DNA from: a virus
Taxonomy: Duplodnaviria; Caudoviricetes
IMG/VR virus record: IMGVR_UViG_3300029998_000597
Reading direction: 5' to 3' (one strand)
Length of the DNA stretch: 64,000 nucleotides
In this document: piece by piece, positions 1-64,000 of the stretch
Layout of the letters: each line of letters begins with the position of its first letter
How positions within the stretch are numbered: position 1 is the first letter of the stretch
The notes under the pieces: generated by a model
Seen by the model: the letters and a program-made list of their open reading frames with translations, nothing else
Database searches by the model: none
What the model was told of the DNA's origin: nothing
Position numbers and translations under genes: made by a program

Positions 1-1299
1 ATTAAACCATTATCAGATATTGTAAAATCAATATTTATTAGTACTACTACAGTAGATGCTGGTGATACATTTCAAAAGATTGATGGTATAGATAAATTTG
101 GAGCTGGATGGGAATTTACAAAACAGACAATTCTTATATCAGATGGTGCAAATTGGTGGACTATTTCAGATGCTAGTAATCTTATAATACCTAAACAATT
201 AGAGGGTACTAATTATATAGTCGTGTATGGGAAAGGAACTCCTACAGAAAATGGTTTAGAATTACAGGCTGCTTATGATGATGCTAAAAAGCTTCCGAGA
301 TATTTAGGTACTCTTATAAGTCAACCTGGAAATTATTATAAAGGACAAACATTTTTTCATGGTGGAGCTGAGGAATATAGAAGAGTATTAATAGATTTAA
401 TTAATTCTACATACCCTCCTAATGTAGAAGGTTACTTTGAAATAATTACTGAAGCACAAGCAAAAGCTCTTCCTCATATAAATGTTATTGTAGCTCCTGG
501 TACTTATAATATGGAGAGTATTCCATTACAACTTTCTGCAGAATCTATTAATTTAGTGTCATTAACAGGTAATTCTGATGTAGTAATAGACCTAATGGGT
601 GTTGATATAAATGTTAATGATATTTATGTAAAAGGAATATATTTTGCAGGAGCAGTTAATTTATCATCAATACATGATAAACTTATTCTTGAAAATTGTG
701 AAAGTGCTGGTTCCATAGGACCTAGCTCATTCCAAGGATTAGCTATAAATTGTATAGGTAGTCAAGATTCTTTTGGAGCAGATTATGGTACACTAACAGG
801 AACATTGAGGGGATGTACACTTAGGTCGGGAACATTTATAACTCCAACAGGAAATGGTAAAATTATAGATTGTATTGATGGTAATAATAATCTAATAAAT
901 TATCCTGCTATTGGAGGAGTGTCTTTTAAATATACTAAAGAAACATTACTTGCAGCAATAGCAGCAGGAGTTAATGTTATGGGCGAGAATTTAGTCGGAT
1001 TAATACTAGACAACTCTAATTTAGATGGTGCTGATTTAACTGGTATAAATTTAATTGGTGGTACCTTAGAAAATGCAAGTTTGATTGGAACTATATTAAT
1101 TGGTGCTCATTTATCGCCAGGTGTTATAATGGGGGCGAAACTTAATGGTGCGATTTTAACTGGTGTTATTGGATTAAATTCCTCTATAGATGTTGCACTT
1201 TTAAATACAGTGAAAGTTAGCAATGTTACTAACGTAACTTGGACTGATGGATTTCCATACACATACAATGGTACAACCTGGACACAAGACGTTGCATAA
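1..1299 (+). CDS. Tail-fibre/collar-like virion protein, 5'-truncated by the window edge, with C-terminal pentapeptide repeats
   Basis: Frame 1 is open from base 1 (IKPLSDIVKS...ISDGANWWTIS...NYIVVYGKGTPTENG), so the ORF-track start at 223 is internal. C-terminal A(D/N)LxxA-type pentapeptides (NLDGADLTGINLIGGTLENASLIGTILIGAHL). Lies directly upstream of neck/tail genes. Confidence 0.6.
   Translation: MKPLSDIVKSIFISTTTVDAGDTFQKIDGIDKFGAGWEFTKQTILISDGANWWTISDASNLIIPKQLEGTNYIVVYGKGTPTENGLELQAAYDDAKKLPRYLGTLISQPGNYYKGQTFFHGGAEEYRRVLIDLINSTYPPNVEGYFEIITEAQAKALPHINVIVAPGTYNMESIPLQLSAESINLVSLTGNSDVVIDLMGVDINVNDIYVKGIYFAGAVNLSSIHDKLILENCESAGSIGPSSFQGLAINCIGSQDSFGADYGTLTGTLRGCTLRSGTFITPTGNGKIIDCIDGNNNLINYPAIGGVSFKYTKETLLAAIAAGVNVMGENLVGLILDNSNLDGADLTGINLIGGTLENASLIGTILIGAHLSPGVIMGAKLNGAILTGVIGLNSSIDVALLNTVKVSNVTNVTWTDGFPYTYNGTTWTQDVA
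982..1175 (+). repeat. Pentapeptide-repeat coding segment
   Basis: Five-residue periodicity with L/I at the central position: NSNLD GADLT GINLI GGTLE NASLI GTILI GAHLS...GAKLN GAILT. Confidence 0.8.
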
Positions 1300-1301
1300 T
1301 C

Positions 1302-3992
1302 ATGGAACAAGCAATTATAAATATCGAGGATGATCTGATTGATGGCAAATCTCTTGTTAAAAGAGATGAGCTGAACGCTTATGAACCTAAACACGTAGGT
1401 CCTGACCCCGTACACCCAGGTATAATCACGACTATTGTAACGGAATTCAATCTCACACTCCGTAAAGTAAATACAGTTTATAAAAATGGATGGATTCAGA
1501 TATCACATACTTCACAATTAAATACAGGAAAAGAAGTAACAGATGTAACGCTCAGGGTTAATTCTATTACTGGAACTAAAACCCTTGAGCCTGTAATTAA
1601 TTATCCATCAGCTGAAACATGGAACGGACAACCTTATGTGGGTTTTTTGCTTAAAGATTCTGACGGATTACTTTCTGAAACAAATGATTGGGACATTGCA
1701 ACTTTATCGTACAACATAAAAACAAATAATGACACCAATCCCAAGTACGACGGAACTAAACAGGTTTTAGGAAATGGTGTTATTTCAGACCATAACAGTA
1801 TTGTAGATACGGCACACTCAAACTGGACACTGCATGCATGGTGGGATACAGTATATCCTGAATTTAAAGGAGTAAGGATTCAATCCGAACAAAATGTTCT
1901 TACTAATTATGGAGGAGTAGCACCAAACTTTACTCCAACACTCGCAACTAAAACAGGATGTGAGCTTATTTTACGTCCATATACAGGAGCTTCGTATAGT
2001 GAAAATCCTGGTTCTAATGCCAATCTTTTTACCGTTGGTGCACATGGTGGAAATCTGTACAATGGTGAAACAGTTGGAGCGAGAAAAAATAACGGGTTTG
2101 TCCCTGATACTGATTTAAGTGAGAATTACAGGCCTGAATTTTTCTTTGATAACTTAGTATTAGTTAGTGCATGTAAAGAGGAAGGAACTACCTTAGAACA
2201 AGCCCCTACTCAATGGAACTCTACTCATGGATATGGATGTGAATTTTATGAGAAATTAAATCAACAAAGCCCTACAACTGCTGTAGTGGGTGCTAAAATG
2301 AAAAAGATTAAAGACTTGACAGGCTGTAATTGGTCAATAGTTAGATTAGCATGTAGAAAGACTGCGAGCACAACTACAATGGCTGTAATAGATGATAAAA
2401 AGATATATACCTACCATTGGAATCAGTACATGGGTTTCGGGATTATTGATGTAGATGCTGCAATTGCGTATATAAATGAGAATTATAAATCACAAGCCTA
2501 TCGTGATATGCTTGCTGATGATTTAGAGGGAAACAGAGGACTTGCAAGCGAATTACAATACGAAGATTTGCTTCCAAATTCTCCTGTTGCAAAACGGATG
2601 ATTGAGGATAAACTTTCAAATGTTGATTTCCTGAATTTTCCTGTTGTGAACCCTACAATTATAGGCGGGATTTCTATTTCAGAGAATACTGTACCGTTTA
2701 AAGTTGTTGCCGATAAAACGATTGGATTTAAAACTATTGATGGAGCGGTTAAATATGGATTAGAAGTTAGTCCTGAGGTTTTGGTTGGTGGTACGATGTT
2801 GAGTATTCCAAAGAGTGCAAAAAGTTTGGCGGTAGGATATCCAGTAGGAGAGAATTTGGTTCCAAATAGTTTAATAAATCAAACATTCAGTGGCGATTCA
2901 ACTACTAATGCATCAAGAATTATAAATCTGATAGCTGGAAAAACTTACACGCTTAGTGTTAATTTGAAGTTATCCAACATAGGTTCAAGTGTAGATATAT
3001 ATCTTCATAATAACGATTGGACATTCTCACTGAATATAAGCTATAGAACAGAGATTGTTGATACTATTAAAACAATAGCAGTTAGCGTTCCGACAACAGG
3101 GGTTTATAATTTAGATGATTTTGTCATCTCAGGAAGTAATACTCTAAATTGGTATAAGCTTGAGGAGGGTTCTGTTGCGACCCCTAATATATTAGACGTA
3201 AACTCAAAAACACTCGGAATTTCAGGCTCTTTAAATTTATCTGAATTAAAAGAACTGGAAACTTTAAACGTTGCGAATAACGCAATTACCGAGGTATCGG
3301 TCGATAATTCGAAAGGATTAAAAACTATGGATGTAAGTAATACGGATGTAGAATCATTGAAACTTATTAATCTAAAGGATTTTACTTATTTAAATGCAAA
3401 TAGATGTACTAAATTAATTACTCTGTTTTGCGATTATGGGAATATATCATCCCTACTATTAAGTGGATGTATTAAACTATCTCAGCTAGTTTGTAAATTC
3501 AATAAGATAACTAGTTTAGATTTATCTGACTCAGCTCTGCTTACTCAAATTTACGCTAATAATAATAATCTTACTGATTTCTCACTTGTCGGATTATCAT
3601 CCCTTAGAGAGCTTTATTTAGATTTCAATTTACTAACTACTTTAGAGAAGCCAAATTCGACTATTCAATATCTTACTGCTTCGAGTAATCAGTTAGTAAC
3701 GCAGGATTTAAGTGGATTAAATCAATTAGTTGTTGCTGATTTTAGAAGTAATTTACTTACTTCGGTGGATGTAGCAGGATGTAGCTCTTTAACGGCTTTA
3801 AGATTGCAAAACAACTTGCTTTCTAAGGTCGAAATTGAAAGCATCATTGCACAGGTTACGGCAAGTGTAGGAAATAATACTAATGTGGACTACCCTAACA
3901 GATTGGAATTTATAGGTAATCCTGGATCTGTAGAGATGATAGAAACCGATTACGAGTTACATAACACCAAAGGGTGGATAATAAGTTTTTAA
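1302..3992 (+). CDS. Mosaic fibre-like protein: subtilase(S8)-like domain, phage tail-fibre module and leucine-rich repeats
   Basis: Candidate D/H/N/S residues in subtilase order (GVISD, TAHS, GAHGGN, QQSPTTAVVGA) plus the RKTAS...GFGIIDVDAA tail. NLVPNS...WYKLEEGSVATP module. C-terminal LxxLxxxxNxLxxL repeats. Confidence 0.6.
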   Translation: MEQAIINIEDDLIDGKSLVKRDELNAYEPKHVGPDPVHPGIITTIVTEFNLTLRKVNTVYKNGWIQISHTSQLNTGKEVTDVTLRVNSITGTKTLEPVINYPSAETWNGQPYVGFLLKDSDGLLSETNDWDIATLSYNIKTNNDTNPKYDGTKQVLGNGVISDHNSIVDTAHSNWTLHAWWDTVYPEFKGVRIQSEQNVLTNYGGVAPNFTPTLATKTGCELILRPYTGASYSENPGSNANLFTVGAHGGNLYNGETVGARKNNGFVPDTDLSENYRPEFFFDNLVLVSACKEEGTTLEQAPTQWNSTHGYGCEFYEKLNQQSPTTAVVGAKMKKIKDLTGCNWSIVRLACRKTASTTTMAVIDDKKIYTYHWNQYMGFGIIDVDAAIAYINENYKSQAYRDMLADDLEGNRGLASELQYEDLLPNSPVAKRMIEDKLSNVDFLNFPVVNPTIIGGISISENTVPFKVVADKTIGFKTIDGAVKYGLEVSPEVLVGGTMLSIPKSAKSLAVGYPVGENLVPNSLINQTFSGDSTTNASRIINLIAGKTYTLSVNLKLSNIGSSVDIYLHNNDWTFSLNISYRTEIVDTIKTIAVSVPTTGVYNLDDFVISGSNTLNWYKLEEGSVATPNILDVNSKTLGISGSLNLSELKELETLNVANNAITEVSVDNSKGLKTMDVSNTDVESLKLINLKDFTYLNANRCTKLITLFCDYGNISSLLLSGCIKLSQLVCKFNKITSLDLSDSALLTQIYANNNNLTDFSLVGLSSLRELYLDFNLLTTLEKPNSTIQYLTASSNQLVTQDLSGLNQLVVADFRSNLLTSVDVAGCSSLTALRLQNNLLSKVEIESIIAQVTASVGNNTNVDYPNRLEFIGNPGSVEMIETDYELHNTKGWIISF
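3230..3880 (+). repeat. Leucine-rich repeat array, about 21-22 aa per unit
   Basis: LETLNVANNAITEV, LSQLVCKFNKITSL, LTQIYANNNNLTDF, LRELYLDFNLLTTL, IQYLTASSNQLVTQ, LVVADFRSNLLTSV, LTALRLQNNLLSKV. Confidence 0.85.
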
Positions 3993-3999
3993 ATATATT

Positions 4000-4512
4000 A
4001 TGAAACATAAAAAAATTACACGTAATAGTCTTTTTTATTCTGAGTCTGATTTTTTATTTGATTCTGAAATGGGTGAAAACTATTTCAAGCAAGATATAAA
4101 TCAAACTATTACTTTGTTTAAAATAGATAGAGTTAAAACTGTATCTAGTAGGTGGGGTGAAACAACATCTGAGGGGGTTGTTTATAAGGAACCTGTTGAA
4201 TTGGTATGTCGTTATTTAATTGATAAAGCAAAAAATAAATCACACGATGGAACACAAAATTTAGGTCATTTTCAACAAATTGGTAATCTTAAAATAGATA
4301 TTTATATTAAAACATTGAAGGATAAAAATGTTGATATAGAATATGGTGATTACATTGGTGTTCAAATAACATCTGATCAAATGGAATATTTTGTTGTAAC
4401 GCAGGATGGTAGAACTGATTTTGATAATTTTCATACATTGTTTGGTACGCAATTACTTTATAAAACAATACTTTGTTCACCAGTCGATAAAAAAGAATTT
4501 TTAGGTAAATAA
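4000..4512 (+). CDS. Neck/head-closure protein (T4 gp14-like)
   Basis: 170 aa, upstream of the tail terminator and sheath. Y+EPVEL, GNLKIDIY...L...VDIEYGDYIG and YFVVT pattern typical of head-tail connectors. Confidence 0.6.
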   Translation: MKHKKITRNSLFYSESDFLFDSEMGENYFKQDINQTITLFKIDRVKTVSSRWGETTSEGVVYKEPVELVCRYLIDKAKNKSHDGTQNLGHFQQIGNLKIDIYIKTLKDKNVDIEYGDYIGVQITSDQMEYFVVTQDGRTDFDNFHTLFGTQLLYKTILCSPVDKKEFLGK

Positions 4513-4513
4513 A

Positions 4514-5530
4514 ATGGGAAACATAAACTTTAATAAGTTAGAATTACTGAAACCGAAAATAGGGTTAGACAGAATAGATCAAATAAACCAAAAATTATTT
4601 GTTAATGGGAATATTTTACCAAAACCAGTAACACATAATGAAATTCACGATGATGTAATCCGATTTGTATCAGATGATCTCGCTGTTACTTATGATGGCG
4701 TTAAAGTTCCATCATTTTATTTGAATCAACAACGTTTTTCTGAATTCACAAAAACATGGGAATATGTAGATGAAAATAAAAATATTCAATCAAACTTTAT
4801 TATTATAACAAGAGAAAATAACCCGAAGAAAGGAACACAACAGCAAGATTATTGTAATATTCCTGGGAATTCTTTTTATACTATTGGTACGTCTGATAAA
4901 TGGGATGGTAATAAAAATATCACAATTTCATATAAAATGCGCCAGCCATATACGATTGATTTCATATATAATATTAAGGTAATTTCTAATAAGCTTGACT
5001 TGATTAATACGGTTAATAATAAATTTAACGATATGTTTAAATCAAAACAAGCTTACATATACCCAAATGGTCATTACATGCCTGTTGAACTTGAAGATAT
5101 AACAGATGATAGTGATTATGAATTGGATGAAAGAAAAGTTTTTATTCAGACTTTTCAATTGTTAGTAAAAGGATATATTATAAATGAATCAGATTTATTA
5201 ATCGAGGAGAACATATGTGCCAAGTTAGTTGGATTTGAAATAGAAAATAAAATATATCAAAATATTATAGGTGATTCAAATGAAAATCTAATAGTAGAAT
5301 TTCCAATTAATTCAAAAAATATAAATCGATTAAAATCTTCTACTTATTATACAGTTAAACATATAACAACAAATAACATAGAGAGTTATACAATTAAAAT
5401 TAATGGAGTTTTTGCTGGTCCTATTTTTGACCTGAATAAATATGATAAAATAGAAGTTAAAATTAATAAGATTGATGATTCTAAGATTTCTAAAATTATA
5501 TTCTCCACCAAAATTCCTGCTTCTTACTAA
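4514..5530 (+). CDS. Tail terminator/completion protein (T4 gp15-like)
   Basis: Sits between neck and sheath genes. QPYTIDFIYNIKVIS...PVELEDITDDSDYE...RKVFIQTFQLLVKGY pattern. Confidence 0.6.
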   Translation: MGNINFNKLELLKPKIGLDRIDQINQKLFVNGNILPKPVTHNEIHDDVIRFVSDDLAVTYDGVKVPSFYLNQQRFSEFTKTWEYVDENKNIQSNFIIITRENNPKKGTQQQDYCNIPGNSFYTIGTSDKWDGNKNITISYKMRQPYTIDFIYNIKVISNKLDLINTVNNKFNDMFKSKQAYIYPNGHYMPVELEDITDDSDYELDERKVFIQTFQLLVKGYIINESDLLIEENICAKLVGFEIENKIYQNIIGDSNENLIVEFPINSKNINRLKSSTYYTVKHITTNNIESYTIKINGVFAGPIFDLNKYDKIEVKINKIDDSKISKIIFSTKIPASY

Positions 5531-5594
5531 ATTTATGTTTTAAAATATTATTAAAATAAATTATGTAATTTATTATTTTTTATTATTTTTTAAG

Positions 5595-5602
5595 TATTTA
5601 TA
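5595..5602 (+). promoter_or_regulatory. Putative late promoter TATTTATA upstream of the sheath gene
   Basis: Same octamer at 9668, 9985, 10990, 13190, 26535, 39466, 57592, 58071, 58123 and 58857, all in intergenic gaps before structural-type genes. Confidence 0.55.
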
Positions 5603-5636
5603 TTAAAATAAATATTTTAAAAATAAATTAATAAAA

Positions 5637-8171
5637 ATGGCAACTAACGCAAGAGGAACGAATACAGCTCCAGATATTTATACAAGGGAGATGAGTTTAC
5701 CATATTCAGTTAAATCGTTGGGTATTACTACTCTTGGTTTAGTTGGTGAAACACAAATTGGACCAGCATTTCAACCTGTGTCTATCTCAGATTGGACTGA
5801 ATTTAATAATTTTTTTGGTGGTACGAATACTGAAAAATATAGTAATGGATATCCTCGTTATGAATTACCTTATATAGCAAAATCATATTTGACTGAATCA
5901 AGTCAATTATACGTAACTAGAGTTCTTGGACTTAGTGGTTTTGAATATAGTGGTCTTTGGACTTTATATAATGATGATGCCACAAATGGTGAAACAGCGT
6001 CTAATCCTATTAGTCCTAATACTGTTATTGCCACTTTAAGGTCAAAAGCGATATATAATGGGGCAGATGAATTAGTTCCATCTGTTACAGGTATCACAAT
6101 ACAAGAGGGTGTTTCTATTACTGGTAATACAACGGATTTTCAAATATTAGCTTATATTAATAGTGGATCAACGGAAACATATAACGTATCATTAGACCCA
6201 AATAAAAAAAATTACATATTGAATGTTCTTGGTAATTCACCTGTTGGGTCTAGTAATGCCAAAATATTTGTTGAAGAAATGTTTGAAGTTGCATTGAAAG
6301 GTTTGATTGACCCTGTAACAAATAATGGTAAATTTTATAATGGAACTACTATTATGATGTCTTTAAAAGATAATGACCATAATAACTATCATAGTACATA
6401 TTCTGGTGCAAAAACACCTTGGTTTGTTTCTGAATTAAAAGGAGGTTTAATTATACCACTTTTTAGATTCTTCACTATTTCCGATGGTGAAAATGCTAAT
6501 AATATGTTTAAAATTAGTATTACTAATATTGATGTTGATGTACTAACATTTAATGTTTTAGTTCGTGGAATTAATGATACCGATGCTAATCCAAATATTT
6601 TAGAAACATTTAGTAATTGTTCATTGGATATTAAAAGCGGTAATAATTATATTGGTGCTAAAATTGGAACAAATGATGGTGTATTTACAAATAAATCGAA
6701 ATATATTATTATTGATATTGATGATAATCCTCTGGTTGCACAATCTGTACCAATGGGATTTACAGGGTATGAAGTTAAAAAAATAGGCGATTATACATGT
6801 TCTAAAATCATTTATAATACATTGTTTAATGATGCGGTAAAAATTAAAAAACAATATTTTGGGTTAAGTAATTTAACTGGTGTCGATAGTGATTTTTTCA
6901 AATTTAATGGTATTGACCCTGTAAGTTTAAATATAACAGATGGCTTCCATTTGGAGAGTGGTGCTTCTAATGTTACAGGTGTTACAGGTGTAGGTACTAT
7001 TAATTTTCAAACTATTCAGACTGGTGAAACTGAGGATTTAGTTCTTTCAGATATAAATTTAAGAAAATTTACCACTTATTTTTATGGTGGTTTTGATGGT
7101 TGGGATATTTTTCGAGATAATAGAACAACTACTAATAATTACCAATATAATCAATTTAATAGAAATCACTTGAATCAAATTGGTGTAGATGCATATTCTG
7201 GAAAACAATTCTATAAATTTGGTGGTTCAGATTTAGATTCAAAGCTTGGTATCCCTAATATAACTGAAACATACGGATTAACTTCTGATTTTTATGCATT
7301 TTGGTCTGCTATTAGAACATTTTCAAATCCAGAGGCGGCTGATATTAATGTTTTTGCTACCCCTGGTATTGATACTATTAATAATAGCATATTGGTTAAT
7401 GAAGTTTTAGATATGATTGAAACAGAAAGAAAAGATTCAATATATATCGTAACAACCCCTGATAAACCAATAGGAACGTTTGATGATGCTAAATCTTCAA
7501 TGTATTCCGTTAATGATATTGTAAATGCTTTTTCAGATACTGGAATTGATTCAAGTTATGCTGCAACTTATTTTCCTTGGATTCAATATTTTGACAAGGA
7601 CAACTCACAATATATCTATCTTTCACCAACAAAAGATGTTGTTAGAAATATAGCAATGACGGATAATACAGCTGCAGCTTGGATTGCACCTGCTGGTATG
7701 TCTCGTGGTATTGTTGATTGTATTAAGGCTAAAAAGAACTTAGTAATTGGGGAACTTAATAAATTATCATCTAGTAGAATTAACGCTCTTAGGACTTTCT
7801 CTGTTGAGGGTGTTAGAGTATTTAAACAAGATACATTACAAATTAATGAAGCACAATTAAATAAAGTTGGTGTTAGACGTTTAATGTTATTTCTTCGTAA
7901 ATCTATTCGTAGAGGTAATTTACCTTTGATTTTTGAACCAGAAGATAATACAACTAAAAATAAATTTTTAGAAATAGTTAACCCTATACTAACTGCTGTT
8001 AAAAGTGGTCGTGGAATCTCAGATTCTTTTATTAAAATAGATGACTCTGTTGAAGCAAAATTAAAACATGAAATGAATGTTCAGATTGGAGTAAAACCAA
8101 TTGGAGCTCTTGAATTTATTAATATTGACTTTATTATAGCCGATGATGGATTTGATTTTAAATCACTTTAA
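5637..8171 (+). CDS. Contractile tail sheath protein (T4 gp18-like)
   Basis: N-terminal PDIYTRE...LGLVGETQIGPAFQP and C-terminal INVFATPG...YAATYFPW...WIAPAGMSRG...VRRL...IFEP...VKPIGALEFINIDF sheath motifs. Confidence 0.93.
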   Translation: MATNARGTNTAPDIYTREMSLPYSVKSLGITTLGLVGETQIGPAFQPVSISDWTEFNNFFGGTNTEKYSNGYPRYELPYIAKSYLTESSQLYVTRVLGLSGFEYSGLWTLYNDDATNGETASNPISPNTVIATLRSKAIYNGADELVPSVTGITIQEGVSITGNTTDFQILAYINSGSTETYNVSLDPNKKNYILNVLGNSPVGSSNAKIFVEEMFEVALKGLIDPVTNNGKFYNGTTIMMSLKDNDHNNYHSTYSGAKTPWFVSELKGGLIIPLFRFFTISDGENANNMFKISITNIDVDVLTFNVLVRGINDTDANPNILETFSNCSLDIKSGNNYIGAKIGTNDGVFTNKSKYIIIDIDDNPLVAQSVPMGFTGYEVKKIGDYTCSKIIYNTLFNDAVKIKKQYFGLSNLTGVDSDFFKFNGIDPVSLNITDGFHLESGASNVTGVTGVGTINFQTIQTGETEDLVLSDINLRKFTTYFYGGFDGWDIFRDNRTTTNNYQYNQFNRNHLNQIGVDAYSGKQFYKFGGSDLDSKLGIPNITETYGLTSDFYAFWSAIRTFSNPEAADINVFATPGIDTINNSILVNEVLDMIETERKDSIYIVTTPDKPIGTFDDAKSSMYSVNDIVNAFSDTGIDSSYAATYFPWIQYFDKDNSQYIYLSPTKDVVRNIAMTDNTAAAWIAPAGMSRGIVDCIKAKKNLVIGELNKLSSSRINALRTFSVEGVRVFKQDTLQINEAQLNKVGVRRLMLFLRKSIRRGNLPLIFEPEDNTTKNKFLEIVNPILTAVKSGRGISDSFIKIDDSVEAKLKHEMNVQIGVKPIGALEFINIDFIIADDGFDFKSL

Positions 8172-8182
8172 CAAATAAATCA

Positions 8183-8225
8183 AAAATCCCCGTTAGAAAC
8201 CAATCTAACGGGGATTTTCTTTTCT
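8183..8225. terminator. Bidirectional intrinsic terminator between convergent sheath and minus-strand genes
   Basis: 15-bp perfect stem aaaatccccgttaga / tctaacggggatttt, loop aaccaa, A and T runs on the flanks. Confidence 0.85.
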
Positions 8226-8255
8226 GAACTTCGAGAGAGGTTGACAGTTTTATTG

Positions 8256-8438
8256 TTAACTAAAAAACACATTAAAAAATCCACCCCAATAAAGAATTGC
8301 GGCTGTGATTATAATACTGGCACTTGTTGTGTAAATATTATATTTTTGACCAATTTCTGGTCGTGGTTTACCATGTCTTAAAGATGTTATAATTAAATTA
8401 AATAACCATAGTACTAAAGTGATTATCTGTGGAGTCAT
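8256..8438 (-). CDS. Small two-TM membrane protein
   Basis: 60 aa with two hydrophobic stretches (QIITLVLWLFNLII; ASIIITAAILYWGGFF). Abuts the upstream ORF. Confidence 0.7.
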   Translation of the reverse strand: MTPQIITLVLWLFNLIITSLRHGKPRPEIGQKYNIYTTSASIIITAAILYWGGFFNVFFS

Positions 8439-8444
8439 AGTTAT

Positions 8445-8594
8445 TTATATTTCTAAATCTTTAAATATTAATAACACTAACGTTAGATCTATCCCGAATT
8501 CCCATAATTTACTTGCTTGGTAAGCAATAGCTGCATCTCTAAAGCATAAAATTATTACCAACACACATATTATATTCCATATAAATTTCCACAT
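8445..8594 (-). CDS. Small hydrophobic protein, 49 aa, not in the ORF track
   Basis: Manual translation MWKFIWNIICVLVIILCFRDAAIAYQASKLWEFGIDLTLVLLIFKDLEI*. Fills the gap between the 8600 and 8438 ORFs with 5-6 nt spacing. Confidence 0.6.
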   Translation of the reverse strand: MWKFIWNIICVLVIILCFRDAAIAYQASKLWEFGIDLTLVLLIFKDLEI

Positions 8595-8599
8595 ATTAT

Positions 8600-8968
8600 T
8601 TATTTTTCTGAATATTTCCAATCTATTTTGTAATTTATTGTTGAATAAATTCCTGGTTTTAACCCTACACCAATAAATTGTACTAATAAACTCATTATAA
8701 ATTCAATATTATCAACAAGATACATATGGTAAGATAACATTTCTGTCTCTGCTTCAAATCCAAATTTTTTACCATTGTAATCCGTTTCGGTTCCTGGTGT
8801 GAATTTATCCCATTTACCTAAAATAATAGCAAGATCTTCCATTAAATAATCTCCGCCATAAGGGCTGTATACATCTAATTCGATTTTATAATCGCCGACC
8901 TTAGTAAATTTAAAATTTTTTATTAATAAAATGTGCTCGTTTGTTAAATTTAATTTTATTTTTGACAT
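8600..8968 (-). CDS. Phage hypothetical protein
   Basis: 122-aa ORF in a tightly packed minus-strand operon. PYGG...EDLAIILG motif. Confidence 0.75.
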   Translation of the reverse strand: MSKIKLNLTNEHILLIKNFKFTKVGDYKIELDVYSPYGGDYLMEDLAIILGKWDKFTPGTETDYNGKKFGFEAETEMLSYHMYLVDNIEFIMSLLVQFIGVGLKPGIYSTINYKIDWKYSEK

Positions 8969-9183
8969 GTTTTAATTAATTTTATTATATTATTTTTATT
9001 AATTATTCTTGTATTTTCAAAACCATCTATTTTGACTTCAATAACATCTTCTATTTCCATTTTAGTAGGATTAAATAATTTATCAATAGAAATTATTTTA
9101 CCTTTTAATTCATTAAGATTGTTTTCTTTAAAGTTAATAGTTTTAATACTATCTCCTGTGTTAAAATAATTTTCCCCTATCAT
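8956..9183 (-). CDS. Hypothetical protein, possibly a small SH3/KOW-like beta-barrel
   Basis: FNTGDSIK...GKIISI...IEVKIDG pattern. Overlaps the next gene by 13 nt. Confidence 0.6.
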   Translation of the reverse strand: MIGENYFNTGDSIKTINFKENNLNELKGKIISIDKLFNPTKMEIEDVIEVKIDGFENTRIINKNNIIKLIKTCQK

Positions 9184-9184
9184 T

Positions 9185-9580
9185 TTACTCTAAAATTTTA
9201 ATATAACCACAAAAATTATTTTTATATTCCTTAACTAATTTTTTTGGTACATTTTTTATGTTTGTTAGTTCAACACATTCAAACTCGTTATTATTTTGAA
9301 TTGATATGTATTTAATAGTAAATATATCATCTCTATATATATAAATTATATTTTTTAATGTTTTTTTAAAAATAACTCTATATCTTAAGTCTAATATTTC
9401 ATTATTATAATGATCTAATTTTTCAAATTCATTCTGGTATTTCAGTGGGACTTCAATAGTATTTGCACCACCAATTAGTGTTTCGGAACATATCTTATTT
9501 GATATCTCCTTAATTATAATTAATAAATACAACTTTAAATCTTTATAATAAATCTCCTCATAAAATTTACAGTTTTTCAT
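9185..9580 (-). CDS. Hypothetical protein
   Basis: 131-aa ORF, first gene after the minus-strand host-type promoter. Confidence 0.65.
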   Translation of the reverse strand: MKNCKFYEEIYYKDLKLYLLIIIKEISNKICSETLIGGANTIEVPLKYQNEFEKLDHYNNEILDLRYRVIFKKTLKNIIYIYRDDIFTIKYISIQNNNEFECVELTNIKNVPKKLVKEYKNNFCGYIKILE

Positions 9581-9591
9581 GTTATTTTATA

Positions 9592-9622
9592 CAAATGTAC
9601 GAATAATATTTAAGAAAAACAA
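9592..9622 (-). promoter_or_regulatory. Bacteroidota-type sigma70 promoter (TTG-N20-TACATTTG)
   Basis: Reverse complement reads gTTGtttttcttaaatattattcgTACATTTGtat, 11 nt before the ATG at 9580. Matches the established -33 TTG / -7 TAnnTTTG consensus. Confidence 0.85.
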
Positions 9623-9667
9623 CTTTATTTTAATTTATTTTATTAAAAAAATAAAAAACACTATATT

Positions 9668-9675
9668 TATTTATA
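9668..9675 (+). promoter_or_regulatory. Putative late promoter TATTTATA
   Basis: 13 nt upstream of the ATG at 9689. Confidence 0.5.
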
Positions 9676-9688
9676 TAAAATTAATATT

Positions 9689-9946
9689 ATGGATACAATA
9701 AAATTAAAACAGTGGTTTAAAATTAGTTTTACATTAGATTTTACTAGTAGTAAACTTTTAGCTTATATTATTGTAGGGCTTGGCACCTGGGTCTCATTAG
9801 CTTTAAAATCTGAAGCGCCTTTTACTATTTCTGTTTTGGCTGGTACCGCTTTATTCGGCGTTAAAATGTACACAGATAATAAAGTTAATAAGCTTGGTGA
9901 TAAGATTATTGAAAATGTTGAAAATAAAATTGAAAATACAATATAA
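9689..9946 (+). CDS. Small two-TM membrane protein (holin-like topology)
   Basis: Hydrophobic KLLAYIIVGLGTWVSLAL and PFTISVLAGTALFGV, with a charged C-terminal tail. Confidence 0.65.
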   Translation: MDTIKLKQWFKISFTLDFTSSKLLAYIIVGLGTWVSLALKSEAPFTISVLAGTALFGVKMYTDNKVNKLGDKIIENVENKIENTI

Positions 9947-9984
9947 TATTTTAAAGATAATTACCAAAAAAATAAAAATATCTG

Positions 9985-9992
9985 TATTTATA
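9985..9992 (+). promoter_or_regulatory. Putative late promoter TATTTATA
   Basis: Intergenic, upstream of the 10021 ORF and the tail tube gene. Confidence 0.5.
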
Positions 9993-10020
9993 TTTAAATA
10001 AGAAATTTATATACTATCCA

Positions 10021-10377
10021 ATGACTAATAACGAAGAACAAGATATTCGCGAAATATTAAATGAAATAAGAACTACATTTGATAAATCAAAGATTTTAGC
10101 TGAAGCATTTACATTTCCTACAGATACCCACGAAAAACCATCTGAGGTACTTAAAATAAATACCGATTTGCGTCCTGAAATGAAACCAGAGGGTATTAAT
10201 AAACCTATTGATTCTATAATTGATAAAATAAATATAATTAGAAAATCAGCAATTTCAATTATGGGTGAAATCGACCCATCTGAAAAGGCTGATGATTATA
10301 AATCAATAAGAACAATTTTAGATGCTTGTGATAAACTAATTACGCCTAAAGCTGAAAAATCAGAATTAAATAACTAA
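10021..10377 (+). CDS. Hypothetical late protein
   Basis: 118-aa ORF with ILNE/ILAE motifs and a C-terminal helical hairpin. Confidence 0.7.
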   Translation: MTNNEEQDIREILNEIRTTFDKSKILAEAFTFPTDTHEKPSEVLKINTDLRPEMKPEGINKPIDSIIDKINIIRKSAISIMGEIDPSEKADDYKSIRTILDACDKLITPKAEKSELNN

Positions 10378-10393
10378 TTTAAAAAATAAAAAT

Positions 10394-10882
10394 ATGTCAG
10401 AATTATTAAACCAAATCCCTCTCAAATTTGAACCGTTGAAAAATAATAGATTCATTGTTAAATTTCCATCTGATATGGGTATTCAATCTTGGTTTGTTTC
10501 TTCTTCTGGTATGCCATCTATTAATCAAAATTCTGTCGAAATTCCTTGGATGAATACATCTACTTATGTATTGGGTCGTTATACTTGGGAAAAAATAGAT
10601 GTTACTTTTAGAAATTTAATAGGTCCATCAACAGCACAAGCTATAATGGAATGGGTTAGATTAGAATCAGAAGAAGTAACTGGAAGGCAGGGTTACGCTG
10701 CTGGATATAAACGCGATGTTTCAATTGAATTATTAGACCCAACAGGGGTTTCGGTTCAAAAGTGGATATTAAAAAATGCATTTCCAACTACCGTATCTTT
10801 TGGGTCATTAAAGTATGATGATGATGCAATTAATGAGATAACTTGTAGTTTAGCGTATGATTATGGAATTTTGGTTTTTTAA
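10394..10882 (+). CDS. Tail tube protein (T4 gp19-like)
   Basis: FEPLKNNRFIVKFP, GRYTWEKIDVTF, YKRDVSIELLDPTG, WILKNAFPT and ITCSLAYD tube motifs. Confidence 0.92.
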   Translation: MSELLNQIPLKFEPLKNNRFIVKFPSDMGIQSWFVSSSGMPSINQNSVEIPWMNTSTYVLGRYTWEKIDVTFRNLIGPSTAQAIMEWVRLESEEVTGRQGYAAGYKRDVSIELLDPTGVSVQKWILKNAFPTTVSFGSLKYDDDAINEITCSLAYDYGILVF

Positions 10883-10920
10883 AAATTAAATACAATTTCT
10901 TTATATATTCTTTTTTTTTA

Positions 10921-10959
10921 TTTGGTTTGATATATTAATATGTCAAACCAAATTTTTTT
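10921..10959 (+). terminator. Intrinsic terminator after the tail tube gene
   Basis: Stem tttggtttgatata / tatgtcaaaccaaa, loop ttaa, followed by T7. Confidence 0.8.
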
Positions 10960-11001
10960 GCTTAAATGAATAAAAAAATAATTATAATATATTTATAATA
11001 A

Positions 11002-11484
11002 ATGAAACAACCTATTAATAACAATACAGGTATTAAACCTAAAAAAAAGAAAGAGGTTAAAGAATATAAATGTGGCTATGGAACATCTAAGCTTGAAATA
11101 TATTTTAAAGAAAATTTTTTAGATAAATTGGAAATTGAATATGAATATCAAAAGGAATTCAAATCATTAAAACGTGTTTGGGATTTTTATTTACCTAAAT
11201 GCTTGATACTCATTGAAATAGATGGGGATTATTATCATAATAATCCTGAAACAAATAAAAAACCACCAAATAGAATGCAAAATAAAAATAAACGTTCTGA
11301 TGAAGCCAAAAATAGGTGGGCGGCTATAAATGGAATAGTTTTAATAAGAATATGGGAAAATGATATTCATAAAAAACCAGAAATGGTTATGGAGATGCTG
11401 CGAAAAAGAACTGGTGCCGAAAAAGAAAAACAAATTATTATTGAGAAAAAGAAAACTGGTGAATTTTACCATAATAAAACCTAA
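11002..11484 (+). CDS. Vsr/DUF559-like PD-(D/E)XK endonuclease
   Basis: EYQKEF...WDFYLP...LIEIDGDYYH...DEAKNRWAAINGIVLIRIWENDI matches the Vsr/DUF559 pattern. Confidence 0.8.
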   Translation: MKQPINNNTGIKPKKKKEVKEYKCGYGTSKLEIYFKENFLDKLEIEYEYQKEFKSLKRVWDFYLPKCLILIEIDGDYYHNNPETNKKPPNRMQNKNKRSDEAKNRWAAINGIVLIRIWENDIHKKPEMVMEMLRKRTGAEKEKQIIIEKKKTGEFYHNKT

Positions 11485-11543
11485 CCAATTATTTAAACAT
11501 AAAATAATTAAGCTAAAATATTTAATATAATAACTAATATCTA

Positions 11544-12692
11544 ATGATGACAAAAGAAGAAAAAATGCGTGAGTCCGAAAGTGAATTTTTAAATGAAGCT
11601 TTACGTGAGGCGATAGAAAAAAATAGCCAGGGTGTAAATGCGTTGGAAAAAATAACACCTAAAATATCAAACCAACAAAAACTGTCCCCAAAAATAGTTG
11701 AAGATTATATTGAAGATGATTATATACCAGAGGTTAGTAATTATGAAAATGAAGAATTTGAAGGTGAAGAATCATATGATGTGGCTTACGATAAAATTAA
11801 ATTACCAAGTAATGGATTAATCTATGGTAAAAACTTTAAAAATTCTAAGATAGCTGTTAGTTATTTAACTGGATCAGATGAAGATATTATATCTAATCCT
11901 GGTATTTATACGGAAACAATTAATGGTGAGAGTCAATTATTCGATGTTTTATTACGCCGAAAAATTTTAGATAAAAATATTAGGCCAGAGTTACTTTGTA
12001 ATGCTGATAGGGATGCTATAATTGTATGGCTTCGATCTACTAGTTATGGTAATTATCCAATTTCAACTGTTGATCCAGATACTGGTGAACGTTTTGATAC
12101 GGAAATTGATTTAAGTCAGATTAAACCAAAAGAATTTACTCTTACACCAAACGAAAATGGTTATTTCCAATTTGTGTTACCACAGTCAAATGATGTAATT
12201 GAATTTAGATTTCTGGTACATAAAGATGAACTTGATTATAATAAGTTATTACAAAAATCCAACAAAAAATTAAAAAAACACGCATTAAATAGTGCTAAGG
12301 ATTTATTAATTGAAATTATAGGTGAAGATACATCTATTGATAAATTATCAAAAACAAAATTAGATAACGCATTAAAACTTGTCGATGAATACGTTGGTTC
12401 TATAGAGGATACAGATGATTATTTAAATGCAAAGGGTATTACGTTTAGACTTGAAAAATCAGTTATTTCAATAAATGGTGAAAAAAATAGAAATTATATT
12501 CATAATTATATTAAAAACATACGTGTATATGATTCGTTGGCATTAAGAAGGTTTATAACAGATAATATACCTTCTTTGAATTATCAAATAACCATTACCC
12601 GACCTGAAACAACAAATTCGAGTCTTGGAGGTGGCTCTGAATTTACTACGTTTCTTACGCTCGACGAAACTATTTTTCTCAATTACAAGTGA
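11544..12692 (+). CDS. Baseplate hub/tail assembly chaperone (T4 gp26-like)
   Basis: IKLPSNG..Y...SYLTGSDEDII...LLCNADRDAIIVWLRSTSYG, LPQSNDVIEFRFL and IRVYDSLALRRFI. Lies between tube and tape measure. Confidence 0.75.
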   Translation: MMTKEEKMRESESEFLNEALREAIEKNSQGVNALEKITPKISNQQKLSPKIVEDYIEDDYIPEVSNYENEEFEGEESYDVAYDKIKLPSNGLIYGKNFKNSKIAVSYLTGSDEDIISNPGIYTETINGESQLFDVLLRRKILDKNIRPELLCNADRDAIIVWLRSTSYGNYPISTVDPDTGERFDTEIDLSQIKPKEFTLTPNENGYFQFVLPQSNDVIEFRFLVHKDELDYNKLLQKSNKKLKKHALNSAKDLLIEIIGEDTSIDKLSKTKLDNALKLVDEYVGSIEDTDDYLNAKGITFRLEKSVISINGEKNRNYIHNYIKNIRVYDSLALRRFITDNIPSLNYQITITRPETTNSSLGGGSEFTTFLTLDETIFLNYK

Positions 12693-12876
12693 TTTTAAAG
12701 GAAAATTATGGGATGAGTTTTGGGGGTGTCAGGCATATATTGGTCTTGATATGCCTTTAATAAAAAGTATGCCAGTTTATGAACGTAAATACCAAATAGC
12801 AAGGCATAATGATAAAACAAAAACAGATGCTGAGGAACGAGAATCCGCAATAAGAAATAGGAAGAATAAAAAATAA
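12670..12876 (+). CDS. gp51-like chaperone C-terminal segment, likely reached by frameshift from the gp26-like ORF
   Basis: IKSMPVYERKYQI resembles the T4-like gp51 motif (ENMIPWERDIY). The frame overlaps the 3' end of the previous ORF and has no A-rich ATG context. Confidence 0.6.
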   Translation, partial: LFFSITSDFKGKLWDEFWGCQAYIGLDMPLIKSMPVYERKYQIARHNDKTKTDAEERESAIRNRKNKK

Positions 12877-12915
12877 TAAAACGGTAGGACTAATTAAACT
12901 GTTCTACCGTTTTAT
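12876..12915. terminator. Bidirectional terminator between convergent genes
   Basis: Stem ataaaacggtaggac / gttctaccgttttat with a 10-nt loop. Confidence 0.8.
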
Positions 12916-12917
12916 CG

Positions 12918-13076
12918 TTATGCTATCCACGCAAATAGGAAGAATATCCCAACTATTATAGCTATTCCAATAATTCTAGCAAAAAACCAAAGTAAAGTAA
13001 CACCCCACCAATCATTTGAATCGTAAATTTCCTGTGTTCCCTTGACTGGCTCGTGTATCCAATATCTCTTTTCCAT
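12918..13076 (-). CDS. Small single-TM membrane protein, 52 aa, not in the ORF track
   Basis: Manual translation MEKRYWIHEPVKGTQEIYDSNDWWGVTLLWFFARIIGIAIIVGIFFLFAWIA*. Has its own promoter and terminator. Confidence 0.7.
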   Translation of the reverse strand: MEKRYWIHEPVKGTQEIYDSNDWWGVTLLWFFARIIGIAIIVGIFFLFAWIA

Positions 13077-13119
13077 AATAATTTAATTTAAATTGTTTTA
13101 ATTCTGTGTTAGTGAAATA

Positions 13120-13150
13120 CAAAAATAAAACAATGTTTTCAAATAAACAA
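13120..13150 (-). promoter_or_regulatory. Bacteroidota-type promoter (TTG-N20-TATTTTTG)
   Basis: Reverse complement TTGtttatttgaaaacattgtttTATTTTTG, with the same spacing as the other seven copies. Confidence 0.65.
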
Positions 13151-13189
13151 ATAATTTAAGTATTCTTAAATCAAATTTTTAAAACCATA

Positions 13190-13197
13190 TATTTATA
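13190..13197 (+). promoter_or_regulatory. Putative late promoter TATTTATA upstream of the tape measure gene
   Basis: 16 nt before the ATG at 13214. Confidence 0.55.
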
Positions 13198-13213
13198 CTA
13201 AACAACTTTTAAT

Positions 13214-15700
13214 ATGGCAGATCCAGCATTAACCCAAAGAGATATAAATAAATTAATCGATACACTTGATAAGATTAACAATACATTAGGTAAAGTTAAT
13301 TCTAATAGTGGTAAAGGGGGTACTGCACCTAAATCAGAAGTTAATTCTGAGCAACTAATGAGTAAAATGCTCACAAAAAAACTAAAAGATAACAAGGCTT
13401 ATTTAGATATTATATCAAAAATAGAAAAAATTTCTCAATCAAATTTAAAATTGGGATCTGAAAACGAAAAATTAGATAAACAAAAATTAATTTATATTAA
13501 AAAGCAAGAGGAGTTAGAAAAGCTTCGTAATGCCAATACTACGTCTATGAAAAAAGCACAAGAAGTGGCTCATAGAAAAATGTTAAAAACTGCTTCGGAT
13601 GATTATAAAAGAGAAGCCGATAAATATAAATTATTAGAAAAAGAAATAAAATTAGAAGAAGAAAAAGCACGAATAATTAAAGATGCTGGTATAGACGAAT
13701 CAAAAGCTATAAAAAAAGAAGAGGATAGAGAAACAAGTAGACGAAAAAGAAAAGAAGCTTTCGATAATACAACAAAAGCTACAGAAAAATATTTATTAAA
13801 ACAAGCTGGTGCTGCGTTGAATATAATGTTAGATGCTGATAGTGCAATTAGTAAAATGTCAGCTAATTATGGACTTTCTAAAAATGAATCTGGTGAATTA
13901 AAGAAAAATATTGGTGAAATTGCTTGGAAAACACAATTAATTGGTATTGGTACGGCTGATTTAGTTAAAATGCAAACATCCTATACTGATCAGATGGGTA
14001 GATCTGTTATGTTAGGTAAAGAAAATTTAGTATCAATGGCTGATACATCCGTGGCTTTAGGTTTAGGGGTGGAAGCGACTGGTCAAATGGCAGCAGATAT
14101 GAACCTATTTGGTTCTGGTGTTGCTGATAGTATGGAAACACTTCACCAATTATCGGATTTATCAAAACAATCTGGTGTTTCATCAACAATTGCAGCTAAA
14201 AAATTTGAAGGGAATTTAAAGCTTGCAAATACTTATAATTTTAAGAATGGTATTGATGGTGTAAAGGAAATGTCTGTTTACGCTACAAAGATGGGTATTA
14301 AAATGGAATCGGTAGCTTCGTTTGCTGATAAAATTTCATCTCCAGAAGGAGCTTTACAGACAGCAGCTTCACTACAAGTTCTTGGTGGTGGATTCGCATC
14401 TATGGCAGATCCAATGAAATTAATGAATCAGGGTATAACTGATATGGAAGGCTTAACACAAACATACTCAAAAATGTTAGATGGTGTTATTTCTATTGAT
14501 AAAACTACTGGTAAATTAAATGAAAATGGGTATGAAAAAATACGTATAAAAGCGGCTGCTGAAGCTGCTGGTATTTCTTTTGATGACATGATGACAGCTG
14601 CAAGAACAAAGGCTCAACGAACAGCAATAACACATGATGTTTCTTTAAATACAAATATTAAAACAGACGAACAAAAAGATTTATTAACTTCTCTCGCTAC
14701 ATTTGATAATAAAAATGGTGGCTATACTGTAAATGTCAATGGAACTCAAAAATCAATTACTAAATTAGACGCAAAAGATTTACAATCAATAAAACCCGAT
14801 AAAGTTCAAATACGAGATATAGCAGAAAATACATTAGGAATAAAAGAAATATTAGATAATGGACTAAAAGCTCTTTTAACTGCTATTGTTGGTCCATTAT
14901 TAACTGCGGTTAATACTGTTGCTAAATATATATTACAAGCATTTCATTTTTTAATGCCAACCGTTGAAAATGGGGCTAAAGGTATTTCAAATGTAGCGAA
15001 TTCCTCAATGGGAGGAAAAGTTCTTGGTGATATTGGACAGGTTGGTGGAAAAGTGATGGCAACAAATGGGCTAAAAAGTTTAACTAAGGCTGGTTTAGGA
15101 ATGGGATTGAGAGCTATTCCATACGTTGGAGGTGCTATTGATGCTGGTTTTGCGGTTAATGACCTGATACACGGTAATTATCGTAGTGCTGGTATGAATG
15201 CTGCAGCTGCAGGTGCTAATTTTATCCCAGGTGTTGGTCCTGCTATTGGGTTAGGAATAAATGCAGCAAATGCTGGTATGGATATTTATGGTGCAACTCA
15301 CCCTGATTCAGCACAAGATTTATTAATACCTTCTGGTGGTGGAAGACCTATAAAATTAAATACTAAAGATGATGTATATGCTATGAAACCTGGCGGTGCT
15401 ATTGAACAGTCTATAATGCCTCGTAATGATAGTTCTCATATTTTTAGTGGAGTTTCCCCATCTCATAATAATAATTCCAACAGTGGGGCTTATAATAATG
15501 GAAATGGAAATCATAAAGTTGATATTGGTGGTGCAATTACTTTAAATATGTCTGGTGGTGCATCAGCTAAAATAGATGTAAATGAATTAATGAAAAATCC
15601 TGCTTTTTTAAGGGGGTTGGCAAGAAAGATAGGACAAAGTCTTAATAAAGATGAAAATGGTGGTGGCTATAATGGATCATTTGGACCAGACTCATATTAA
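13214..15700 (+). CDS. Tail tape measure protein
   Basis: 828 aa with a K/E-rich coiled N-terminus, an Ala/Gly/Met-rich helical core and a Gly/Ala hydrophobic C-terminal segment. Downstream of the tail chaperones. Confidence 0.85.
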   Translation: MADPALTQRDINKLIDTLDKINNTLGKVNSNSGKGGTAPKSEVNSEQLMSKMLTKKLKDNKAYLDIISKIEKISQSNLKLGSENEKLDKQKLIYIKKQEELEKLRNANTTSMKKAQEVAHRKMLKTASDDYKREADKYKLLEKEIKLEEEKARIIKDAGIDESKAIKKEEDRETSRRKRKEAFDNTTKATEKYLLKQAGAALNIMLDADSAISKMSANYGLSKNESGELKKNIGEIAWKTQLIGIGTADLVKMQTSYTDQMGRSVMLGKENLVSMADTSVALGLGVEATGQMAADMNLFGSGVADSMETLHQLSDLSKQSGVSSTIAAKKFEGNLKLANTYNFKNGIDGVKEMSVYATKMGIKMESVASFADKISSPEGALQTAASLQVLGGGFASMADPMKLMNQGITDMEGLTQTYSKMLDGVISIDKTTGKLNENGYEKIRIKAAAEAAGISFDDMMTAARTKAQRTAITHDVSLNTNIKTDEQKDLLTSLATFDNKNGGYTVNVNGTQKSITKLDAKDLQSIKPDKVQIRDIAENTLGIKEILDNGLKALLTAIVGPLLTAVNTVAKYILQAFHFLMPTVENGAKGISNVANSSMGGKVLGDIGQVGGKVMATNGLKSLTKAGLGMGLRAIPYVGGAIDAGFAVNDLIHGNYRSAGMNAAAAGANFIPGVGPAIGLGINAANAGMDIYGATHPDSAQDLLIPSGGGRPIKLNTKDDVYAMKPGGAIEQSIMPRNDSSHIFSGVSPSHNNNSNSGAYNNGNGNHKVDIGGAITLNMSGGASAKIDVNELMKNPAFLRGLARKIGQSLNKDENGGGYNGSFGPDSY

Positions 15701-16217
15701 ATTGTTCAATAAATTAAGGTGTTCATTGGCAATGAACATTTAACTATATTGAACAAAATATTTATCCAAAATAAGTTGTTTATTTAAAATATTATTAGTA
15801 GAATCGCGCGCGCCTGTTCCGTAATGTAAAATCTTAAGAACATATGTTTAAACATTTTTCATTTAAACGATTGATAAAAATAAAATTTTAAAAAGAAAAA
15901 CAAATTTTTCTAACATATGTTTTAAACAATTGTTTAAACATATTTTAAAAAATATGTTAGAAAATAAAATTTTAAAAGAAAAACATTTGTTTAAAACATA
16001 CGTTATGAAAATATGTTAGAATTTTTTGAAAATGTTTAAATAGTAAAAATATTAAAAATTACAATAGTTAAAAACGTTTGGCTTTCAGCCTTATTTCCAT
16101 TCGTTTATTTTTTTTAAATTTTTATTGTTGTTTTTACAAATGTTATTCAAATTCCAACAAAAAAATTATTTCAAGGTATTTATCATCAAAGGAATATTTT
16201 AATTAAATAAAATCAAT
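15701..16217. repeat. Non-coding block with nested palindromes and direct repeats (origin- or operator-like)
   Basis: Hairpin 15702-15756. CGCGCGCG island near 15805. AACATATGTT at 15839 and 15912. TGTTTAAACA at 15845 and 15931. 18-bp palindrome at 15921-15938. 13-bp inverted repeat 15906-15918 / 15952-15964. Direct repeat aaaataaaattttaaaa at 15877 and 15961. Confidence 0.7.
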
Positions 16218-19200
16218 ATGTTAGGTAAAGATATCAATAGCGTTTCACCAAAATTAAGAGATAATTTACTTATGCAGACAATAGGTAAATATCCAATGGT
16301 TACAGTTCCATTAATTAATCCAATAGGTACATCTGTTGATATATATAATTCTGTTCCTATATTAAAAAGCTATATTGCTCCTGATGGATTATTAACACAT
16401 ACCAACAATACAATCAACAATGATTTTTATTCTGAATATAGAAATTTAGATTCTAATGTAGTTGAATATATAAAAACAAAAAACATATATACCAAGGATA
16501 ATACTTATTTAGATAAAACATCGAAAAGCATTGCTCAACAATCAGCCAATGCAGTTTTAGGATATTTATTTGGGGATACTGTAGGAGTAAGTATTACTGG
16601 AAATAATACTTTTAATATAAGTTCAAGCTATGAGATAGGTAATACATTAGCGGGAATGGCCGCAGGTGTTGCATTAGGCACAGAAAGCAAATTAGGCACC
16701 ATAGCTCTACGTTCTCTTGGTTTGACATTAGCTAATTCAGTTCTCAATAAAACACGTCAAAATGAGGATTTATTTGGTTGGATAAAACAACCGTTGAGTT
16801 ATTTAGATGCGGTTGATAAGTTGGATACTGAAAAGTTGAATTTATCAAGTGGATTATCAAATATAATTGGTGGATACTTTCCAATATATCTTTATTCTGA
16901 AATAAAAAAAGATGGTGGTGATGATTTTAATATTTATAAAAATGATTATACTTGGACTAATTTTTCAAGTGGAAAATATGCTTTTAATATAAATCATCCA
17001 GGATCGATAATTGATACGAGTAATATTATCACAAATAAGCAGTCTCTATTATATAAAACCCAACAAATGTTTATTAGTGGAAAGATAAAAACACTTGTTA
17101 CTGATTATGAAAGAAATGATGGTGAAATTGGTACAATTACTAAAGGTAGAGCATTAAAAAATAAAGATGGCATTAATTATAGTAGAATTTGGACTGCAAA
17201 TAACCAATATAATAATATAAAAAATTTAATAAGACCTTTTAATTCCGATACTGAAAATACACAAATATTAGAAAAAGATTTAAAACGTGTAAGGCCAGGG
17301 GCTAACGCATTAAAAACTTTTGGTGTTTTACAAGATGATGGATTTGTTAAAATATCACCTTATAAGGATTTCAATTCAAAGACAGACGTCCATAAATATA
17401 TGTTATCTATTGAAAATTTAGCTTGGAAACAAAAGTCAGGATTTTTAGATACATTGATTCAAGGTAGTTCACAGGATGGTCCTAATGGTGGTAGAATTAT
17501 GTGGTTTCCACCTTATGATATTAAATTCACGGATCAATCAAGTACATCGTGGAATTCTGATAACTTTATTGGTAGAGGAGAGCCAGTATATACATATTTA
17601 AACAATGAAAGAAGTGGAACTCTTAGTTTTAAATTAATTGTTGACCATCCAAGTATTCTTAATTACTATAAACAAAAAGACCCAAGCGGTATTAATATTA
17701 AAGATGATGATTATCTTAGATTTATTGCTGGTGTAGATGTTATTGATTTAGAAAATGATATAAAGGTAGAAAATACAACACCAATACCTGTAACTCCAGT
17801 AAAAGAAACAAAAACAAATACATTTACTTTTAAAATATATTTCCCAAATAATTTTAGTGGTATTGATTACACAGATCCACGAGATGTTATGAATTATTTA
17901 TATAGTGGAAATGGGTGTAATTGGTCGGGTGGAAATGGATATGAAATTTTCACTGGTGATTGGTATGGGTTAAGTTCAGAAACTGAGTCACCTTGCCAGA
18001 ATAATAAATATTATTATAAAGTTGACTCGGCATATGAAAATCAAGGTTTAACACCATTAACAAATTATAAAGATATTAATGCTAATGGTTTGAATTCTAA
18101 AAAAAATGAAAATGAAACATATTCGTTTTATGATTTAATTACTACGTTTGGTAATATTGATGCAAATAATAATAGTGCTGATCAATCAATTTTAGATGTA
18201 TTAAAGACAATTACTAAAATTGAAATAAATGGTTATGCAAGTAATCAAGGAAGTAGTAGTCAAAACGTTGAATTATCAAAAAATAGAGGTAAGGTGGTTG
18301 AAAATTGGTTAAAAAAATATATTAATTTATATAATCCGAATATAAAAAAGGAAAATATAACATCTAAGGGTGTATTTAAAACAGTAAAAACAACTAATAA
18401 AGATACTAATTCATTAGAAATGAAAAAAGAAAGAGTTGTTTTGGTTAGATTAACAACGAGTTCAGAAACAGTTTTTAATGCACCAGATAAAACATCATAT
18501 TCATCAATAAAAGATATTATTTCAGCTAAACCCCAATCATCAACGACCACTCGTAAAAAGGTGGATATGTACGGATATTCAGCCAGCAATCCTTCTAATG
18601 GTAGTAATTCAAAATTATATAATGATGAAGCTCAATTTTTTGAAAAATTAGGTGGTGATAAGGGTGGAACTGGTGATTTTATATTAAATAAATTTAGTGA
18701 AAAAATTAAATATTTTAGTCCAGCGTTTCATAGTACTACACCTGAGGGTTTTAATTCGAGATTAACGTTTCTACAACAATGTATGAAACAAGGTAATACT
18801 GATACTAATAATAATACTACATTAGGTGCTAATTTAGCATTTGGTAGACCGCCTATTTGTGTTCTTAGAATTGGTGATTTTTATAATACAAAGGTTATTT
18901 TTGATAATTTAAATATTGATTTCGAGCCTCTTGTTTGGGATTTAAATGTAGAAGGAATAGGTGTTCAACCAATGTTAGCAAACGTTAATTTATCATTTAA
19001 ATTTATTGGTGGTTCAGATTTAACAGGCCCAATTGCAAGATTACAAAATGCAATTACATTTAATTTCTTTGCGAATACTGGTGTTTACGATGATAGGAAT
19101 GATAGATTTATAACAGATGAACAAACTGGACAGTCAACAAATAATTATTACCCATTATATAATCCAGGTGTTTATGATGATCAAAATCTAAATACAGCCC

Positions 19201-19259
19201 TATTAAGTGATATGAAAGATTCTATAATAACTGGTATAAATAATAATATTAAAATATGA
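16218..19259 (+). CDS. Baseplate tube-initiator-like protein (gp48/gp54-like core) with an inserted OmpA-like peptidoglycan-binding domain
   Basis: IMWFPPYDIKFTDQSSTSWNSDNFIGRGEPVYTY...RSGTLSFKL and LRIGDFYNTKVIFDNLNIDF core motifs. OmpA-like KIEINGYAS...NVELSKNRGKVVENWL...ERVV. Confidence 0.7.
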   Translation: MLGKDINSVSPKLRDNLLMQTIGKYPMVTVPLINPIGTSVDIYNSVPILKSYIAPDGLLTHTNNTINNDFYSEYRNLDSNVVEYIKTKNIYTKDNTYLDKTSKSIAQQSANAVLGYLFGDTVGVSITGNNTFNISSSYEIGNTLAGMAAGVALGTESKLGTIALRSLGLTLANSVLNKTRQNEDLFGWIKQPLSYLDAVDKLDTEKLNLSSGLSNIIGGYFPIYLYSEIKKDGGDDFNIYKNDYTWTNFSSGKYAFNINHPGSIIDTSNIITNKQSLLYKTQQMFISGKIKTLVTDYERNDGEIGTITKGRALKNKDGINYSRIWTANNQYNNIKNLIRPFNSDTENTQILEKDLKRVRPGANALKTFGVLQDDGFVKISPYKDFNSKTDVHKYMLSIENLAWKQKSGFLDTLIQGSSQDGPNGGRIMWFPPYDIKFTDQSSTSWNSDNFIGRGEPVYTYLNNERSGTLSFKLIVDHPSILNYYKQKDPSGINIKDDDYLRFIAGVDVIDLENDIKVENTTPIPVTPVKETKTNTFTFKIYFPNNFSGIDYTDPRDVMNYLYSGNGCNWSGGNGYEIFTGDWYGLSSETESPCQNNKYYYKVDSAYENQGLTPLTNYKDINANGLNSKKNENETYSFYDLITTFGNIDANNNSADQSILDVLKTITKIEINGYASNQGSSSQNVELSKNRGKVVENWLKKYINLYNPNIKKENITSKGVFKTVKTTNKDTNSLEMKKERVVLVRLTTSSETVFNAPDKTSYSSIKDIISAKPQSSTTTRKKVDMYGYSASNPSNGSNSKLYNDEAQFFEKLGGDKGGTGDFILNKFSEKIKYFSPAFHSTTPEGFNSRLTFLQQCMKQGNTDTNNNTTLGANLAFGRPPICVLRIGDFYNTKVIFDNLNIDFEPLVWDLNVEGIGVQPMLANVNLSFKFIGGSDLTGPIARLQNAITFNFFANTGVYDDRNDRFITDEQTGQSTNNYYPLYNPGVYDDQNLNTALLSDMKDSIITGINNNIKI

Positions 19260-19573
19260 GTATAGATAGATACAAGCAATTTAGAATAAATGGAATGACA
19301 AAAAACATCCCATTTATTAAATTAAAATTTAAAACATCCGATAAAATAGAATATTATAAATTAGGTACATCACGAATGGATTTAATTTCTTATAAATACT
19401 ATCAAGACGCAAGCTATGGCTGGTTAATAATGTTAGCGAATCCAGAATATGGTGGATTAGAATTCAATATTCCAGATGGTGTTCCATTAGTAGTTCCATT
19501 TCCACTTGAAACATCGATTACTCAATATAATTTTGAAATTGATAAATATATTAGATATTATGGAATTGTATAA
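19256..19573 (+). CDS. Baseplate wedge LysM-like protein (T4 gp53 / P2 gpX-like)
   Basis: RMDLISYKYYQDASYGWLIMLANP signature. Confidence 0.85.
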   Translation: MSIDRYKQFRINGMTKNIPFIKLKFKTSDKIEYYKLGTSRMDLISYKYYQDASYGWLIMLANPEYGGLEFNIPDGVPLVVPFPLETSITQYNFEIDKYIRYYGIV

Positions 19574-19622
19574 TTCTTTAAATAGCACAAAAATAAACTA
19601 TAATATTATTAAAACCAAATAA

Positions 19623-22600
19623 ATGTCAGATTCACCAACAATTGGAAAAGTTTTATATTTCGATCCAAACAACAGCATTGTAGATATAAATGGAAATATA
19701 AGTGATAAACCATCTGATCTAATGCAAAACCCAGAAGATCTTTGTATTGGGGTTGACTTACAGGTAACAGTTAAAAATCAGAGTAATATAACTTCAAGTG
19801 ATAAAAAAACAACTTATAATTTAATTGGTCCGAATACTAAAATAAATTTTTTAGAAGGTGAAAATTTGGGTGGCGTAAATGTACTAACTGATTTTTTTGC
19901 TAATTTAGGCGATAAGGATAATGATGTTGAAAATATTCATGAGGCAATGTGTGTTAGTTCAATTGATATTGAATTTAGTTCATGGTATGCTGCATCGGTT
20001 GTTATTAATTTTACAGATGTTAGGGGTGCGTCCCTAATGTCATCGGCTGATTATGTGGATACTTTAAAGGATAGTAATTTAAGTGTTGGTGATAAAAATC
20101 AAAGTCTATTTAAATCATTTTTTGATTTTCCATATCCAATATATATCTTAAAGATTAAAGGGTTTTATGGTGATGCCGTTTCTTATCCTCTACATTGTTC
20201 TGATTTCAAAGCAACTTTTAATGCAACAACAGGTAATTTTGATATAGTTGTTAGTTTCATTGGTTACACATACGCAATGCTAAATGATGTACAAATGTCA
20301 TATTTAATGGCTGCTCCTTATTGTAAATTTGCTGGTGCTGGTTCTGATTATTGGGATGCTCAGGTGGCTAATGGTAGATTTTTATCATCGGATGGGTCAC
20401 CATTACCCAAATTAGTTTCATTGATGAATAAAGTCAAAGAAGGTGATTATCAAATAAAAAAAATATCGCAAAATTCAGTTTCAAGCGGGTTACAAGAAAA
20501 AAAGAACGAACGAAATATGCTATTTGATATTAAGGATAATTATTTAAAACCTTATTTATCTGAAATAAAAACAACTTACAATAGTGGTATTTATGATTAC
20601 GAACTTAATTTAGTGAATATAAATTCAAAAGCAGCTACCTTAATAGATGGGACGCTAAACAATATATTAAATACACAAATAGATAATATAGATAAAAAAA
20701 TACTTGAATATAAAGAAATATTTCCAACATCGATTGTTTTTAATTCATATAGTGGTAAAAGCTGGTTAAAACCAAAAAAATCGAGCGATGGTAATTTTGA
20801 AGTTATATTTAAACCAATAGGCGTTGCAATGGTTGATTTAAATAATAAATTAACCGAACAAATAGCCGACCTAAGTAATTTATTAAACAACGAAAAAAAC
20901 AATAGTCTTACTGAGGTATATGAAATGAAACCAAATATATATAATTATTTTAAGGTGTTGGTTGCTCATATGGAAACATTTTATAATCTGATTTATATTT
21001 GCAAACATAAAATCCCTGAAGATAGACATTTTGATAAAAATATGGGTTTAAATTCAACAGATTTAAAAATTAAATATGATAAACAAGGGCAACCAATTTT
21101 ATCTCCATTTCCTTGGTATTCACAACTTGGAAAAGATGGTAGAATGGAAGATGCTTGGATTGGAGAAGTTGCGCCTAATTTATTAGAAGTTGAACTTATC
21201 GATGCGTTAATAAATGCTAAGACAGATATACAAAAAGAATTAGATAAAATAAAAGTAAATGAAGTAATAAAAGAACCTAATAATATAGACCCAAAGGCTA
21301 CTGTTACGATTGGTGAGCTTTATTATCCAATGAATGCATTTGATAATACAATTAATTTAATTGGAGGAAAAACAGAAAACCCATATAAAGATTTTAAAGA
21401 AAATGATATAAATACTATTTATGATCGCTTATTTTTAAGAACCTATATATCTAATTTATTATCTGGGGCTGCTACACATGTGGATTATAATCAAAATTTT
21501 GCATTAGCAGAATCAAGAAATATATTTGAGGAAGTTGGTGGAAATACTTTTAAATTAGAACAAATTCAAAATCAAATAAGAGTATTAGATGGTAAGACGG
21601 TTACCGATATGAGTAAATATAATAATACTTTTAGGGATAAATGGGCAAATACAGATAAATGGGTTTCAAAGTTTTTACCATTATTTGAAGATATTAATGT
21701 TAATTACACTTCTTATGGTAAACAAGTTGATTTATTAGAAAAAAGAAATAAACATTGGGTTTCGTTTGATCCAGATTATAATGGACAATTATTTAAGAAA
21801 CAAACTAATTTTTCTATTGTTGAAGGTACAGAAAACGCAAATAAAATAACAAACGATTATTATTTAAAAATTATTAATAATATTAAAAACAGTGGTCAAA
21901 ATTTTGATAAAATAATGAATAACTATTATTTTATTGATGATAAAAATGACCCAATTTCCTATAAGTATATAGGGGGTGATAGCTCAGGCACTAATATATT
22001 TAATAAAATATGTGAAGCTAAAAGACATCCACTTGATAATGTTAAGGCTAAAGAAAATTCAGTAAATACAAATGCCTTTATTGTTTACGATAAAGCTAAA
22101 ATAAATCCAAAGTTTATATATCAAGAAAGTATTAATTTTGATACTTTATATAATATTTATTTACCAGCAGGAGGAAAAATATTAAATAGTAATTCTGATA
22201 TATTTAAAAACTATCAAAAAAGTAAAGATCCTTCAGTGTCTAATAATTATTCATACCCATTTATTGGTGGATATTATTTTGATATTCCGTTTTCGCTTTT
22301 CGGTCATCCTTTCTATTATAATCAAGCTGGAACTTTTAATACATCCAATGATAAAAACTTACAAGTATCCGATTTTCATAAGGCTATATTATTTTTAAAT
22401 TCATTGAATATTAATGTAAAAGAAACTGAATCTTTATTTTTAGAAAATAAAAATAATGGGGTTTACAATTCAAGTAATTATTTAAATAGAGCTTCATTTA
22501 TGGCTCGTTTACCAAAAGCTTCTATATTATTAATAGGTGGAATGCTTTGGCAATTTAATAATTCATTTCCTTTTAAAGGATTAAAAGGTATTAAATTACC

Positions 22601-25430
22601 AAATAGAAATCAATATTTTAAAAAAAATAATTTATTTACATTAATAGGAGAGGAACAAACTAGTGTTAATTATGAAAATTGTAATTTATTTTTTAAAGAT
22701 GAAAACAATCAATCAGTGGATAAATATAAAAGTATATTTAGTGTAGCTGAAGAAGATTTTCTAATTAAGGAATTTACAAATTGGGCAATAATTGATTGGC
22801 AAAAAATTAAAAATCAATTTGAACTAAGAATTAAAACTAAAGACGTTAACACAAATAAGACAGTTATTGGGCCACGGGGCTTGAAATCTTTAGTAGAAAA
22901 TATATCAGAAATTTATTTAGAAAATAATATAAGCAATTTATATAATTATATTAATATTTCTAATAATAATTTTATTGAAAGATCAAAAGAGATAGAAAAA
23001 GAACATTCAAGTCAATATAAAGCTCTACAGGTATTAGATTTTTTAATTTTAATTAATAAAGATGATACCGTTGGAGTTAAAACAATTATTAATTTATTAT
23101 TAACAGACTGCGTATTAGCATATAGTGGAAACAATATGAATGGTAATATTATTAATGTTAGCACTATGCAAAAAACAATGCTGTCTACAATAAACAACAA
23201 TTTAGGTAGTATTAAAAACCCATCAGTTCAAACAGCACTCGGCATCACGAATATTAAAAATTCAGATAAAAAAGGTATTGCATCGATTGATTATAATCCC
23301 GATATGAAATTAGCTGTTTATTCTTATATAAAAACACTTAATGATAAGTGGGTTAGTGGATTTTCCGATCCATCTGAATACCAATGGATAACAAGTAAAA
23401 AAGATATTAACACAAAAGTTAGTCAATTTAAAGCACTACCAAATGTTGTTGGCGATTATTATATCCGAAATTTTAGGTTCATTGATAGGGCACATAATGA
23501 TATAGGTGTGGATATGTTAATAAATTATAGACAATTATTTGATTTAATAGATTCAAACACAACCCAGAAAACGTTATTTTCAGCGATGACAGATGTTTTA
23601 CAACAAAATCAAATGTTATTTTTACCAATGCCAAGCTACCAATCATTTGATAACGCAAAAGATTTTAGTAAAATATTTAAACCAATACCATTTGTTGAAT
23701 CTAAATTAATGACTAATGATGTTGATTATGACACATCAATGTATTTATGTATGTATGCTGGTAGACCATCAAGTAAATTAGATCAAGGAAAAAATGGAAT
23801 GTTTGATAATGATGGGTATTCATTTAATAAACCACATGAATTACCAAGTGATTATAAAACACACGATAATAATCAAGAAGAACAAGCTCAAGTACCAGCA
23901 ATTGCTGTAAACTTTGGTCAACAGAATCAACAATATTTTAAAAATGTGCAGTTGAATATGTCAAATCCGAATACGACAGATGCATCTATTAGAATTCTTA
24001 AAAATTTAAATGACAGAGCAAGTCAAAACGCAACGGTAGAACCAATCGGACAAGATTTATTTAGTTTATATAGTCAATATTCATATTCTTGTGAAGTTGA
24101 GATGATGGGTTGTCCTCAAATACAACCAATGATGTATTTCCAATTGAATAATATACCAATGTGGAATGGTGCATATATGATTTTTAAAATAAAACATTCA
24201 ATTAAACCTGGAACTATGACAACAAGTTTCACAGGTATGAGAATGGCAAAAACTTATCCAAAATTGATATCACAAAATGCTATTTCCTTTAAATTAGTTG
24301 GTGATTTAGAAAATTATGGGAATTTTACCGTACCAGTAGAGGGTAAAGATGAAGATAAATTTACAGATATAACAGCACCTGAAAACTCCAAATTAAAGTT
24401 TATTGATGGAAATCATTTCTTTGTAAAGGATTATTTTGTTTTTGGTGGAGAAGGATTGAAAGGTAAAAAAGTAACGGAAAAAGTTTATAATAGGATTAGT
24501 TATTTATCGCAGGTAGTTGAAAAAATTTATTCTGAATGGACAGGATTAGGATATAATTCATTTAATATATTATCAGCGTTTAGGGATAAACTAATTAACG
24601 GAAATAATGGATCAGCACATCTAATGGGTTTAGGTGTGGATATTCAAATACCGACAGATACATCAAAGGATGCTCAAAACTCTTTATTTTCATATATTCA
24701 AACAATGATGACAAAAGGATTACCTATTGACCAATTAATATTAGAAACTCGTAATAGTACATCTTATTTAATACATATTGGGTTAGCATCACAAACAGGT
24801 AATAAAAATGATGATAATAGAATACCAAAAATAGAAAGTAGTAGGTATGTATCTCGCGGAGAAGTTAAAACAATTAATTATAAAACAGATAATAATAAAT
24901 ATACCGAATTAACGAAAATACCTGAAGCTATGTGGCCTCAAACAGGTGAACAATCGATTAAAGATACAACAAAACCAACAAATACAAAAGACGTACAATT
25001 ATATGTAAAAACAACATTAAAAAATAGTGGGTTAAGTAAATTTCAAGTGGCTGGTGTAATGGGTAATATTTACCAAGAGAGTACTTTTAATTTAAACGCA
25101 AATCCAGCGACAACAGCCCATAATATGTATTATGGTTTAATCCAATGGAGTTTAGCATCATACAATCAAGGTGGAACATATGAAGGGTTAAAAACAAAGG
25201 TTGGTAATACAAAAGAATCACAAATGACATATTTGATTAACCACACAAATGGTTATTCTAATTTCGTTAACTTAAGTCAATCAAGTAAAACCCCAGAAGA
25301 AGCGTCGTTGATATTTTCAAATAAAGTTGAGATTTGTGGTAAATCATGTGTAAATGCGGATAGAGATGCTTTTTCTCGAAGTTTTTATCAAAGATTTAAT
25401 GATCCTAATGATTATTTATATTGGGGGTAA
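19623..25430 (+). CDS. Baseplate hub / tail-associated lysin, 1935 aa, with peptidase M15 and phage tail lysozyme domains
   Basis: Hub motifs (LKIKGFYG...FNATTGNFDIVVSFIGY; YSCEVEMMGCPQIQPMMYFQLNNIPMWNGAYMI..IKHSI). M15-like SAFR...SAHLMGLGVDIQ...DQLILE...IHIG. Lysozyme-like QVAGVMGNIYQES...YGLIQW. Confidence 0.8.
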   Translation: MSDSPTIGKVLYFDPNNSIVDINGNISDKPSDLMQNPEDLCIGVDLQVTVKNQSNITSSDKKTTYNLIGPNTKINFLEGENLGGVNVLTDFFANLGDKDNDVENIHEAMCVSSIDIEFSSWYAASVVINFTDVRGASLMSSADYVDTLKDSNLSVGDKNQSLFKSFFDFPYPIYILKIKGFYGDAVSYPLHCSDFKATFNATTGNFDIVVSFIGYTYAMLNDVQMSYLMAAPYCKFAGAGSDYWDAQVANGRFLSSDGSPLPKLVSLMNKVKEGDYQIKKISQNSVSSGLQEKKNERNMLFDIKDNYLKPYLSEIKTTYNSGIYDYELNLVNINSKAATLIDGTLNNILNTQIDNIDKKILEYKEIFPTSIVFNSYSGKSWLKPKKSSDGNFEVIFKPIGVAMVDLNNKLTEQIADLSNLLNNEKNNSLTEVYEMKPNIYNYFKVLVAHMETFYNLIYICKHKIPEDRHFDKNMGLNSTDLKIKYDKQGQPILSPFPWYSQLGKDGRMEDAWIGEVAPNLLEVELIDALINAKTDIQKELDKIKVNEVIKEPNNIDPKATVTIGELYYPMNAFDNTINLIGGKTENPYKDFKENDINTIYDRLFLRTYISNLLSGAATHVDYNQNFALAESRNIFEEVGGNTFKLEQIQNQIRVLDGKTVTDMSKYNNTFRDKWANTDKWVSKFLPLFEDINVNYTSYGKQVDLLEKRNKHWVSFDPDYNGQLFKKQTNFSIVEGTENANKITNDYYLKIINNIKNSGQNFDKIMNNYYFIDDKNDPISYKYIGGDSSGTNIFNKICEAKRHPLDNVKAKENSVNTNAFIVYDKAKINPKFIYQESINFDTLYNIYLPAGGKILNSNSDIFKNYQKSKDPSVSNNYSYPFIGGYYFDIPFSLFGHPFYYNQAGTFNTSNDKNLQVSDFHKAILFLNSLNINVKETESLFLENKNNGVYNSSNYLNRASFMARLPKASILLIGGMLWQFNNSFPFKGLKGIKLPNRNQYFKKNNLFTLIGEEQTSVNYENCNLFFKDENNQSVDKYKSIFSVAEEDFLIKEFTNWAIIDWQKIKNQFELRIKTKDVNTNKTVIGPRGLKSLVENISEIYLENNISNLYNYINISNNNFIERSKEIEKEHSSQYKALQVLDFLILINKDDTVGVKTIINLLLTDCVLAYSGNNMNGNIINVSTMQKTMLSTINNNLGSIKNPSVQTALGITNIKNSDKKGIASIDYNPDMKLAVYSYIKTLNDKWVSGFSDPSEYQWITSKKDINTKVSQFKALPNVVGDYYIRNFRFIDRAHNDIGVDMLINYRQLFDLIDSNTTQKTLFSAMTDVLQQNQMLFLPMPSYQSFDNAKDFSKIFKPIPFVESKLMTNDVDYDTSMYLCMYAGRPSSKLDQGKNGMFDNDGYSFNKPHELPSDYKTHDNNQEEQAQVPAIAVNFGQQNQQYFKNVQLNMSNPNTTDASIRILKNLNDRASQNATVEPIGQDLFSLYSQYSYSCEVEMMGCPQIQPMMYFQLNNIPMWNGAYMIFKIKHSIKPGTMTTSFTGMRMAKTYPKLISQNAISFKLVGDLENYGNFTVPVEGKDEDKFTDITAPENSKLKFIDGNHFFVKDYFVFGGEGLKGKKVTEKVYNRISYLSQVVEKIYSEWTGLGYNSFNILSAFRDKLINGNNGSAHLMGLGVDIQIPTDTSKDAQNSLFSYIQTMMTKGLPIDQLILETRNSTSYLIHIGLASQTGNKNDDNRIPKIESSRYVSRGEVKTINYKTDNNKYTELTKIPEAMWPQTGEQSIKDTTKPTNTKDVQLYVKTTLKNSGLSKFQVAGVMGNIYQESTFNLNANPATTAHNMYYGLIQWSLASYNQGGTYEGLKTKVGNTKESQMTYLINHTNGYSNFVNLSQSSKTPEEASLIFSNKVEICGKSCVNADRDAFSRSFYQRFNDPNDYLYWG

Positions 25431-25449
25431 TAATAATCCCTGAAACCAC

Positions 25450-25480
25450 TTGTTTTTCTCATATTTTATATGTACATTTG
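25450..25480 (+). promoter_or_regulatory. Bacteroidota-type promoter TTG-N20-TACATTTG
   Basis: cTTGtttttctcatattttatatgTACATTTG, upstream of the ATG at 25505. Confidence 0.85.
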
Positions 25481-25504
25481 TTTGGAATCATAAATAAGTT
25501 TTAA

Positions 25505-26110
25505 ATGTACATCGGTAATATAGTTTCATTGGTTGAATCAAACACCAACCAATTATTTAATTTAACAACAGATATAAATAATATAGACTCAGAACTCCCA
25601 ACACTAATAATAGGTTGGGAGTTTACAAAGTTGATATATGGAGAGAATAAACCATCCATATTAGAAAAGAAAATAGAAAATAGGTTATATTGGACATTTT
25701 CAAAAAAAGAACGTAGGGTAGATTACGAAGAAGATTATAAATCATTTATTGAAAACTGTATTGAATATGCATCCACCAAAATAGAGTATCACTTTTTAAA
25801 TGTATTAACAGATAAAAAAAGTTTTATTAAAAAACTTATTAAGAACCTTACTTCTACAAAGATTTTTTCTATTTATATTAAAAATAATTCATTTATATAT
25901 ATATTTGATGAAACAAAAATAATAGGGGTAGATTTCAATGCTATTGATTTTTTGAAAATAGATCGCAAAAAAATTTACCGAATACTATATCATAACAAAA
26001 ATAATTTATTCTTTAATTCGGATTTTTTAGATAAGGAAATAAGTATAAATATTCAAGTTAAAAATAATAAATTAATACCGTACCTATATAAAGTAATAAA
26101 TAATGGATAG
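25505..26110 (+). CDS. Phage hypothetical protein
   Basis: 201-aa ORF after a host-type promoter. Confidence 0.75.
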   Translation: MYIGNIVSLVESNTNQLFNLTTDINNIDSELPTLIIGWEFTKLIYGENKPSILEKKIENRLYWTFSKKERRVDYEEDYKSFIENCIEYASTKIEYHFLNVLTDKKSFIKKLIKNLTSTKIFSIYIKNNSFIYIFDETKIIGVDFNAIDFLKIDRKKIYRILYHNKNNLFFNSDFLDKEISINIQVKNNKLIPYLYKVINNG

Positions 26111-26525
26111 TAATAAAAAATGTATGTTAATAGCAACCTTTATACCAAAATTAAAGGTTGAGTCGTTTATCGGTTATGTAAGTAAAAAATTCAATATAAA
26201 AAATGAATTTATATTTATATATGAAATTGAGGATAACGAATTTGATTATTTACTTACATTTAAATTGAAAAATGATAAGCGAATTGATTTAAAATTTCAC
26301 TTTACAAACGCAACAATAGTTAACACTAAGTCTGGTTGTATTTTTTCGATTAATGGATTAAATAGATTAATTGAAGGTGAAACAGGTTGTGATATTGGGA
26401 ATACAATTTATTCCAATCATCAAATAAATTGGGGGGATTATAGTGGAAAGCTTATATTATCAAATAAAAGCCAGCTTTCAATCAAAAATATTAAAAAAAT
26501 TGATATAAAAACTACAATTATTTAA
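26103..26525 (+). CDS. Phage hypothetical protein
   Basis: 140-aa ORF overlapping the previous gene by 8 nt. Confidence 0.75.
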   Translation: MDSNKKCMLIATFIPKLKVESFIGYVSKKFNIKNEFIFIYEIEDNEFDYLLTFKLKNDKRIDLKFHFTNATIVNTKSGCIFSINGLNRLIEGETGCDIGNTIYSNHQINWGDYSGKLILSNKSQLSIKNIKKIDIKTTII

Positions 26526-26534
26526 TTTTTTATA

Positions 26535-26542
26535 TATTTATA
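26535..26542 (+). promoter_or_regulatory. Putative late promoter TATTTATA
   Basis: Intergenic, upstream of the 26590 and 26819 ORFs. Confidence 0.5.
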
Positions 26543-26589
26543 TTAAATAACAAGTTCATCTATATTCGATGAATATAAAATTATATATT

Positions 26590-26805
26590 ATGGCAGTTAA
26601 AATTATAACCAAACAAATGCATGAAAGACTTGATTCTTTTATTCAAAATGTACCAGCAAATAATATTAAACCATTAGAAGTAGTGGCTAACGAACAACAA
26701 ATCGTTCCAACCAAGAAGACATTAAAAAAAACAGATGGTCTAATTGAACGTATAGATAGTAAAATATTTATTACAGAAGATAATCGTCAGCTACTCCAAG
26801 ATTAA
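26590..26805 (+). CDS. Hypothetical late protein
   Basis: Preferred start is the ATG at 26590 (MAVKII...). The ORF track starts at 26569. Confidence 0.65.
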   Translation: MAVKIITKQMHERLDSFIQNVPANNIKPLEVVANEQQIVPTKKTLKKTDGLIERIDSKIFITEDNRQLLQD

Positions 26806-26818
26806 TATAGTTAAAATT

Positions 26819-27559
26819 ATGAAATATAGAGAACTAAACGAAAACGAACTTAAATCCGTTAAGAAAAAATTTGGAATGATAACAGAATATTCATTTATTA
26901 CAAATCGAGATGATATGTTATTAGATGAAGATGATGAAGACCCTAATAATAATCTTCCTGTACTAGATCAAACACAAGATGCAGTAACGCCAACAGAGCC
27001 AGCAATGATTGACCCAGCTTCATCAGCACCAGCAGACCCATCAATGGATTTACAACCAGAACAGCCAATTGAAGGACCACAAGCTCCAGATCCAATGGAA
27101 ATGCCACCAATGGATACGGCACCTATTGAAACACCAGAAGTTGAAGTTGATGTCACACAATTAACCCAAGATCAAAAACAAGTTGATGATAAGGTTAGTT
27201 CATTAGCAGATCAAACATCTCAAATGATGGAGTTACTTGCTTCTATTACGGATAAAGTAGATGGTATTACATCTAAAATTGACAGCGACACCGAAGCTAT
27301 TAGACAGGAAATTGAAAAACGAAATCCAACACCAAAAGAAGTATTACAAAAACGTCAAACACTTGGTGATCCATTCAATCAAACTCCAGAGGATTTTTGG
27401 AATCAGAAAGAAGAAGAAGGGCAATATGAATTGAGTGATGATAAAAACCTTGAAATTAAGCCATCCGACCTCGATGATAATGCAATGAATGTTTACAAAA
27501 GCTTTGGAATTAAAGATAATGAAGTAAACCAATCACTTAAAGGTGTAATGGGATATTAA
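26819..27559 (+). CDS. Acidic Pro-rich coiled-coil protein (candidate prohead core/internal protein)
   Basis: Low-complexity P/D/E segment, a central coiled coil, and ELNE/MITE/LLDE motifs. Confidence 0.6.
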   Translation: MKYRELNENELKSVKKKFGMITEYSFITNRDDMLLDEDDEDPNNNLPVLDQTQDAVTPTEPAMIDPASSAPADPSMDLQPEQPIEGPQAPDPMEMPPMDTAPIETPEVEVDVTQLTQDQKQVDDKVSSLADQTSQMMELLASITDKVDGITSKIDSDTEAIRQEIEKRNPTPKEVLQKRQTLGDPFNQTPEDFWNQKEEEGQYELSDDKNLEIKPSDLDDNAMNVYKSFGIKDNEVNQSLKGVMGY

Positions 27560-27592
27560 ATTTAATATAACCAAAATAAATTCAATCCACAC

Positions 27593-27623
27593 TTGCTTTT
27601 CTCGTATTTTATTGGTACATTTG
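27593..27623 (+). promoter_or_regulatory. Bacteroidota-type promoter for the replication operon
   Basis: cTTGcttttctcgtattttattggTACATTTG. Confidence 0.85.
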
Positions 27624-27645
27624 TTGAGAAAGTAGGAGAAAAAAT

Positions 27646-27680
27646 AACACCGATTACATAATTAATGGTCGGTGTTTTTA
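27646..27680 (+). promoter_or_regulatory. Hairpin in the 5' leader of the SSB gene
   Basis: aacaccgat / gtcggtgtt stem just downstream of the promoter, followed by a T run and then an almost G/C-free tract up to the ATG at 27713. Confidence 0.55.
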
Positions 27681-27712
27681 AAACTTAAAATAATAATTTA
27701 AATTAAATAAAA

Positions 27713-28684
27713 ATGAGTGAAAATGTAAATGCATTTGATGCAAAACGAAATGAAATTAAGGCTTCCAAACCGAAGGCTTATGAAAAAAAAGAGGTTAAAT
27801 ATAGTGAGAAAAATTATTTAGACACCCGAATCACCAAAGGTGAGAAAAAAGAGTTACAATTTAGGTTAATCCAACTATCAAACGAATCAGACGAAATTTT
27901 TGAAGAAGTTTTTTTTCATTGGGACAGCAACGCAAAAAAGTCATTCGTATGTGCTAAGCACACTAAAAACGTTCCAGAAGGAACTGAAAAAGAATGTCCT
28001 TATTGTGATTTAGAAGAGGGTTATTGGACTGAATATAATATAGAAAAGAATAGGCCAGTAAAACCAAATAATATCAATGAAATTGAAAAAGATGTTATTT
28101 ATAAAAATGACTTAAAAGTGGATAGTGCTAAAAAATCCGCATTGGCAAATAAAGCACAAGCAAATTTTGTTTTTAGGGGTATTGAAAGGGTAACTACCAA
28201 AAATGAAGTCTTAAATGAATCTAAATTTTGGAAGGTATCAGAAGCTGTTTTGGATAACATTGGTACTATTAAAGATCAGAATATTAAATATAAAATCGAT
28301 ATTTTTGATTTAAAAACTGGAAAGGATTTATTAATCACGTATGTCCTGAAAGAAAAGAAATCTAAATACGGTGGTTTAACATCTGATATGGTTCAGACAC
28401 CACTTAGCGAAGATGAGTCAGAAAGTAAAGCATTTATTGAAAATGATTTAAAGTGGTATCAGGTATATACAATTAAGAGTTATGATTATCTTAGTTTAAT
28501 TATTAATGGAAAAACACCTTGGTTTGATAAACCATCCAACAAGTGGATTGATAAAGCCACATTAAATAGTTTAAAACCCGAAGAAGTACCAAATAACGAG
28601 GAGGATGAAGAAGAAGATGTAGAAGATGTGGTAGTTACAAAAAAAGTTTCTTCCGAATCAGAAACAGACGACTTACCATTTTAA
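27713..28684 (+). CDS. Single-stranded DNA-binding protein (T4 gp32-like)
   Basis: FFHW...SFVC...CPYC zinc motif, GKDLLITY, and an acidic C-terminal tail ending DDLPF. Confidence 0.8.
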   Translation: MSENVNAFDAKRNEIKASKPKAYEKKEVKYSEKNYLDTRITKGEKKELQFRLIQLSNESDEIFEEVFFHWDSNAKKSFVCAKHTKNVPEGTEKECPYCDLEEGYWTEYNIEKNRPVKPNNINEIEKDVIYKNDLKVDSAKKSALANKAQANFVFRGIERVTTKNEVLNESKFWKVSEAVLDNIGTIKDQNIKYKIDIFDLKTGKDLLITYVLKEKKSKYGGLTSDMVQTPLSEDESESKAFIENDLKWYQVYTIKSYDYLSLIINGKTPWFDKPSNKWIDKATLNSLKPEEVPNNEEDEEEDVEDVVVTKKVSSESETDDLPF

Positions 28685-28780
28685 GAAAAAAGATATTTAT
28701 TAATTAGCGGTAAAGCCTCTTCAGGTCATTATCTGAACGTAACCGCTTCATAGTTTCATAAATCATTAAATAAAGTTATT

Positions 28781-29239
28781 TTGCAAGAAAAAATTAAATT
28801 AGAAATTAAAAATATTTCCCCAAATCCTGACCCAGTATATGCCAAAGTTGGTGATAGTGGTATGGATTTACGCGCTTGGCTATCCGAGCCAATTATATTA
28901 AAATCATTAGAAAGAATATTAATACCAACAGGTATTTATATTAACTTACCAAGTGGATGTGAAGCTCAGGTAAGGAGTCGTAGCGGGTGTGCTTTAAAAC
29001 AGGCTCTATGCGTTGCTAATACCCCAGGAACTGTAGACGAACCATATGTTGGCCACGTTCAAATTATCGCAATTAACCTTTCCAAAGAAGATATAATTAT
29101 TGAAAATGGTGATAGGATTGCTCAATTGGTGGTTTGTCCAGTCTATAATAGTAATTATGTTGATATTATTATTGTTGATGAGATAAATAAAGTTACAGAT
29201 AGAGGTGCTTCTGGTTTTGGTGCTTCTGGGTTAAAATAA
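28781..29239 (+). CDS. dut: dUTP diphosphatase (trimeric type), TTG start
   Basis: GDSGMDLRA, RSRSG, GTVDEPYVG, GDRIAQLV and RGASGFGASG motifs I-V. Confidence 0.95.
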   Translation: MQEKIKLEIKNISPNPDPVYAKVGDSGMDLRAWLSEPIILKSLERILIPTGIYINLPSGCEAQVRSRSGCALKQALCVANTPGTVDEPYVGHVQIIAINLSKEDIIIENGDRIAQLVVCPVYNSNYVDIIIVDEINKVTDRGASGFGASGLK

Positions 29240-29297
29240 AATTCAAAAATAGTTTTGTTTAAAATAGTTTCATATTAATAATTTAAACAAATAAAAA

Positions 29298-30452
29298 ATG
29301 GCAACAAAGCAGCCTGTAAAAAAGAAAGAAGTGTCAACGAGTGGATTTGTTGATAAAAAAGATTTTGCAAATGCATTTAAAGCTAAGAACGATTTAAATG
29401 GTGTAAAAGACAAGGATTTAGAATGGATTGTATTACCAGAAGGTTTTTATGATGCGGTTAAACTACCAGGAATTCCAAAAGGGTTTTGTAGTGATATAAT
29501 GGGGCATAGTGATACTGGTAAATCTACTTTTAAATTAGAATTAATGGCTCAGTGTCAGAGAGAGAATATTCTACCTGTAATTTACGAAACTGAAAGTAAT
29601 TTTCCGTGGGAACACGCCCGTATGTGTGGTGTCGAATTTGACGATGTAATGGGGGATGTTGTTAATGAAGATACTGGAGAAGTAGAAAGTAAAGTTGTGG
29701 ATCATAGTGGTTTTTTCTTATATTATGATGCGGAGATTTTATATAGAAAATACGGGAAGATGGATTATGCTCAAAGTAAAATGCTTGAAAAGCCAAATCG
29801 AAAAGTGGCTGTTCTTGAAGATATTGCGTATTCTATTAATGAATTATTAGATTTACAAGGTAATAAAGATGGGGAGATAGATTATGAAATGTGTTTTATT
29901 TGGGATTCCGTTGGATCTATACCATCATATAGGTCCGTAATGTCGAAGACAGGTAATAATATGTTTGATGCTGGGGCTATTAAATCAAGCTTTAATATTA
30001 TTGGGAATAATAGGATACCATTATCAAGGAAAGAGAGTAGTTCATATACAAACACTATGTTTTTTATAAATAAGGTATGGGTTGATAGTATGCAGATGGG
30101 TGCTCCTCAATTAAAAACTAGTGGTGGAGATGGTGTAAAATGGTTTAGTAGACTTAGAATACAATTAGGTGGTGTAACAACTGGTGCGGTTGAAAAACTA
30201 AGTGCAATTTCCGATAAAAAATCGTATAGATATGGAATCACAACTAAAATAAAAGTTGCTAAAAATCACGTAACTGGTATTGAATACGAAGGAAAAATTT
30301 CTTCTTTATCACACGGACTTTGGAATCCAGAAAAAATAGATGCTTATAAGAAACAGTATTCTAAATTTTTATTAAATAAATTGAGTGAATTAACAGGTAA
30401 GCCAATTAAGGATGATACCGAATTAGAATTTTCAGTAGAAAAGGAGGATTAA
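29298..30452 (+). CDS. recA: RecA/UvsX-like recombinase
   Basis: Walker A GHSDTGKST, Walker B FIWDSVGS, FFINKVW, TSGG and KVAKNH motifs. Confidence 0.9.
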   Translation: MATKQPVKKKEVSTSGFVDKKDFANAFKAKNDLNGVKDKDLEWIVLPEGFYDAVKLPGIPKGFCSDIMGHSDTGKSTFKLELMAQCQRENILPVIYETESNFPWEHARMCGVEFDDVMGDVVNEDTGEVESKVVDHSGFFLYYDAEILYRKYGKMDYAQSKMLEKPNRKVAVLEDIAYSINELLDLQGNKDGEIDYEMCFIWDSVGSIPSYRSVMSKTGNNMFDAGAIKSSFNIIGNNRIPLSRKESSSYTNTMFFINKVWVDSMQMGAPQLKTSGGDGVKWFSRLRIQLGGVTTGAVEKLSAISDKKSYRYGITTKIKVAKNHVTGIEYEGKISSLSHGLWNPEKIDAYKKQYSKFLLNKLSELTGKPIKDDTELEFSVEKED

Positions 30453-30454
30453 AT

Positions 30455-31351
30455 ATGGAAGAAAAAAAAGATTTCAGTAAAATAGATTATAGATTTTCAT
30501 ATGTATTATCTGTAAACGACTTGGAAAATACTAACAACGAGGTTATTATTTGTAAACGTGATTTTAACATTAATAATTTCGATGCCAGTTCATTAAGATC
30601 GATTGAATTAAAGGAGGCTATTGATGATATCGTTAGATTGATTGATAGGGATTTAAAATCTAAATCAAGAGTTTATACTTGGTGTAATATGCCATTGACA
30701 ATTCAGAAAACTGTAAGAGGTAATAGAAAGTTAGGCGTGTATCATGGTGACTTAGAAGAATCGAAAGATATTTCTCCAGAATTCACTAATACGATTAATG
30801 CATCACAAATAACTACCTTTAAGTTCACTTTTTTTGATGGGTTAAAACCTGTGATTACAAAAATTTGGTCTGGTGATAATTATCCTTTTACCGTTAGAAA
30901 TTCAGTTGATTTAACGAATAAAAAATATAAATATGACTCGGTAAATATTCAAGCACTTGATTTCACAAGATCGATTGCTCAAAGGTCAGCAGTAGATAGA
31001 CCAGATTTGACCGCTATCATCATGAAACACCTTTGTAGTGTGTGCTCGTCATTTTATTCAAAAGAACACGAACAAAGGGTTATTTACAAACAAAGTCTAC
31101 CAGAGTTAATGTTAGATGAAATCGTATTTACCGACTTTACAAATGGGAAATTTGAATACGTAGATAATAAAATCACGCCAATTTGTAAATCTTTCGATGA
31201 AAATCGCGGAGTTGACAGGGTAGTATATGAAGCCTATACAATGGAATTTGATGCTGGTAACGGTAAAGTATATCAAAACTATTCGCCAATCGAAGATTGG
31301 GAAGATGACTTAGCAGCAGAATCAATGGCTAAAAAATGGGGAAATAGTTAA
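30455..31351 (+). CDS. Phage hypothetical protein in the replication operon
   Basis: 298-aa ORF between the recombinase and the helicase. Confidence 0.75.
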   Translation: MEEKKDFSKIDYRFSYVLSVNDLENTNNEVIICKRDFNINNFDASSLRSIELKEAIDDIVRLIDRDLKSKSRVYTWCNMPLTIQKTVRGNRKLGVYHGDLEESKDISPEFTNTINASQITTFKFTFFDGLKPVITKIWSGDNYPFTVRNSVDLTNKKYKYDSVNIQALDFTRSIAQRSAVDRPDLTAIIMKHLCSVCSSFYSKEHEQRVIYKQSLPELMLDEIVFTDFTNGKFEYVDNKITPICKSFDENRGVDRVVYEAYTMEFDAGNGKVYQNYSPIEDWEDDLAAESMAKKWGNS

Positions 31352-31387
31352 ATATCTAATATAAATTTAGTTATTAAAACAAGTTTA

Positions 31388-31420
31388 ATTGCCGAAATAC
31401 CATAAAAGTATTTCGGCAAT
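31388..31420. other. Perfect 13-bp hairpin between the hypothetical gene and dnaB
   Basis: attgccgaaatac / gtatttcggcaat with loop cataaaa. No U-tract on either strand, so it may be an mRNA stability or processing element rather than a terminator. Confidence 0.55.
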
Positions 31421-31455
31421 CTTATCAAAAAAAATAAAAAAGTTATAAATAAAAA

Positions 31456-33975
31456 ATGGCAAAGAGAGACGATTTAGGTTATTTAGGCACAGAATTTCAG
31501 TATAGATTGGCTCATCATTTTATGGATGATAAGAAATTTTTTAGAGATGTTTCTGATATGGTTGATACAAATATGTTCACAGATGTAAATGTTAGACGGT
31601 TCATGGGAACGCTTAAAAATTTTTTCGATATAAATGATTATGTTCCATCTTATGAACAGGCAGAAATAGAATTACGTTCAACAACAAATAGTGATCAGGA
31701 TATTGAATTTGTGGTTGAAATTGTTAAAAAGATTAAAAACACAACCTGTGAAGGTGCTGATTCAATTAAAACAAAGGCCCATAAATTTTTCAAACAACAA
31801 AATATGGCCAAAGTTTATAATCAAATGGGTAAATTTATTAGCGATGGTGATATTGATAAATATGATGAATTAGAAGAATTAATTAGAAATGCATTAGCGA
31901 CTGGCAACAGAGAAGAAATAGGTATTCACCTTAGAGACAACTTAGGTGAAGTACTTTCAGAAGATTATAGAAAAGTCGTACCAACTGGAGTTAAAGGCGT
32001 TGACGATGCGCTTGAAGGTGGGCTTGGGCGAGGTGAATTAGGTGTTATAATAGGACCTTCATCTTTTGGTAAAGAGCAACCAATCAGCGAGTTAGTGTGT
32101 ACTCCAGATGGATTTAGAACTATGGGTTCAATTGAAGTAGGTGATTTTGTTATTGGTGGAAATGGAAAACCAGTCAAAGTAATTAATACCTTTCCACAGG
32201 GAGTTAAAGACGTATATAAAGTTACTTTTTCTGATAAAGTTTCAGTAGAATGCGGTATAGATCATTTATGGAATGTTAATTCAGTATATCAAAGGTGTGG
32301 TAAAAAATACGTTAGTGGTGTTAGTAAAAGTCGTGATGATAAATATTATATACCAGATCACACATATCAAACATTATCATTGAAACAAATTTTAGAAAAA
32401 GGGTTATTTAAAAACTATGCTGGACACCCTAAAAGACATAACTTTAAAGTTCCAATGCCAGAAGCGGTTCAGTTTAACACAATAGATATACCAGAAACAT
32501 TACCACCTTATTTTATAGGGGCATTTATTGGAGATGGCTGTTTTTCAAGAATGGACATCACATCTGTTGACCAAGAAATAATTGATAAAATTTGTAAAAT
32601 AACAAATGTAGTTTCATTAAATAATTCAACAAGAGACCCACATATTACCAAAATTCAATTATCTTATTTACTAAAAGAACAATTATATAAATATTTTACA
32701 TTAGAAGAAAAAAGTGAAGATAAGTTTATACCAAACGATTATTTATATAATTCAATTGAAAATCGGATAGAATTATTAAATGGTCTTATGGATACCGATG
32801 GAACTTGTCAAAAAAATGGTTGTTCTTGTTATAATACAAAATCAAAACAATTAGCCGAAGATGTTAAAACACTTGTATTATCTTTAGGTGGATTTGCAAT
32901 TGTTAGAGAAAAAAATGCTTCTTATTTTAATAAAAAATATAATATTGGAGTAGATTGTGGTATTCATTATGAAGTAACAATTACATTAATAGATACAACT
33001 ATCCCAATATTTAATTTAAAAAGAAAACAAGATAGAGTTAATTATAGAACAAGTAAGAAAACACTTAGATTTATTGAGTCGGTTGAGTTAGTTAGACAAG
33101 AAGAGTCCAAATGTATTATGCTGGAAAGTGAAGATGGATTATATTTAACGCGAGATTTTATTGTTACACATAATACCTCATTAACAACAAGTTTTGCAAA
33201 TCATGCCGCTTTAAACAATTTTAAAGTACTTCAAATAATTTTTGAGGATAAGGAAAAACAAATTCAACGAAAACATATTGGGAAGATTACGGGTGTCGAG
33301 GCAAGAGATTTATCAAAACCAGAAAATATTGAAATGGTTAAAGATATTATGTCTTACACGGATGCTTTCGATGAAAATCTTGTAATTAAAAAATTTAATA
33401 CAGGGGAAGTTAATCCAGTTCAAATCAGGACATATATTAAGAGACTTATCAATACTGGTTTTAATCCAGATATGGTTATAGTGGATTATTTCGAATGTTT
33501 GGTAGCTTCAAAGAATTTCAAGGACCAGTGGACAGGAGAGGGTCATACAATGCGTCAATTAGAAGCAATAGCATCAGATTTAGATATTGCCTTATGGGTT
33601 CCAACCCAAGGAACGAAAGATTCATTAAATGCTGAAATTGTGACAATGGATAAAGCTGGTGGTAGTTTCAAAAAAATTCAAATTGCTCACATTGTAATAT
33701 CAATTGCCCGTTCAATGGAAGATATGGAAAATAATATTGCAACGATTGCTGTATTGAAAAATAGATCTGGTAAATCTGGTAGAGTAATGGAAGGTGCTTC
33801 ATTTAATAATGGTACTTGTGAGATAAACACTGATAATATCCAAATGTTTGAGGGAATGACAGATTATAATAGTTCTGAAGCTGAGAAAAAGCAAGAAAAA
33901 ACAAAAGATATTTTGGAAGCCGCAAGATTAAGAAGAGAATTGGCGAAAAAAGAAAAAGAAGAACAAAACAATTAA
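31456..33975 (+). CDS. dnaB: Replicative DNA helicase (DnaB / T4 gp41-like) interrupted by an intein
   Basis: GELGVIIGPSSFGK|TS split Walker A, DMVIVDYFECL, WVPTQG, and IAVLKNRSG arginine finger. Confidence 0.92.
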   Translation: MAKRDDLGYLGTEFQYRLAHHFMDDKKFFRDVSDMVDTNMFTDVNVRRFMGTLKNFFDINDYVPSYEQAEIELRSTTNSDQDIEFVVEIVKKIKNTTCEGADSIKTKAHKFFKQQNMAKVYNQMGKFISDGDIDKYDELEELIRNALATGNREEIGIHLRDNLGEVLSEDYRKVVPTGVKGVDDALEGGLGRGELGVIIGPSSFGKEQPISELVCTPDGFRTMGSIEVGDFVIGGNGKPVKVINTFPQGVKDVYKVTFSDKVSVECGIDHLWNVNSVYQRCGKKYVSGVSKSRDDKYYIPDHTYQTLSLKQILEKGLFKNYAGHPKRHNFKVPMPEAVQFNTIDIPETLPPYFIGAFIGDGCFSRMDITSVDQEIIDKICKITNVVSLNNSTRDPHITKIQLSYLLKEQLYKYFTLEEKSEDKFIPNDYLYNSIENRIELLNGLMDTDGTCQKNGCSCYNTKSKQLAEDVKTLVLSLGGFAIVREKNASYFNKKYNIGVDCGIHYEVTITLIDTTIPIFNLKRKQDRVNYRTSKKTLRFIESVELVRQEESKCIMLESEDGLYLTRDFIVTHNTSLTTSFANHAALNNFKVLQIIFEDKEKQIQRKHIGKITGVEARDLSKPENIEMVKDIMSYTDAFDENLVIKKFNTGEVNPVQIRTYIKRLINTGFNPDMVIVDYFECLVASKNFKDQWTGEGHTMRQLEAIASDLDIALWVPTQGTKDSLNAEIVTMDKAGGSFKKIQIAHIVISIARSMEDMENNIATIAVLKNRSGKSGRVMEGASFNNGTCEINTDNIQMFEGMTDYNSSEAEKKQEKTKDILEAARLRRELAKKEKEEQNN
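32074..33174 (+). mobile_element. Class-3 intein (367 aa, Glu1) with LAGLIDADG homing endonuclease
   Basis: Begins EQPISELVCTPDG. Block B CGIDHLW, block C FIGAFIGDG, block E LLNGLMDTDG, block F SKCIML, ends IVTHN|T. Removing it restores GPSSFGKTS. Confidence 0.9.
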
Positions 33976-33991
33976 AAACAAAATAAATAAA

Positions 33992-36250
33992 ATGCAAAAA
34001 GGTAAAAAATTTCTATCGGATTTAAAATTACATTCGGATTACTTGAAATGGAGAGAAGATTTAGGTCGATATGAAACGTGGGAAGAGGCTTGTGATTCAA
34101 TTATTGAAACCCATTTAAAAAAATATGGGGATAAGATAAAACCGTATACTGACTCAGCTGTTCAAAGCATGAAGGACAAATTGGTATTAGCATCACAACG
34201 AAGCCTACAATATCGCGGTGAACAATTAGAGAAACATAATAGTAGATTATACAACTGCACGACTGGCTATGTAGCTTACAATAAGATTTTCCAAGAGGTA
34301 TTTTATTTACTACTTAGTGGGTGTGGGTTCGGTGGCGGATTATTAATACCATTCGTTCAAAATATATCTAATATTGAGAAAAGAAATAATGGAACAAAAA
34401 CATTTATTATTCCAGACTCAATAGAGGGGTGGTCAGATTCTCTTGGTGTTTTAATGTCTTCGTATTTCAAAGATAACCAACCATTCCCAGAATATTATGG
34501 GTATGAAATTAAATTCGATTATTCAAAAATAAGAAAAAAAGGTGCTTTCATTAGTGGAGGGTTTAAAGCTCCTGGTTCTGAAGCATTAAAAAAATCATTA
34601 GAACAAATTGAAAATTTAATTGAAAATTGGTTATCTAAAGAAGGTAATGTTGTTAGACCTATTTTAGCATTCGACATACTTTGTTTTGCATCAAACGCTG
34701 TTCTTAGTGGTGGTGTTAGGCGATCAGCAATGGATATGATTATTGATGAAAATGATGATGAGATGATCAATGCAAAAATGGGGAATTGGTTTGAAACTAA
34801 CCCACAGAGGGCAAGGTCCAATAACTCTATTCTATTAAAAAGAGATAAAGTTGGAAAAGCTCAATTCGAAGAAATTATCAAAATGAACGATGGTGTTTCG
34901 GATATTGGTTTTGTTTTTGCAAATTCATATTTTGATATGTTTAATCCTTGTTTTGAGATTGCACAACTTCCAATATTATGGAATGATACGATGGACTTAG
35001 AAAATATTAAGTACGAAGAATTAGGTGATTTCATTAAAAATAACAGCCATTTATTAGGTATACAAGGTTGTAATCTAACAGAAATTTCAGCCGAAGCTTG
35101 TACTACAAAAGAAAAGTTCTTTAAAGCCTGTGCTGATGCAACTATTTTGGGAACAATTCAAGCTGGTTTTACATCGTTTTCATATTTAGGTGAAACAAGT
35201 GAAAAAATATTTCAAAAAGAATCTTTATTGGGGGTGTCAATTACAGGCTGGATGAATAATCCAAAATTATTCAACGCTGAATTATTACAAAAAGGAGTTG
35301 ATATCATAAGAAAGACCAATGTAGAAGTAGCAAAACTAATTGGTATTAACCCAGCTGCAAGGCTAACTTGTTGTAAACCAAGTGGTAATAGTAGTGTTAT
35401 TTTAGGTACATCCTCTGGCATTCACCCAGAACACGCTCAATCATATTTCAGGTTAATGCAACTAAATAAAGAAGCTGAAACCGCTAAATGGTTGAATGAA
35501 AATATGCCTTTCTTATTAGAAGAATCGGCGTGGTCTGATACTAATTCGGATTATGTTGTTTTTATACCAATAGAAAATTCAAAAGATGGTTTTTACAAAA
35601 AAGACATGACTGGTTTAGCACATCTTGAGAAAATCAAATTAGTTCAAGAAAATTGGGTAACTTACGGTACTAACCCAGAACTATGTGGATATCCACACAT
35701 TAATCACAACGTAAGCTGCACTGTTATTATTGATAATATTGAAGAAGTAATTGATTATATTTGGGATAATAAAAAGGCTTTTACGGCTGTATCATTTATA
35801 TCAAATACAGCCGATAGAGAATTTAATCAAGCCCCTTTTACAACGGTAAATACTATGGAAGAAATTATTTCTCTATATGGTAAAGGTTCTTTATTTGCAT
35901 CTGGGTTAATTGTAGATGGGTTACATTACTTTAAAAATAATTTATGGCTTGCTTGTGATAGCGTCCTTGATAGAGATTTATTAGTAACAGGAACAAGGGA
36001 AGAAGTACTTCTTAAAAAATATTGGTTAAGCTGCGCAAAGAAGTTTGCTAAAAACTATTTTAAAGGAGATCTAAAGAAAATGGTATATTGTTTAAAAGAT
36101 ATTCACCTAATTCATAAATGGGAGGTTATTAACCGACAAATGCGCGAGGTTGATTTTAATAAGATACTTAATAAACCAGCATTTAAAGATGTATCTGATT
36201 ATGCCGCCCAAGCCTGTTCTGGTGGGGCTTGTGAAATCAAAAGAGTGTAA
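33992..36250 (+). CDS. nrdJ: Class II (adenosylcobalamin-dependent) ribonucleoside-triphosphate reductase
   Basis: LYNC, GCGFG, GGVRRSA, RARSNNS, NPCFEI, CNLTEI, CKPSGN and C-terminal ACSGGACE motifs of monomeric RTPR. Confidence 0.9.
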   Translation: MQKGKKFLSDLKLHSDYLKWREDLGRYETWEEACDSIIETHLKKYGDKIKPYTDSAVQSMKDKLVLASQRSLQYRGEQLEKHNSRLYNCTTGYVAYNKIFQEVFYLLLSGCGFGGGLLIPFVQNISNIEKRNNGTKTFIIPDSIEGWSDSLGVLMSSYFKDNQPFPEYYGYEIKFDYSKIRKKGAFISGGFKAPGSEALKKSLEQIENLIENWLSKEGNVVRPILAFDILCFASNAVLSGGVRRSAMDMIIDENDDEMINAKMGNWFETNPQRARSNNSILLKRDKVGKAQFEEIIKMNDGVSDIGFVFANSYFDMFNPCFEIAQLPILWNDTMDLENIKYEELGDFIKNNSHLLGIQGCNLTEISAEACTTKEKFFKACADATILGTIQAGFTSFSYLGETSEKIFQKESLLGVSITGWMNNPKLFNAELLQKGVDIIRKTNVEVAKLIGINPAARLTCCKPSGNSSVILGTSSGIHPEHAQSYFRLMQLNKEAETAKWLNENMPFLLEESAWSDTNSDYVVFIPIENSKDGFYKKDMTGLAHLEKIKLVQENWVTYGTNPELCGYPHINHNVSCTVIIDNIEEVIDYIWDNKKAFTAVSFISNTADREFNQAPFTTVNTMEEIISLYGKGSLFASGLIVDGLHYFKNNLWLACDSVLDRDLLVTGTREEVLLKKYWLSCAKKFAKNYFKGDLKKMVYCLKDIHLIHKWEVINRQMREVDFNKILNKPAFKDVSDYAAQACSGGACEIKRV

Positions 36251-36263
36251 TAAATAATATTAA

Positions 36264-36308
36264 ATGGTTGGGTTTCTAAAGTTATTTAGGTTCCCAATCA
36301 TTTTTTTT
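36264..36308 (+). terminator. Intrinsic terminator after nrdJ
   Basis: Imperfect stem atggttggg...ctaaa / tttag...cccaatcat followed by a long T run. Confidence 0.75.
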
Positions 36309-36316
36309 AATTTAAC

Positions 36317-36347
36317 TTGTTTTATTCAATAATTAAACGTATATTTG
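36317..36347 (+). promoter_or_regulatory. Bacteroidota-type promoter TTG-N20-TATATTTG
   Basis: cTTGttttattcaataattaaacgTATATTTG, upstream of the ATG at 36368. Confidence 0.85.
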
Positions 36348-36367
36348 TGAAAATTAAATAAAAAACC

Positions 36368-36601
36368 ATGAAAGAAGAAAAAGAAATATTACCAACAAAA
36401 TGGTTTAAAACACAACAAATTTCAACCTGGATCGGAGAGCCACTTGGACAAATACCTGGAAAGCCTATTGAAGAATATGAGGGTGGTCACGGTAAATTAA
36501 TTATTATGCACCAATGTGGTGAAAATAAGCAAGAATTAAAAGGTCAAATACAAACTTTTTTATCTGGTTTAGATGAAGATTTTGAATATTTCGCCTGTTA
36601 A
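36368..36601 (+). CDS. Hypothetical protein
   Basis: 77-aa ORF, first gene after the promoter. Confidence 0.65.
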   Translation: MKEEKEILPTKWFKTQQISTWIGEPLGQIPGKPIEEYEGGHGKLIIMHQCGENKQELKGQIQTFLSGLDEDFEYFAC

Positions 36602-36629
36602 ATAAAAAAAAAACAATTTAAATAAAATT

Positions 36630-37781
36630 ATGAAACAAACAATCGAAATACAAGTTCCAAGTGGTAAGAAAGTAGTTATGAATCAAATGGAAAAAGGAAT
36701 GTTATTTACTTTCGAGGATAAAAATAATTTAGAGCTCTTACAAGATGATATGGATTATGTTAGGAGCTCAATATTATCATATATGGGAATTCCAAAAAAA
36801 ATTTTTGGTAATTATGAATTAGAACAAAAATTGGAAAGACAGAAATGTTTTGACGATAAAACTCGTATTTATATGATCGAAAAATATTTCAAAGTTTTTG
36901 ATGCTACCCAAATGAATAATGATAATCATGGAATGATTCCTTTCAAATTAATGGATCACCAAAAACTGATTTTAAGGTCACTGGTTGATAATAAAGGAAC
37001 GATAGTTAAATCATATCGCCAGGCAGGAAATACAGCTTTAATGGCAGCCTATTATGCCTGTGAGCTGATTTTAACTGAGGGTACGGATATATTATATATG
37101 TCAAGTAGCTTACAATGTAGTTCTATGTTTATGAAATTAGTAAGTGGTTTTATTGATCAATGGTTATTGGGAACTAATCAACCAATATTTGATTACGATA
37201 AAAACTGGGTTATAAATAATGGAAATGAGATCAAATTAGCAACAGGTACAAACATTAGAGTTATTAATCCAAATAAAGTATATTCTTTACAAAACATAGA
37301 ATTAGATAAAATAACACATATTATTTATGATAATTCTGCTTTTATCGAATTTGATGATGGATTTAGAGAGCTTATGGGTTACAAATTACCTGAAAATATT
37401 AAAACTACGATTATTTCAACAGACCAGAAGGTTAAGAATTGGTTTAAAGACAAATGGGATTCAGCTGATAAACAAGGTAATAAATTAAATAAAATCGAAC
37501 TTGAATGGTTTAATGACCCACGATACAATAAAGATTTAAAATGGGTTAAAGTCAGTCAAGAAGTTATCGAAAACGGTATTAATAAGATTAAACAAGCTTA
37601 TTTACCAACAAATGAGTGGTATGTTGGTATGTGTAGAATTTGGAATAATAAAGAAAGAATTGAACAGGAAATTGGTATTGGTTATAATCCGAACGAAAAT
37701 TATGTTGAAATAAAAAAGAATGATATTAGAGAACATATTTTACAATTAAATAATGAATTACAAAAATTAAAAAATCTATGA
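36630..37781 (+). CDS. Degenerate large-terminase ATPase-domain paralogue lacking the nuclease domain
   Basis: GMIPFKLMDHQ adenine-binding motif, Walker A-like SYRQAGNT (K to N), Walker B-like IIYDNSAF (E to N), ISTDQ coupling-motif position, then EQEIG and the end of the protein. Confidence 0.7.
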   Translation: MKQTIEIQVPSGKKVVMNQMEKGMLFTFEDKNNLELLQDDMDYVRSSILSYMGIPKKIFGNYELEQKLERQKCFDDKTRIYMIEKYFKVFDATQMNNDNHGMIPFKLMDHQKLILRSLVDNKGTIVKSYRQAGNTALMAAYYACELILTEGTDILYMSSSLQCSSMFMKLVSGFIDQWLLGTNQPIFDYDKNWVINNGNEIKLATGTNIRVINPNKVYSLQNIELDKITHIIYDNSAFIEFDDGFRELMGYKLPENIKTTIISTDQKVKNWFKDKWDSADKQGNKLNKIELEWFNDPRYNKDLKWVKVSQEVIENGINKIKQAYLPTNEWYVGMCRIWNNKERIEQEIGIGYNPNENYVEIKKNDIREHILQLNNELQKLKNL

Positions 37782-38218
37782 GTATAATTTTAAATGAATA
37801 CAATGAAGAAAATAGAATTGATAAAACTTGGTTCGATAGTTCTAACGTTAAATATTGTGAATGCGATGATAAATTGGATGCACTAAAAGAAGTTACTGTT
37901 TGCTTCTCAGACGGGCGAACTTACTCATACTCAGACGTTAAGGTAAACGATTACCTCATGTTTAGAAATTCTTTAAGCCAAGGTAAAGATATATTTAAAT
38001 ACATTGCGGTTAAAGATAATGGTGTTCCAAGATATAAAACAACCAGATTAGAAAATACCGATTTAACTTTATTAGAGGTTCAAAAACAACAAATTTTAGA
38101 ATCACGCGTTGAAAAACTAAAAGAGTTCAATAAAACATTGGTTGAATCACAAGTTGATTTAGAACCAGAATTTTCTAAACATATTAAAGATAATATTGAA
38201 GATTTATTAATGAAATAA
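37778..38218 (+). CDS. KTSC-domain-like protein
   Basis: DSSNVKY...VTVCFSDGRTYSYSDV...YLMFRNSLSQGK fits the KTSC pattern. Confidence 0.7.
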   Translation: MSIILNEYNEENRIDKTWFDSSNVKYCECDDKLDALKEVTVCFSDGRTYSYSDVKVNDYLMFRNSLSQGKDIFKYIAVKDNGVPRYKTTRLENTDLTLLEVQKQQILESRVEKLKEFNKTLVESQVDLEPEFSKHIKDNIEDLLMK

Positions 38219-38439
38219 TGGAAAATAAAGGTTTTTTTGATACAGGAGAGTTAACTTTAGCAGACTTAAAAAAATGGGTAAACATGATTCCAGATGTTTA
38301 TTTGGATTATAATGTTGTATGTTGTCAAGAAGTTTATTTAGTTGGGGAAATTGGAATTCGAAAAGATATGCCAGTTGTAGGATTAGCATTAGATGTGGAA
38401 ACATCGGAAGTTTTAATTAAAATTGAGTTAAACGAATGA
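38218..38439 (+). CDS. Hypothetical protein
   Basis: 73 aa, translationally coupled. Begins LTLADLKKWVNMIPD. Confidence 0.65.
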   Translation: MENKGFFDTGELTLADLKKWVNMIPDVYLDYNVVCCQEVYLVGEIGIRKDMPVVGLALDVETSEVLIKIELNE

Positions 38440-38621
38440 TAAATAAAGACGGTATAACTATTAAGCAATTAAAAGAGTTGGTAAAAGAATTACCTGAGAC
38501 GGATGAAATAACGGGTGAAGATTTTACTATCTGGATGGAAACTGGGAATATGCTTTCAAGTCCAATATTGGAATGTTTACAATTAAATAGAGGTGATTTA
38601 TATTTTAGCATAAAATTATGA
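38436..38621 (+). CDS. Hypothetical protein
   Basis: 61 aa, 4-nt overlap with the previous gene. Begins ITIKQLKELVKELPE. Confidence 0.65.
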   Translation: MINKDGITIKQLKELVKELPETDEITGEDFTIWMETGNMLSSPILECLQLNRGDLYFSIKL

Positions 38622-39376
38622 TAAATAACAAACAATTTGATTATTTTTCAGTATTGGTTATTGGAATAAATCCAGAGGAACAAATTTCAAAGTATGATGA
38701 GATGTCAGATGCTAAAGAACCATATATTTTATATCAATATAAGGATATGGGTAAGCTAAGAAAACTCCAAATAGAAATTTATAAGGGTTATTTAAAATCG
38801 ATTAAAGATTTACAATCAAAGAATATTCTAATCGATAAAATAAATGATTTAAAAAGCATCTCAGATGAAAATTATTATCTTCGGTTAAGTGATTATTATC
38901 AATTTGATATTAATAAAAATATTATTAGTAATGATAATCCAGACGGTAAATGGTTAACTTGTGAGGTTGGTGGGCGAATGTATTCTGAAAAACTTATTAA
39001 TCTTGATAATATATATGTAACATCTGGTAAAAAAACAGATATAAATTGGTCGGTTATACATTTAAACCCTGGAATAGTCAATAAATACAAACGCGCTTGG
39101 GAACTTTGTAATGAGAATTCACCAATAACAACACCCGAAGACTTCAAAATTTTAGAAAATATGAAGGGGTTTGTTAATTATTTTGAACATTTTACTGATA
39201 AAAATCAATATATAAAATATAACTCATCTTTTTTTACTAATGCTATAATAGTTAATGGAAAATGGTTGGATATGGAGAATAGTAGTTACGTGGATTGGGT
39301 AATAAATTATTATGATAATTTTATTTCTGGGTTAAAACCAAATGATTTGATTACAATTTTTGAGTGTACAAAATAA
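38618..39376 (+). CDS. Phage hypothetical protein
   Basis: 252-aa ORF ending DLITIFECTK. Confidence 0.75.
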   Translation: MINNKQFDYFSVLVIGINPEEQISKYDEMSDAKEPYILYQYKDMGKLRKLQIEIYKGYLKSIKDLQSKNILIDKINDLKSISDENYYLRLSDYYQFDINKNIISNDNPDGKWLTCEVGGRMYSEKLINLDNIYVTSGKKTDINWSVIHLNPGIVNKYKRAWELCNENSPITTPEDFKILENMKGFVNYFEHFTDKNQYIKYNSSFFTNAIIVNGKWLDMENSSYVDWVINYYDNFISGLKPNDLITIFECTK

Positions 39377-39393
39377 TAATTTAATTATATCAT

Positions 39394-39428
39394 AAAGGTA
39401 GGGAACTTAATTGTTTTCTACCTTTTTT
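39394..39428 (+). terminator. Intrinsic terminator
   Basis: aaaggtagggaac / gttttctaccttt stem followed by a T run. Confidence 0.75.
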
Positions 39429-39465
39429 ATTTTAAAAATTTAAACACAAAAAAAAAATTCTAAAG

Positions 39466-39473
39466 TATTTATA
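39466..39473 (+). promoter_or_regulatory. Putative late promoter TATTTATA for the baseplate wedge operon
   Basis: 17 nt before the ATG at 39491. Confidence 0.55.
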
Positions 39474-39490
39474 TGGAAAGTAGTTAGTAT

Positions 39491-39883
39491 ATGGCACTAA
39501 ATAGAAAATATCTTGGAATTAGATTCCCATTCACTGTTAAAGACGAGGAAGGGTTCTTTATAGATTTAGAATATGATCCGTATAAAGAAATTAAATCTGA
39601 TTTAATGCATTTAATCTTTACACCAAAGGGGCAACGACTTAGAATGCCAACTTTTGGTACTAATTTAATTCGGTATATATTTGATCAAAACGATGAAAAA
39701 TCTTATACTGATATGAAAGTAGAGATACAGGAATCTATTAAAAAATTTATTCCAAATGTGAAGATAACAAGTTTATTAGTTACAAACAGCACCGATGAAA
39801 ATTACACTGCAAATATAGAGATAAAATATGATATAGATGAAGGTAGTTTTGTAACATCAGATTCCATAAATACATCAGTTTAA
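39491..39883 (+). CDS. Baseplate wedge subunit (T4 gp25-like)
   Basis: GIRFPF...IKSDLMHLIFTPKGQRLRMPTFGTNLIRYIFD signature. Confidence 0.92.
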   Translation: MALNRKYLGIRFPFTVKDEEGFFIDLEYDPYKEIKSDLMHLIFTPKGQRLRMPTFGTNLIRYIFDQNDEKSYTDMKVEIQESIKKFIPNVKITSLLVTNSTDENYTANIEIKYDIDEGSFVTSDSINTSV

Positions 39884-39894
39884 TAAAATATAAA

Positions 39895-41841
39895 ATGGCA
39901 AACCCAATTAATTACAACACACGAACATTCGAGGAATATAAAGAGCAATTAAAAATATATATCCAAAGAAATTACCCAAACATAATTAATGATTTTCAGG
40001 ATTCATCAATTGGTTCATTTTTTATGGATTTAAGTGCTGCTATTGGGGATGATCTAGGCTTCCTTATAGATAATAGATTTCAAGAGACACAGATTGATTA
40101 TATGCAAGAAAGAAAGTCTTTACTATCAACAGCAAGGACTAATAATTTAAAGGTACCTGGAAAGCGCCCATCAATGTTAGAAGCTGTTTGGTCATGTTAT
40201 ATACCAGTCGTTATTGGTGGTAGTACTCCAGATTGGGATTATGCTCCTATTTTAAATAAAGGAACGCAAGCATCAGGTGGTGGTCAAAAATTCGAATTAC
40301 AATCAGACGTTAATTTTTCCCAGCAATTTAATTCTCTTGGTATATCAGATAGAACAATTTTACCACTTAAAAATTCAACTACTGGTAGTTTGGTTGGATA
40401 TACTATAACAAAGACCTGCGTCATGATAAGCGGGGAAAGTAAAATATATAAACAAACGATTAGTCCATCAGATGTATCTCCATTTATGGAAATTATTTTA
40501 CCAGAGCCAAACGTGATAAACGTGCAATCAGTCCTAGTATTTGATGGGTACAACCAAATTACCCCAACAATTTCGGACTTTGTTAGTAACACAGAAAATA
40601 GGTGGTATGAAGTTGATAATTTAATAGACGATAAAATATTTGGAAAAGATATAATACAAAGTGCAAATTTTATTGATAAATTATTATTTGATTTAAATCA
40701 AAATGGGATAACAGGTTCAACAAATTATGGAAATACCTATTGTGGAAATTTGGAAGATGGTTCAATAGTATATGGATATATACCAACTGTTGCAAAATGG
40801 AATTCTGTAACTCAAAAATTTATAACAGAATATACTGATAATTATTATTTAAAACTTATTTTTGGTGCTGGATCAAACGAAAATTTAGATAATATTAAAA
40901 ATTCAACTGACTATACTCAGTATCAATTAAATAAAGCTATAAATAATAAATACCTTGGGATGATACCAGCATCTAATTCAACTATATATATTTATTATAC
41001 TGTAGGGGGTGGAAAGTCATCAAACATTGGTACTGGAATAATGAACACAATAGGTTATTTAGATTGCACGATAGGTGGGTCTAATGAGTCAAAAATAGCA
41101 CAGGTTAAAAACTCACTAAAGGTTACAAATTCTATCCCATCTGTTTCTGGTAGAGATGAATTAACAAATGAAGAAATAAAATATTTAATTAAATATAATA
41201 ATTTATCTCAAAATAGATGTGTAACATTAAATGATTATAAAAATAAAATATTAACAATGCCATCCGAGTATGGGGCACCATTAAAAATAGGGGTAGAGGA
41301 GGTTAATAATAAAATACTTATAACGATGCTAGGCCTCGATTATGATGGTACGCTATCTAATAATTTAAGCGAAACATTAATCAATAATATAGTAGAATAT
41401 CTTAGTGAATATAAAATGATAAACGATTATGTTGAAATTCAACCAGGTTTAATAAATAATATTCAGTTTGAAATCGATATTACTATAGATACATCTAAAT
41501 CAAAACAAGATGTACTCAAGGCTGTAATTTTATATGTTGGTAATTATATGGACATAAATAATCATAAAATGGGAGATGAAATATTTACTAGTAAAATGAA
41601 GTCTGATATCGGTGCAATAAGTGGGGTGATAAATCTAATCGATTTAAGGGTTTATAGTATTTATTCTACGGGGTATTCCCCTAACCAAATAAAACAGCCA
41701 ACAATAACAAATACAGAATACATGAATCGAGTACAAATAGATTTAATTGCCACCGATGGTATATTGTATTCAAATTCAGATACTATGTTTGAAATTAAAA
41801 ACCCAAAATCAGACATAATTATTAGGGTAAAATCAAAATAA
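39895..41841 (+). CDS. Baseplate wedge subunit (T4 gp6 / baseplate J-like)
   Basis: YNTRTFEEYKEQL...DFQDSSIG, LIFGAG, YTVGGGKSSN, SGRDELTNEEIK and QNRCVTLNDY motifs. Confidence 0.9.
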   Translation: MANPINYNTRTFEEYKEQLKIYIQRNYPNIINDFQDSSIGSFFMDLSAAIGDDLGFLIDNRFQETQIDYMQERKSLLSTARTNNLKVPGKRPSMLEAVWSCYIPVVIGGSTPDWDYAPILNKGTQASGGGQKFELQSDVNFSQQFNSLGISDRTILPLKNSTTGSLVGYTITKTCVMISGESKIYKQTISPSDVSPFMEIILPEPNVINVQSVLVFDGYNQITPTISDFVSNTENRWYEVDNLIDDKIFGKDIIQSANFIDKLLFDLNQNGITGSTNYGNTYCGNLEDGSIVYGYIPTVAKWNSVTQKFITEYTDNYYLKLIFGAGSNENLDNIKNSTDYTQYQLNKAINNKYLGMIPASNSTIYIYYTVGGGKSSNIGTGIMNTIGYLDCTIGGSNESKIAQVKNSLKVTNSIPSVSGRDELTNEEIKYLIKYNNLSQNRCVTLNDYKNKILTMPSEYGAPLKIGVEEVNNKILITMLGLDYDGTLSNNLSETLINNIVEYLSEYKMINDYVEIQPGLINNIQFEIDITIDTSKSKQDVLKAVILYVGNYMDINNHKMGDEIFTSKMKSDIGAISGVINLIDLRVYSIYSTGYSPNQIKQPTITNTEYMNRVQIDLIATDGILYSNSDTMFEIKNPKSDIIIRVKSK

Positions 41842-42143
41842 TGATAAAAAATAAAGACTGTAATTGCAAAGCAACGAAAAACATTATTAAGATGATAAAA
41901 ACTGTCGATGATATTAACTTATCAACAAGTAAGACTCATCTAAAAGAAAGAAGGTGTTTTAATAAAATATTTTTTAAAATATTAAAATATTTAGTTTACT
42001 CGATATTATTACTATTATTATTTACGTTAGCAATACCGATATTAATATTAATATTTATTTTGCATGGGATATTAAAAAAACCAACAATATTAAATATTAA
42101 TTTTTTAAAACTATTCAATAGAAGTAAAAATGGTGGAAAATAA
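41841..42143 (+). CDS. Small membrane protein
   Basis: 100 aa with a long hydrophobic stretch (YLVYSILLLLLFTLAIPILILIFILHGI). Coupled to both neighbours. Confidence 0.6.
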   Translation: MIKNKDCNCKATKNIIKMIKTVDDINLSTSKTHLKERRCFNKIFFKILKYLVYSILLLLLFTLAIPILILIFILHGILKKPTILNINFLKLFNRSKNGGK

Positions 42144-45100
42144 TAAAACTTTCAGAATAAAATACGACCAATTAAATCCAGTCGATCATATTAATGTTAA
42201 ACTTGATCAAGACTTTGATTTATTAGAGGTATTATCATTATCAATATCACAAGAAGATGTTTATAGAATGTATACATCTGAATATGGTGTTGTAGTGGGA
42301 CGCGTTCTAGCAAACGATGGTTTTGGAATTCCAAACGCAAAAATTTCTATATTTATATCAAACAAATCAACAAATCAGGCAATTGATAAAAATATATTAT
42401 ATCCTTTTAATACAACAGCTGATAAAAACTCAGATGGTATAAGATATAATTTACTACCAGATAAAAAGGTTAATAAATGTCACCAAAACGTAGGGTCATT
42501 GCCGTCAAAAAGAGATATATTAGATAATAATATTAAATTAGATACTTTTAATGATTTTTATAAATATACAACTATAACGAACGAATCTGGTGACTATATG
42601 TTTTTCGGTATACCTACTGGATCACAGCAAATTCATGTTGATATTGATTTATCAGATATAGGTGTTTTATCACAAGCACCAAGAGATATGGAATATAAAG
42701 GTTATAATATAAAACAATTTGATAGTCCAAATAAATTTAAAACAAGTACAAACTTAGATTCATTACCACAAATAATAAGCCAAGATACTACTATCTTTGT
42801 ATATCCATTTTGGGGAGATGAATCACAATCAGAATTAGCAATTACAAAAAAAACTATTAATATACAATATAAATTCGAGCCAACCTGTGTTTTCATGGGA
42901 AGTATTTTCACAGATTCACAAAAAAGTTCAATTAGTAAAACTTGTCGGCCAGATACAACAACTGGTGTTATGAGTGAATTAACTACATCTCAAGGTTCAA
43001 TTGAAATGATACGTAAAACGATAAATGATGAAATTGAATTATTTGATATTAATGGTGGTAGGTTAATTAATAACGATGGGGTTTGGTGCTATCAAATACC
43101 AATGAATTTAGACTATGTTGTTACAGATGAATTTGGTAATTTGGTACCAACAACAGATCCAACAAAAGGAATACCAACAAGCGCAAAAGTAAGGTTTAGA
43201 ATAACGCTAGATGATAATGGAGATGACTTCGTACAAAGTAAAACAGGTGTATATTTAATACCAAATAAACCAAAATCAGAGTTATATGATGATTATGAGT
43301 TTAGTTCAAATTGTAAAGAATTTAGTTTTGTTAATTTAATGTGGAATAAGGTATATTCAGTAAAAAATTATATACCTAGAACTGGAAAGAGTGCTTTTTT
43401 AAAGGATATTTCTGCAGATAGACATTTCACAGGACTAAAGTCCGTGAATTATCATGGAAATAATAACCCAGCCCCATATAATAATATTTGGGTCAACATT
43501 AATTTGAGATTTATGTTAATATGTTTGTTAACGACTTTTTTTATTAAGACAGTTGGATATATAAACTATATAATTACCCTTATAAATCATAATGTTCCAT
43601 TAATTGTTATGGGTTTTTTAGCTTTGGATGTTAAATTAGCTGGGGATGTATGTTCAACAATAGATTGGAAAGGAAAATCTTTATTTGTACCATTTTCTAA
43701 GATACATAAGTGGATGTACGGAGATGAAGAAGCCGCTACGAATAGTATTTATGGTATCGATAATTGGTTCAAAGGTGATGGTATAGATGGAAGTGGTGGA
43801 CCTGGAATTTCCAATAATACATTAATTGGTAATATAATAAGTTGTGTTGAAACACAGTTATCATCTGAGAATGAAGTTGTTAATTTTGATTTTACAAATG
43901 ACTGGATAAATGGAAGTTTATACGCCCCCAGATTTTTAACAAAAACAAAGAAAAATAGAAAGACTGGTAAGCAAGACCCAGTGTATTGTGGGTCGTGGGT
44001 TCAGAAGTATACTAATTTATTTTTGGTACAATCATGCGCCCCATCTATTAGTAAAGATGGCATTATTAATGTTGATACGACAATAAACTGTAATGATAAA
44101 CAAAATTGTTATAAAAAGAAATCAATAGATCAGATATATAGAGGGACAATAAATAGAAATGAAGTAGATGACATTTTTTATTATAGGGCGGTTGAATTTC
44201 CAGGTAATAAATATTTATATAGTACAGATATTATTCTATTAGGTAGTTTATTGGATTGTGACCAGGATGGTATACCACAATTACATCAACTATTACCAAG
44301 TACGTCGTTTAAATTACCACCTGATAGCTTTGAACCAGATGGTGATTATACAGATGTAAAAGAGAATTCACCTAGTATACAAAAAGAAATGTCTGGTATT
44401 GATTGGGGTAATACCCCAGGATATGAAATAAATGGTTTATTTGTGGGTGTTAGTTGTATGGACAGTAATACTATTGTTAAATCTTGTGTTAACGCCACGA
44501 GATTATGCGAAATAGGTGTAGATTTCGATGAAAAACATGTTGGGTCTACATCTGATGGTTATGATTTAGTTAAATTAATTGATGGATATATATCAACAGA
44601 TGAAATCACTGACGGGGATGTTAGAGGTATGTTTTCAACATTAAATATTAATAATTTATCAACAAGTGTTAATTCTTTTAATCAACCAAAATATGATTTT
44701 ATTTATAACTATCCAAATGGTTTTGATGGAAAATTGAGGTCGGTATTTGCGCAAGATGGGTTCATATTAGATTATTATACTTTTAGATTTGGTACTGATA
44801 ATTTAAATGGAAATTATTATACTGGGGATTATTCGTTTCCGAGATATGAGAATTCTTTTTATTTCTATTTTGGAATTAAACCTGGTTCTACAGCAATAGA
44901 TTTATTTAACAATCAATATTTTGTACCATGCTCTACGATTGAAAAAGAAAAATTCACTTTAAATCTTATAGTTAAAACAAAAGAAGGTATTTGTGAAATT
45001 GAAAATGGTATATTAAGCGTAAAAACTAGCAAAGCGGTTTATCCATATGATGTTTATCTGGATGATGTTATGTGTAGTTCAAATATTTCAAGTGATAATG

Positions 45101-45576
45101 AAATATTAATAGATGGGTTAAAATCTAAATATTATAGTATTAAAGTTATTGATGGTAATAATAATATAGTAGTAAAATCAATATTTTTACCTAAAAACAT
45201 AGGAATATCTTATAAATATTTGATAAAAAATACAACAACAATAGATTCGAATAAGGGTGAATTGTTAATTACAGATATTCTTAATGATAACTCAAGTAAT
45301 ACATCAAACTCATATAAATTATATAAAAATGGCGTCTTATTGTTTAGCGGTGTAATATCTACTAACACTTTAGCTATAACAGATTTAGGTGTTGGTTTAT
45401 ATGTTATTATGATTTATGAAATAGGTTGTGCTACCAATATAAAACAATATACTTTTAATATTAATTATCTTTATACAAGTCAATTTATCAACTATTTTAT
45501 AGAAACTAAGCTTCCAGACTCAGGATATAATGCTGAATTTATAAATTATGTTGCTGAATTAGAAGAATCAAATTAA
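42130..45576 (+). CDS. Large baseplate/fibre-associated structural protein, 1148 aa
   Basis: N-terminal carboxypeptidase-regulatory-like motif (GVVVGRVLANDGFGIPNAKISIF...TNESGDYMFFGIPTGSQQI), a Cys-rich middle, and C-terminal Ig/SprB-like modules. Confidence 0.65.
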   Translation: MVENNKTFRIKYDQLNPVDHINVKLDQDFDLLEVLSLSISQEDVYRMYTSEYGVVVGRVLANDGFGIPNAKISIFISNKSTNQAIDKNILYPFNTTADKNSDGIRYNLLPDKKVNKCHQNVGSLPSKRDILDNNIKLDTFNDFYKYTTITNESGDYMFFGIPTGSQQIHVDIDLSDIGVLSQAPRDMEYKGYNIKQFDSPNKFKTSTNLDSLPQIISQDTTIFVYPFWGDESQSELAITKKTINIQYKFEPTCVFMGSIFTDSQKSSISKTCRPDTTTGVMSELTTSQGSIEMIRKTINDEIELFDINGGRLINNDGVWCYQIPMNLDYVVTDEFGNLVPTTDPTKGIPTSAKVRFRITLDDNGDDFVQSKTGVYLIPNKPKSELYDDYEFSSNCKEFSFVNLMWNKVYSVKNYIPRTGKSAFLKDISADRHFTGLKSVNYHGNNNPAPYNNIWVNINLRFMLICLLTTFFIKTVGYINYIITLINHNVPLIVMGFLALDVKLAGDVCSTIDWKGKSLFVPFSKIHKWMYGDEEAATNSIYGIDNWFKGDGIDGSGGPGISNNTLIGNIISCVETQLSSENEVVNFDFTNDWINGSLYAPRFLTKTKKNRKTGKQDPVYCGSWVQKYTNLFLVQSCAPSISKDGIINVDTTINCNDKQNCYKKKSIDQIYRGTINRNEVDDIFYYRAVEFPGNKYLYSTDIILLGSLLDCDQDGIPQLHQLLPSTSFKLPPDSFEPDGDYTDVKENSPSIQKEMSGIDWGNTPGYEINGLFVGVSCMDSNTIVKSCVNATRLCEIGVDFDEKHVGSTSDGYDLVKLIDGYISTDEITDGDVRGMFSTLNINNLSTSVNSFNQPKYDFIYNYPNGFDGKLRSVFAQDGFILDYYTFRFGTDNLNGNYYTGDYSFPRYENSFYFYFGIKPGSTAIDLFNNQYFVPCSTIEKEKFTLNLIVKTKEGICEIENGILSVKTSKAVYPYDVYLDDVMCSSNISSDNEILIDGLKSKYYSIKVIDGNNNIVVKSIFLPKNIGISYKYLIKNTTTIDSNKGELLITDILNDNSSNTSNSYKLYKNGVLLFSGVISTNTLAITDLGVGLYVIMIYEIGCATNIKQYTFNINYLYTSQFINYFIETKLPDSGYNAEFINYVAELEESN

Positions 45577-45590
45577 AAAAAAATAAAAAA

Positions 45591-46211
45591 ATGGGATTAA
45601 TAGAAACAGGATATAAACGATCATTGGAGTTAATAATAACAAAAATGGATGATAATACGCCACCATCAGTTATAACAGAAACACATAATGGCGTAATGTC
45701 GTTCGAGGTTACTGGAACAACATACGAACAATTAACTGGAACGTCATTCCAACAATTAACGGTTGCTGATTTTAATGAAAGGCTTGGTCATTTCAAAGAT
45801 TATATAAAAGATTATTATCTTACATCAGACCCAAATCTATATGATACTATATTGTGGGATCAAACTAGAATACTTATGCCGATAGTGAAACCTACTGCGT
45901 ATATTAAATTTACTTCAACACCTGGGTCAATTAGTACAACTGTAGTATTAAGATCAAGCATACCAGTTGGCAGCAATATAACACGAGTAATTAATTATTA
46001 TGATAATAGTAAAGAATTATTGATTACAATTAGTCTTACCATATTTAAAGGTGGAACTACCTCGATGGGTACGAGTATACATAATACTTCTACGATAAAT
46101 AATGTATATGTTGATCCTCTTGGTGAAATATTAAGTGATAATCTATGTAATTATAACTATAATGATACTATTGTTTTATCAACAGGGCCAATTCCAATGC
46201 CAATTGACTAG
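45591..46211 (+). CDS. Putative structural protein
   Basis: 206-aa Thr/Ser-rich ORF within the baseplate operon. Confidence 0.6.
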   Translation: MGLIETGYKRSLELIITKMDDNTPPSVITETHNGVMSFEVTGTTYEQLTGTSFQQLTVADFNERLGHFKDYIKDYYLTSDPNLYDTILWDQTRILMPIVKPTAYIKFTSTPGSISTTVVLRSSIPVGSNITRVINYYDNSKELLITISLTIFKGGTTSMGTSIHNTSTINNVYVDPLGEILSDNLCNYNYNDTIVLSTGPIPMPID

Positions 46212-46217
46212 TAGCAT

Positions 46218-48503
46218 ATGAATATAAAAATAGCATTAAATAAGAATAAGAATAAGAAAGCTGTTAATACAGCTTTTTATCAAACCATGGAGCTAGAACA
46301 AACTTCAAGGCAATTACCTATTTCTAACATTAATAAAATTGTTAATAGTTATCAAATATTTGATAACGAGATAAATTCTTGTACAAAATACAGGTTAACT
46401 ATCACAATAAATACAATTGCAACAAACGTGTTAATAAATCCAATAACTCAAATATATGATGGGGATATAGAAATAACTGGAAGTACTAGATTAAATGCTA
46501 TTAAAACAATCAATCCAGAATTTACATATAATTGTGGGTATGATATTTTTGATAATCATTTTTTAAGAGTAAACACCTTTAAAAAAGGTACCTCATTAGA
46601 TAGTTTTATTGGTACATCATTGAAAAATGTTAGTTCAATTCAAGATTCTGTAGATAATAATTTATTTGAAGATAATGGGTGGATGTATTTTTTAAATGCT
46701 GGTAAGATTAATAATAATCGCATGTTTATAAATAAATTACCATGCGAAAAAATTGATTTATTTCCAACTAGAGAATATTTTAGTTTTAGCCCGATGATTA
46801 TAAATGAAAAACCAGAGGATAATTGGGATTATTGCGTTACTTATCCATATAAAAATATTATAGATCATATATTAGTTACAGATGCGAACGGAATAAATGG
46901 ATTACCAATATCAGATGGTGTTATTGGATATGCAAATGAAAATGGTAATTACCTACAAATAACGACCTCATATAAAAATAAATTAAATCAACACGATATA
47001 ATTTCTTTTAAATATACTAATTCACCAATTGGTAAAACTTATCAAATTTATAATGTTGGTGATATTAATGGGTTGAATAAAGAATGTACATTTATATTAG
47101 ATATTGATAAATATTCAGATCTAAATGATGTAGACTTTTTAAATAGTATAAAAACAAAACGGATAGTTAAGATAGTGGATGGTGTCGAATCAGATTATTA
47201 CATTAGAGAATTAAGAAAAGTACCTAATTTTAAATTCGATACAGATGAAATAACAATCGAAAATATTGAAAGTAAAATAACAGGTAATACAACGCAGATA
47301 ACATCAGATAATTATCAGCTTGCATTTTCAAGAAATATTTTTGGTGATAAAATTCATCAGATTCAATTTATTGATGATATTGATATAAGTCTTTTGTCTG
47401 ATAACTTAGGTAGGCCAATCAGTGAATTATATTTAACAATAATAAAAAAAGGGAAGACATCCGATACTTTAGGTCATAATAATATATTTGGTAATGTAAC
47501 ATCTGGAATTGATGAAGCTCCATATGTTAATGGTTATTCAAATATAAGATTAATTAATTCGAACAATACTATAGAAATACCATTAGAAGAAGATATAACA
47601 ATAAATGGCTCATCAAATAATAATAAATTTTTATGTGATATAGTCGAATATAATAAATCCTTAGTAAAGGAAATTGTATTAGATAATGTAATGCATAGAT
47701 TTAATACGGTTCAGAGAGAACGATTAGATAATGTTTTTGAATATCATACTATAAATCACACATATACTTCATTCTACGATGAAGATCAAAAAATGTATCT
47801 CGAACCAAGAAATGAAGGCTATTTTTATAACCCACATTATAAAATACAAATTAAAAATTATTCCTCTATTATAAATCAAGGTGAATTAAATACAATTGTA
47901 AGTTGTGAAGACGATATATTTACTTTGGGGTTAAATAAAGATGGTAATATTATTAATTTAAATTCATATGTTGGTTCAGAAAGCGATATACAATATTTAA
48001 TTTTAAAGATAAGTAATTCAAAAAACTTTTTAGATTTTGATAGAATTAGAATAAATAAGGTAGATTCAAATAATAATATAATTAAAACTTTAACTTTAAA
48101 TATTAGAATAAGGGGAGATATAAATAAGTCAATTTTAATACCATATAATTCTATTTTTTTTGGTGCGATTGAAGATATAAATAATAATATATATCAATTC
48201 AAAAGATATTATAGTGATTCAATACCATCATATGGGAATGATATGAACAATGGTAGAATACTTTGGCGAGATATATTACCAGAAGGAATTTTTGATAGTG
48301 AATCACAATTTAATAACGATATTCAATTTACAAATGGAAGGTTATACCTAAACAAAGCTATAAATTTAGTGGTAAAAAGACAAGATCCTTTTGGACTTTA
48401 CGGTTTAAAGAGTAGGACATTTCCATCTGATTTATATGGTGATAATACAACAAACGATATTTTAATTAATAATAGATTCAGCAACCAAAATAGTATATGT
48501 TAA
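46218..48503 (+). CDS. Putative baseplate/tail structural protein
   Basis: 761-aa ORF in the operon, with DNLGRPISELYLTI and WRDILPEG..D motifs. Confidence 0.65.
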   Translation: MNIKIALNKNKNKKAVNTAFYQTMELEQTSRQLPISNINKIVNSYQIFDNEINSCTKYRLTITINTIATNVLINPITQIYDGDIEITGSTRLNAIKTINPEFTYNCGYDIFDNHFLRVNTFKKGTSLDSFIGTSLKNVSSIQDSVDNNLFEDNGWMYFLNAGKINNNRMFINKLPCEKIDLFPTREYFSFSPMIINEKPEDNWDYCVTYPYKNIIDHILVTDANGINGLPISDGVIGYANENGNYLQITTSYKNKLNQHDIISFKYTNSPIGKTYQIYNVGDINGLNKECTFILDIDKYSDLNDVDFLNSIKTKRIVKIVDGVESDYYIRELRKVPNFKFDTDEITIENIESKITGNTTQITSDNYQLAFSRNIFGDKIHQIQFIDDIDISLLSDNLGRPISELYLTIIKKGKTSDTLGHNNIFGNVTSGIDEAPYVNGYSNIRLINSNNTIEIPLEEDITINGSSNNNKFLCDIVEYNKSLVKEIVLDNVMHRFNTVQRERLDNVFEYHTINHTYTSFYDEDQKMYLEPRNEGYFYNPHYKIQIKNYSSIINQGELNTIVSCEDDIFTLGLNKDGNIINLNSYVGSESDIQYLILKISNSKNFLDFDRIRINKVDSNNNIIKTLTLNIRIRGDINKSILIPYNSIFFGAIEDINNNIYQFKRYYSDSIPSYGNDMNNGRILWRDILPEGIFDSESQFNNDIQFTNGRLYLNKAINLVVKRQDPFGLYGLKSRTFPSDLYGDNTTNDILINNRFSNQNSIC

Positions 48504-49309
48504 AATATAAAATAAATTTAGATACTGAAAATGTGGTCGATAATCATATATCAATTAAAATCGGGCAATTATTTTATCCAAATTCAGAACAATACGAAGT
48601 TATTGAAAACAAATTTGATATTAGCAACCTGAACGTAATTAATCCAACAATCGATTTTGAAAAAGTTAGGTTACACCCAATAATTTCCAGCAATATTAAT
48701 AACGATATTCAATCTATAACGTTTAAATTACATTTTTATATTTCAAATAATTGGACATATAATTCTACATTATTATCAGATATTGGCTATACGAGCGATG
48801 ATGTAATTAATAGAAGAAAAAGGTTAAGCAACAACTTCATTAGACTATCATTTTATGATTCAAATGATATAAAAGTACAGAATTTATTATATTATTCAAC
48901 TATTTTTATCAATTCAGGAGACTTATATGATAAATATATTAATAACGGCTTATCAATGAGTACATTAATGACTGATTTTACTATTTATAATCCAAGAACA
49001 AGTTTAAAAATAGCTTCTTTTGAAGGTTTTTATATTTATTTATTTGGAAGTGATATATTAAAAAATACTATTACTACTATTTATATGAAAGTTGAATATA
49101 ATAGCGCATTAAATGGTAAAACTTCATTATTTTTAAAAGATTATTCGCATGGATCAGTAAATGGATTTAATTTATCTGATTTAAAATCAAATATGTTTAT
49201 CCCTATAAATATTGAATATAATACAAACTTAAATAAATATGTTTATTGGTTTAACGACTATAATACTGAAAATACGGTAATAAATTTATATCAGGCTAAA
49301 GTTAAATAA
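48497..49309 (+). CDS. Putative structural protein
   Basis: 270 aa, overlap-coupled within the operon. Confidence 0.6.
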   Translation: MLKYKINLDTENVVDNHISIKIGQLFYPNSEQYEVIENKFDISNLNVINPTIDFEKVRLHPIISSNINNDIQSITFKLHFYISNNWTYNSTLLSDIGYTSDDVINRRKRLSNNFIRLSFYDSNDIKVQNLLYYSTIFINSGDLYDKYINNGLSMSTLMTDFTIYNPRTSLKIASFEGFYIYLFGSDILKNTITTIYMKVEYNSALNGKTSLFLKDYSHGSVNGFNLSDLKSNMFIPINIEYNTNLNKYVYWFNDYNTENTVINLYQAKVK

Positions 49310-50214
49310 TGGAATTAATTAAAAAGACAATATACTTAAGTGATTATATTTGTAGAGTAAACCCTTATATAATTAATGGGTTGATTCCAGAAGATATTGA
49401 TTATACAGGTATAACATCACACTGGGGTGAATTAATTGGAATAAAAGATAATGGTGAAGTTGAATATTACGTCGGTAAAAATACAACTTATACATCAAAT
49501 TTGTGTTCTTTTAATATTTTATTTATACAGAGCGCAGATGATATTGGTGTATTAGAACCAAAAATTGAAAATTGGGTACCGAATAAATTATATTTCGCAG
49601 GTGAAAGTAAATTATATAATGGACACAGTTATCGATGTACTAAAAATCAAAGTAAATTATCAATATTCGATTTAAGTGATTGGGAATTAAATACAATTGA
49701 ACCAGCAGATAATAATATTATCACGTTTACAGGTGAAAGTAAGATTAATGAGTTTAGAAGATATTCAAAATCAAACAGTGATAGAGACCTTTATAATCCA
49801 ACATGGAATAGTGGATTTACCCAAGAAATTAAAAGCTCTTATGGTAATATAAATAAAATTATTTCAGAGAGTAGTGATTTTAGTGGTGAAAATCAAGGAT
49901 TATATGAATATATAATAGGTGCCACAGAGAATGAATTAGAGACAACAGGTATTCATTATAAAGATGTATCCAGTGGAATTTCTAATATTTCTTATTTAAC
50001 AAATGGTCTGACTGCTGAGAATTCGATAAGTTCACCAAACATAAAATCAGACTATTTACTTGGAATAATAGAGACACCAAAAACTTTTATTAATGTAAAA
50101 ATTGATAGAGGTGTAAATTCGACTTTTGAAAAGAATTTAAAATTAGGTGATATTAGGACATTAGATGATTTAACAAAATATGGTAATGGATTTTTTAAAA
50201 TAAAGGATAATTAA
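49309..50214 (+). CDS. Putative structural protein with a CBM5/12-like module
   Basis: NWVPNKLYFAGESKLYNGHSYRC...FDLSDWE, and C-terminal IDRGVNSTFEKNLKLGDIRTLDDL. Confidence 0.6.
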   Translation: MELIKKTIYLSDYICRVNPYIINGLIPEDIDYTGITSHWGELIGIKDNGEVEYYVGKNTTYTSNLCSFNILFIQSADDIGVLEPKIENWVPNKLYFAGESKLYNGHSYRCTKNQSKLSIFDLSDWELNTIEPADNNIITFTGESKINEFRRYSKSNSDRDLYNPTWNSGFTQEIKSSYGNINKIISESSDFSGENQGLYEYIIGATENELETTGIHYKDVSSGISNISYLTNGLTAENSISSPNIKSDYLLGIIETPKTFINVKIDRGVNSTFEKNLKLGDIRTLDDLTKYGNGFFKIKDN

Positions 50215-50222
50215 TATAAATA

Positions 50223-51107
50223 ATGGCAAGTAGCTACGGAATTAATAGAGCCGCTGATTTTAACCCAGCAACAGATGCTGAGATCTTTTGGTCTTACAGT
50301 GAGAATAGAAGTATTGTTAATGATAATTATCAAACAGACAATATAACCAAATTTTTATCAGCGCAATTAGCGCCTGGTTCAACAGTAAATCCTATTGGTG
50401 GAATATATAATTTAAAACTACCTTTAGATATTTTTAATAAAGTAGGTATTTATAATATATATATTAGACCAAAACAAGTAGAAGTTAACATACAAGATAT
50501 CGGTATTTTATCTGCATATCCAAATATTAGGGGTATTATTTTAAAATCTTCTGATTTAATTGGTATTTCAGTTGGTAACGATACACTTTCTGGTTATAGA
50601 ATTGAATATTACGATTCCATTGGTAATAAAGTAAGTAATTTATTTAGGATAATAACATCAAATAATAGATGTGAACCAGTTAATCAAAATATTATAAGCA
50701 CTAGTCAAAAATCTGTTAGCTATAGATTTAATGATAGTTCTGATTTATTATTTTTAACTGTAACACCATCATCGGCAACAAATGCGAATCCAAATTCAAT
50801 ACCATACATAGGGAATAGTGGAACAAAGATTATATTAAGTAATACTTTTTTTAATCCAGTACTATTAGAAATAGAATTAACTAATAATGATATTGAGTCG
50901 TTATATACATCGATAAACGGAAATCAAATAAGAACACTAGACAATGGGTTAATAACCACATATGATAATAGTAATAATATATTTAGTCAAGCAGAACATT
51001 ATGTAATCAAAGAATCTGCCACTGGAAAACCAGTATTTGAAGTGAAAGAAAACAAAACAAATATTGATTTCACACAAGACCATAACACAATAATTGGAAA
51101 CGCATAA
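50223..51107 (+). CDS. Putative baseplate structural protein
   Basis: 294-aa ORF within the operon. Confidence 0.6.
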   Translation: MASSYGINRAADFNPATDAEIFWSYSENRSIVNDNYQTDNITKFLSAQLAPGSTVNPIGGIYNLKLPLDIFNKVGIYNIYIRPKQVEVNIQDIGILSAYPNIRGIILKSSDLIGISVGNDTLSGYRIEYYDSIGNKVSNLFRIITSNNRCEPVNQNIISTSQKSVSYRFNDSSDLLFLTVTPSSATNANPNSIPYIGNSGTKIILSNTFFNPVLLEIELTNNDIESLYTSINGNQIRTLDNGLITTYDNSNNIFSQAEHYVIKESATGKPVFEVKENKTNIDFTQDHNTIIGNA

Positions 51108-53778
51108 AAAAATGGCTAAGAAATACACAAAATCATTTTCTAATTATATAAAAAAAAGTAATCCGATAGCTACAAATAGTGGGACCATTTTAGAAAATGA
51201 CCTCCTTACTTATGGTGAACCATATAATTACGTTAATAAAAATTTAACTATTAGAACAGAGGGTGGTTTTACATTTATAACAAATACAGACACTACCGAT
51301 AAAAAAGAATATACAAACGGTGAATTTACTGGTAAATACACATTAAATGATTTATTATCTATACCAGATACAGGCAAAACCCCATTAGATAAAAATATTT
51401 TAAATGTTAAGTTAACACCAGAAAAAACTTATATAAATTTTAAAAAATCATATTTTGATTTATCTAAATTTTGTTATTATGGTTCAACAAATGATTTAAT
51501 TAGATCTTCGGTAGAAGATATTATTAATAGATTTCCAGGTGGGTTATTTATTAGTGATAGTTCAATTATTAGTGGTAACAATACAAAAATTATAACAATA
51601 CCAATATCGAATATATCCAATCCATTTAACTTAAATTTATTAAGTTATGAATATGATAGAAATTTATCATATGATTTAAAAACATTAGCTACTTCTTATT
51701 CAGATTACATTATATTAACTGAAGATAATCAAACGGCATCGATTACTGGGTTTACTAGTTCAGGAAGTAATATTATTATAGATTTAGATAAGGTAATATC
51801 ACTCAGTACTTCATTTCACATTAAACCGTCATTAAAAAAACAAGATGAATTTTTTGATAGTTTAGATGATTTTCAAAGTACGTTATTAAACAGAAAAACA
51901 CAACCAAAATATAAATCGACATTTAAAATCCCAGAAGAAACAGAAGACGGTATTTCAAGTAATTATCGTGATTTTATTTGGCGAACATATGATGGGTATA
52001 ATATAGATATCACATCAGTAGATTACGAATTATTCATACAAGAATTAATAGATAGTTCAATTTTAGTAGATGAAAAATATTCTGATAATATATATCGAAT
52101 GATGACCCACGATTCCATTAAAAACATGGATTCAACATATCAAAAGGTTATAGATAATGAGCTATTAGAAGAATATGTAGCTGGAGGTACAAAGATTCAA
52201 TCACTTTTGAGGATTTACGGACGTTTTTATGATGAAGTTAAAAAATATGCTGAAGGTATAGCTTTTACAAATAATATATCCTATGATAAAAAGGATAATA
52301 TTCCAGAAAAATATTTACAGGGAAAGGTAAATTCATTAGGATGGGAAAGTCCATCATTATTAAATATATTCCCAGAAACAGGTGTAACATCCAATAAAAT
52401 ATTTCGTGGTTGTGATGGTAATTTTAATTTATTGGAATGTACTAATGAATTAAATAGACGTATAATTTTATCATCTAAAAGTATTAGTAGCTCGAAAGGC
52501 ACGAGAGCATCAATTAGAAAAATATTTGGTATGTTCGGTATCGATGAAAGTATTTACGATGTTCGCGAATACACACAGAAAGTAGATAATTATATAACAG
52601 GTACAACCCTACAAAATATTATAACTCTAAATGAAAAATTAAGGTTAAACGAGATTGAAAATTTATATGGTTCACAACAAATAATAAGCGATGATATTTT
52701 ATTAACAGGTGTGAACGTAGGGACATTTGTAATGTCACCAAAAGGTTCAATGAATTATACTCATACAGGTGATACGGCTACCGATTTAGATTTCGATGAA
52801 CATTTTTCCATAATAGAGCATACATATGGATACCCAAAAGCAAGAGTAAATTCAAATGAATTTTATTTTCAACAAATGGGTGGGTGGTATAGAGAGACAG
52901 GTGGTCAGCACACCGACCTAACAGGTAATACATATGTTACTAATATAACAAGTGGAAATAACCCTCATACTGGTAATGGTAGCTATGATTATGGCTTTAA
53001 TTATATTGATCAATTTACGAATTTATTTAAAACAGATATTGATAAACAAGGTAATTATCCAAGTATTGATTTAACTGAATATACGAATAGTATAGGTTTT
53101 AATATAAATTCAATAAAAACAGTTGATAATAATAAAATTAAATGGATTGGAGACCAAAATTACATTGGTGGGAAGAATATATTAACAGATGATTTTTATC
53201 GTAATATATTAACAGACACTGGTGATTTAATATATATTGATAGTAATAATAACATATCAGATAGTAAATTAACTCTAAATTTAAAGAACTTTGTTATTGG
53301 TATTAACGCTAAAAAAGCTAAAGAATTATTTTATGCTGGTAATATGATAGGAAAAACTGGTATATCAGAAGAAGAAATATTTATTTCAATAAAGAACCTT
53401 ATATTACCATATTTAGAACATGTAATACCTTCATCAGCCATTTTTGATTTTGTGTTAATTAACACAGATACACCTAAATGGGTATTAGTAGATAAATATT
53501 GTGGTAGAACAAATGATATAAATCAAAATTTCAATGGACAAACTATTTTAAGGTATAAAAACATGAACTATTTTGATGAAACATCAACTGGATTTACAAG
53601 CGACCTAACTAATTTAATAAAAAAAGATTTTGGTGATATGTTCGTTCAAATACCAGCACACCCTAAAGACACTATAGTTGGATTCGAACGAGAAATTCTA
53701 TTTACTGGTGATAATGGTAGTTGTCAAAGAGATGAGTCACCGAAATGGATTGAAAAAACAGATTTATTTAATTTTTAA
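51094..53778 (+). CDS. Baseplate wedge protein (P2 gpI / T4 gp7-like)
   Basis: IPEKYL....LGW and SSKGTRASIRKIFGMFG tail-protein-I-type motif, plus PYLEHVIPSSAI. Confidence 0.65.
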   Translation: METHKKMAKKYTKSFSNYIKKSNPIATNSGTILENDLLTYGEPYNYVNKNLTIRTEGGFTFITNTDTTDKKEYTNGEFTGKYTLNDLLSIPDTGKTPLDKNILNVKLTPEKTYINFKKSYFDLSKFCYYGSTNDLIRSSVEDIINRFPGGLFISDSSIISGNNTKIITIPISNISNPFNLNLLSYEYDRNLSYDLKTLATSYSDYIILTEDNQTASITGFTSSGSNIIIDLDKVISLSTSFHIKPSLKKQDEFFDSLDDFQSTLLNRKTQPKYKSTFKIPEETEDGISSNYRDFIWRTYDGYNIDITSVDYELFIQELIDSSILVDEKYSDNIYRMMTHDSIKNMDSTYQKVIDNELLEEYVAGGTKIQSLLRIYGRFYDEVKKYAEGIAFTNNISYDKKDNIPEKYLQGKVNSLGWESPSLLNIFPETGVTSNKIFRGCDGNFNLLECTNELNRRIILSSKSISSSKGTRASIRKIFGMFGIDESIYDVREYTQKVDNYITGTTLQNIITLNEKLRLNEIENLYGSQQIISDDILLTGVNVGTFVMSPKGSMNYTHTGDTATDLDFDEHFSIIEHTYGYPKARVNSNEFYFQQMGGWYRETGGQHTDLTGNTYVTNITSGNNPHTGNGSYDYGFNYIDQFTNLFKTDIDKQGNYPSIDLTEYTNSIGFNINSIKTVDNNKIKWIGDQNYIGGKNILTDDFYRNILTDTGDLIYIDSNNNISDSKLTLNLKNFVIGINAKKAKELFYAGNMIGKTGISEEEIFISIKNLILPYLEHVIPSSAIFDFVLINTDTPKWVLVDKYCGRTNDINQNFNGQTILRYKNMNYFDETSTGFTSDLTNLIKKDFGDMFVQIPAHPKDTIVGFEREILFTGDNGSCQRDESPKWIEKTDLFNF

Positions 53779-53782
53779 CGTT

Positions 53783-54358
53783 ATGATAAACACAATGATA
53801 AAAGATGTAAGTGGTGGGGTATGTTTAATCAAAAAATACATTTATTCAACATATATTCAAGATTTAACTTGTAATTGCGAGGATGTAGTTACAAGGAATA
53901 TAATTACATATTTACCTATGGGTGTCTATGTTAAACCATTTTATAATTCAAATATAAATTATTCTATCAACAATAGAGATAACTCAATCTATCTACAAGT
54001 AAATTCAATTTCAGAATTTGCTGAATCTTATATATCGGATTTAGTTACAACAGGGTATACAAGCACAGATGATAGTGGATTTGAGAATAGAGTGATATAC
54101 GACCAAGAATCTGATAGATATTATTATTTTGAAAATATATTAAATTCACCAAATTGTCAATTAAATGATACTTCTATGTGGGCTATAGTAGATAATAATG
54201 GGTTATTATTTAATGGTGTTGGTGATAATTATTATTATACAGAGTTAAATGAGTGTGGAATTGCTACTGGTAATAAATATATATATCTTTCCGACATCAA
54301 CCCAAATTCATTAACATATGGCCAAACCAAAACAATTTTAAAGTGTTATATGGTATAA
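53783..54358 (+). CDS. Putative fibre-associated structural protein
   Basis: Preferred start is the ATG at 53783, just after the upstream stop (the ORF track extends to 53678). C-terminal CGIATG...DINPNSLTYGQTK module. Confidence 0.6.
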   Translation: MINTMIKDVSGGVCLIKKYIYSTYIQDLTCNCEDVVTRNIITYLPMGVYVKPFYNSNINYSINNRDNSIYLQVNSISEFAESYISDLVTTGYTSTDDSGFENRVIYDQESDRYYYFENILNSPNCQLNDTSMWAIVDNNGLLFNGVGDNYYYTELNECGIATGNKYIYLSDINPNSLTYGQTKTILKCYMV

Positions 54359-54374
54359 TTATATTAAAAGCAAC

Positions 54375-54405
54375 TTGTTTTTCTTGATTCTTTTACGTAC
54401 ATTTG
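54375..54405 (+). promoter_or_regulatory. Bacteroidota-type promoter for the sbcC-sigma operon
   Basis: cTTGtttttcttgattcttttacgTACATTTG. Confidence 0.85.
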
Positions 54406-54433
54406 TAAAAATTAATCAATATAATAAGTTTAT

Positions 54434-56851
54434 ATGTCAGTAAATAATAAATATAGAGTTAAAGTAGGGAAGAAATCAAAAATCAATGTTGAATGGAACG
54501 ACAATCCAATTAACTATTCTCATGAATCAAAAAAACATATTATATCGACATTTGCCGATAGATATGGAATACCAAAAGAATCGGTAAAAGTTTCTTTTAA
54601 TGCGATCAAATTAAATGAAAAAGGAGAACAAATAGATGTTTCGTCCGAGGTTATAAATAATATTCAAGATCCAAAATTTCAATTAAAACTATTTAATGAT
54701 TACATTATCGATAATAAAATCGAGAATATTGATTTTGAACATATAAAGGTTATTGATTCTGAGATAAATTCCAAAATTGATTACGATGTTTATGAAAAGT
54801 TTAGAAAATCTGAATTGGAATGGATTGAATGGAGCAATTTCCTAAGTTACGGTCCAGATAATAGGTTTGATTATACAGACTTAAAAGGCTTAATTCTTTT
54901 GAATGGTAGTATAGACGGAGTAACTAGTGGAAATCAAAACGGAAAAACTAGTTTCGCTATGGATTTAGTATCATTTTTATACTTCGGAAAAACTCAAAAG
55001 CCATACACGTTATCAGAATGTTTCAATAAATATTTAGATGTTACAACCTTTAATGTATGTGGTGGTATTAAAATAGACGGGTTAACTTATGTAATTGAAC
55101 GAGTAGTTACAAGAGCAAAAAAACGTACTGGTGAATGGGGAGATGCATCACAAAAGGTTAAATATTACCAAATAATAAATGGTGAAAAGGAAGAATTAAC
55201 GGATTCTATTTCAAACGAACAGGGTGAGTATTCAGTAAAAACCAATAAAATAATAAAAGAAGCTATCGGTAACGAAAAAGATTTTGGAATGATTGTAATG
55301 ACAACTGCTACTGATCTATTCTCTCTAATTGAAATGGGTAAAACAGAAACAGGTAAATTATTATCTAAATGGGTAGGATTATCACCACTGGAGGAAAAAG
55401 ATAAATTTGCAAAGGATAAATATAAAGAATTTGAAAAAGGTTTAAAATCAAAGTTATATGATAAAATAGAATTAACTTCGGTAATTGAAAACAATAATAT
55501 CTCTATCAAAACAAATAATGAAAATATTAATTTATCGAAAACCAGAGTTACTGAGCTAAATAAGTTAACAGAAATCGAACAGCAATCCAAGGACACATTA
55601 TTACTTTCAAAAAAACAAATCGATCAAAATATATTAAAATTAGATATTAATACGGTAAACGGTAGAATTGAAAAAATAAAACAAGAAGGTGCATCTAAAC
55701 GATTAGAATTAGCTGGATATAAATCAGAGTTTGAACTATTAAAAGATATTACATTCGATGAAATTATTTATAAGGGTAAGATTAATTTAGATAAAGAAAT
55801 TTCAATTGAAATAAGTAATATAAAAAATAAAATTACCACATTAAAATTAACAAACGAAAATTTAACTAAAAGCGAGTTTTGCCCAACATGTAAAAGGAAA
55901 TATGATGGTTTGGATAATTCTGGTGCAATATCACAAAACGAATTAAAAATAGAAGAATTAAAAAAATCTGGAATAACATCAGCTAATAATTTAAATACAA
56001 CTAAATCTGAAATTATTGAATTAGAAAATAATAAAAAAACTTTCGATAAAAAAGCAAAATTAATAGGTTTAATTGAAATAATACCAGTCCAAATTCAAAA
56101 TTTATTATCTCAATACAAAGAAAATGAACAAAAAATTAAAGATTTTAATGAAAATAAGGGTGCAATTGAAAAGAATAATCAGATAGATATCAGTCTAATA
56201 AACATCAATGCAAAAATTAGATCACTTACAATAGAAAGAGATGCCAAATTAAGAGAAATTGAAAATTTCGAAAGGAATATTGTTGAATTAGATAAAAAAA
56301 TTAAAACAAATGAGTTATTAATTAAAGAAATTAATACTGAAGCTATTTTAATCAGAGATTGGAAAGCTTATTTAGAAATGGTTGGTAAAAATGGTATTTC
56401 GAAAATGGTGTTAAAGAAAACACTACCAATTATAAATTCCGAATTAAGTAGACTTTTGGAAGATGTTTGTGATTTTGACATTGAAGTTGCTTTAACAGAT
56501 AAAAACGAGGTAGTTTTTAATATAATTAAAGATGATGTGGCATCAAGTTTGGGCGGTGCGTCTGGTTTCGAAAAAACAGCATCGGCGCTGGCTTTAAGAT
56601 GTGTTCTTGGGAATATATCAACAATGCCAAGACCAAACTTTTTAATTTTAGATGAAATTCTTGGCGGAGTTGCGAGTGAGAACTATGATAACATGAGAGA
56701 AATGTATAAGAAAATTGAAAAGGATTATCAATTCATTTTACACGTCACCCATCTGGATTCTATTAAGGATTGGCATAGCACTACCGTCCGAATCGACAAA
56801 CAGAAAAATATTTCATCCGCTAAAATAGAAATTAATGGTAATAACCAATAA
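54434..56851 (+). CDS. sbcC: SbcC/Rad50-like ATPase (T4 gp46-like)
   Basis: WSNFLSYG, Walker A GNQNGKTS, coiled coils with a CPTC zinc hook, signature ASGFEK, Walker B LILDE and H-loop VTH. Confidence 0.9.
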   Translation: MSVNNKYRVKVGKKSKINVEWNDNPINYSHESKKHIISTFADRYGIPKESVKVSFNAIKLNEKGEQIDVSSEVINNIQDPKFQLKLFNDYIIDNKIENIDFEHIKVIDSEINSKIDYDVYEKFRKSELEWIEWSNFLSYGPDNRFDYTDLKGLILLNGSIDGVTSGNQNGKTSFAMDLVSFLYFGKTQKPYTLSECFNKYLDVTTFNVCGGIKIDGLTYVIERVVTRAKKRTGEWGDASQKVKYYQIINGEKEELTDSISNEQGEYSVKTNKIIKEAIGNEKDFGMIVMTTATDLFSLIEMGKTETGKLLSKWVGLSPLEEKDKFAKDKYKEFEKGLKSKLYDKIELTSVIENNNISIKTNNENINLSKTRVTELNKLTEIEQQSKDTLLLSKKQIDQNILKLDINTVNGRIEKIKQEGASKRLELAGYKSEFELLKDITFDEIIYKGKINLDKEISIEISNIKNKITTLKLTNENLTKSEFCPTCKRKYDGLDNSGAISQNELKIEELKKSGITSANNLNTTKSEIIELENNKKTFDKKAKLIGLIEIIPVQIQNLLSQYKENEQKIKDFNENKGAIEKNNQIDISLININAKIRSLTIERDAKLREIENFERNIVELDKKIKTNELLIKEINTEAILIRDWKAYLEMVGKNGISKMVLKKTLPIINSELSRLLEDVCDFDIEVALTDKNEVVFNIIKDDVASSLGGASGFEKTASALALRCVLGNISTMPRPNFLILDEILGGVASENYDNMREMYKKIEKDYQFILHVTHLDSIKDWHSTTVRIDKQKNISSAKIEINGNNQ

Positions 56852-56854
56852 AAA

Positions 56855-57589
56855 ATGAGAGAAGAATTAAAAGAGTATAATGTTCTAAAGCAATATGGCC
56901 TTGAAATGAAAAAATTTTCAAGAATTAATTTAAAAGAGGAAAAACAATTAAGTAAAGCAATTCAAAAAGGAGATCTAAAATCAAGAGATAAGCTGGTCAC
57001 TTCAAATTTAAAATTAGTCCCATATATTGCATCAATGTATAAAGATAGAGGTGTAGAATATAAAGATCTAGTTTGTGAGGGAAATAGAGGTCTTATACTC
57101 GCAGCAAATAAGTTTGACTATAAGATTGGTACTAAATTTTCTACATACGCTTACTGGCAAATTAAAGAGGCAATTACGTCATCCATTAAAAACGAGGGTA
57201 AGTGGTTAGAAATACGAGAGCCAAATTTTAAATTTGATATTATGACTAATGGAGTAGAAGTGCTTAATGAATTAGATAAAGATGTAAACGATATTAGTAT
57301 AGATAAAACAATAAAATCATCTATTCAAAGCTTTTCAGATGATGAAAATGAAAAAGCTGAATTTGAGGCAATTGAAGACATGTTTAAAAGTGTGTTATTT
57401 TATTTAGATGAACTTAGCCCAAGAGAATCTACCATTGTTAAACATTATTTCGGAATTGAAGAACATGATGAATTAAATATTACTGAATTATCTAAAATGT
57501 ATAATATCTCATATATGCGAATTTCTAAAATAATTGATGAGTCGATTCGTAAAATTAGGTGTAAATATTTAGAAAAAACCGTTTTTTGA
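56855..57589 (+). CDS. Phage-encoded sigma70-family RNA polymerase sigma factor
   Basis: Region 2 LVTSNLKLV...DLVCEGNRGLILAANKFD...KFSTYAYWQI and region 4 LSPRE..IVKHYFG...ELSKMYNIS..RISKI. Confidence 0.88.
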   Translation: MREELKEYNVLKQYGLEMKKFSRINLKEEKQLSKAIQKGDLKSRDKLVTSNLKLVPYIASMYKDRGVEYKDLVCEGNRGLILAANKFDYKIGTKFSTYAYWQIKEAITSSIKNEGKWLEIREPNFKFDIMTNGVEVLNELDKDVNDISIDKTIKSSIQSFSDDENEKAEFEAIEDMFKSVLFYLDELSPRESTIVKHYFGIEEHDELNITELSKMYNISYMRISKIIDESIRKIRCKYLEKTVF

Positions 57590-57591
57590 AC

Positions 57592-57599
57592 TATTTATA
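57592..57599 (+). promoter_or_regulatory. Putative late promoter TATTTATA
   Basis: Immediately after the sigma gene stop, 15 nt before the ATG at 57615. Confidence 0.55.
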
Positions 57600-57614
57600 A
57601 TAAAAATAAGTAAA

Positions 57615-58064
57615 ATGACTAAAAATAGTAACGTGGTACTTTTAAACGAATCGGATATTACCAGAAAAATGTGTCAAACACTACGTCGATTAACAGAAGA
57701 GTTTGAAACAGCAGACCCATCCAACAATGATACCTCAAATACAATTGTAATTCCAGAGAGTGATCCATATTTTATGGAATTAAAGGCTAACTTACAGAAA
57801 TTTGTTGGGGCAGTTAAAACAGACTCTAATTCATTAATAGTTTATACAGCGGATAGTGATGTTGTGTTTAATGGTGAAATTACGGGAATGAACAATTTAA
57901 AATTTCAATTCAGATATAATGATCAAAGTGGTGGATTATATATTTGGGGTGATTCTGTTTTACTATCAAAAGACACATCTGATAAACTTGGTAAACTCGT
58001 AGTTTTAAAAGACCAGTGGAAAACATATTGGGATGAAAAATTGGGGGATTATCAAAATAAATAA
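57615..58064 (+). CDS. Hypothetical late protein
   Basis: 149 aa with LLNE/LTEE motifs. Confidence 0.7.
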   Translation: MTKNSNVVLLNESDITRKMCQTLRRLTEEFETADPSNNDTSNTIVIPESDPYFMELKANLQKFVGAVKTDSNSLIVYTADSDVVFNGEITGMNNLKFQFRYNDQSGGLYIWGDSVLLSKDTSDKLGKLVVLKDQWKTYWDEKLGDYQNK

Positions 58065-58083
58065 TTATTTTATTTATATAGTT

Positions 58084-58113
58084 AAAAAGTTAGAGAAATC
58101 TAGCTTTTTTTAT
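58084..58113 (+). terminator. Intrinsic terminator
   Basis: aaaaagttaga gaaa tctagcttttt followed by further T residues. Confidence 0.7.
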
Positions 58114-58122
58114 TTTACATAC

Positions 58123-58130
58123 TATTTATA
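58123..58130 (+). promoter_or_regulatory. Putative late promoter TATTTATA
   Basis: Just downstream of the terminator and upstream of the ATG at 58154. Confidence 0.55.
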
Positions 58131-58153
58131 TTAAAAATATATTAAAATAATAT

Positions 58154-58360
58154 ATGGAACCGAACAGATTAAAACAATTAATTAAAGAAGAATTTTCAAA
58201 GCCTGAAATTATTAGTTTAATTAGAGATGAAAACGCAAAGCAATTAAAATCAAAAGATTTTGAAGCAAGAACAAAGGTAATTTCAGCCAAAGTAATAGAG
58301 GAGTTATATAAACTATTATGGCAACGTAAAAATTTCTGGGCCGATACAATAAATAAATAA
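58154..58360 (+). CDS. Hypothetical late protein
   Basis: 68-aa helical ORF. Confidence 0.65.
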   Translation: MEPNRLKQLIKEEFSKPEIISLIRDENAKQLKSKDFEARTKVISAKVIEELYKLLWQRKNFWADTINK

Positions 58361-58367
58361 TTAACTA

Positions 58368-58823
58368 ATGAACATACTTATTAATAAAGATAATTTAATG
58401 ATATTAAAAGAGTCTATTGAAGCTCAAAAAATATCAAGAGATGAGTTCATTAAAGAAGTAAAATCTTTTTTATATGAAATGCTTTCAAATAATCATACAA
58501 TAAATAAAGGTAATTTCTGGGGTTTAAATGGATTAAGAAATAGCGAAGTATTAAATAAGTTACTGAGATTTGGTCTAGTTGAAAGAAAGTTAGAATTATC
58601 AGAGGATACAGGTTTAACAGAGATTAAATTAATGGTTCCAAAGAAAAATTTCGAACGAAAAGTTGATAGATTATATTATGATATGTTTCCAGAACAAGAA
58701 CTTGTAACTGAAGATGGTGAAGGTGGTGGAGATATGGGTGGAGTAAATACGTGTAGTTCAGTTGGTGGTAGCTTTGAAATTCCGTTTATGTCACCAATCA
58801 ATAGAAAAATAGGTGGATTATGA
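58368..58823 (+). CDS. Hypothetical late protein
   Basis: 151 aa with ILKE/LVTE motifs and a Gly-rich tail. Confidence 0.7.
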   Translation: MNILINKDNLMILKESIEAQKISRDEFIKEVKSFLYEMLSNNHTINKGNFWGLNGLRNSEVLNKLLRFGLVERKLELSEDTGLTEIKLMVPKKNFERKVDRLYYDMFPEQELVTEDGEGGGDMGGVNTCSSVGGSFEIPFMSPINRKIGGL

Positions 58824-58856
58824 AAATAATTTTCAAAAAAATAGTATAAATAATAA

Positions 58857-58864
58857 TATTTATA
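58857..58864 (+). promoter_or_regulatory. Putative late promoter TATTTATA
   Basis: Intergenic, upstream of 58928. Confidence 0.45.
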
Positions 58865-58927
58865 TACTTATAATAAAAGTAATTTATTACAATAGTTAAT
58901 TGAAAATAAAACGAAAATAAAAATTAT

Positions 58928-59770
58928 ATGGAAACCATCTTAACTGGAAAACAATTACGTGAAATGATTGGAGAAGGTATCTCTGAATTCAAGCCAGTTC
59001 TTGGTCCAGGTGTTACTGATAAAAATAAAAAATCCAATATCGAATCCAATAAAAATACATTAGAATACACTGGTGCAACCACTAAAAAAAATATTGGTGA
59101 TGAAAGCAATCCAGTTAAATTCAATGATGCTAAAGGTGATATAAATAACAATAAAACAAATTTAGATCTTGAGTTTCCTAGTGATCCTGGTGACAAATGG
59201 AAAGAACGTGTAAAAAAAGGCATCGAAGGTGACCCATCAATGGGTAATAGTGTAGATAAAGAGGATGCAGCTACGAGCGATAAAGGGAATAAAGAATATT
59301 ATAAAGCAGCTGATAAATCAAGCGAAGATAAAACAGATAAAGAGCATATTCTAAAAAGCACAGGTCTGGTTTCGAAATTTATTGATTTACCAAAGAAGCC
59401 TACCGCATTTGAGAGTGTAGATTTAACTAAAACACTACGTTTGAATTTTAAAAACACTCAATTTTTAGGTGAAAGTCATATGCTTAGTTTAATCCCAGAA
59501 GATTATAAAAAAGATGGGTGTAATTTCATTATGAAAGATAAAAATCAAAATGAATATTTAATAGCCTGGAAAATAAATGGCTTAATAAATGAGGCTGTAA
59601 TTAAGGGGTATGAAAATAAAATTAAATTAGCCGAAGAATTTAATAGAATTAAAAAGTTATATAATTACGATAGTAAAGAACAATTTGGAACACCAACTAA
59701 CGAACAAAGGAAACAAGAAGATTCACAAATACAAAAAGGAATAGAAAAGATGCGTAGTTTGTTGGATTAG
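58928..59770 (+). CDS. Hypothetical late protein (candidate internal head protein)
   Basis: 280 aa, highly charged and likely disordered N-terminal half. Confidence 0.7.
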   Translation: METILTGKQLREMIGEGISEFKPVLGPGVTDKNKKSNIESNKNTLEYTGATTKKNIGDESNPVKFNDAKGDINNNKTNLDLEFPSDPGDKWKERVKKGIEGDPSMGNSVDKEDAATSDKGNKEYYKAADKSSEDKTDKEHILKSTGLVSKFIDLPKKPTAFESVDLTKTLRLNFKNTQFLGESHMLSLIPEDYKKDGCNFIMKDKNQNEYLIAWKINGLINEAVIKGYENKIKLAEEFNRIKKLYNYDSKEQFGTPTNEQRKQEDSQIQKGIEKMRSLLD

Positions 59771-59820
59771 AATTCCATATTTTCTCATCATTAAAATAAA
59801 ATATAAGCTGAGTTAAAAAA

Positions 59821-60543
59821 ATGAATATAATACCAACAACTAAGATAGATGAGCAAATAAATGACAAGTTAGGGTTGTTGGAAAGAACGTTGAGGATGAT
59901 TGATAAATATGGTTTATTTAGGGTTTTTGGTGGGCTATTTGTATTAATATTATTTGCTTTAACTCTCGCCTTATTTATAAATCAAAAAGCTATTGTAACA
60001 AAAGTAATGCAGGATCAGAAAATTGAAGAGACAAAAAAACATTCAACAACTATGCAATTAAGATTGAATCAAATAAATCCTCAGATAGATGCTATATTAT
60101 TAAAGTTATTAATAGAAACAAGTTCAGATAGAGTATTTGTTATTGAAATGCATAACGGGTCAAATAACCCAACAGGATTACCATTTGTTTATGGAGAAAT
60201 AACCTATGAACAAATGATAAATCCAGATATGCCACCAATTGCTGAAGAATATGGTAATATTAATCTTTCCAGATTTAGCTTCGTTGCTCATGTTTATAAA
60301 AATAAAATATTTAAAGGAACTATAGAAGATCTGAAAAAAATAGATGTAAAATTAGCTAATAGAATGTCTCAAAATAATGTAAAATATCTATATATGGTAT
60401 CATTAACTGGGAGTAATATGGCTATTGGTTTTTTAGGTATTTCATATATAGAAAAACCAATTAACAAGAACGCCGATGGGAAGATTATTGATGCATCACA
60501 GAAAATAGCTATACTTTTAGATTTATATCAATCAACAAAATAA
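59821..60543 (+). CDS. Putative holin (T4 gpT-like topology)
   Basis: Single N-terminal TM (FRVFGGLFVLILFALTLALFI) followed by a large soluble alpha/beta domain (DRVFVIEMHNG...GFLGISY), matching the size and topology of T-type holins. Confidence 0.5.
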   Translation: MNIIPTTKIDEQINDKLGLLERTLRMIDKYGLFRVFGGLFVLILFALTLALFINQKAIVTKVMQDQKIEETKKHSTTMQLRLNQINPQIDAILLKLLIETSSDRVFVIEMHNGSNNPTGLPFVYGEITYEQMINPDMPPIAEEYGNINLSRFSFVAHVYKNKIFKGTIEDLKKIDVKLANRMSQNNVKYLYMVSLTGSNMAIGFLGISYIEKPINKNADGKIIDASQKIAILLDLYQSTK

Positions 60544-60565
60544 ACTTTATTTAATACGTTTCACT

Positions 60566-60970
60566 ATGGCAAAAAATAAATTAGTTGCAGACTTAGTACA
60601 GTGGGTTTTAATATTATCTTTATCGGGAATGTGTTTATTACTTTATTTAAATGGACAGTCAATTATCGAGAATGCAAATTTACACAAATTAGAAAATAAA
60701 ATTTTAATTGGTAAAAATGAAAGACTTACCGACTCAATTAATTTTATGCGAATAAATAAACCATTAACAATAGTTAAATATAGACTAATACATAATGGTG
60801 ATACTATTTACATTGATAGGAAATTAGCGCCTTTAGATGATACAATTTATGATTTTACAGAAAAAAAAGGAGCACTGAATTACCAAATTAAGATAAAAGC
60901 TAAAAATATAAGCTGGTATAAAGTAAATGTTTCAGTAAATGAAGACCTAACATTTTTAGCAAAAAAATAA
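60566..60970 (+). CDS. Single-pass membrane protein with coiled coil (i-spanin-like candidate)
   Basis: N-terminal TM WVLILSLSGMCLLLYL, then a coiled stretch. Follows the holin-like gene. Confidence 0.4.
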   Translation: MAKNKLVADLVQWVLILSLSGMCLLLYLNGQSIIENANLHKLENKILIGKNERLTDSINFMRINKPLTIVKYRLIHNGDTIYIDRKLAPLDDTIYDFTEKKGALNYQIKIKAKNISWYKVNVSVNEDLTFLAKK

Positions 60971-60989
60971 AACATTTTATAGTTTTAAC

Positions 60990-61020
60990 TTGTTTTTCTT
61001 AATTATTATTCGTACATTTG
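60990..61020 (+). promoter_or_regulatory. Bacteroidota-type promoter
   Basis: cTTGtttttcttaattattattcgTACATTTG. Confidence 0.85.
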
Positions 61021-61046
61021 TTTTGAATTTAAAATAAACAAATGTT

Positions 61047-61238
61047 ATGGTTATGTTTTTAATTATCATTCACTTTTTAAAGATATTTATTTTATTTCTT
61101 TCAATACAGATAGTAGTGAAAGAAATTTTCCATCTATATAAGTGTATAAAAGCGAAAATTTCGTATGAAATTGTGAGTAAAGATTTACTATTTTTCGGAT
61201 TGAGTGTGAGTTATATACTTACAATAATCTTTTTTTAA
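61047..61238 (+). CDS. Small two-TM membrane protein
   Basis: 63 aa with two hydrophobic stretches. Confidence 0.6.
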   Translation: MVMFLIIIHFLKIFILFLSIQIVVKEIFHLYKCIKAKISYEIVSKDLLFFGLSVSYILTIIFF

Positions 61239-61249
61239 AAATAAATAAA

Positions 61250-61726
61250 ATGTTAGAAGAAAAAATAAACAAATTAGGCGATAGGTACATTATAAATGGT
61301 ATCTACGAGGGCTTTAAGTATGTCAAAGTGTTTATACCCACAGAATGGGTTCTACAGGAGATGTATGGCGATATAGATGTTCAGAGAGATAGTAATAAAC
61401 CAACGCAAGTAGTTTTTGGTTCTGATATTGTAAGTATAAGTTTTTCTGACATTATAGATGTAATATTAGAGAGTATTAACCCATATCTAGTAGATTTAGA
61501 AAAGGATATTTTATTTAATTCTTACATTGATAAATTAGAATTAATTTTTAAAGAGAATGAATTAGATTATTTAAAAACTCTAAATTTCACATTTAGTGGT
61601 AAACAAAAACGCCCATATAAAAAATCAAAAGTGGAACCTGAAATAGCATCTGATAAAAGGGAATTACTAACTGAAGATAAAAGTGTTATCAAATCAGACA
61701 TTGAAATATCAAATAAAGCAGAATAA
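61250..61726 (+). CDS. Hypothetical protein
   Basis: 158-aa ORF. Confidence 0.7.
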   Translation: MLEEKINKLGDRYIINGIYEGFKYVKVFIPTEWVLQEMYGDIDVQRDSNKPTQVVFGSDIVSISFSDIIDVILESINPYLVDLEKDILFNSYIDKLELIFKENELDYLKTLNFTFSGKQKRPYKKSKVEPEIASDKRELLTEDKSVIKSDIEISNKAE

Positions 61727-62103
61727 TGGAACTACTTGTATTACTATCTTTTATTTTTATATCATACGGTCTATCAAACATGATCGTATATTCAAATGGT
61801 CCTGGTGGTATTTTTACTTGGTGGAGATCGTGTTCCAATAAAATACATCCTAAATTTGGTGAATTATTTGATTGTATGATGTGCCTACCTATGTGGGTTG
61901 GTATGTTTTTTTCAGTAATTAATTTATTTTTTATTTCCAGTTTTTCATTTACACCAATGAATATGATATTTGGCCGAATTATATATGACTATTATGGTAT
62001 TGATTTCTTGTTTATTACAATATTAATTTTATTGTGTGATGGGGCAATTGCCTCAGGTACGAGCTGGGTAATACATAACATAGAAGAACATTTTGAAAAA
62101 TAA
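61726..62103 (+). CDS. Membrane protein with a CxxC motif (DUF1360-like)
   Basis: GELFDCMMCLPMWVG between TM helices, as recalled for the DUF1360 pattern. Confidence 0.6.
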   Translation: MELLVLLSFIFISYGLSNMIVYSNGPGGIFTWWRSCSNKIHPKFGELFDCMMCLPMWVGMFFSVINLFFISSFSFTPMNMIFGRIIYDYYGIDFLFITILILLCDGAIASGTSWVIHNIEEHFEK

Positions 62104-62287
62104 AAATTATGTTTTTTTAAAACAAGCAATAGAACAAGATTTTATAAATCTTACCAATGATTTAGCATATTATGGGAATCAATATAAAGATTTAAAACAC
62201 GAAGGTGATGATAAAATTTGTAAAGGCATATTTAAAGGTAAATCAGAAGTTTATTTATTCGCAAGTAAAAAAATTTTAATATATTAA
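62093..62287 (+). CDS. Hypothetical protein
   Basis: 64 aa, overlap-coupled. Confidence 0.55.
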   Translation: MKNKNYVFLKQAIEQDFINLTNDLAYYGNQYKDLKHEGDDKICKGIFKGKSEVYLFASKKILIY

Positions 62288-62302
62288 ACTGGTATAGGAA
62301 AG

Positions 62303-62521
62303 ATGATTAATGAGGAAAAAGAAATAAAAGAGTCTGAATCTGAATATATCATGCTAAATATTAAAAATGATAATTTTAGGGATTCATTTGCAAACCAATT
62401 AATTAATGGGTTAGGTGAAAAAATGATAACTGAGATTAAAAATCCATATAAACCAACAAAATATAATTTATTTAAAATTAAGATAAATCGATTTATAAAC
62501 AGTATATTTGAAGTATTATAA
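62303..62521 (+). CDS. Hypothetical protein
   Basis: 72 aa, coupled by a taATG junction to the next gene. Confidence 0.55.
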   Translation: MINEEKEIKESESEYIMLNIKNDNFRDSFANQLINGLGEKMITEIKNPYKPTKYNLFKIKINRFINSIFEVL

Positions 62522-62781
62522 TGGGAAAAATATTTAACATACCTACATATGAACAATTATTAAAAATTGCATCTACATTACACAACGAGTTAAACGATGT
62601 AAGGAAAGATAATATCACAATTGTATTTGAATTAGAGCAAGAGCTTTTAAGACAAATAGATGAGGATTATTTTTTCAAAAATAATAAAGATGCATTACCA
62701 AGCGATTTCAGTCCAGGAGATGAGGTATTAGTTACAATACTTGATTTAAAGTTTAAATTTATTAAAGATGTAAATGAATAA
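62521..62781 (+). CDS. Hypothetical protein
   Basis: 86-aa ORF. Confidence 0.7.
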   Translation: MGKIFNIPTYEQLLKIASTLHNELNDVRKDNITIVFELEQELLRQIDEDYFFKNNKDALPSDFSPGDEVLVTILDLKFKFIKDVNE

Positions 62782-63658
62782 TATTTTATTAGAAAACGAT
62801 ACAATTGAAAATAAATATACAAAATTAAGAAAAAGGCTTGCGGATGAGGCTTATAGAAAATGTGGAAATCAAAGAAGAAAAGATGCTACTTCTCATCGAA
62901 AGAAATATAGAAAAGATAAGAAGAAAAAGGATTCTGAAATAAAAGCATTAAAGAAAAAGCAAGAAAGAAAAATAAATCCCTACTGGAGGATAATAGTTAC
63001 AAGTCAAAAAAAAGTTTTAGTTGATATTTTATATACACCAAGCAAAGATGATGCAATTCAGAAATTTAATAAGATTCTTATTGAAAACAAGAAAGATATA
63101 AGAATACCCAAAAAAGTTATAATAAAGGAGCATAATGTTTATGAAGCAAAATACGAATTAGTTTTATTACAGAGAAGAAATGCTGACGATCCTAAAGAGA
63201 CACTACTCAGAAATGAAATTGGCCAATTCGTCCCAAATATAGCGACAAATGAAAAATGGTTAATTTACGAGAAATCAGATTTTTATTTTGAGGAAACATA
63301 TTGGGTACACGGCTTCCACCCCAGACACCAAAGAAAAAATTTTTATTATATATTAGAAGATATATTATTAAACGGTGTTAACAAGGTTAATCACCATCAG
63401 AAACGGGTAATGGTTTATAAAAATAAACTAATAATTGAAAATGAAGATTACAGTTTCGAAATGGTTATATGTAAAACCCACGAAGACTGTATTAGGTTAT
63501 ATAATGAATTAGAAAAGGATGTATTACCATTAAAACTAAAATCAATATATTGGTCAGGATTCGTTAGGGACGCTATTTCAGGTAATTTAATTGAGAGAAT
63601 AGCCGAAAAAACAGGATGGGATAATAGAAAAATAATGAGAAGCAGTACGAGACCTTAG
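62774..63658 (+). CDS. Hypothetical protein with a highly basic N-terminus
   Basis: 294 aa with a K/R-rich helix (HRKKYRKDKKKKD). Confidence 0.75.
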   Translation: MNNILLENDTIENKYTKLRKRLADEAYRKCGNQRRKDATSHRKKYRKDKKKKDSEIKALKKKQERKINPYWRIIVTSQKKVLVDILYTPSKDDAIQKFNKILIENKKDIRIPKKVIIKEHNVYEAKYELVLLQRRNADDPKETLLRNEIGQFVPNIATNEKWLIYEKSDFYFEETYWVHGFHPRHQRKNFYYILEDILLNGVNKVNHHQKRVMVYKNKLIIENEDYSFEMVICKTHEDCIRLYNELEKDVLPLKLKSIYWSGFVRDAISGNLIERIAEKTGWDNRKIMRSSTRP

Positions 63659-63689
63659 AGAAAATAATTAAAACTTTAACAATCAAGAG

Positions 63690-63720
63690 TTGTTTTTCTC
63701 ATAAAAAGTTAGTACATTTG
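63690..63720 (+). promoter_or_regulatory. Bacteroidota-type promoter
   Basis: gTTGtttttctcataaaaagttagTACATTTG. Confidence 0.85.
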
Positions 63721-63764
63721 TTGTGAATTTAAAAAGTAATATTAATAATTAAAACTTAGAAAAA

Positions 63765-64000
63765 ATGTTGAATTGGTTTAATGTAAAAGTAAAGTATGAA
63801 AAAACAGCCGAAGAAGGTAAGATTGTAAAAACGTGTGATGAATTTTTATTTGATGCTCTATCTTTTACAGAAGCGGAAGCTAGGGTAACAGAAGAATTAA
63901 AACCTTTTATTAGTGGTGAATTTCTTACGGCTGCGATTAAAAGGGAAAAAATTAGTGAAATGTTCTTCAATGATAATGGAGACAAATGGTATCGTTGTAA
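63765..64000 (+). CDS. DUF4494-like protein (Bacteroidales family), 3'-truncated by the window edge; not in the ORF track
   Basis: Manual translation MLNWFNVKVKYEKTAEEGKIVKTCDEFLFDALSFTEAEARVTEELKPFISGEF...FFNDNGDKWYRC. The WF..K..YEK...DALSFTEAEAR..EE..PFISGEF motif is characteristic. Confidence 0.8.
   Translation, partial: MLNWFNVKVKYEKTAEEGKIVKTCDEFLFDALSFTEAEARVTEELKPFISGEFLTAAIKREKISEMFFNDNGDKWYRC

Follow-up and report, generated by a model that had tools for sequence, protein, structure and literature searches.

Gene Neighbourhood and ORF1

The window analysed here is a 64,000-nt stretch of DNA from a virus of the Caudoviricetes and has a GC content of 28%. A gp19-like tail tube gene is followed on the plus strand by two overlapping reading frames, ORF1 and ORF2 (together 11544-12876), and then by a tape-measure-like gene (Table 1). 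The same synteny was found in relatives and in cultured phages. Homologues of the tube gene, with 50-88% identity, lie directly 5' of ORF1 in related loci; in most of these loci it is a tube gene that precedes the chaperone gene. In Flavobacterium phage immuto and Bacillus phage HSE3 the syntenic downstream gene carries a tape measure annotation. Directly 3' of the ORF2 stop lies a hairpin that looks like a terminator; it is not in the consensus scan for structures, as its loop exceeds the loop limit of 8 of that scan.

Table 1: Features of the tail chaperone locus and the grounds on which each was assigned.
Feature	Position	Strand	Basis
Tail tube gene, gp19-like, 162 aa	10394..10882	+	PF06841, phrog_4542/45
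ORF1, short product, 382 aa	11544..12692	+	PF12322 and phrog_150 'baseplate hub' matches
Site A, TTT CTT (F370-L371), most likely +1 shift site	12651..12656	+	Invariance, stop avoidance
+1-frame coding stretch after the putative shift, 73 codons + TAA 12874-76	12655..12876	+	Overlaps ORF1 up to 12692
Site B, TTT CTC (F378-L379), less likely alternative	12675..12680	+	Proposal of the preliminary description
Hairpin, 10-bp stem AAAACGGTAG/CTACCGTTTT, 16-nt loop	12878..12913	+	Read directly from the sequence
Tape-measure-like gene, 828 aa, downstream neighbour	13214..15700	+	Position, size, phrog_23178 match

ORF1 is predicted to be a baseplate-hub or tail assembly chaperone of the gp26/gp51 family (PF12322). 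Its own match to PF12322 is weak and partial (26.5 bits over residues 128-280, with a cut-off of 24.5), and the score for its own record is 24.6 bits. The family is matched by 42 of the 47 ORF1 relatives, with a best E of 1.9e-9. The end of the protein is well defined among homologues, since 120 of 120 terminate within 0-4 residues of the same position. The frame-0 tail 3' of the proposed shift site is kept as protein among them, the conserved tail of the short form being LTLDETIFLNYK. In the AF2 model of ORF1 (pLDDT 80.7) the last confident strand spans residues 366-370 and ends exactly at F370.

A Conserved ORF in the +1 Frame

The sequence confirmed two readings of the preliminary description of this DNA, namely that ORF1 ends with ACT ATT TTT CTC AAT TAC AAG TGA at 12669-12692 (the stop codon being TGA 12690-12692) and that the +1 frame continues to 12876. 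The +1 frame is open over 12592-12876 (94 codons) and reads ...LFFSITSDFKGKLWDEFWGC...MPVYERKYQIARHN.... We judge the openness of ORF2 to be more than chance; because the window has so low a GC content, stops are expected often in an unused frame, which is a rough estimate from base composition and not a computed one. The part from 12655 onwards consists of a linker, LRSTKLFFSITS, and a conserved domain that was modelled as three helices by AF2 with a pLDDT of 91.4.

In each of ~150 distinct related loci ORF2 lies in the +1 frame and encodes a conserved product, although these loci share ancestry and the counts overstate the number of independent observations. One aberrant locus (L045) lacks the motif. 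The peptide is 59-99% identical in five called proteins and recognisably conserved in all the related loci examined. The same ORF1/ORF2 arrangement is present in five cultured phages, of Flavobacterium, Microcystis, Bacillus, Rhodothermus, and Streptococcus, whose records show either a truncated small ORF or no annotation at the position of ORF2. An ORF2 profile found 637 protein clusters at 50% identity, nearly all of them small ORFs. No family match was obtained for ORF2 in Pfam and PHROGs, tblastn of the ORF2 peptides against phage records gave no match, and neither ORF matched a gpG/gpT-type chaperone family in Pfam or PHROGs.

Relation to T4 gp26 and gp51

T4 gp26 (208 aa) and gp51 (249 aa) are hub assembly chaperones (PMC3004832). 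Both match PF12322 over the whole profile, and gp51 consists of PF12322 plus a tail: gp26 ends ...KEFFELL, right after the conserved FF, and gp51 continues into a tail of ~45 aa. An ORF2 profile aligned with a profile made of cyanophage gp51 and the T4 gp51 tail at an hhalign probability of 76% (E 2.2e-5, 61 columns), and P-HM1 gp51 matched residues 211-249 of T4 gp51 by BLASTP (E 7e-7). These comparisons make the ~45-aa C-terminal tail of T4 gp51 and the 53-aa cyanophage "gp51" homologues of ORF2. The homology emerges only with a profile of gp51 tails; neither the ORF2 profile nor a single ORF2 sequence gave a significant match to the single T4 gp51 sequence. ORF2 was without a match to T4 gp51 as a whole, and the description of ORF2 as gp51-like holds for the C-terminal tail but not for the entire protein. 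Direct BLAST and hhalign comparisons of ORF1 with T4 gp26 or gp51 were not significant.

The frame after T4 gene 26 closes after 12 codons, leaving no +1 ORF, and gp26 and gp51 are indeed separate genes in T4, as the preliminary description had it, and they are paralogues. Since gp26 stops after FF and gp51 adds the tail, T4 would have the same short/long pair, and from the sequences the gp26/gp51 family of the T4 lineage seems to follow this short/long logic too.

A few database proteins (P0246 and P0259) run in frame through the region of the break. P0259 (289 aa) matches the ORF1 profile over residues 4-200 (E 9.6e-21) and the ORF2 profile over residues 228-286 (E 2.5e-9); it is encoded in the syntenic position and adjoins a short paralogue of 265 aa. 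In T4-like cyanophages, 63 distinct loci have a T_TTT_TTC/A heptamer followed by a small ORF in the -1 frame. This small ORF overlaps the 3' end of gp26 and its ATG is not conserved; in P-HM1 a hairpin lies 3' of the heptamer. The cyanophage pair of gp26 and 53-aa 'gp51' precedes a long gene annotated 'peptidase' (626 aa), which by its position and size may be the tape-measure equivalent.

Foldseek searches of the ORF1 and ORF2 models against the PDB gave nothing at E<=0.001. The BFVD returned weak rows only, used as a lead, among them 'Gp51 [P-HM1]', 'Baseplate protein [KPV15]', and two proteins annotated as tail assembly at E ~4.

Site of the Predicted Frameshift

Two candidate sites were compared over 85 window-like loci. 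At site A the TTT C is invariant in 85/85 and the codon after TTT is CTN in 85/85; across the same loci as a whole, Phe is encoded by TTT in 63% of cases and Leu by CTN in 53%. Between site A and site B (12654 to 12675) none of the 85 loci has a +1 stop, where synonymous resampling leads one to expect 38.4; in resampled versions of the window itself a stop falls in this interval with a probability of 0.96. Over the 8 codons upstream of site A a +1 stop is found in 23 of the 85 loci against 35.7 expected. The avoidance of +1 stops starts exactly at site A. The distance from the opening of the +1 frame to site A is as short as 5 nt in 17 loci, and L371 is encoded by CTA or CTG only where the following codon begins with C or T. 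From this pattern the shift would most likely occur at TTT-C 12651-12654 (F370), 24 nt upstream of TTT 12675 (F378). The preliminary description had proposed a UUU-C slip at 12675; the type of slip is kept here, but the position was probably off by these 24 nt.

The same programmed frameshift could instead take place at site B, with UUU 12675-77 slipping either +1 to UUC or -2 to UUU 12673-75, an alternative that we consider unlikely. It would give products of 378+65 aa (+1), which had been added up correctly to the 443 aa also predicted here, or of 378+66 aa (-2). The ATT TTT CTC of the window would permit perfect re-pairing in both directions, F378 is invariant in a 47-sequence protein alignment, and the distance in the +1 frame from FF to the D-Y/F motif equals that of a distant group of loci. 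Moreover, CTC is the rarest Leu codon of the window (1.8% of Leu), and TTT-CTC occurs once in its 16,769 codons. However, the Phe codon of site B is either TTT or TTC among relatives, and in the half or so of the 85 that carry TTC the +1 re-pairing would land on TCC, TCA, or TCG, while others have NTA TTT, where the -2 re-pairing fails, so that no direction fits all loci. The codon that follows is variable as well (CTC, CTT, TTC, TTT, TGG, ATC, ACT, or GGT). When homologous loci are aligned, as the preliminary description had advised, the frame offset is always +1 (~150 loci), but the TTT-C run at 12675 is not conserved. The rare CTC at 12678 is accounted for by the avoidance of +1 stops, because before AAT each of TTA, CTA, TTG, and CTG would create one, and a 'hungry codon' role for this CTC was rejected for that reason. 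A shift at site B would also leave unexplained both the missing stops between the two sites and the invariant TTT CTN at site A. A -2 slip, put forward earlier alongside the +1 slip, fits site B in some loci, fails in others and is incompatible with site A; we abandoned it.

At the preferred site A, the frame-0 A-site codon of the window, CUU, is not rare (10.4 per 1000 codons, 13% of Leu), and the 'hungry codon' element of CGN sites is missing. Such CGN sites belong to distant groups, which carry TTT CGN, TTT CTT T, or TTT TTT T. In the distant group with the motif GAR TTT TTT CGN, just 5 nt lie between the opening of the +1 frame and the P-site TTT, CGC and CGG make up 1.2% and 0.4% of Arg codons, and an in-frame TTT-CGN occurs about once per locus, as the shift site itself. 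The nearest GGAGG of the window (12627-31) is 19 nt upstream of TTT 12651, and no stop codon occupies the A site, which holds CTT. No in-phase X_XXY_YYZ heptamer for a -1 slip is present, and ORF2 lies in the +1 frame. No conserved stimulatory RNA structure was found downstream of the site, the 85 relatives having a mean z of +0.2 and no consensus structure; the fold of the window's own RNA at the site has a z of -3.06.

Less Likely Alternatives: Separate Initiation, Transcriptional Slippage, or Assembly Error

ORF2 may also be viewed as a separate small gene that is initiated independently (at GTG 12631, TTG 12625, or a near-cognate codon) or reached by reinitiation coupled to ORF1 termination, in which case no fusion would be made. 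Taken alone the window is compatible with separate initiation, as GTG 12631 and TTG 12625 are both present, next to a third candidate, ATG 12751. Gene callers give an 81-aa ORF from GTG 12631 in the window and in close relatives, 59 of the 85 window-like loci have a GTG 17 nt upstream of site A, and nearly all of the 85 carry some possible in-frame start, most of them some NTG within the open +1 stretch. The start annotated in Bacillus phage HSE3 is an ATG just after the ORF1 stop. Yet the positions of possible starts vary between loci, no start codon is shared and called versions of ORF2 start at many different profile positions. At least 10 loci of the distant group are devoid of ATG, GTG, and TTG upstream of the conserved ORF2 part, and a further locus (L119) has no NTG start. 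Thus a conserved independent start of the second ORF, which the preliminary description had listed as evidence against a fusion, was not found. The GTG at 12631 is itself inside GGAGGTG and hence has no spacer to a ribosome-binding site, and in 17 loci a +1 stop separates site A from the GTG position. Given also an offset that never varies and the existence of natural in-frame fusions, we hold a separate gene to be quite improbable.

Slippage of the RNA polymerase, in place of the ribosome, could in principle yield a shifted mRNA, and runs of T6-T7 are found in distant groups. Transcriptional slippage as it is known requires longer runs, and T3 is too short for it. In the window, site A offers only T3 and site B T5, T3-T4 is found in many relatives, and a one-base deletion or two-base insertion in the RNA would be required, which makes this explanation very improbable. 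That the break arose as an artefact, by a sequencing indel, or through decay, by a frameshift mutation in a former single 443-aa gene, is hardly credible despite the in-frame database proteins, for the same stop and offset recur in ~150 loci from many samples, the frame-0 tail is conserved as protein, and the contigs of four further runs are identical over 12551-12750, with none of the indels that had been named earlier as a possible objection.

Proposed Mechanism

A programmed frameshift that would make a 443-aa fusion is the best reading of the locus, and we regard it as highly probable, because the ORF1 stop and the +1 offset are conserved, some loci have no start for ORF2, ORF2 is homologous to the gp51 tail, and in-frame fusions exist. 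That ORF1 and ORF2 form one recoded gene with a +1 shift at site A, giving two proteins that share their N-terminal 370 residues, is the more specific proposal, and we think it reasonably likely. Most ribosomes would stay in frame 0 and terminate at TGA 12690, producing the short form of 382 aa. A fraction of them would shift by +1 with Phe-tRNA in the P site on UUU 12651-53: the tRNA would re-pair on UUC 12652-54, the next codon would be UUA 12655-57, and reading would go on in the +1 frame to TAA 12874. The resulting long form of 443 aa would comprise residues 1-370, the linker, and the three-helix domain.

Position and homology to gp26/gp51 lead us to expect for the pair a role like that of lambda gpG/gpGT. 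The tape measure or the hub would be held by the body common to both forms, and the additional domain would let the rarer long form recruit a further tail component. The shifting itself, its efficiency, the exact site and the binding partners are what we infer from the comparison of sequences.

Comparison with Known Systems

The tail assembly chaperone frameshift of lambda gpG/gpGT is well described (Levin 1993; Xu, Hendrix and Duda 2004; reviewed in PMC5009743), and the G-T frameshift is conserved among long-tailed phages 'except T4' (PMC5009743). As in lambda, two overlapping ORFs are found between the tail tube and tape measure genes, the predicted shift falls a few codons upstream of where the first ORF stops, the second lacks a start of its own, and a short form would be accompanied by a rarer form extended at the C terminus. 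The preliminary description had recognised this logic in a +1 shift near the 3' end of a gp26-like gene between tube and tape measure, and the synteny and the conserved offset bear it out. The differences are that lambda shifts by -1 at X_XXY_YYZ whereas the window would shift by +1 at UUU_C, and that gpG is small (~130 aa) whereas ORF1 has 382 aa, belongs by prediction to PF12322 and shows no match in sequence or fold to gpG/gpT.

Unlike in the window, the T4 pair comes from two diverged and divergently transcribed paralogous genes, and ORF1 is only distantly similar to gp26 itself. The cyanophages such as P-HM1 have the same gene pair, with the small ORF overlapping the 3' end of gp26, but there it lies in the -1 frame and the shift would go the opposite way.

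In bacteria, the E. coli prfB gene (RF2) has a +1 frameshift at CUU_UGA with an upstream Shine-Dalgarno sequence. The shift proposed here is likewise a +1 slip in the P site in a bacterial system, and some relatives carry CTT_T (Flavobacterium phage immuto), but the window has neither a stop in the A site nor a Shine-Dalgarno-like element 3 nt upstream. Influenza A virus makes PA-X by a +1 frameshift at UCC_UUU_CGU (PMC3498833). The proposed re-pairing of a P-site Phe-tRNA from UUU to UUC is the same, and the distant phage group shares both UUU_CGN and the rare CGN codon in the A site. In contrast to PA-X, a eukaryotic case with a rare A-site codon, the next codon in the window is the common CUU. 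The tail chaperone of the Halorubrum myovirus HSTV-2, whose frameshift is 'very likely +1' (PMC5009743), offers a precedent for +1 shifting in a myovirus tail chaperone, although the protein family and the host domain are unrelated. No published report of a frameshift in the gp26 family was found in the literature, and the long product is not annotated in the records found.

Implications

The frameshift of tail chaperones is among the most conserved recoding events of phages, and T4 is cited as an exception (PMC5009743). As a tentative reading, which we put at somewhat below an even chance, the T4 lineage would have its equivalent of lambda G/GT in the gp26/gp51 family (PF12322), with one ancestral short/long pair kept by three interchangeable means: a +1 slip at UUU_C in the window and in hundreds of large phages, a -1 slip at U_UUU_UUC in T4-like cyanophages, and duplication in T4 and in the phage of locus L253. 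If true, this would remove the textbook 'T4 exception'. It would also mean that, in the clade of the window, +1 shifting takes place at UUU_CUN with no rare codon, stop codon, nearby Shine-Dalgarno sequence, or conserved RNA structure, which would point to a stimulator so far undescribed for bacteria, the conserved nascent peptide ...SLGGGSxxTF being a possible candidate.

The gp26/gp51 'hub assembly chaperones' have been poorly understood for decades, and hundreds of genomes mis-annotate or omit the predicted long product, including those of cultured Flavobacterium, Microcystis, Bacillus, Rhodothermus, and Streptococcus phages and of T4-like cyanophages. The cultured relatives make the proposals directly testable. 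The family would include a bacterial-virus counterpart of the UUU_CGN +1 site of influenza PA-X, and PF12322 would offer a natural comparison of +1 shifting, -1 shifting, and duplication as solutions to one problem.

Organization and Conservation of the Overlapping Reading Frames

ORF1 matches the Pfam family PF12322 (T4_baseplate) with 26.5 bits (cut-off 24.5) and also PHROG 150, "baseplate hub". PF12322 was matched by 42 of 47 relatives, and ORF1 was its only representative in the searched part of the window's own record. Rereading of the window agreed with the preliminary description of the ORF1 end and of the open +1 frame (ORF2). As the GC content of the DNA is 28%, a +1 open stretch of such length would, by a rough estimate rather than a computation, be expected only rarely by chance.

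Features of the ORF1 region in the window
Feature	Coordinates	Strand	Remarks
Tail tube gene, gp19-like	10394-10882		upstream of ORF1
Homing-endonuclease-like / HNH/Vsr-like ORF	11002-11484	+	160 aa; phrog_559, phrog_9084, weak DUF559
ORF1	11544-12692	+	382 aa; 3' end ...ACT ATT TTT CTC AAT TAC AAG TGA, read from sequence
ORF2 (+1 frame)	open 12592-12876	+	product ...LFFSITSDFKGKLWDEFWGCQAYIGLDMPLIKSMPVYERKYQIARHN..., read from sequence
Site A, UUU_C	12651-12654		F370
Site B, UUU_C	12675-12678		F378
Hairpin, 10 bp	12878-12913		directly 3' of ORF2 stop
Hydrophobic ORF, 52 aa	12918-13076	-	between ORF2 and tape measure gene; shares the hairpin
Tape-measure-like gene	13214-15700		downstream of ORF1/ORF2

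The order of tube gene, PF12322 gene, small ORF and tape measure gene was found again in Flavobacterium phage immuto and Bacillus phage HSE3, and in Microcystis phage Mel-JY01 with the downstream gene unannotated. The endonuclease-like ORF that separates the tube gene from ORF1 in the window looks like a mobile insertion, because most relatives have the tube gene immediately before ORF1. The sole family match of the tape-measure-like protein is phrog_23178 (residues 599-691), annotated "peptidase", a label also carried by its syntenic counterpart in cyanophage P-HM1.

The ORF1 stop is genuine. All 120 ORF1 homologues (35-100% identity) stop within 0-4 residues of it and share the tail ...SLGGGSxxTFLxLDxxIFLNI[AST], and contigs from four further runs span 12551-12750 with no differences or indels; sequencing error, raised as a concern in the preliminary description, and recent decay are therefore excluded. 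The public runs with this DNA (23/23, window 12300-13000) are labelled "peat metagenome", and the sample names of many related window-like contigs are human-gut or JGI ones.

Related loci were fetched from IMG/VR and metagenomes (165 in total). Alignment of the frame offset, as had been suggested, placed ORF2 always in the +1 frame, overlapping the ORF1 end in every readable locus except one aberrant; the +2 frame is short and not conserved. The ORF2 products of all groups could be aligned around the core [ST]x[DE]Y..L.DE[IL]...[LV].K...[FY]S..D[IL]..MP...R[KR]Y.I. The window-like group G1 (85 distinct sequences) has the ORF1 end ...TFLxLDxxIFLNIA and the distant group G2 (about 40 distinct sequences) ...GFGVEFFRPFYGL, at the nucleotide level GAR TTT TTT CGN CCT TTC. 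The layout of the window recurs in five cultured phages, immuto (site TTT CTT TGG), Mel-JY01 and Rhodothermus phage RM378 (TTT TTT TGG), and HSE3 and Streptococcus phage GXN1 (TTC TTT CGT), whose records hold a truncated small ORF or no annotation at the ORF2 position. A programmed frameshift, in one form or another, very probably joins ORF1 and ORF2.

Position of the Probable Frameshift

A +1 UUU-C frameshift at TTT 12675-77 (site B) had been proposed, with a 443-aa product. The UUU_C type stands, as does the length, which is the same from either of the two G1 sites, but the position is more probably site A, 24 nt upstream. Site A reads TTT CTN in 85/85 G1 loci (overall, TTT makes up 63% of Phe and CTN 53% of Leu codons in these loci), and in 17 G1 loci the +1 frame becomes open 5 nt upstream of it, in none later. 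When synonymous codons were resampled with each locus's own usage, 38.4 G1 loci were expected to carry a +1 stop between sites A and B, against 0 observed; the corresponding counts were 23 against 35.7 in the eight codons before site A and 37 against 41.8 farther upstream. Resampling of the window by itself gives such an A-B stop with a probability of 0.96. The L371 codon is CTA or CTG only where the next codon starts with C or T and no +1 stop can arise, and the rare CTC at 12678 is explained by the same avoidance, because TTA, CTA, TTG or CTG before AAT would each make a +1 stop. In the AF2 model of ORF1 (pLDDT 80.7) the last strand ends at F370 and later residues have low confidence. It is the invariant TTT CTN, the avoided stops, the variability of site B and the end of this strand that lead us to favor site A.

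The same frameshift at site B, which would yield a product of equal length, is unlikely. The TTT-C/T run expected to be conserved there is not, since in G1 the Phe codon is TTT or TTC and the next codon CTC, CTT, TTC, TTT, TGG, ATC, ACT or GGT; re-pairing in either direction, +1 or -2, fails in some loci, and the lack of A-B stops also argues against it. The relocation of the shift to site A in the window-like clade is what this analysis adds.

All +1 groups share a putative P-site UUU (CUU in a few) ahead of C or U, which would allow Phe-tRNA to re-pair one base forward. The frame-0 A-site codon in G2 is CGN, rare there (AGA 76% of Arg, CGC 1.2%, CGG 0.4%), and each locus has about one in-frame TTT-CGN, namely the site itself. 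G2 has the UUU_CGN motif in common with influenza PA-X, for which it was shown by mass spectrometry (PMC3498833). CUU, the A-site codon of the window, is not rare, the post-shift codon UUA is the commonest in the window's genes and no tRNA genes are encoded there. No conserved RNA structure was found 3' of the site in 85 relatives; the window's own RNA at 12655-12760, following site A, has a better fold than its shuffled versions (MFE -25.3 kcal/mol, z -3.06), and this fold is not conserved in the 85 relatives. The Gly codon four before the putative shift site in G2 (L022-L082), 10-12 nt 5' of the P-site TTT, is GGG in 36/39 distinct loci (GGG is just 6% of Gly codons there), which makes a conserved GGGGU element. 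With its 8-nt spacing GGGGU does not suit a prfB-type Shine-Dalgarno stimulator.

Frameshift or Separate Gene

Separate initiation of ORF2 is very improbable, since the +1 frame of more than 10 distinct G2 loci becomes open just 5 nt ahead of the second TTT and offers none of the codons ATG, GTG and TTG before a point deep within the conserved ORF2 part or past it, and G1 locus L119 has no possible start at all. Elsewhere in G1 the possible starts are scattered, and the independent conserved start that would have spoken for a separate gene was not found. An ORF2 profile search of 1.84 billion proteins gave 637 clusters, nearly all small ORFs, whose called starts fall on many different profile positions, as arbitrary start calls would look. 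Naturally occurring proteins that hold both parts in a single frame also speak against separate initiation. In T4 gp51, PF12322 spans residues 1-201 and a 48-residue tail follows (T4 gp26 is PF12322 alone), and the 289-aa database protein P0259 matches the ORF1 profile at residues 4-200 (E 9.6e-21) and the ORF2 profile at residues 228-286 (E 2.5e-9). Its gene, downstream of sheath and tube genes in an uncultured phage, adjoins that of a 265-aa short paralogue, 35% identical; the pair (L253:2187-3870) appears to be an independent solution by duplication, of the T4 gp26/gp51 kind.

Relation to T4 gp51 and Possible Function

The ORF2 domain is confidently predicted to form three helices (pLDDT 91.4) with no significant structural neighbour; a BFVD structure search gave a weak row, "Gp51 [P-HM1]". 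P-HM1 has gp26, then a 53-aa "gp51", then a long gene annotated "peptidase". Direct comparison of ORF2 with T4 gp51 gave no similarity, so that the term "gp51-like" does not hold for the whole protein; it does for the tail. As the P-HM1 "gp51" matches T4 gp51 residues 211-249 (BLASTP E 7e-7) and a profile of 22 cyanophage tails and the T4 tail matches that of ORF2 (hhalign probability 76%, E 2.2e-5, 61 columns), ORF2 is, by profile comparison, the counterpart of this tail.

Whereas the putative shift in the window is +1, the small ORF of T4-like cyanophages (L172-L251, e.g. L171:4364-4558) lies in the -1 frame, preceded in 63 distinct loci by an in-phase T_TTT_TTC/A heptamer. The gp26 of these phages ends in NNT TTT TTC/A GNA TAG in 63 distinct loci, and the small-ORF ATG is not conserved and often absent; cultured cyanophages likely have a -1 frameshift at gp26/"gp51" that their annotation lacks. 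The P-HM1 heptamer is followed by a GCCCTC...GAGGGC hairpin. T4 gene 26 differs, ending in ...GAG TTC TTT GAG TTA CTA TAA with a +1 frame that stays open for 12 codons.

The literature searched contained no account of a frameshift in the gp26/gp51 (PF12322) family, and a 2016 review of recoding describes the G-T frameshift as conserved "except T4" (PMC5009743). T4 gp26 and gp51 are hub assembly chaperones (PMC3004832). From its position and its homology to these chaperones, the putative short/long pair would be expected to act as lambda gpG/gpGT do (PMC5009743).

Follow-up and report, generated by a model that had tools for sequence, protein, structure and literature searches.

ORF383 (positions 36630..37781, + strand) is an intact open reading frame of 383 aa that encodes a paralogue of the T4-type large-terminase (TerL) ATPase domain, without the nuclease domain and without the catalytic Glu. 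It lies in a 64,000-nt window (the whole stretch of DNA analyzed here), which is part of a 147,145-bp IMG/VR virus record with a CheckV completeness of 41%. The GC content of the sequence is approximately 28%. The genes around ORF383 form a T4-like set: tail sheath, dUTPase, a RecA/UvsX-like protein, an SbcC/gp46-like gene, a DnaB-like helicase with a LAGLIDADG insert, a class II-type ribonucleotide reductase, and gp25-like and gp6-like baseplate genes. ORF383 itself is flanked by the ribonucleotide reductase and the baseplate (wedge) genes, and the gene order is the same at the locus of P0018 (contig L012), a homolog with 38% identity to ORF383. Two complete relatives (gp6-like protein 42 to 46% identical) have genomes of 363 to 380 kb, which makes the record part of a jumbo phage genome. 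Upstream of ORF383, across a 28-bp gap, is a 77-aa ORF with no assigned function (36368..36601, + strand), for which a family search of Pfam and PHROG found no match. The two genes are probably co-transcribed. A homolog of the 77-aa ORF precedes the ORF383 homolog in contig L018 and is missing from contig L021. Downstream, a KTSC-domain gene (37778..38218, + strand; PF13619, 8.8e-5) overlaps the ORF383 stop codon (ATGA); this gene is a recurrent neighbor of short TerL-N paralogues in other phages.

The two-gene unit (77-aa ORF, then ORF383) is headed by a Bacteroidota-type promoter-like motif, CTTGTTTT-N16-TATATTTG (36316..36347, + strand), 20 bp upstream of the 77-aa ORF. The pattern CTTGTTTT-N16-TAnnTTTG, which we take to resemble the Bacteroidota -33/-7 promoter consensus, occurs four times in the window (0.13 copies expected). 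The other three copies precede 25505, the SbcC/gp46-like gene at 54434, and 61047. The Bacteroidota-like motif hints at the host. A second motif, TATTTATA, is overrepresented, with 57 copies where 32 are expected, and is found just upstream of the sheath and gp25 genes; it is absent upstream of ORF383. A generic sigma-70 scan of the window gave 48 sites against 45 expected, which is no enrichment. The original prediction had placed the gene behind a host-type promoter rather than the late motif. This is broadly right: a promoter of Bacteroidota type heads the two-gene unit, and TATTTATA is lacking there. Presumably, ORF383 is expressed early.

ORF383 matches TerL families only (PHROG 5989, "terminase large subunit", 2.5e-8). 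In tblastn, the gp17 genes of T4-like phages are about 25% identical to it, and its PDB sequence matches are T4 gp17 chains. Pfam Terminase_6N (PF03237) gave no match even at E up to 1, and no other Pfam family matched. An AlphaFold2 model built from a 136-row alignment has a pLDDT of 85. For this model, Foldseek places the T4 gp17 ATPase domain first (3cpe and 2o0h, E about 1e-11) and ranks the ATPase domains of other TerLs next. By AlphaFold2 and Foldseek, ORF383 is an ASCE ATPase domain with the TerL fold. The N-terminus carries a family-specific beta-hairpin motif, IEIQVPSGKKV...LFTFEDK (residues 4-32; 36639..36725, + strand), with predicted strands at residues 4-8 and 14-18; P10, K13, E21, G23, L25 and E29 are conserved in at least 90% of the ORF383 family. 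The N-terminal extension had been described as novel, which is correct in part: it adds about 60 aa relative to the nearest TerLs and residues 4-32 are specific to the family, but residues 49-62 still align to T4 gp17 110-123. At the other end, ORF383 stops about 35 residues past the ATPase domain, where full-length relatives run on into the nuclease domain. An amphipathic helix (residues 363-382; 37716..37775, + strand) is placed at this site by the alignment and the AlphaFold2 model. A TerL nuclease-domain profile that matches 87 of the retrieved proteins found no match in ORF383 or in any of its short relatives, and no nuclease domain (PF17289) was found anywhere in the 147-kb record. The early end and the negative profile bear out the predicted lack of a nuclease. 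A split or intron-interrupted TerL was considered and ruled out: sequence coding for a nuclease domain was found neither downstream nor elsewhere in the record, and the following ORF shares bases with the stop codon of ORF383.

When 1.84 billion representative proteins were searched with HMMER, 370 matched; the ATPase domains of 135 of these were aligned and the motif columns read. ORF383 is one of about 45 nuclease-less TerL-N paralogues, and its own subfamily has nine to ten members. Four proteins of 378 to 389 aa are 37 to 57% identical to ORF383 over the full length; five more distant family members (358 to 479 aa) carry extra N-terminal domains. In a FastTree tree of 136 ATPase domains, 46 short rows split from 90 mostly full-length rows with a support of 99. 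IQ-TREE on 89 rows gave a short-only group of 43 rows (SH-aLRT 90) with the ORF383 family (nine rows) nested inside it (SH-aLRT 94). The trees are unrooted, and the "short clade", as we call it below, is a split and not a proven clade. The ESM Atlas holds several viral clusters of 257 to 330 aa with 51 to 127 members each, which are mainly Terminase_6N. The identical ORF383 protein is found on at least 16 contigs in one search and at least 23 in another, with public contigs reaching about 263 kb. Scans of IMG/VR and metagenomes with the family alignment found close relatives on short contigs only.

The states of the catalytic sites differ strongly between these groups. Among full-length TerLs (n = 72), the Walker A Lys is at the deviant N-terminal position (KxRQxGx[ST]) in 67 and in a classical GK[ST] in five, and it is missing from none; Walker B reads DE in 71 and the C-motif STP in 70. 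This deviant Walker A arrangement has been described for terminases (Mitchell and Rao, 2004, as cited in PMC6379665). The short clade excluding the ORF383 family (n = 36) has 25 proteins with the deviant Lys and 11 without a Lys, DE in 20, DN in eight and other residues in eight, and STP in 27. None of the nine ORF383 family members has a Lys at either position, with eight of them carrying a Lys one residue earlier. Their Walker B residues are DN (six), DD (two) and DT (one), and the C-motif reads STD in five.

All five motifs quoted in the original prediction are found in ORF383. The Q-motif region PFKLMDHQ (residues 104-111; 36939..36962, + strand) is adenine-binding, and its Q111 is invariant in the family. 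In the degenerate P-loop SYRQAGNT (residues 128-135; 37011..37034, + strand) R130, Q131 and G133 are kept and are invariant in the family, as is D234; position 135 is Thr or Ser. Walker B, IIYDNSAF (residues 231-238; 37320..37343, + strand), has N235 after IIYD, at the site of the catalytic Glu. The C-motif IST (residues 262-264; 37413..37421, + strand) is followed by D where P is usual, and EQEIG is present at residues 346-350. The predicted replacement of the catalytic Glu by Asn is thus confirmed (D234-N235), and DE is found in zero of nine family members against 71 of 72 full-length TerLs. The predicted Walker A change, Lys to Asn, needs to be restated. N134 occupies the classical Lys site and aligns with T4 K166, but 67 of 72 related TerLs have no Lys at that column, and the nearest real TerLs have I, V or A there. 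A loss by K-to-N change was therefore rejected. The relevant loss is that of the deviant Lys, which in related TerLs lies five residues before the Gly; ORF383 has S128 at this place, and its K127 is shifted by one residue.

Lambda terminase loses both ATP hydrolysis and DNA translocation when its catalytic Glu is replaced non-conservatively (PMC6379665). Judging from these data and the loss of the Glu, ORF383 has presumably lost ATP hydrolysis. Since Gln111, Arg-Gln-x-Gly-x-Thr and the Walker B Asp are kept while the P-loop Lys and the catalytic Glu are lost, the protein has probably retained nucleotide binding, or at least the shape of the ATP state, without ATP turnover.

The genomic context was looked up for seven short-clade members outside the ORF383 subfamily. 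Six of the seven (P0064, P0160, P0087, P0143, P0114 and P0170) lie directly upstream of a full TerL of 583 to 631 aa. Portal, prohead protease or gp23 genes follow downstream in five of these six loci; in the sixth an IS605 element is inserted between the paralogue and TerL. In T4-like phages, for example the annotated Pelagibacter phage Mosig, this TerL-adjacent slot is occupied by gene 16, which encodes the small terminase. Two of the six (P0114 and P0170) are TerL-adjacent even though they lack the Glu (DN). The seventh, P0153, is found on a bacterial contig, in a prophage-like region where its neighbors are replication genes and not a TerL. ORF383 is likewise not TerL-adjacent: no TerL was found over 48 kb on its upstream side or over 98 kb on its downstream side. 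The TerLs with the best scores against ORF383 (P0006 and P0007) are encoded among head genes and are not accompanied by a short paralogue.

The dN/dS check that had been proposed was carried out by the NG86 method. Between the window and contig L002, omega is 0.37 for ORF383 and 0.05 to 0.23 for neighboring genes; between L012 (P0018) and L018, it is 0.55 for the ORF383 homolog and 0.04 to 0.11 for the neighbors. Omega is below 1 but above that of the neighboring genes, and constraint on ORF383 is present but relaxed. Between the window and L012, ORF383 has a dN of 0.575 and 38% amino acid identity, against 0.12 to 0.39 and 55 to 82% for neighboring genes. It is the fastest-evolving gene of its block. 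In L021, which is 75 to 81% identical to the window at the DNA level, only codons 4-32 of ORF383 are left and the rest is replaced by a gene for a 449-aa RRXRR + HNH (IscB-like) protein. The copy in contigs G006 and G007 (identical to each other over 3.4 kb) is broken twice, by a frameshift within an A6 run and by an in-frame TAA that falls exactly on the invariant Gln of YRQAG; the genes on both sides are intact. Recoding of this stop codon was rejected: one CAA-to-TAA mutation is the simpler explanation, and the copy is frameshifted as well. L018 and L019 have one frameshift each, both in A-runs, which could be assembly errors. The two complete relatives (363 to 380 kb) have a TerL and no short TerL paralogue. 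Broken or replaced in four related contigs and absent from the complete relatives, ORF383 is therefore dispensable. The frame is nevertheless intact (378 to 479 aa) in at least eight lineages, down to 34 to 38% identity. Decay of homologs, which would have spoken for a pseudogene, is seen in part, in the broken and replaced copies of the four contigs. Long persistence, conserved motifs and omega below 1 argue that ORF383 does something where it is kept. An intact frame that can be aligned across 34 to 61% identity, with its own N-terminal motif and omega below 1, supports the predicted repurposed, hydrolysis-dead TerL paralogue over a recent pseudogene.

We consider it quite possible, if somewhat short of probable, that ORF383 is a functional, non-catalytic accessory protein associated with terminase and derived from a duplicated large-terminase ATPase domain. 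Duplication of that domain would have given rise to the nuclease-less TerL-N paralogues of T4-like, mostly jumbo, phages. The basic role of the clade may be that of a partner or regulator of the packaging terminase, one without need for ATP hydrolysis, because members without the Glu also keep their place beside TerL. The ORF383 lineage would then have moved its gene from the side of TerL to an operon behind a host-type (Bacteroidota-like) promoter. The lineage has also gained the conserved N-terminal hairpin motif and the C-terminal helix, and its gene evolves more quickly than every neighboring gene. Since ORF383 is broken or replaced in several relatives, it would be an accessory modulator and not an essential subunit, and since the complete relatives have a TerL without a short paralogue, the protein is not generally required for packaging. 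Its association with terminase is presumed. Of the three functions named in the original prediction (a decoy or inhibitor of terminase-sensing immunity, a dominant-negative poison of competing phages' motors, and a packaging regulator), the packaging regulator fits best, with six of seven sampled clade members beside TerL; the decoy gained no positive support.

Elevated omega and broken copies also fit an arms-race protein or a drift to loss. Under the latter, ORF383 would be a decaying relic, a displaced duplicate of a TerL-adjacent paralogue that has lost its function. All of its catalytic residues are lost, its omega (0.37 to 0.55) is several-fold above that of its neighbors, and the nonsense codon and frameshifts, the replacement in L021 and the absence from complete relatives all point in this direction. 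We regard this as unlikely, given the lineages with intact frames, an omega that stays below 1, the invariance of the N-terminal family motif and of the nucleotide-binding residues, and the many contigs that carry the identical protein. It is extremely improbable that ORF383 is the real and only large terminase of the phage. It is the sole TerL-like sequence in the 147-kb record: searches with Pfam Terminase_6N and 6C and with tblastn, using the TerL of Mosig and six related TerLs, matched nothing else. A protein that lacks both the nuclease domain and the catalytic Glu cannot serve as the working terminase, however, and the portal, major capsid, protease and gp13 genes were also not found in this approximately 41% complete record. 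With the head module missing, the absence of TerL from the record says nothing. In the complete relatives, TerL is 90 to 100 kb from the gp6-like gene, and it is therefore expected beyond the left end of the record.

As an immune decoy or inhibitor, the leading idea of the original prediction, early ORF383 would occupy terminase sensors (Avs1-3, Upx) without triggering them, or the loss of its active site would be an escape from ATP-dependent recognition. EcAvs2 and Upx recognize the TerL ATPase domain alone, and EcAvs2 contacts the ATP bound to terminase (Evans et al., 2026), so that changes in the Walker motifs could alter recognition. ORF383 also has a host-type promoter in common with a non-structural gene. 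It evolves fastest in its block and has been lost repeatedly, a pattern usual among accessory counter-defense genes. We still think a decoy unlikely. EcAvs2 is activated, not blocked, by TerL ATPase domains on their own and by vs.8, a TerL-like protein of T4 (Evans et al., 2026), so that a TerL look-alike made early would more probably harm the phage. Most clade relatives, moreover, adjoin TerL and not early genes. The protein could instead be a weapon against competing phages, a hydrolysis-dead subunit that joins the TerL rings of co-infecting relatives and stalls their motors. Catalytic-Glu mutants of ring ATPases are typically dominant-negative, and the early promoter and the accessory behavior fit. 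The phage's own TerL would have to be spared, though, and the TerL-adjacent relatives argue for cooperation with it; we consider this reading very unlikely.

The accessory-protein reading can be carried further, into a scheme that we present as speculation and rate as improbable in its full form. Many T4-like, mostly jumbo, phages would build their terminase from TerL plus a TerL-derived paralogue in the small-terminase role, and the ORF383 lineage would have freed its copy, killed its catalysis and re-used it early against terminase-sensing immunity or rival motors. The nuclease-less TerL paralogues are a large, distinct family whose usual place is the small-terminase slot, kept even after catalysis is lost. 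If they are true terminase subunits, the accepted model of a packaging enzyme made of TerS plus TerL would not be complete for a sizeable group of large phages. The ORF383 branch would be a natural case of such a subunit after it left the packaging module, and ORF383 is a concrete candidate to set against terminase-sensing defense proteins.

ORF383 shares with T4 gp17-type TerL (Terminase_6N + Terminase_6C) the ATPase fold, the Q-motif, the Arg, Gln, Gly and Thr of the P-loop, the Walker B Asp and the Ser-Thr of the C-motif. It differs from TerL in the lack of the nuclease domain, the catalytic Glu and the Walker A Lys; it falls below the Pfam threshold, adds an N-terminal motif and a C-terminal helix of its own, and is encoded outside the head module. 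Closer to it are the TerL-adjacent short paralogues (P0064, P0087, P0143, P0160, P0114 and P0170), which group with ORF383 in both trees, end at the same domain boundary without a nuclease and in some cases lack the Glu. These proteins are 278 to 310 aa long and have no N-terminal extension, whereas ORF383 is longer and relocated and its subfamily is catalytically degenerate throughout. Most sampled clade members occupy the slot of TerS (T4 gp16, PF11053), and they could plausibly regulate packaging without acting as the motor, but TerS has no sequence or fold similarity to ORF383. A search for PF11053 was negative for the record and for four relatives, of which two are complete; because TerS proteins diverge fast, this result is uninformative.

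Genes of this kind are already on record. Rak2-like jumbo phages including CBB, as well as phiM12 and phiN3, have a "truncated" gp17-like gene beside the real one, and CBB_274 is described there as a truncated terminase only, with no function assigned (PMC5259590). As read from its record, CBB_274 has 235 aa and the motifs IRGAGLST and IIYDS. It is nuclease-less, TerL-N-like and degenerate, as is ORF383, but it adjoins its own TerL. In the tree it groups with its own TerL lineage, which is of the classical GKT type, and it is probably an independent duplication. T4 vs.8 is a stand-alone TerL-ATPase-like protein encoded in the early region and, like ORF383, away from the packaging genes. It differs from ORF383 in its size (219 aa), in keeping GKS and DE, and in activating EcAvs2 when co-expressed (Evans et al., 2026). 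Neither phmmer of vs.8 against the 165 retrieved proteins nor both clade profiles against vs.8 gave any match at E up to 10. Rak2-like phages and T4 vs.8 thus provide precedents for this kind of gene. What appears to be new is the size of the family, its regular place in the small-terminase slot, and the relocated, degenerate and fast-evolving branch to which ORF383 belongs.

The stretch between the ribonucleotide reductase gene and the baseplate genes is an insertion hot spot. The class II-type ribonucleotide reductase (33992–36250 in the window) differs between relatives (contigs L019:2359–5871 and L021:5831–8497): one form of 1170 aa appears to contain an inserted segment, and a Cys-rich tail ends the protein in two forms (L019 and L021). 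The DnaB-like helicase of 839 aa (window 31456–33975) carries a LAGLIDADG homing-endonuclease insert, which is probably an intein; its 466-aa homolog in the related contig L012 is without the insert. In phage contig L233, an IS605 OrfB/TnpB-type element (L233:7283–8482) is found between P0170, a nuclease-less short TerL-N paralog, and its TerL.

In L021 (IMGVR_UViG_3300029911_000277), the position held in the window by the body of ORF383, the nuclease-less TerL paralog, is exactly occupied by a 449-aa RRXRR + HNH (IscB-like) gene (L021:8918–10267). Here a mobile nuclease gene seems to have taken the place of an accessory phage gene.

A KTSC-domain gene (window 37778–38218) directly follows ORF383. 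In other phages such a gene is located 2 to 8 kb upstream of the TerL-adjacent short paralog (L015:2138–2584, L026:2862–3290, L027:74–520, and L233:3956–4312). These KTSC-domain genes may be remnants of a common ancestral neighborhood.

The promoter-like motif CTTGTTTT-N16-TAnnTTTG occurs four times in the window (25449–25480, 36316–36347, 54374–54405, and 60989–61020) vs. 0.13 expected, and one copy precedes the SbcC/gp46-like gene. It resembles the Bacteroidota -33/-7 consensus, and this likeness suggests a Bacteroidota host. TATTTATA is found in 57 copies vs. 32 expected (e.g., at 5595, 9985, 13190, 39466, and 57592). Its copies are often located no more than about 45 bp upstream of a structural gene (sheath, gp25), and it is a candidate late-promoter motif. 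A 1935-aa ORF (window 19623–25430) with a phage tail lysozyme domain (PF18013) at its end probably encodes a giant tail or tape-measure-like protein.

The 72 full-length TerLs scored in the ATPase-domain alignment of ORF383 relatives represent a large T4-like group. In 67 of them the Walker A lysine is of the N-terminal "deviant" type (KxRQxGx[ST]). The classical GK[ST], as in T4 gp17, is present in only five.
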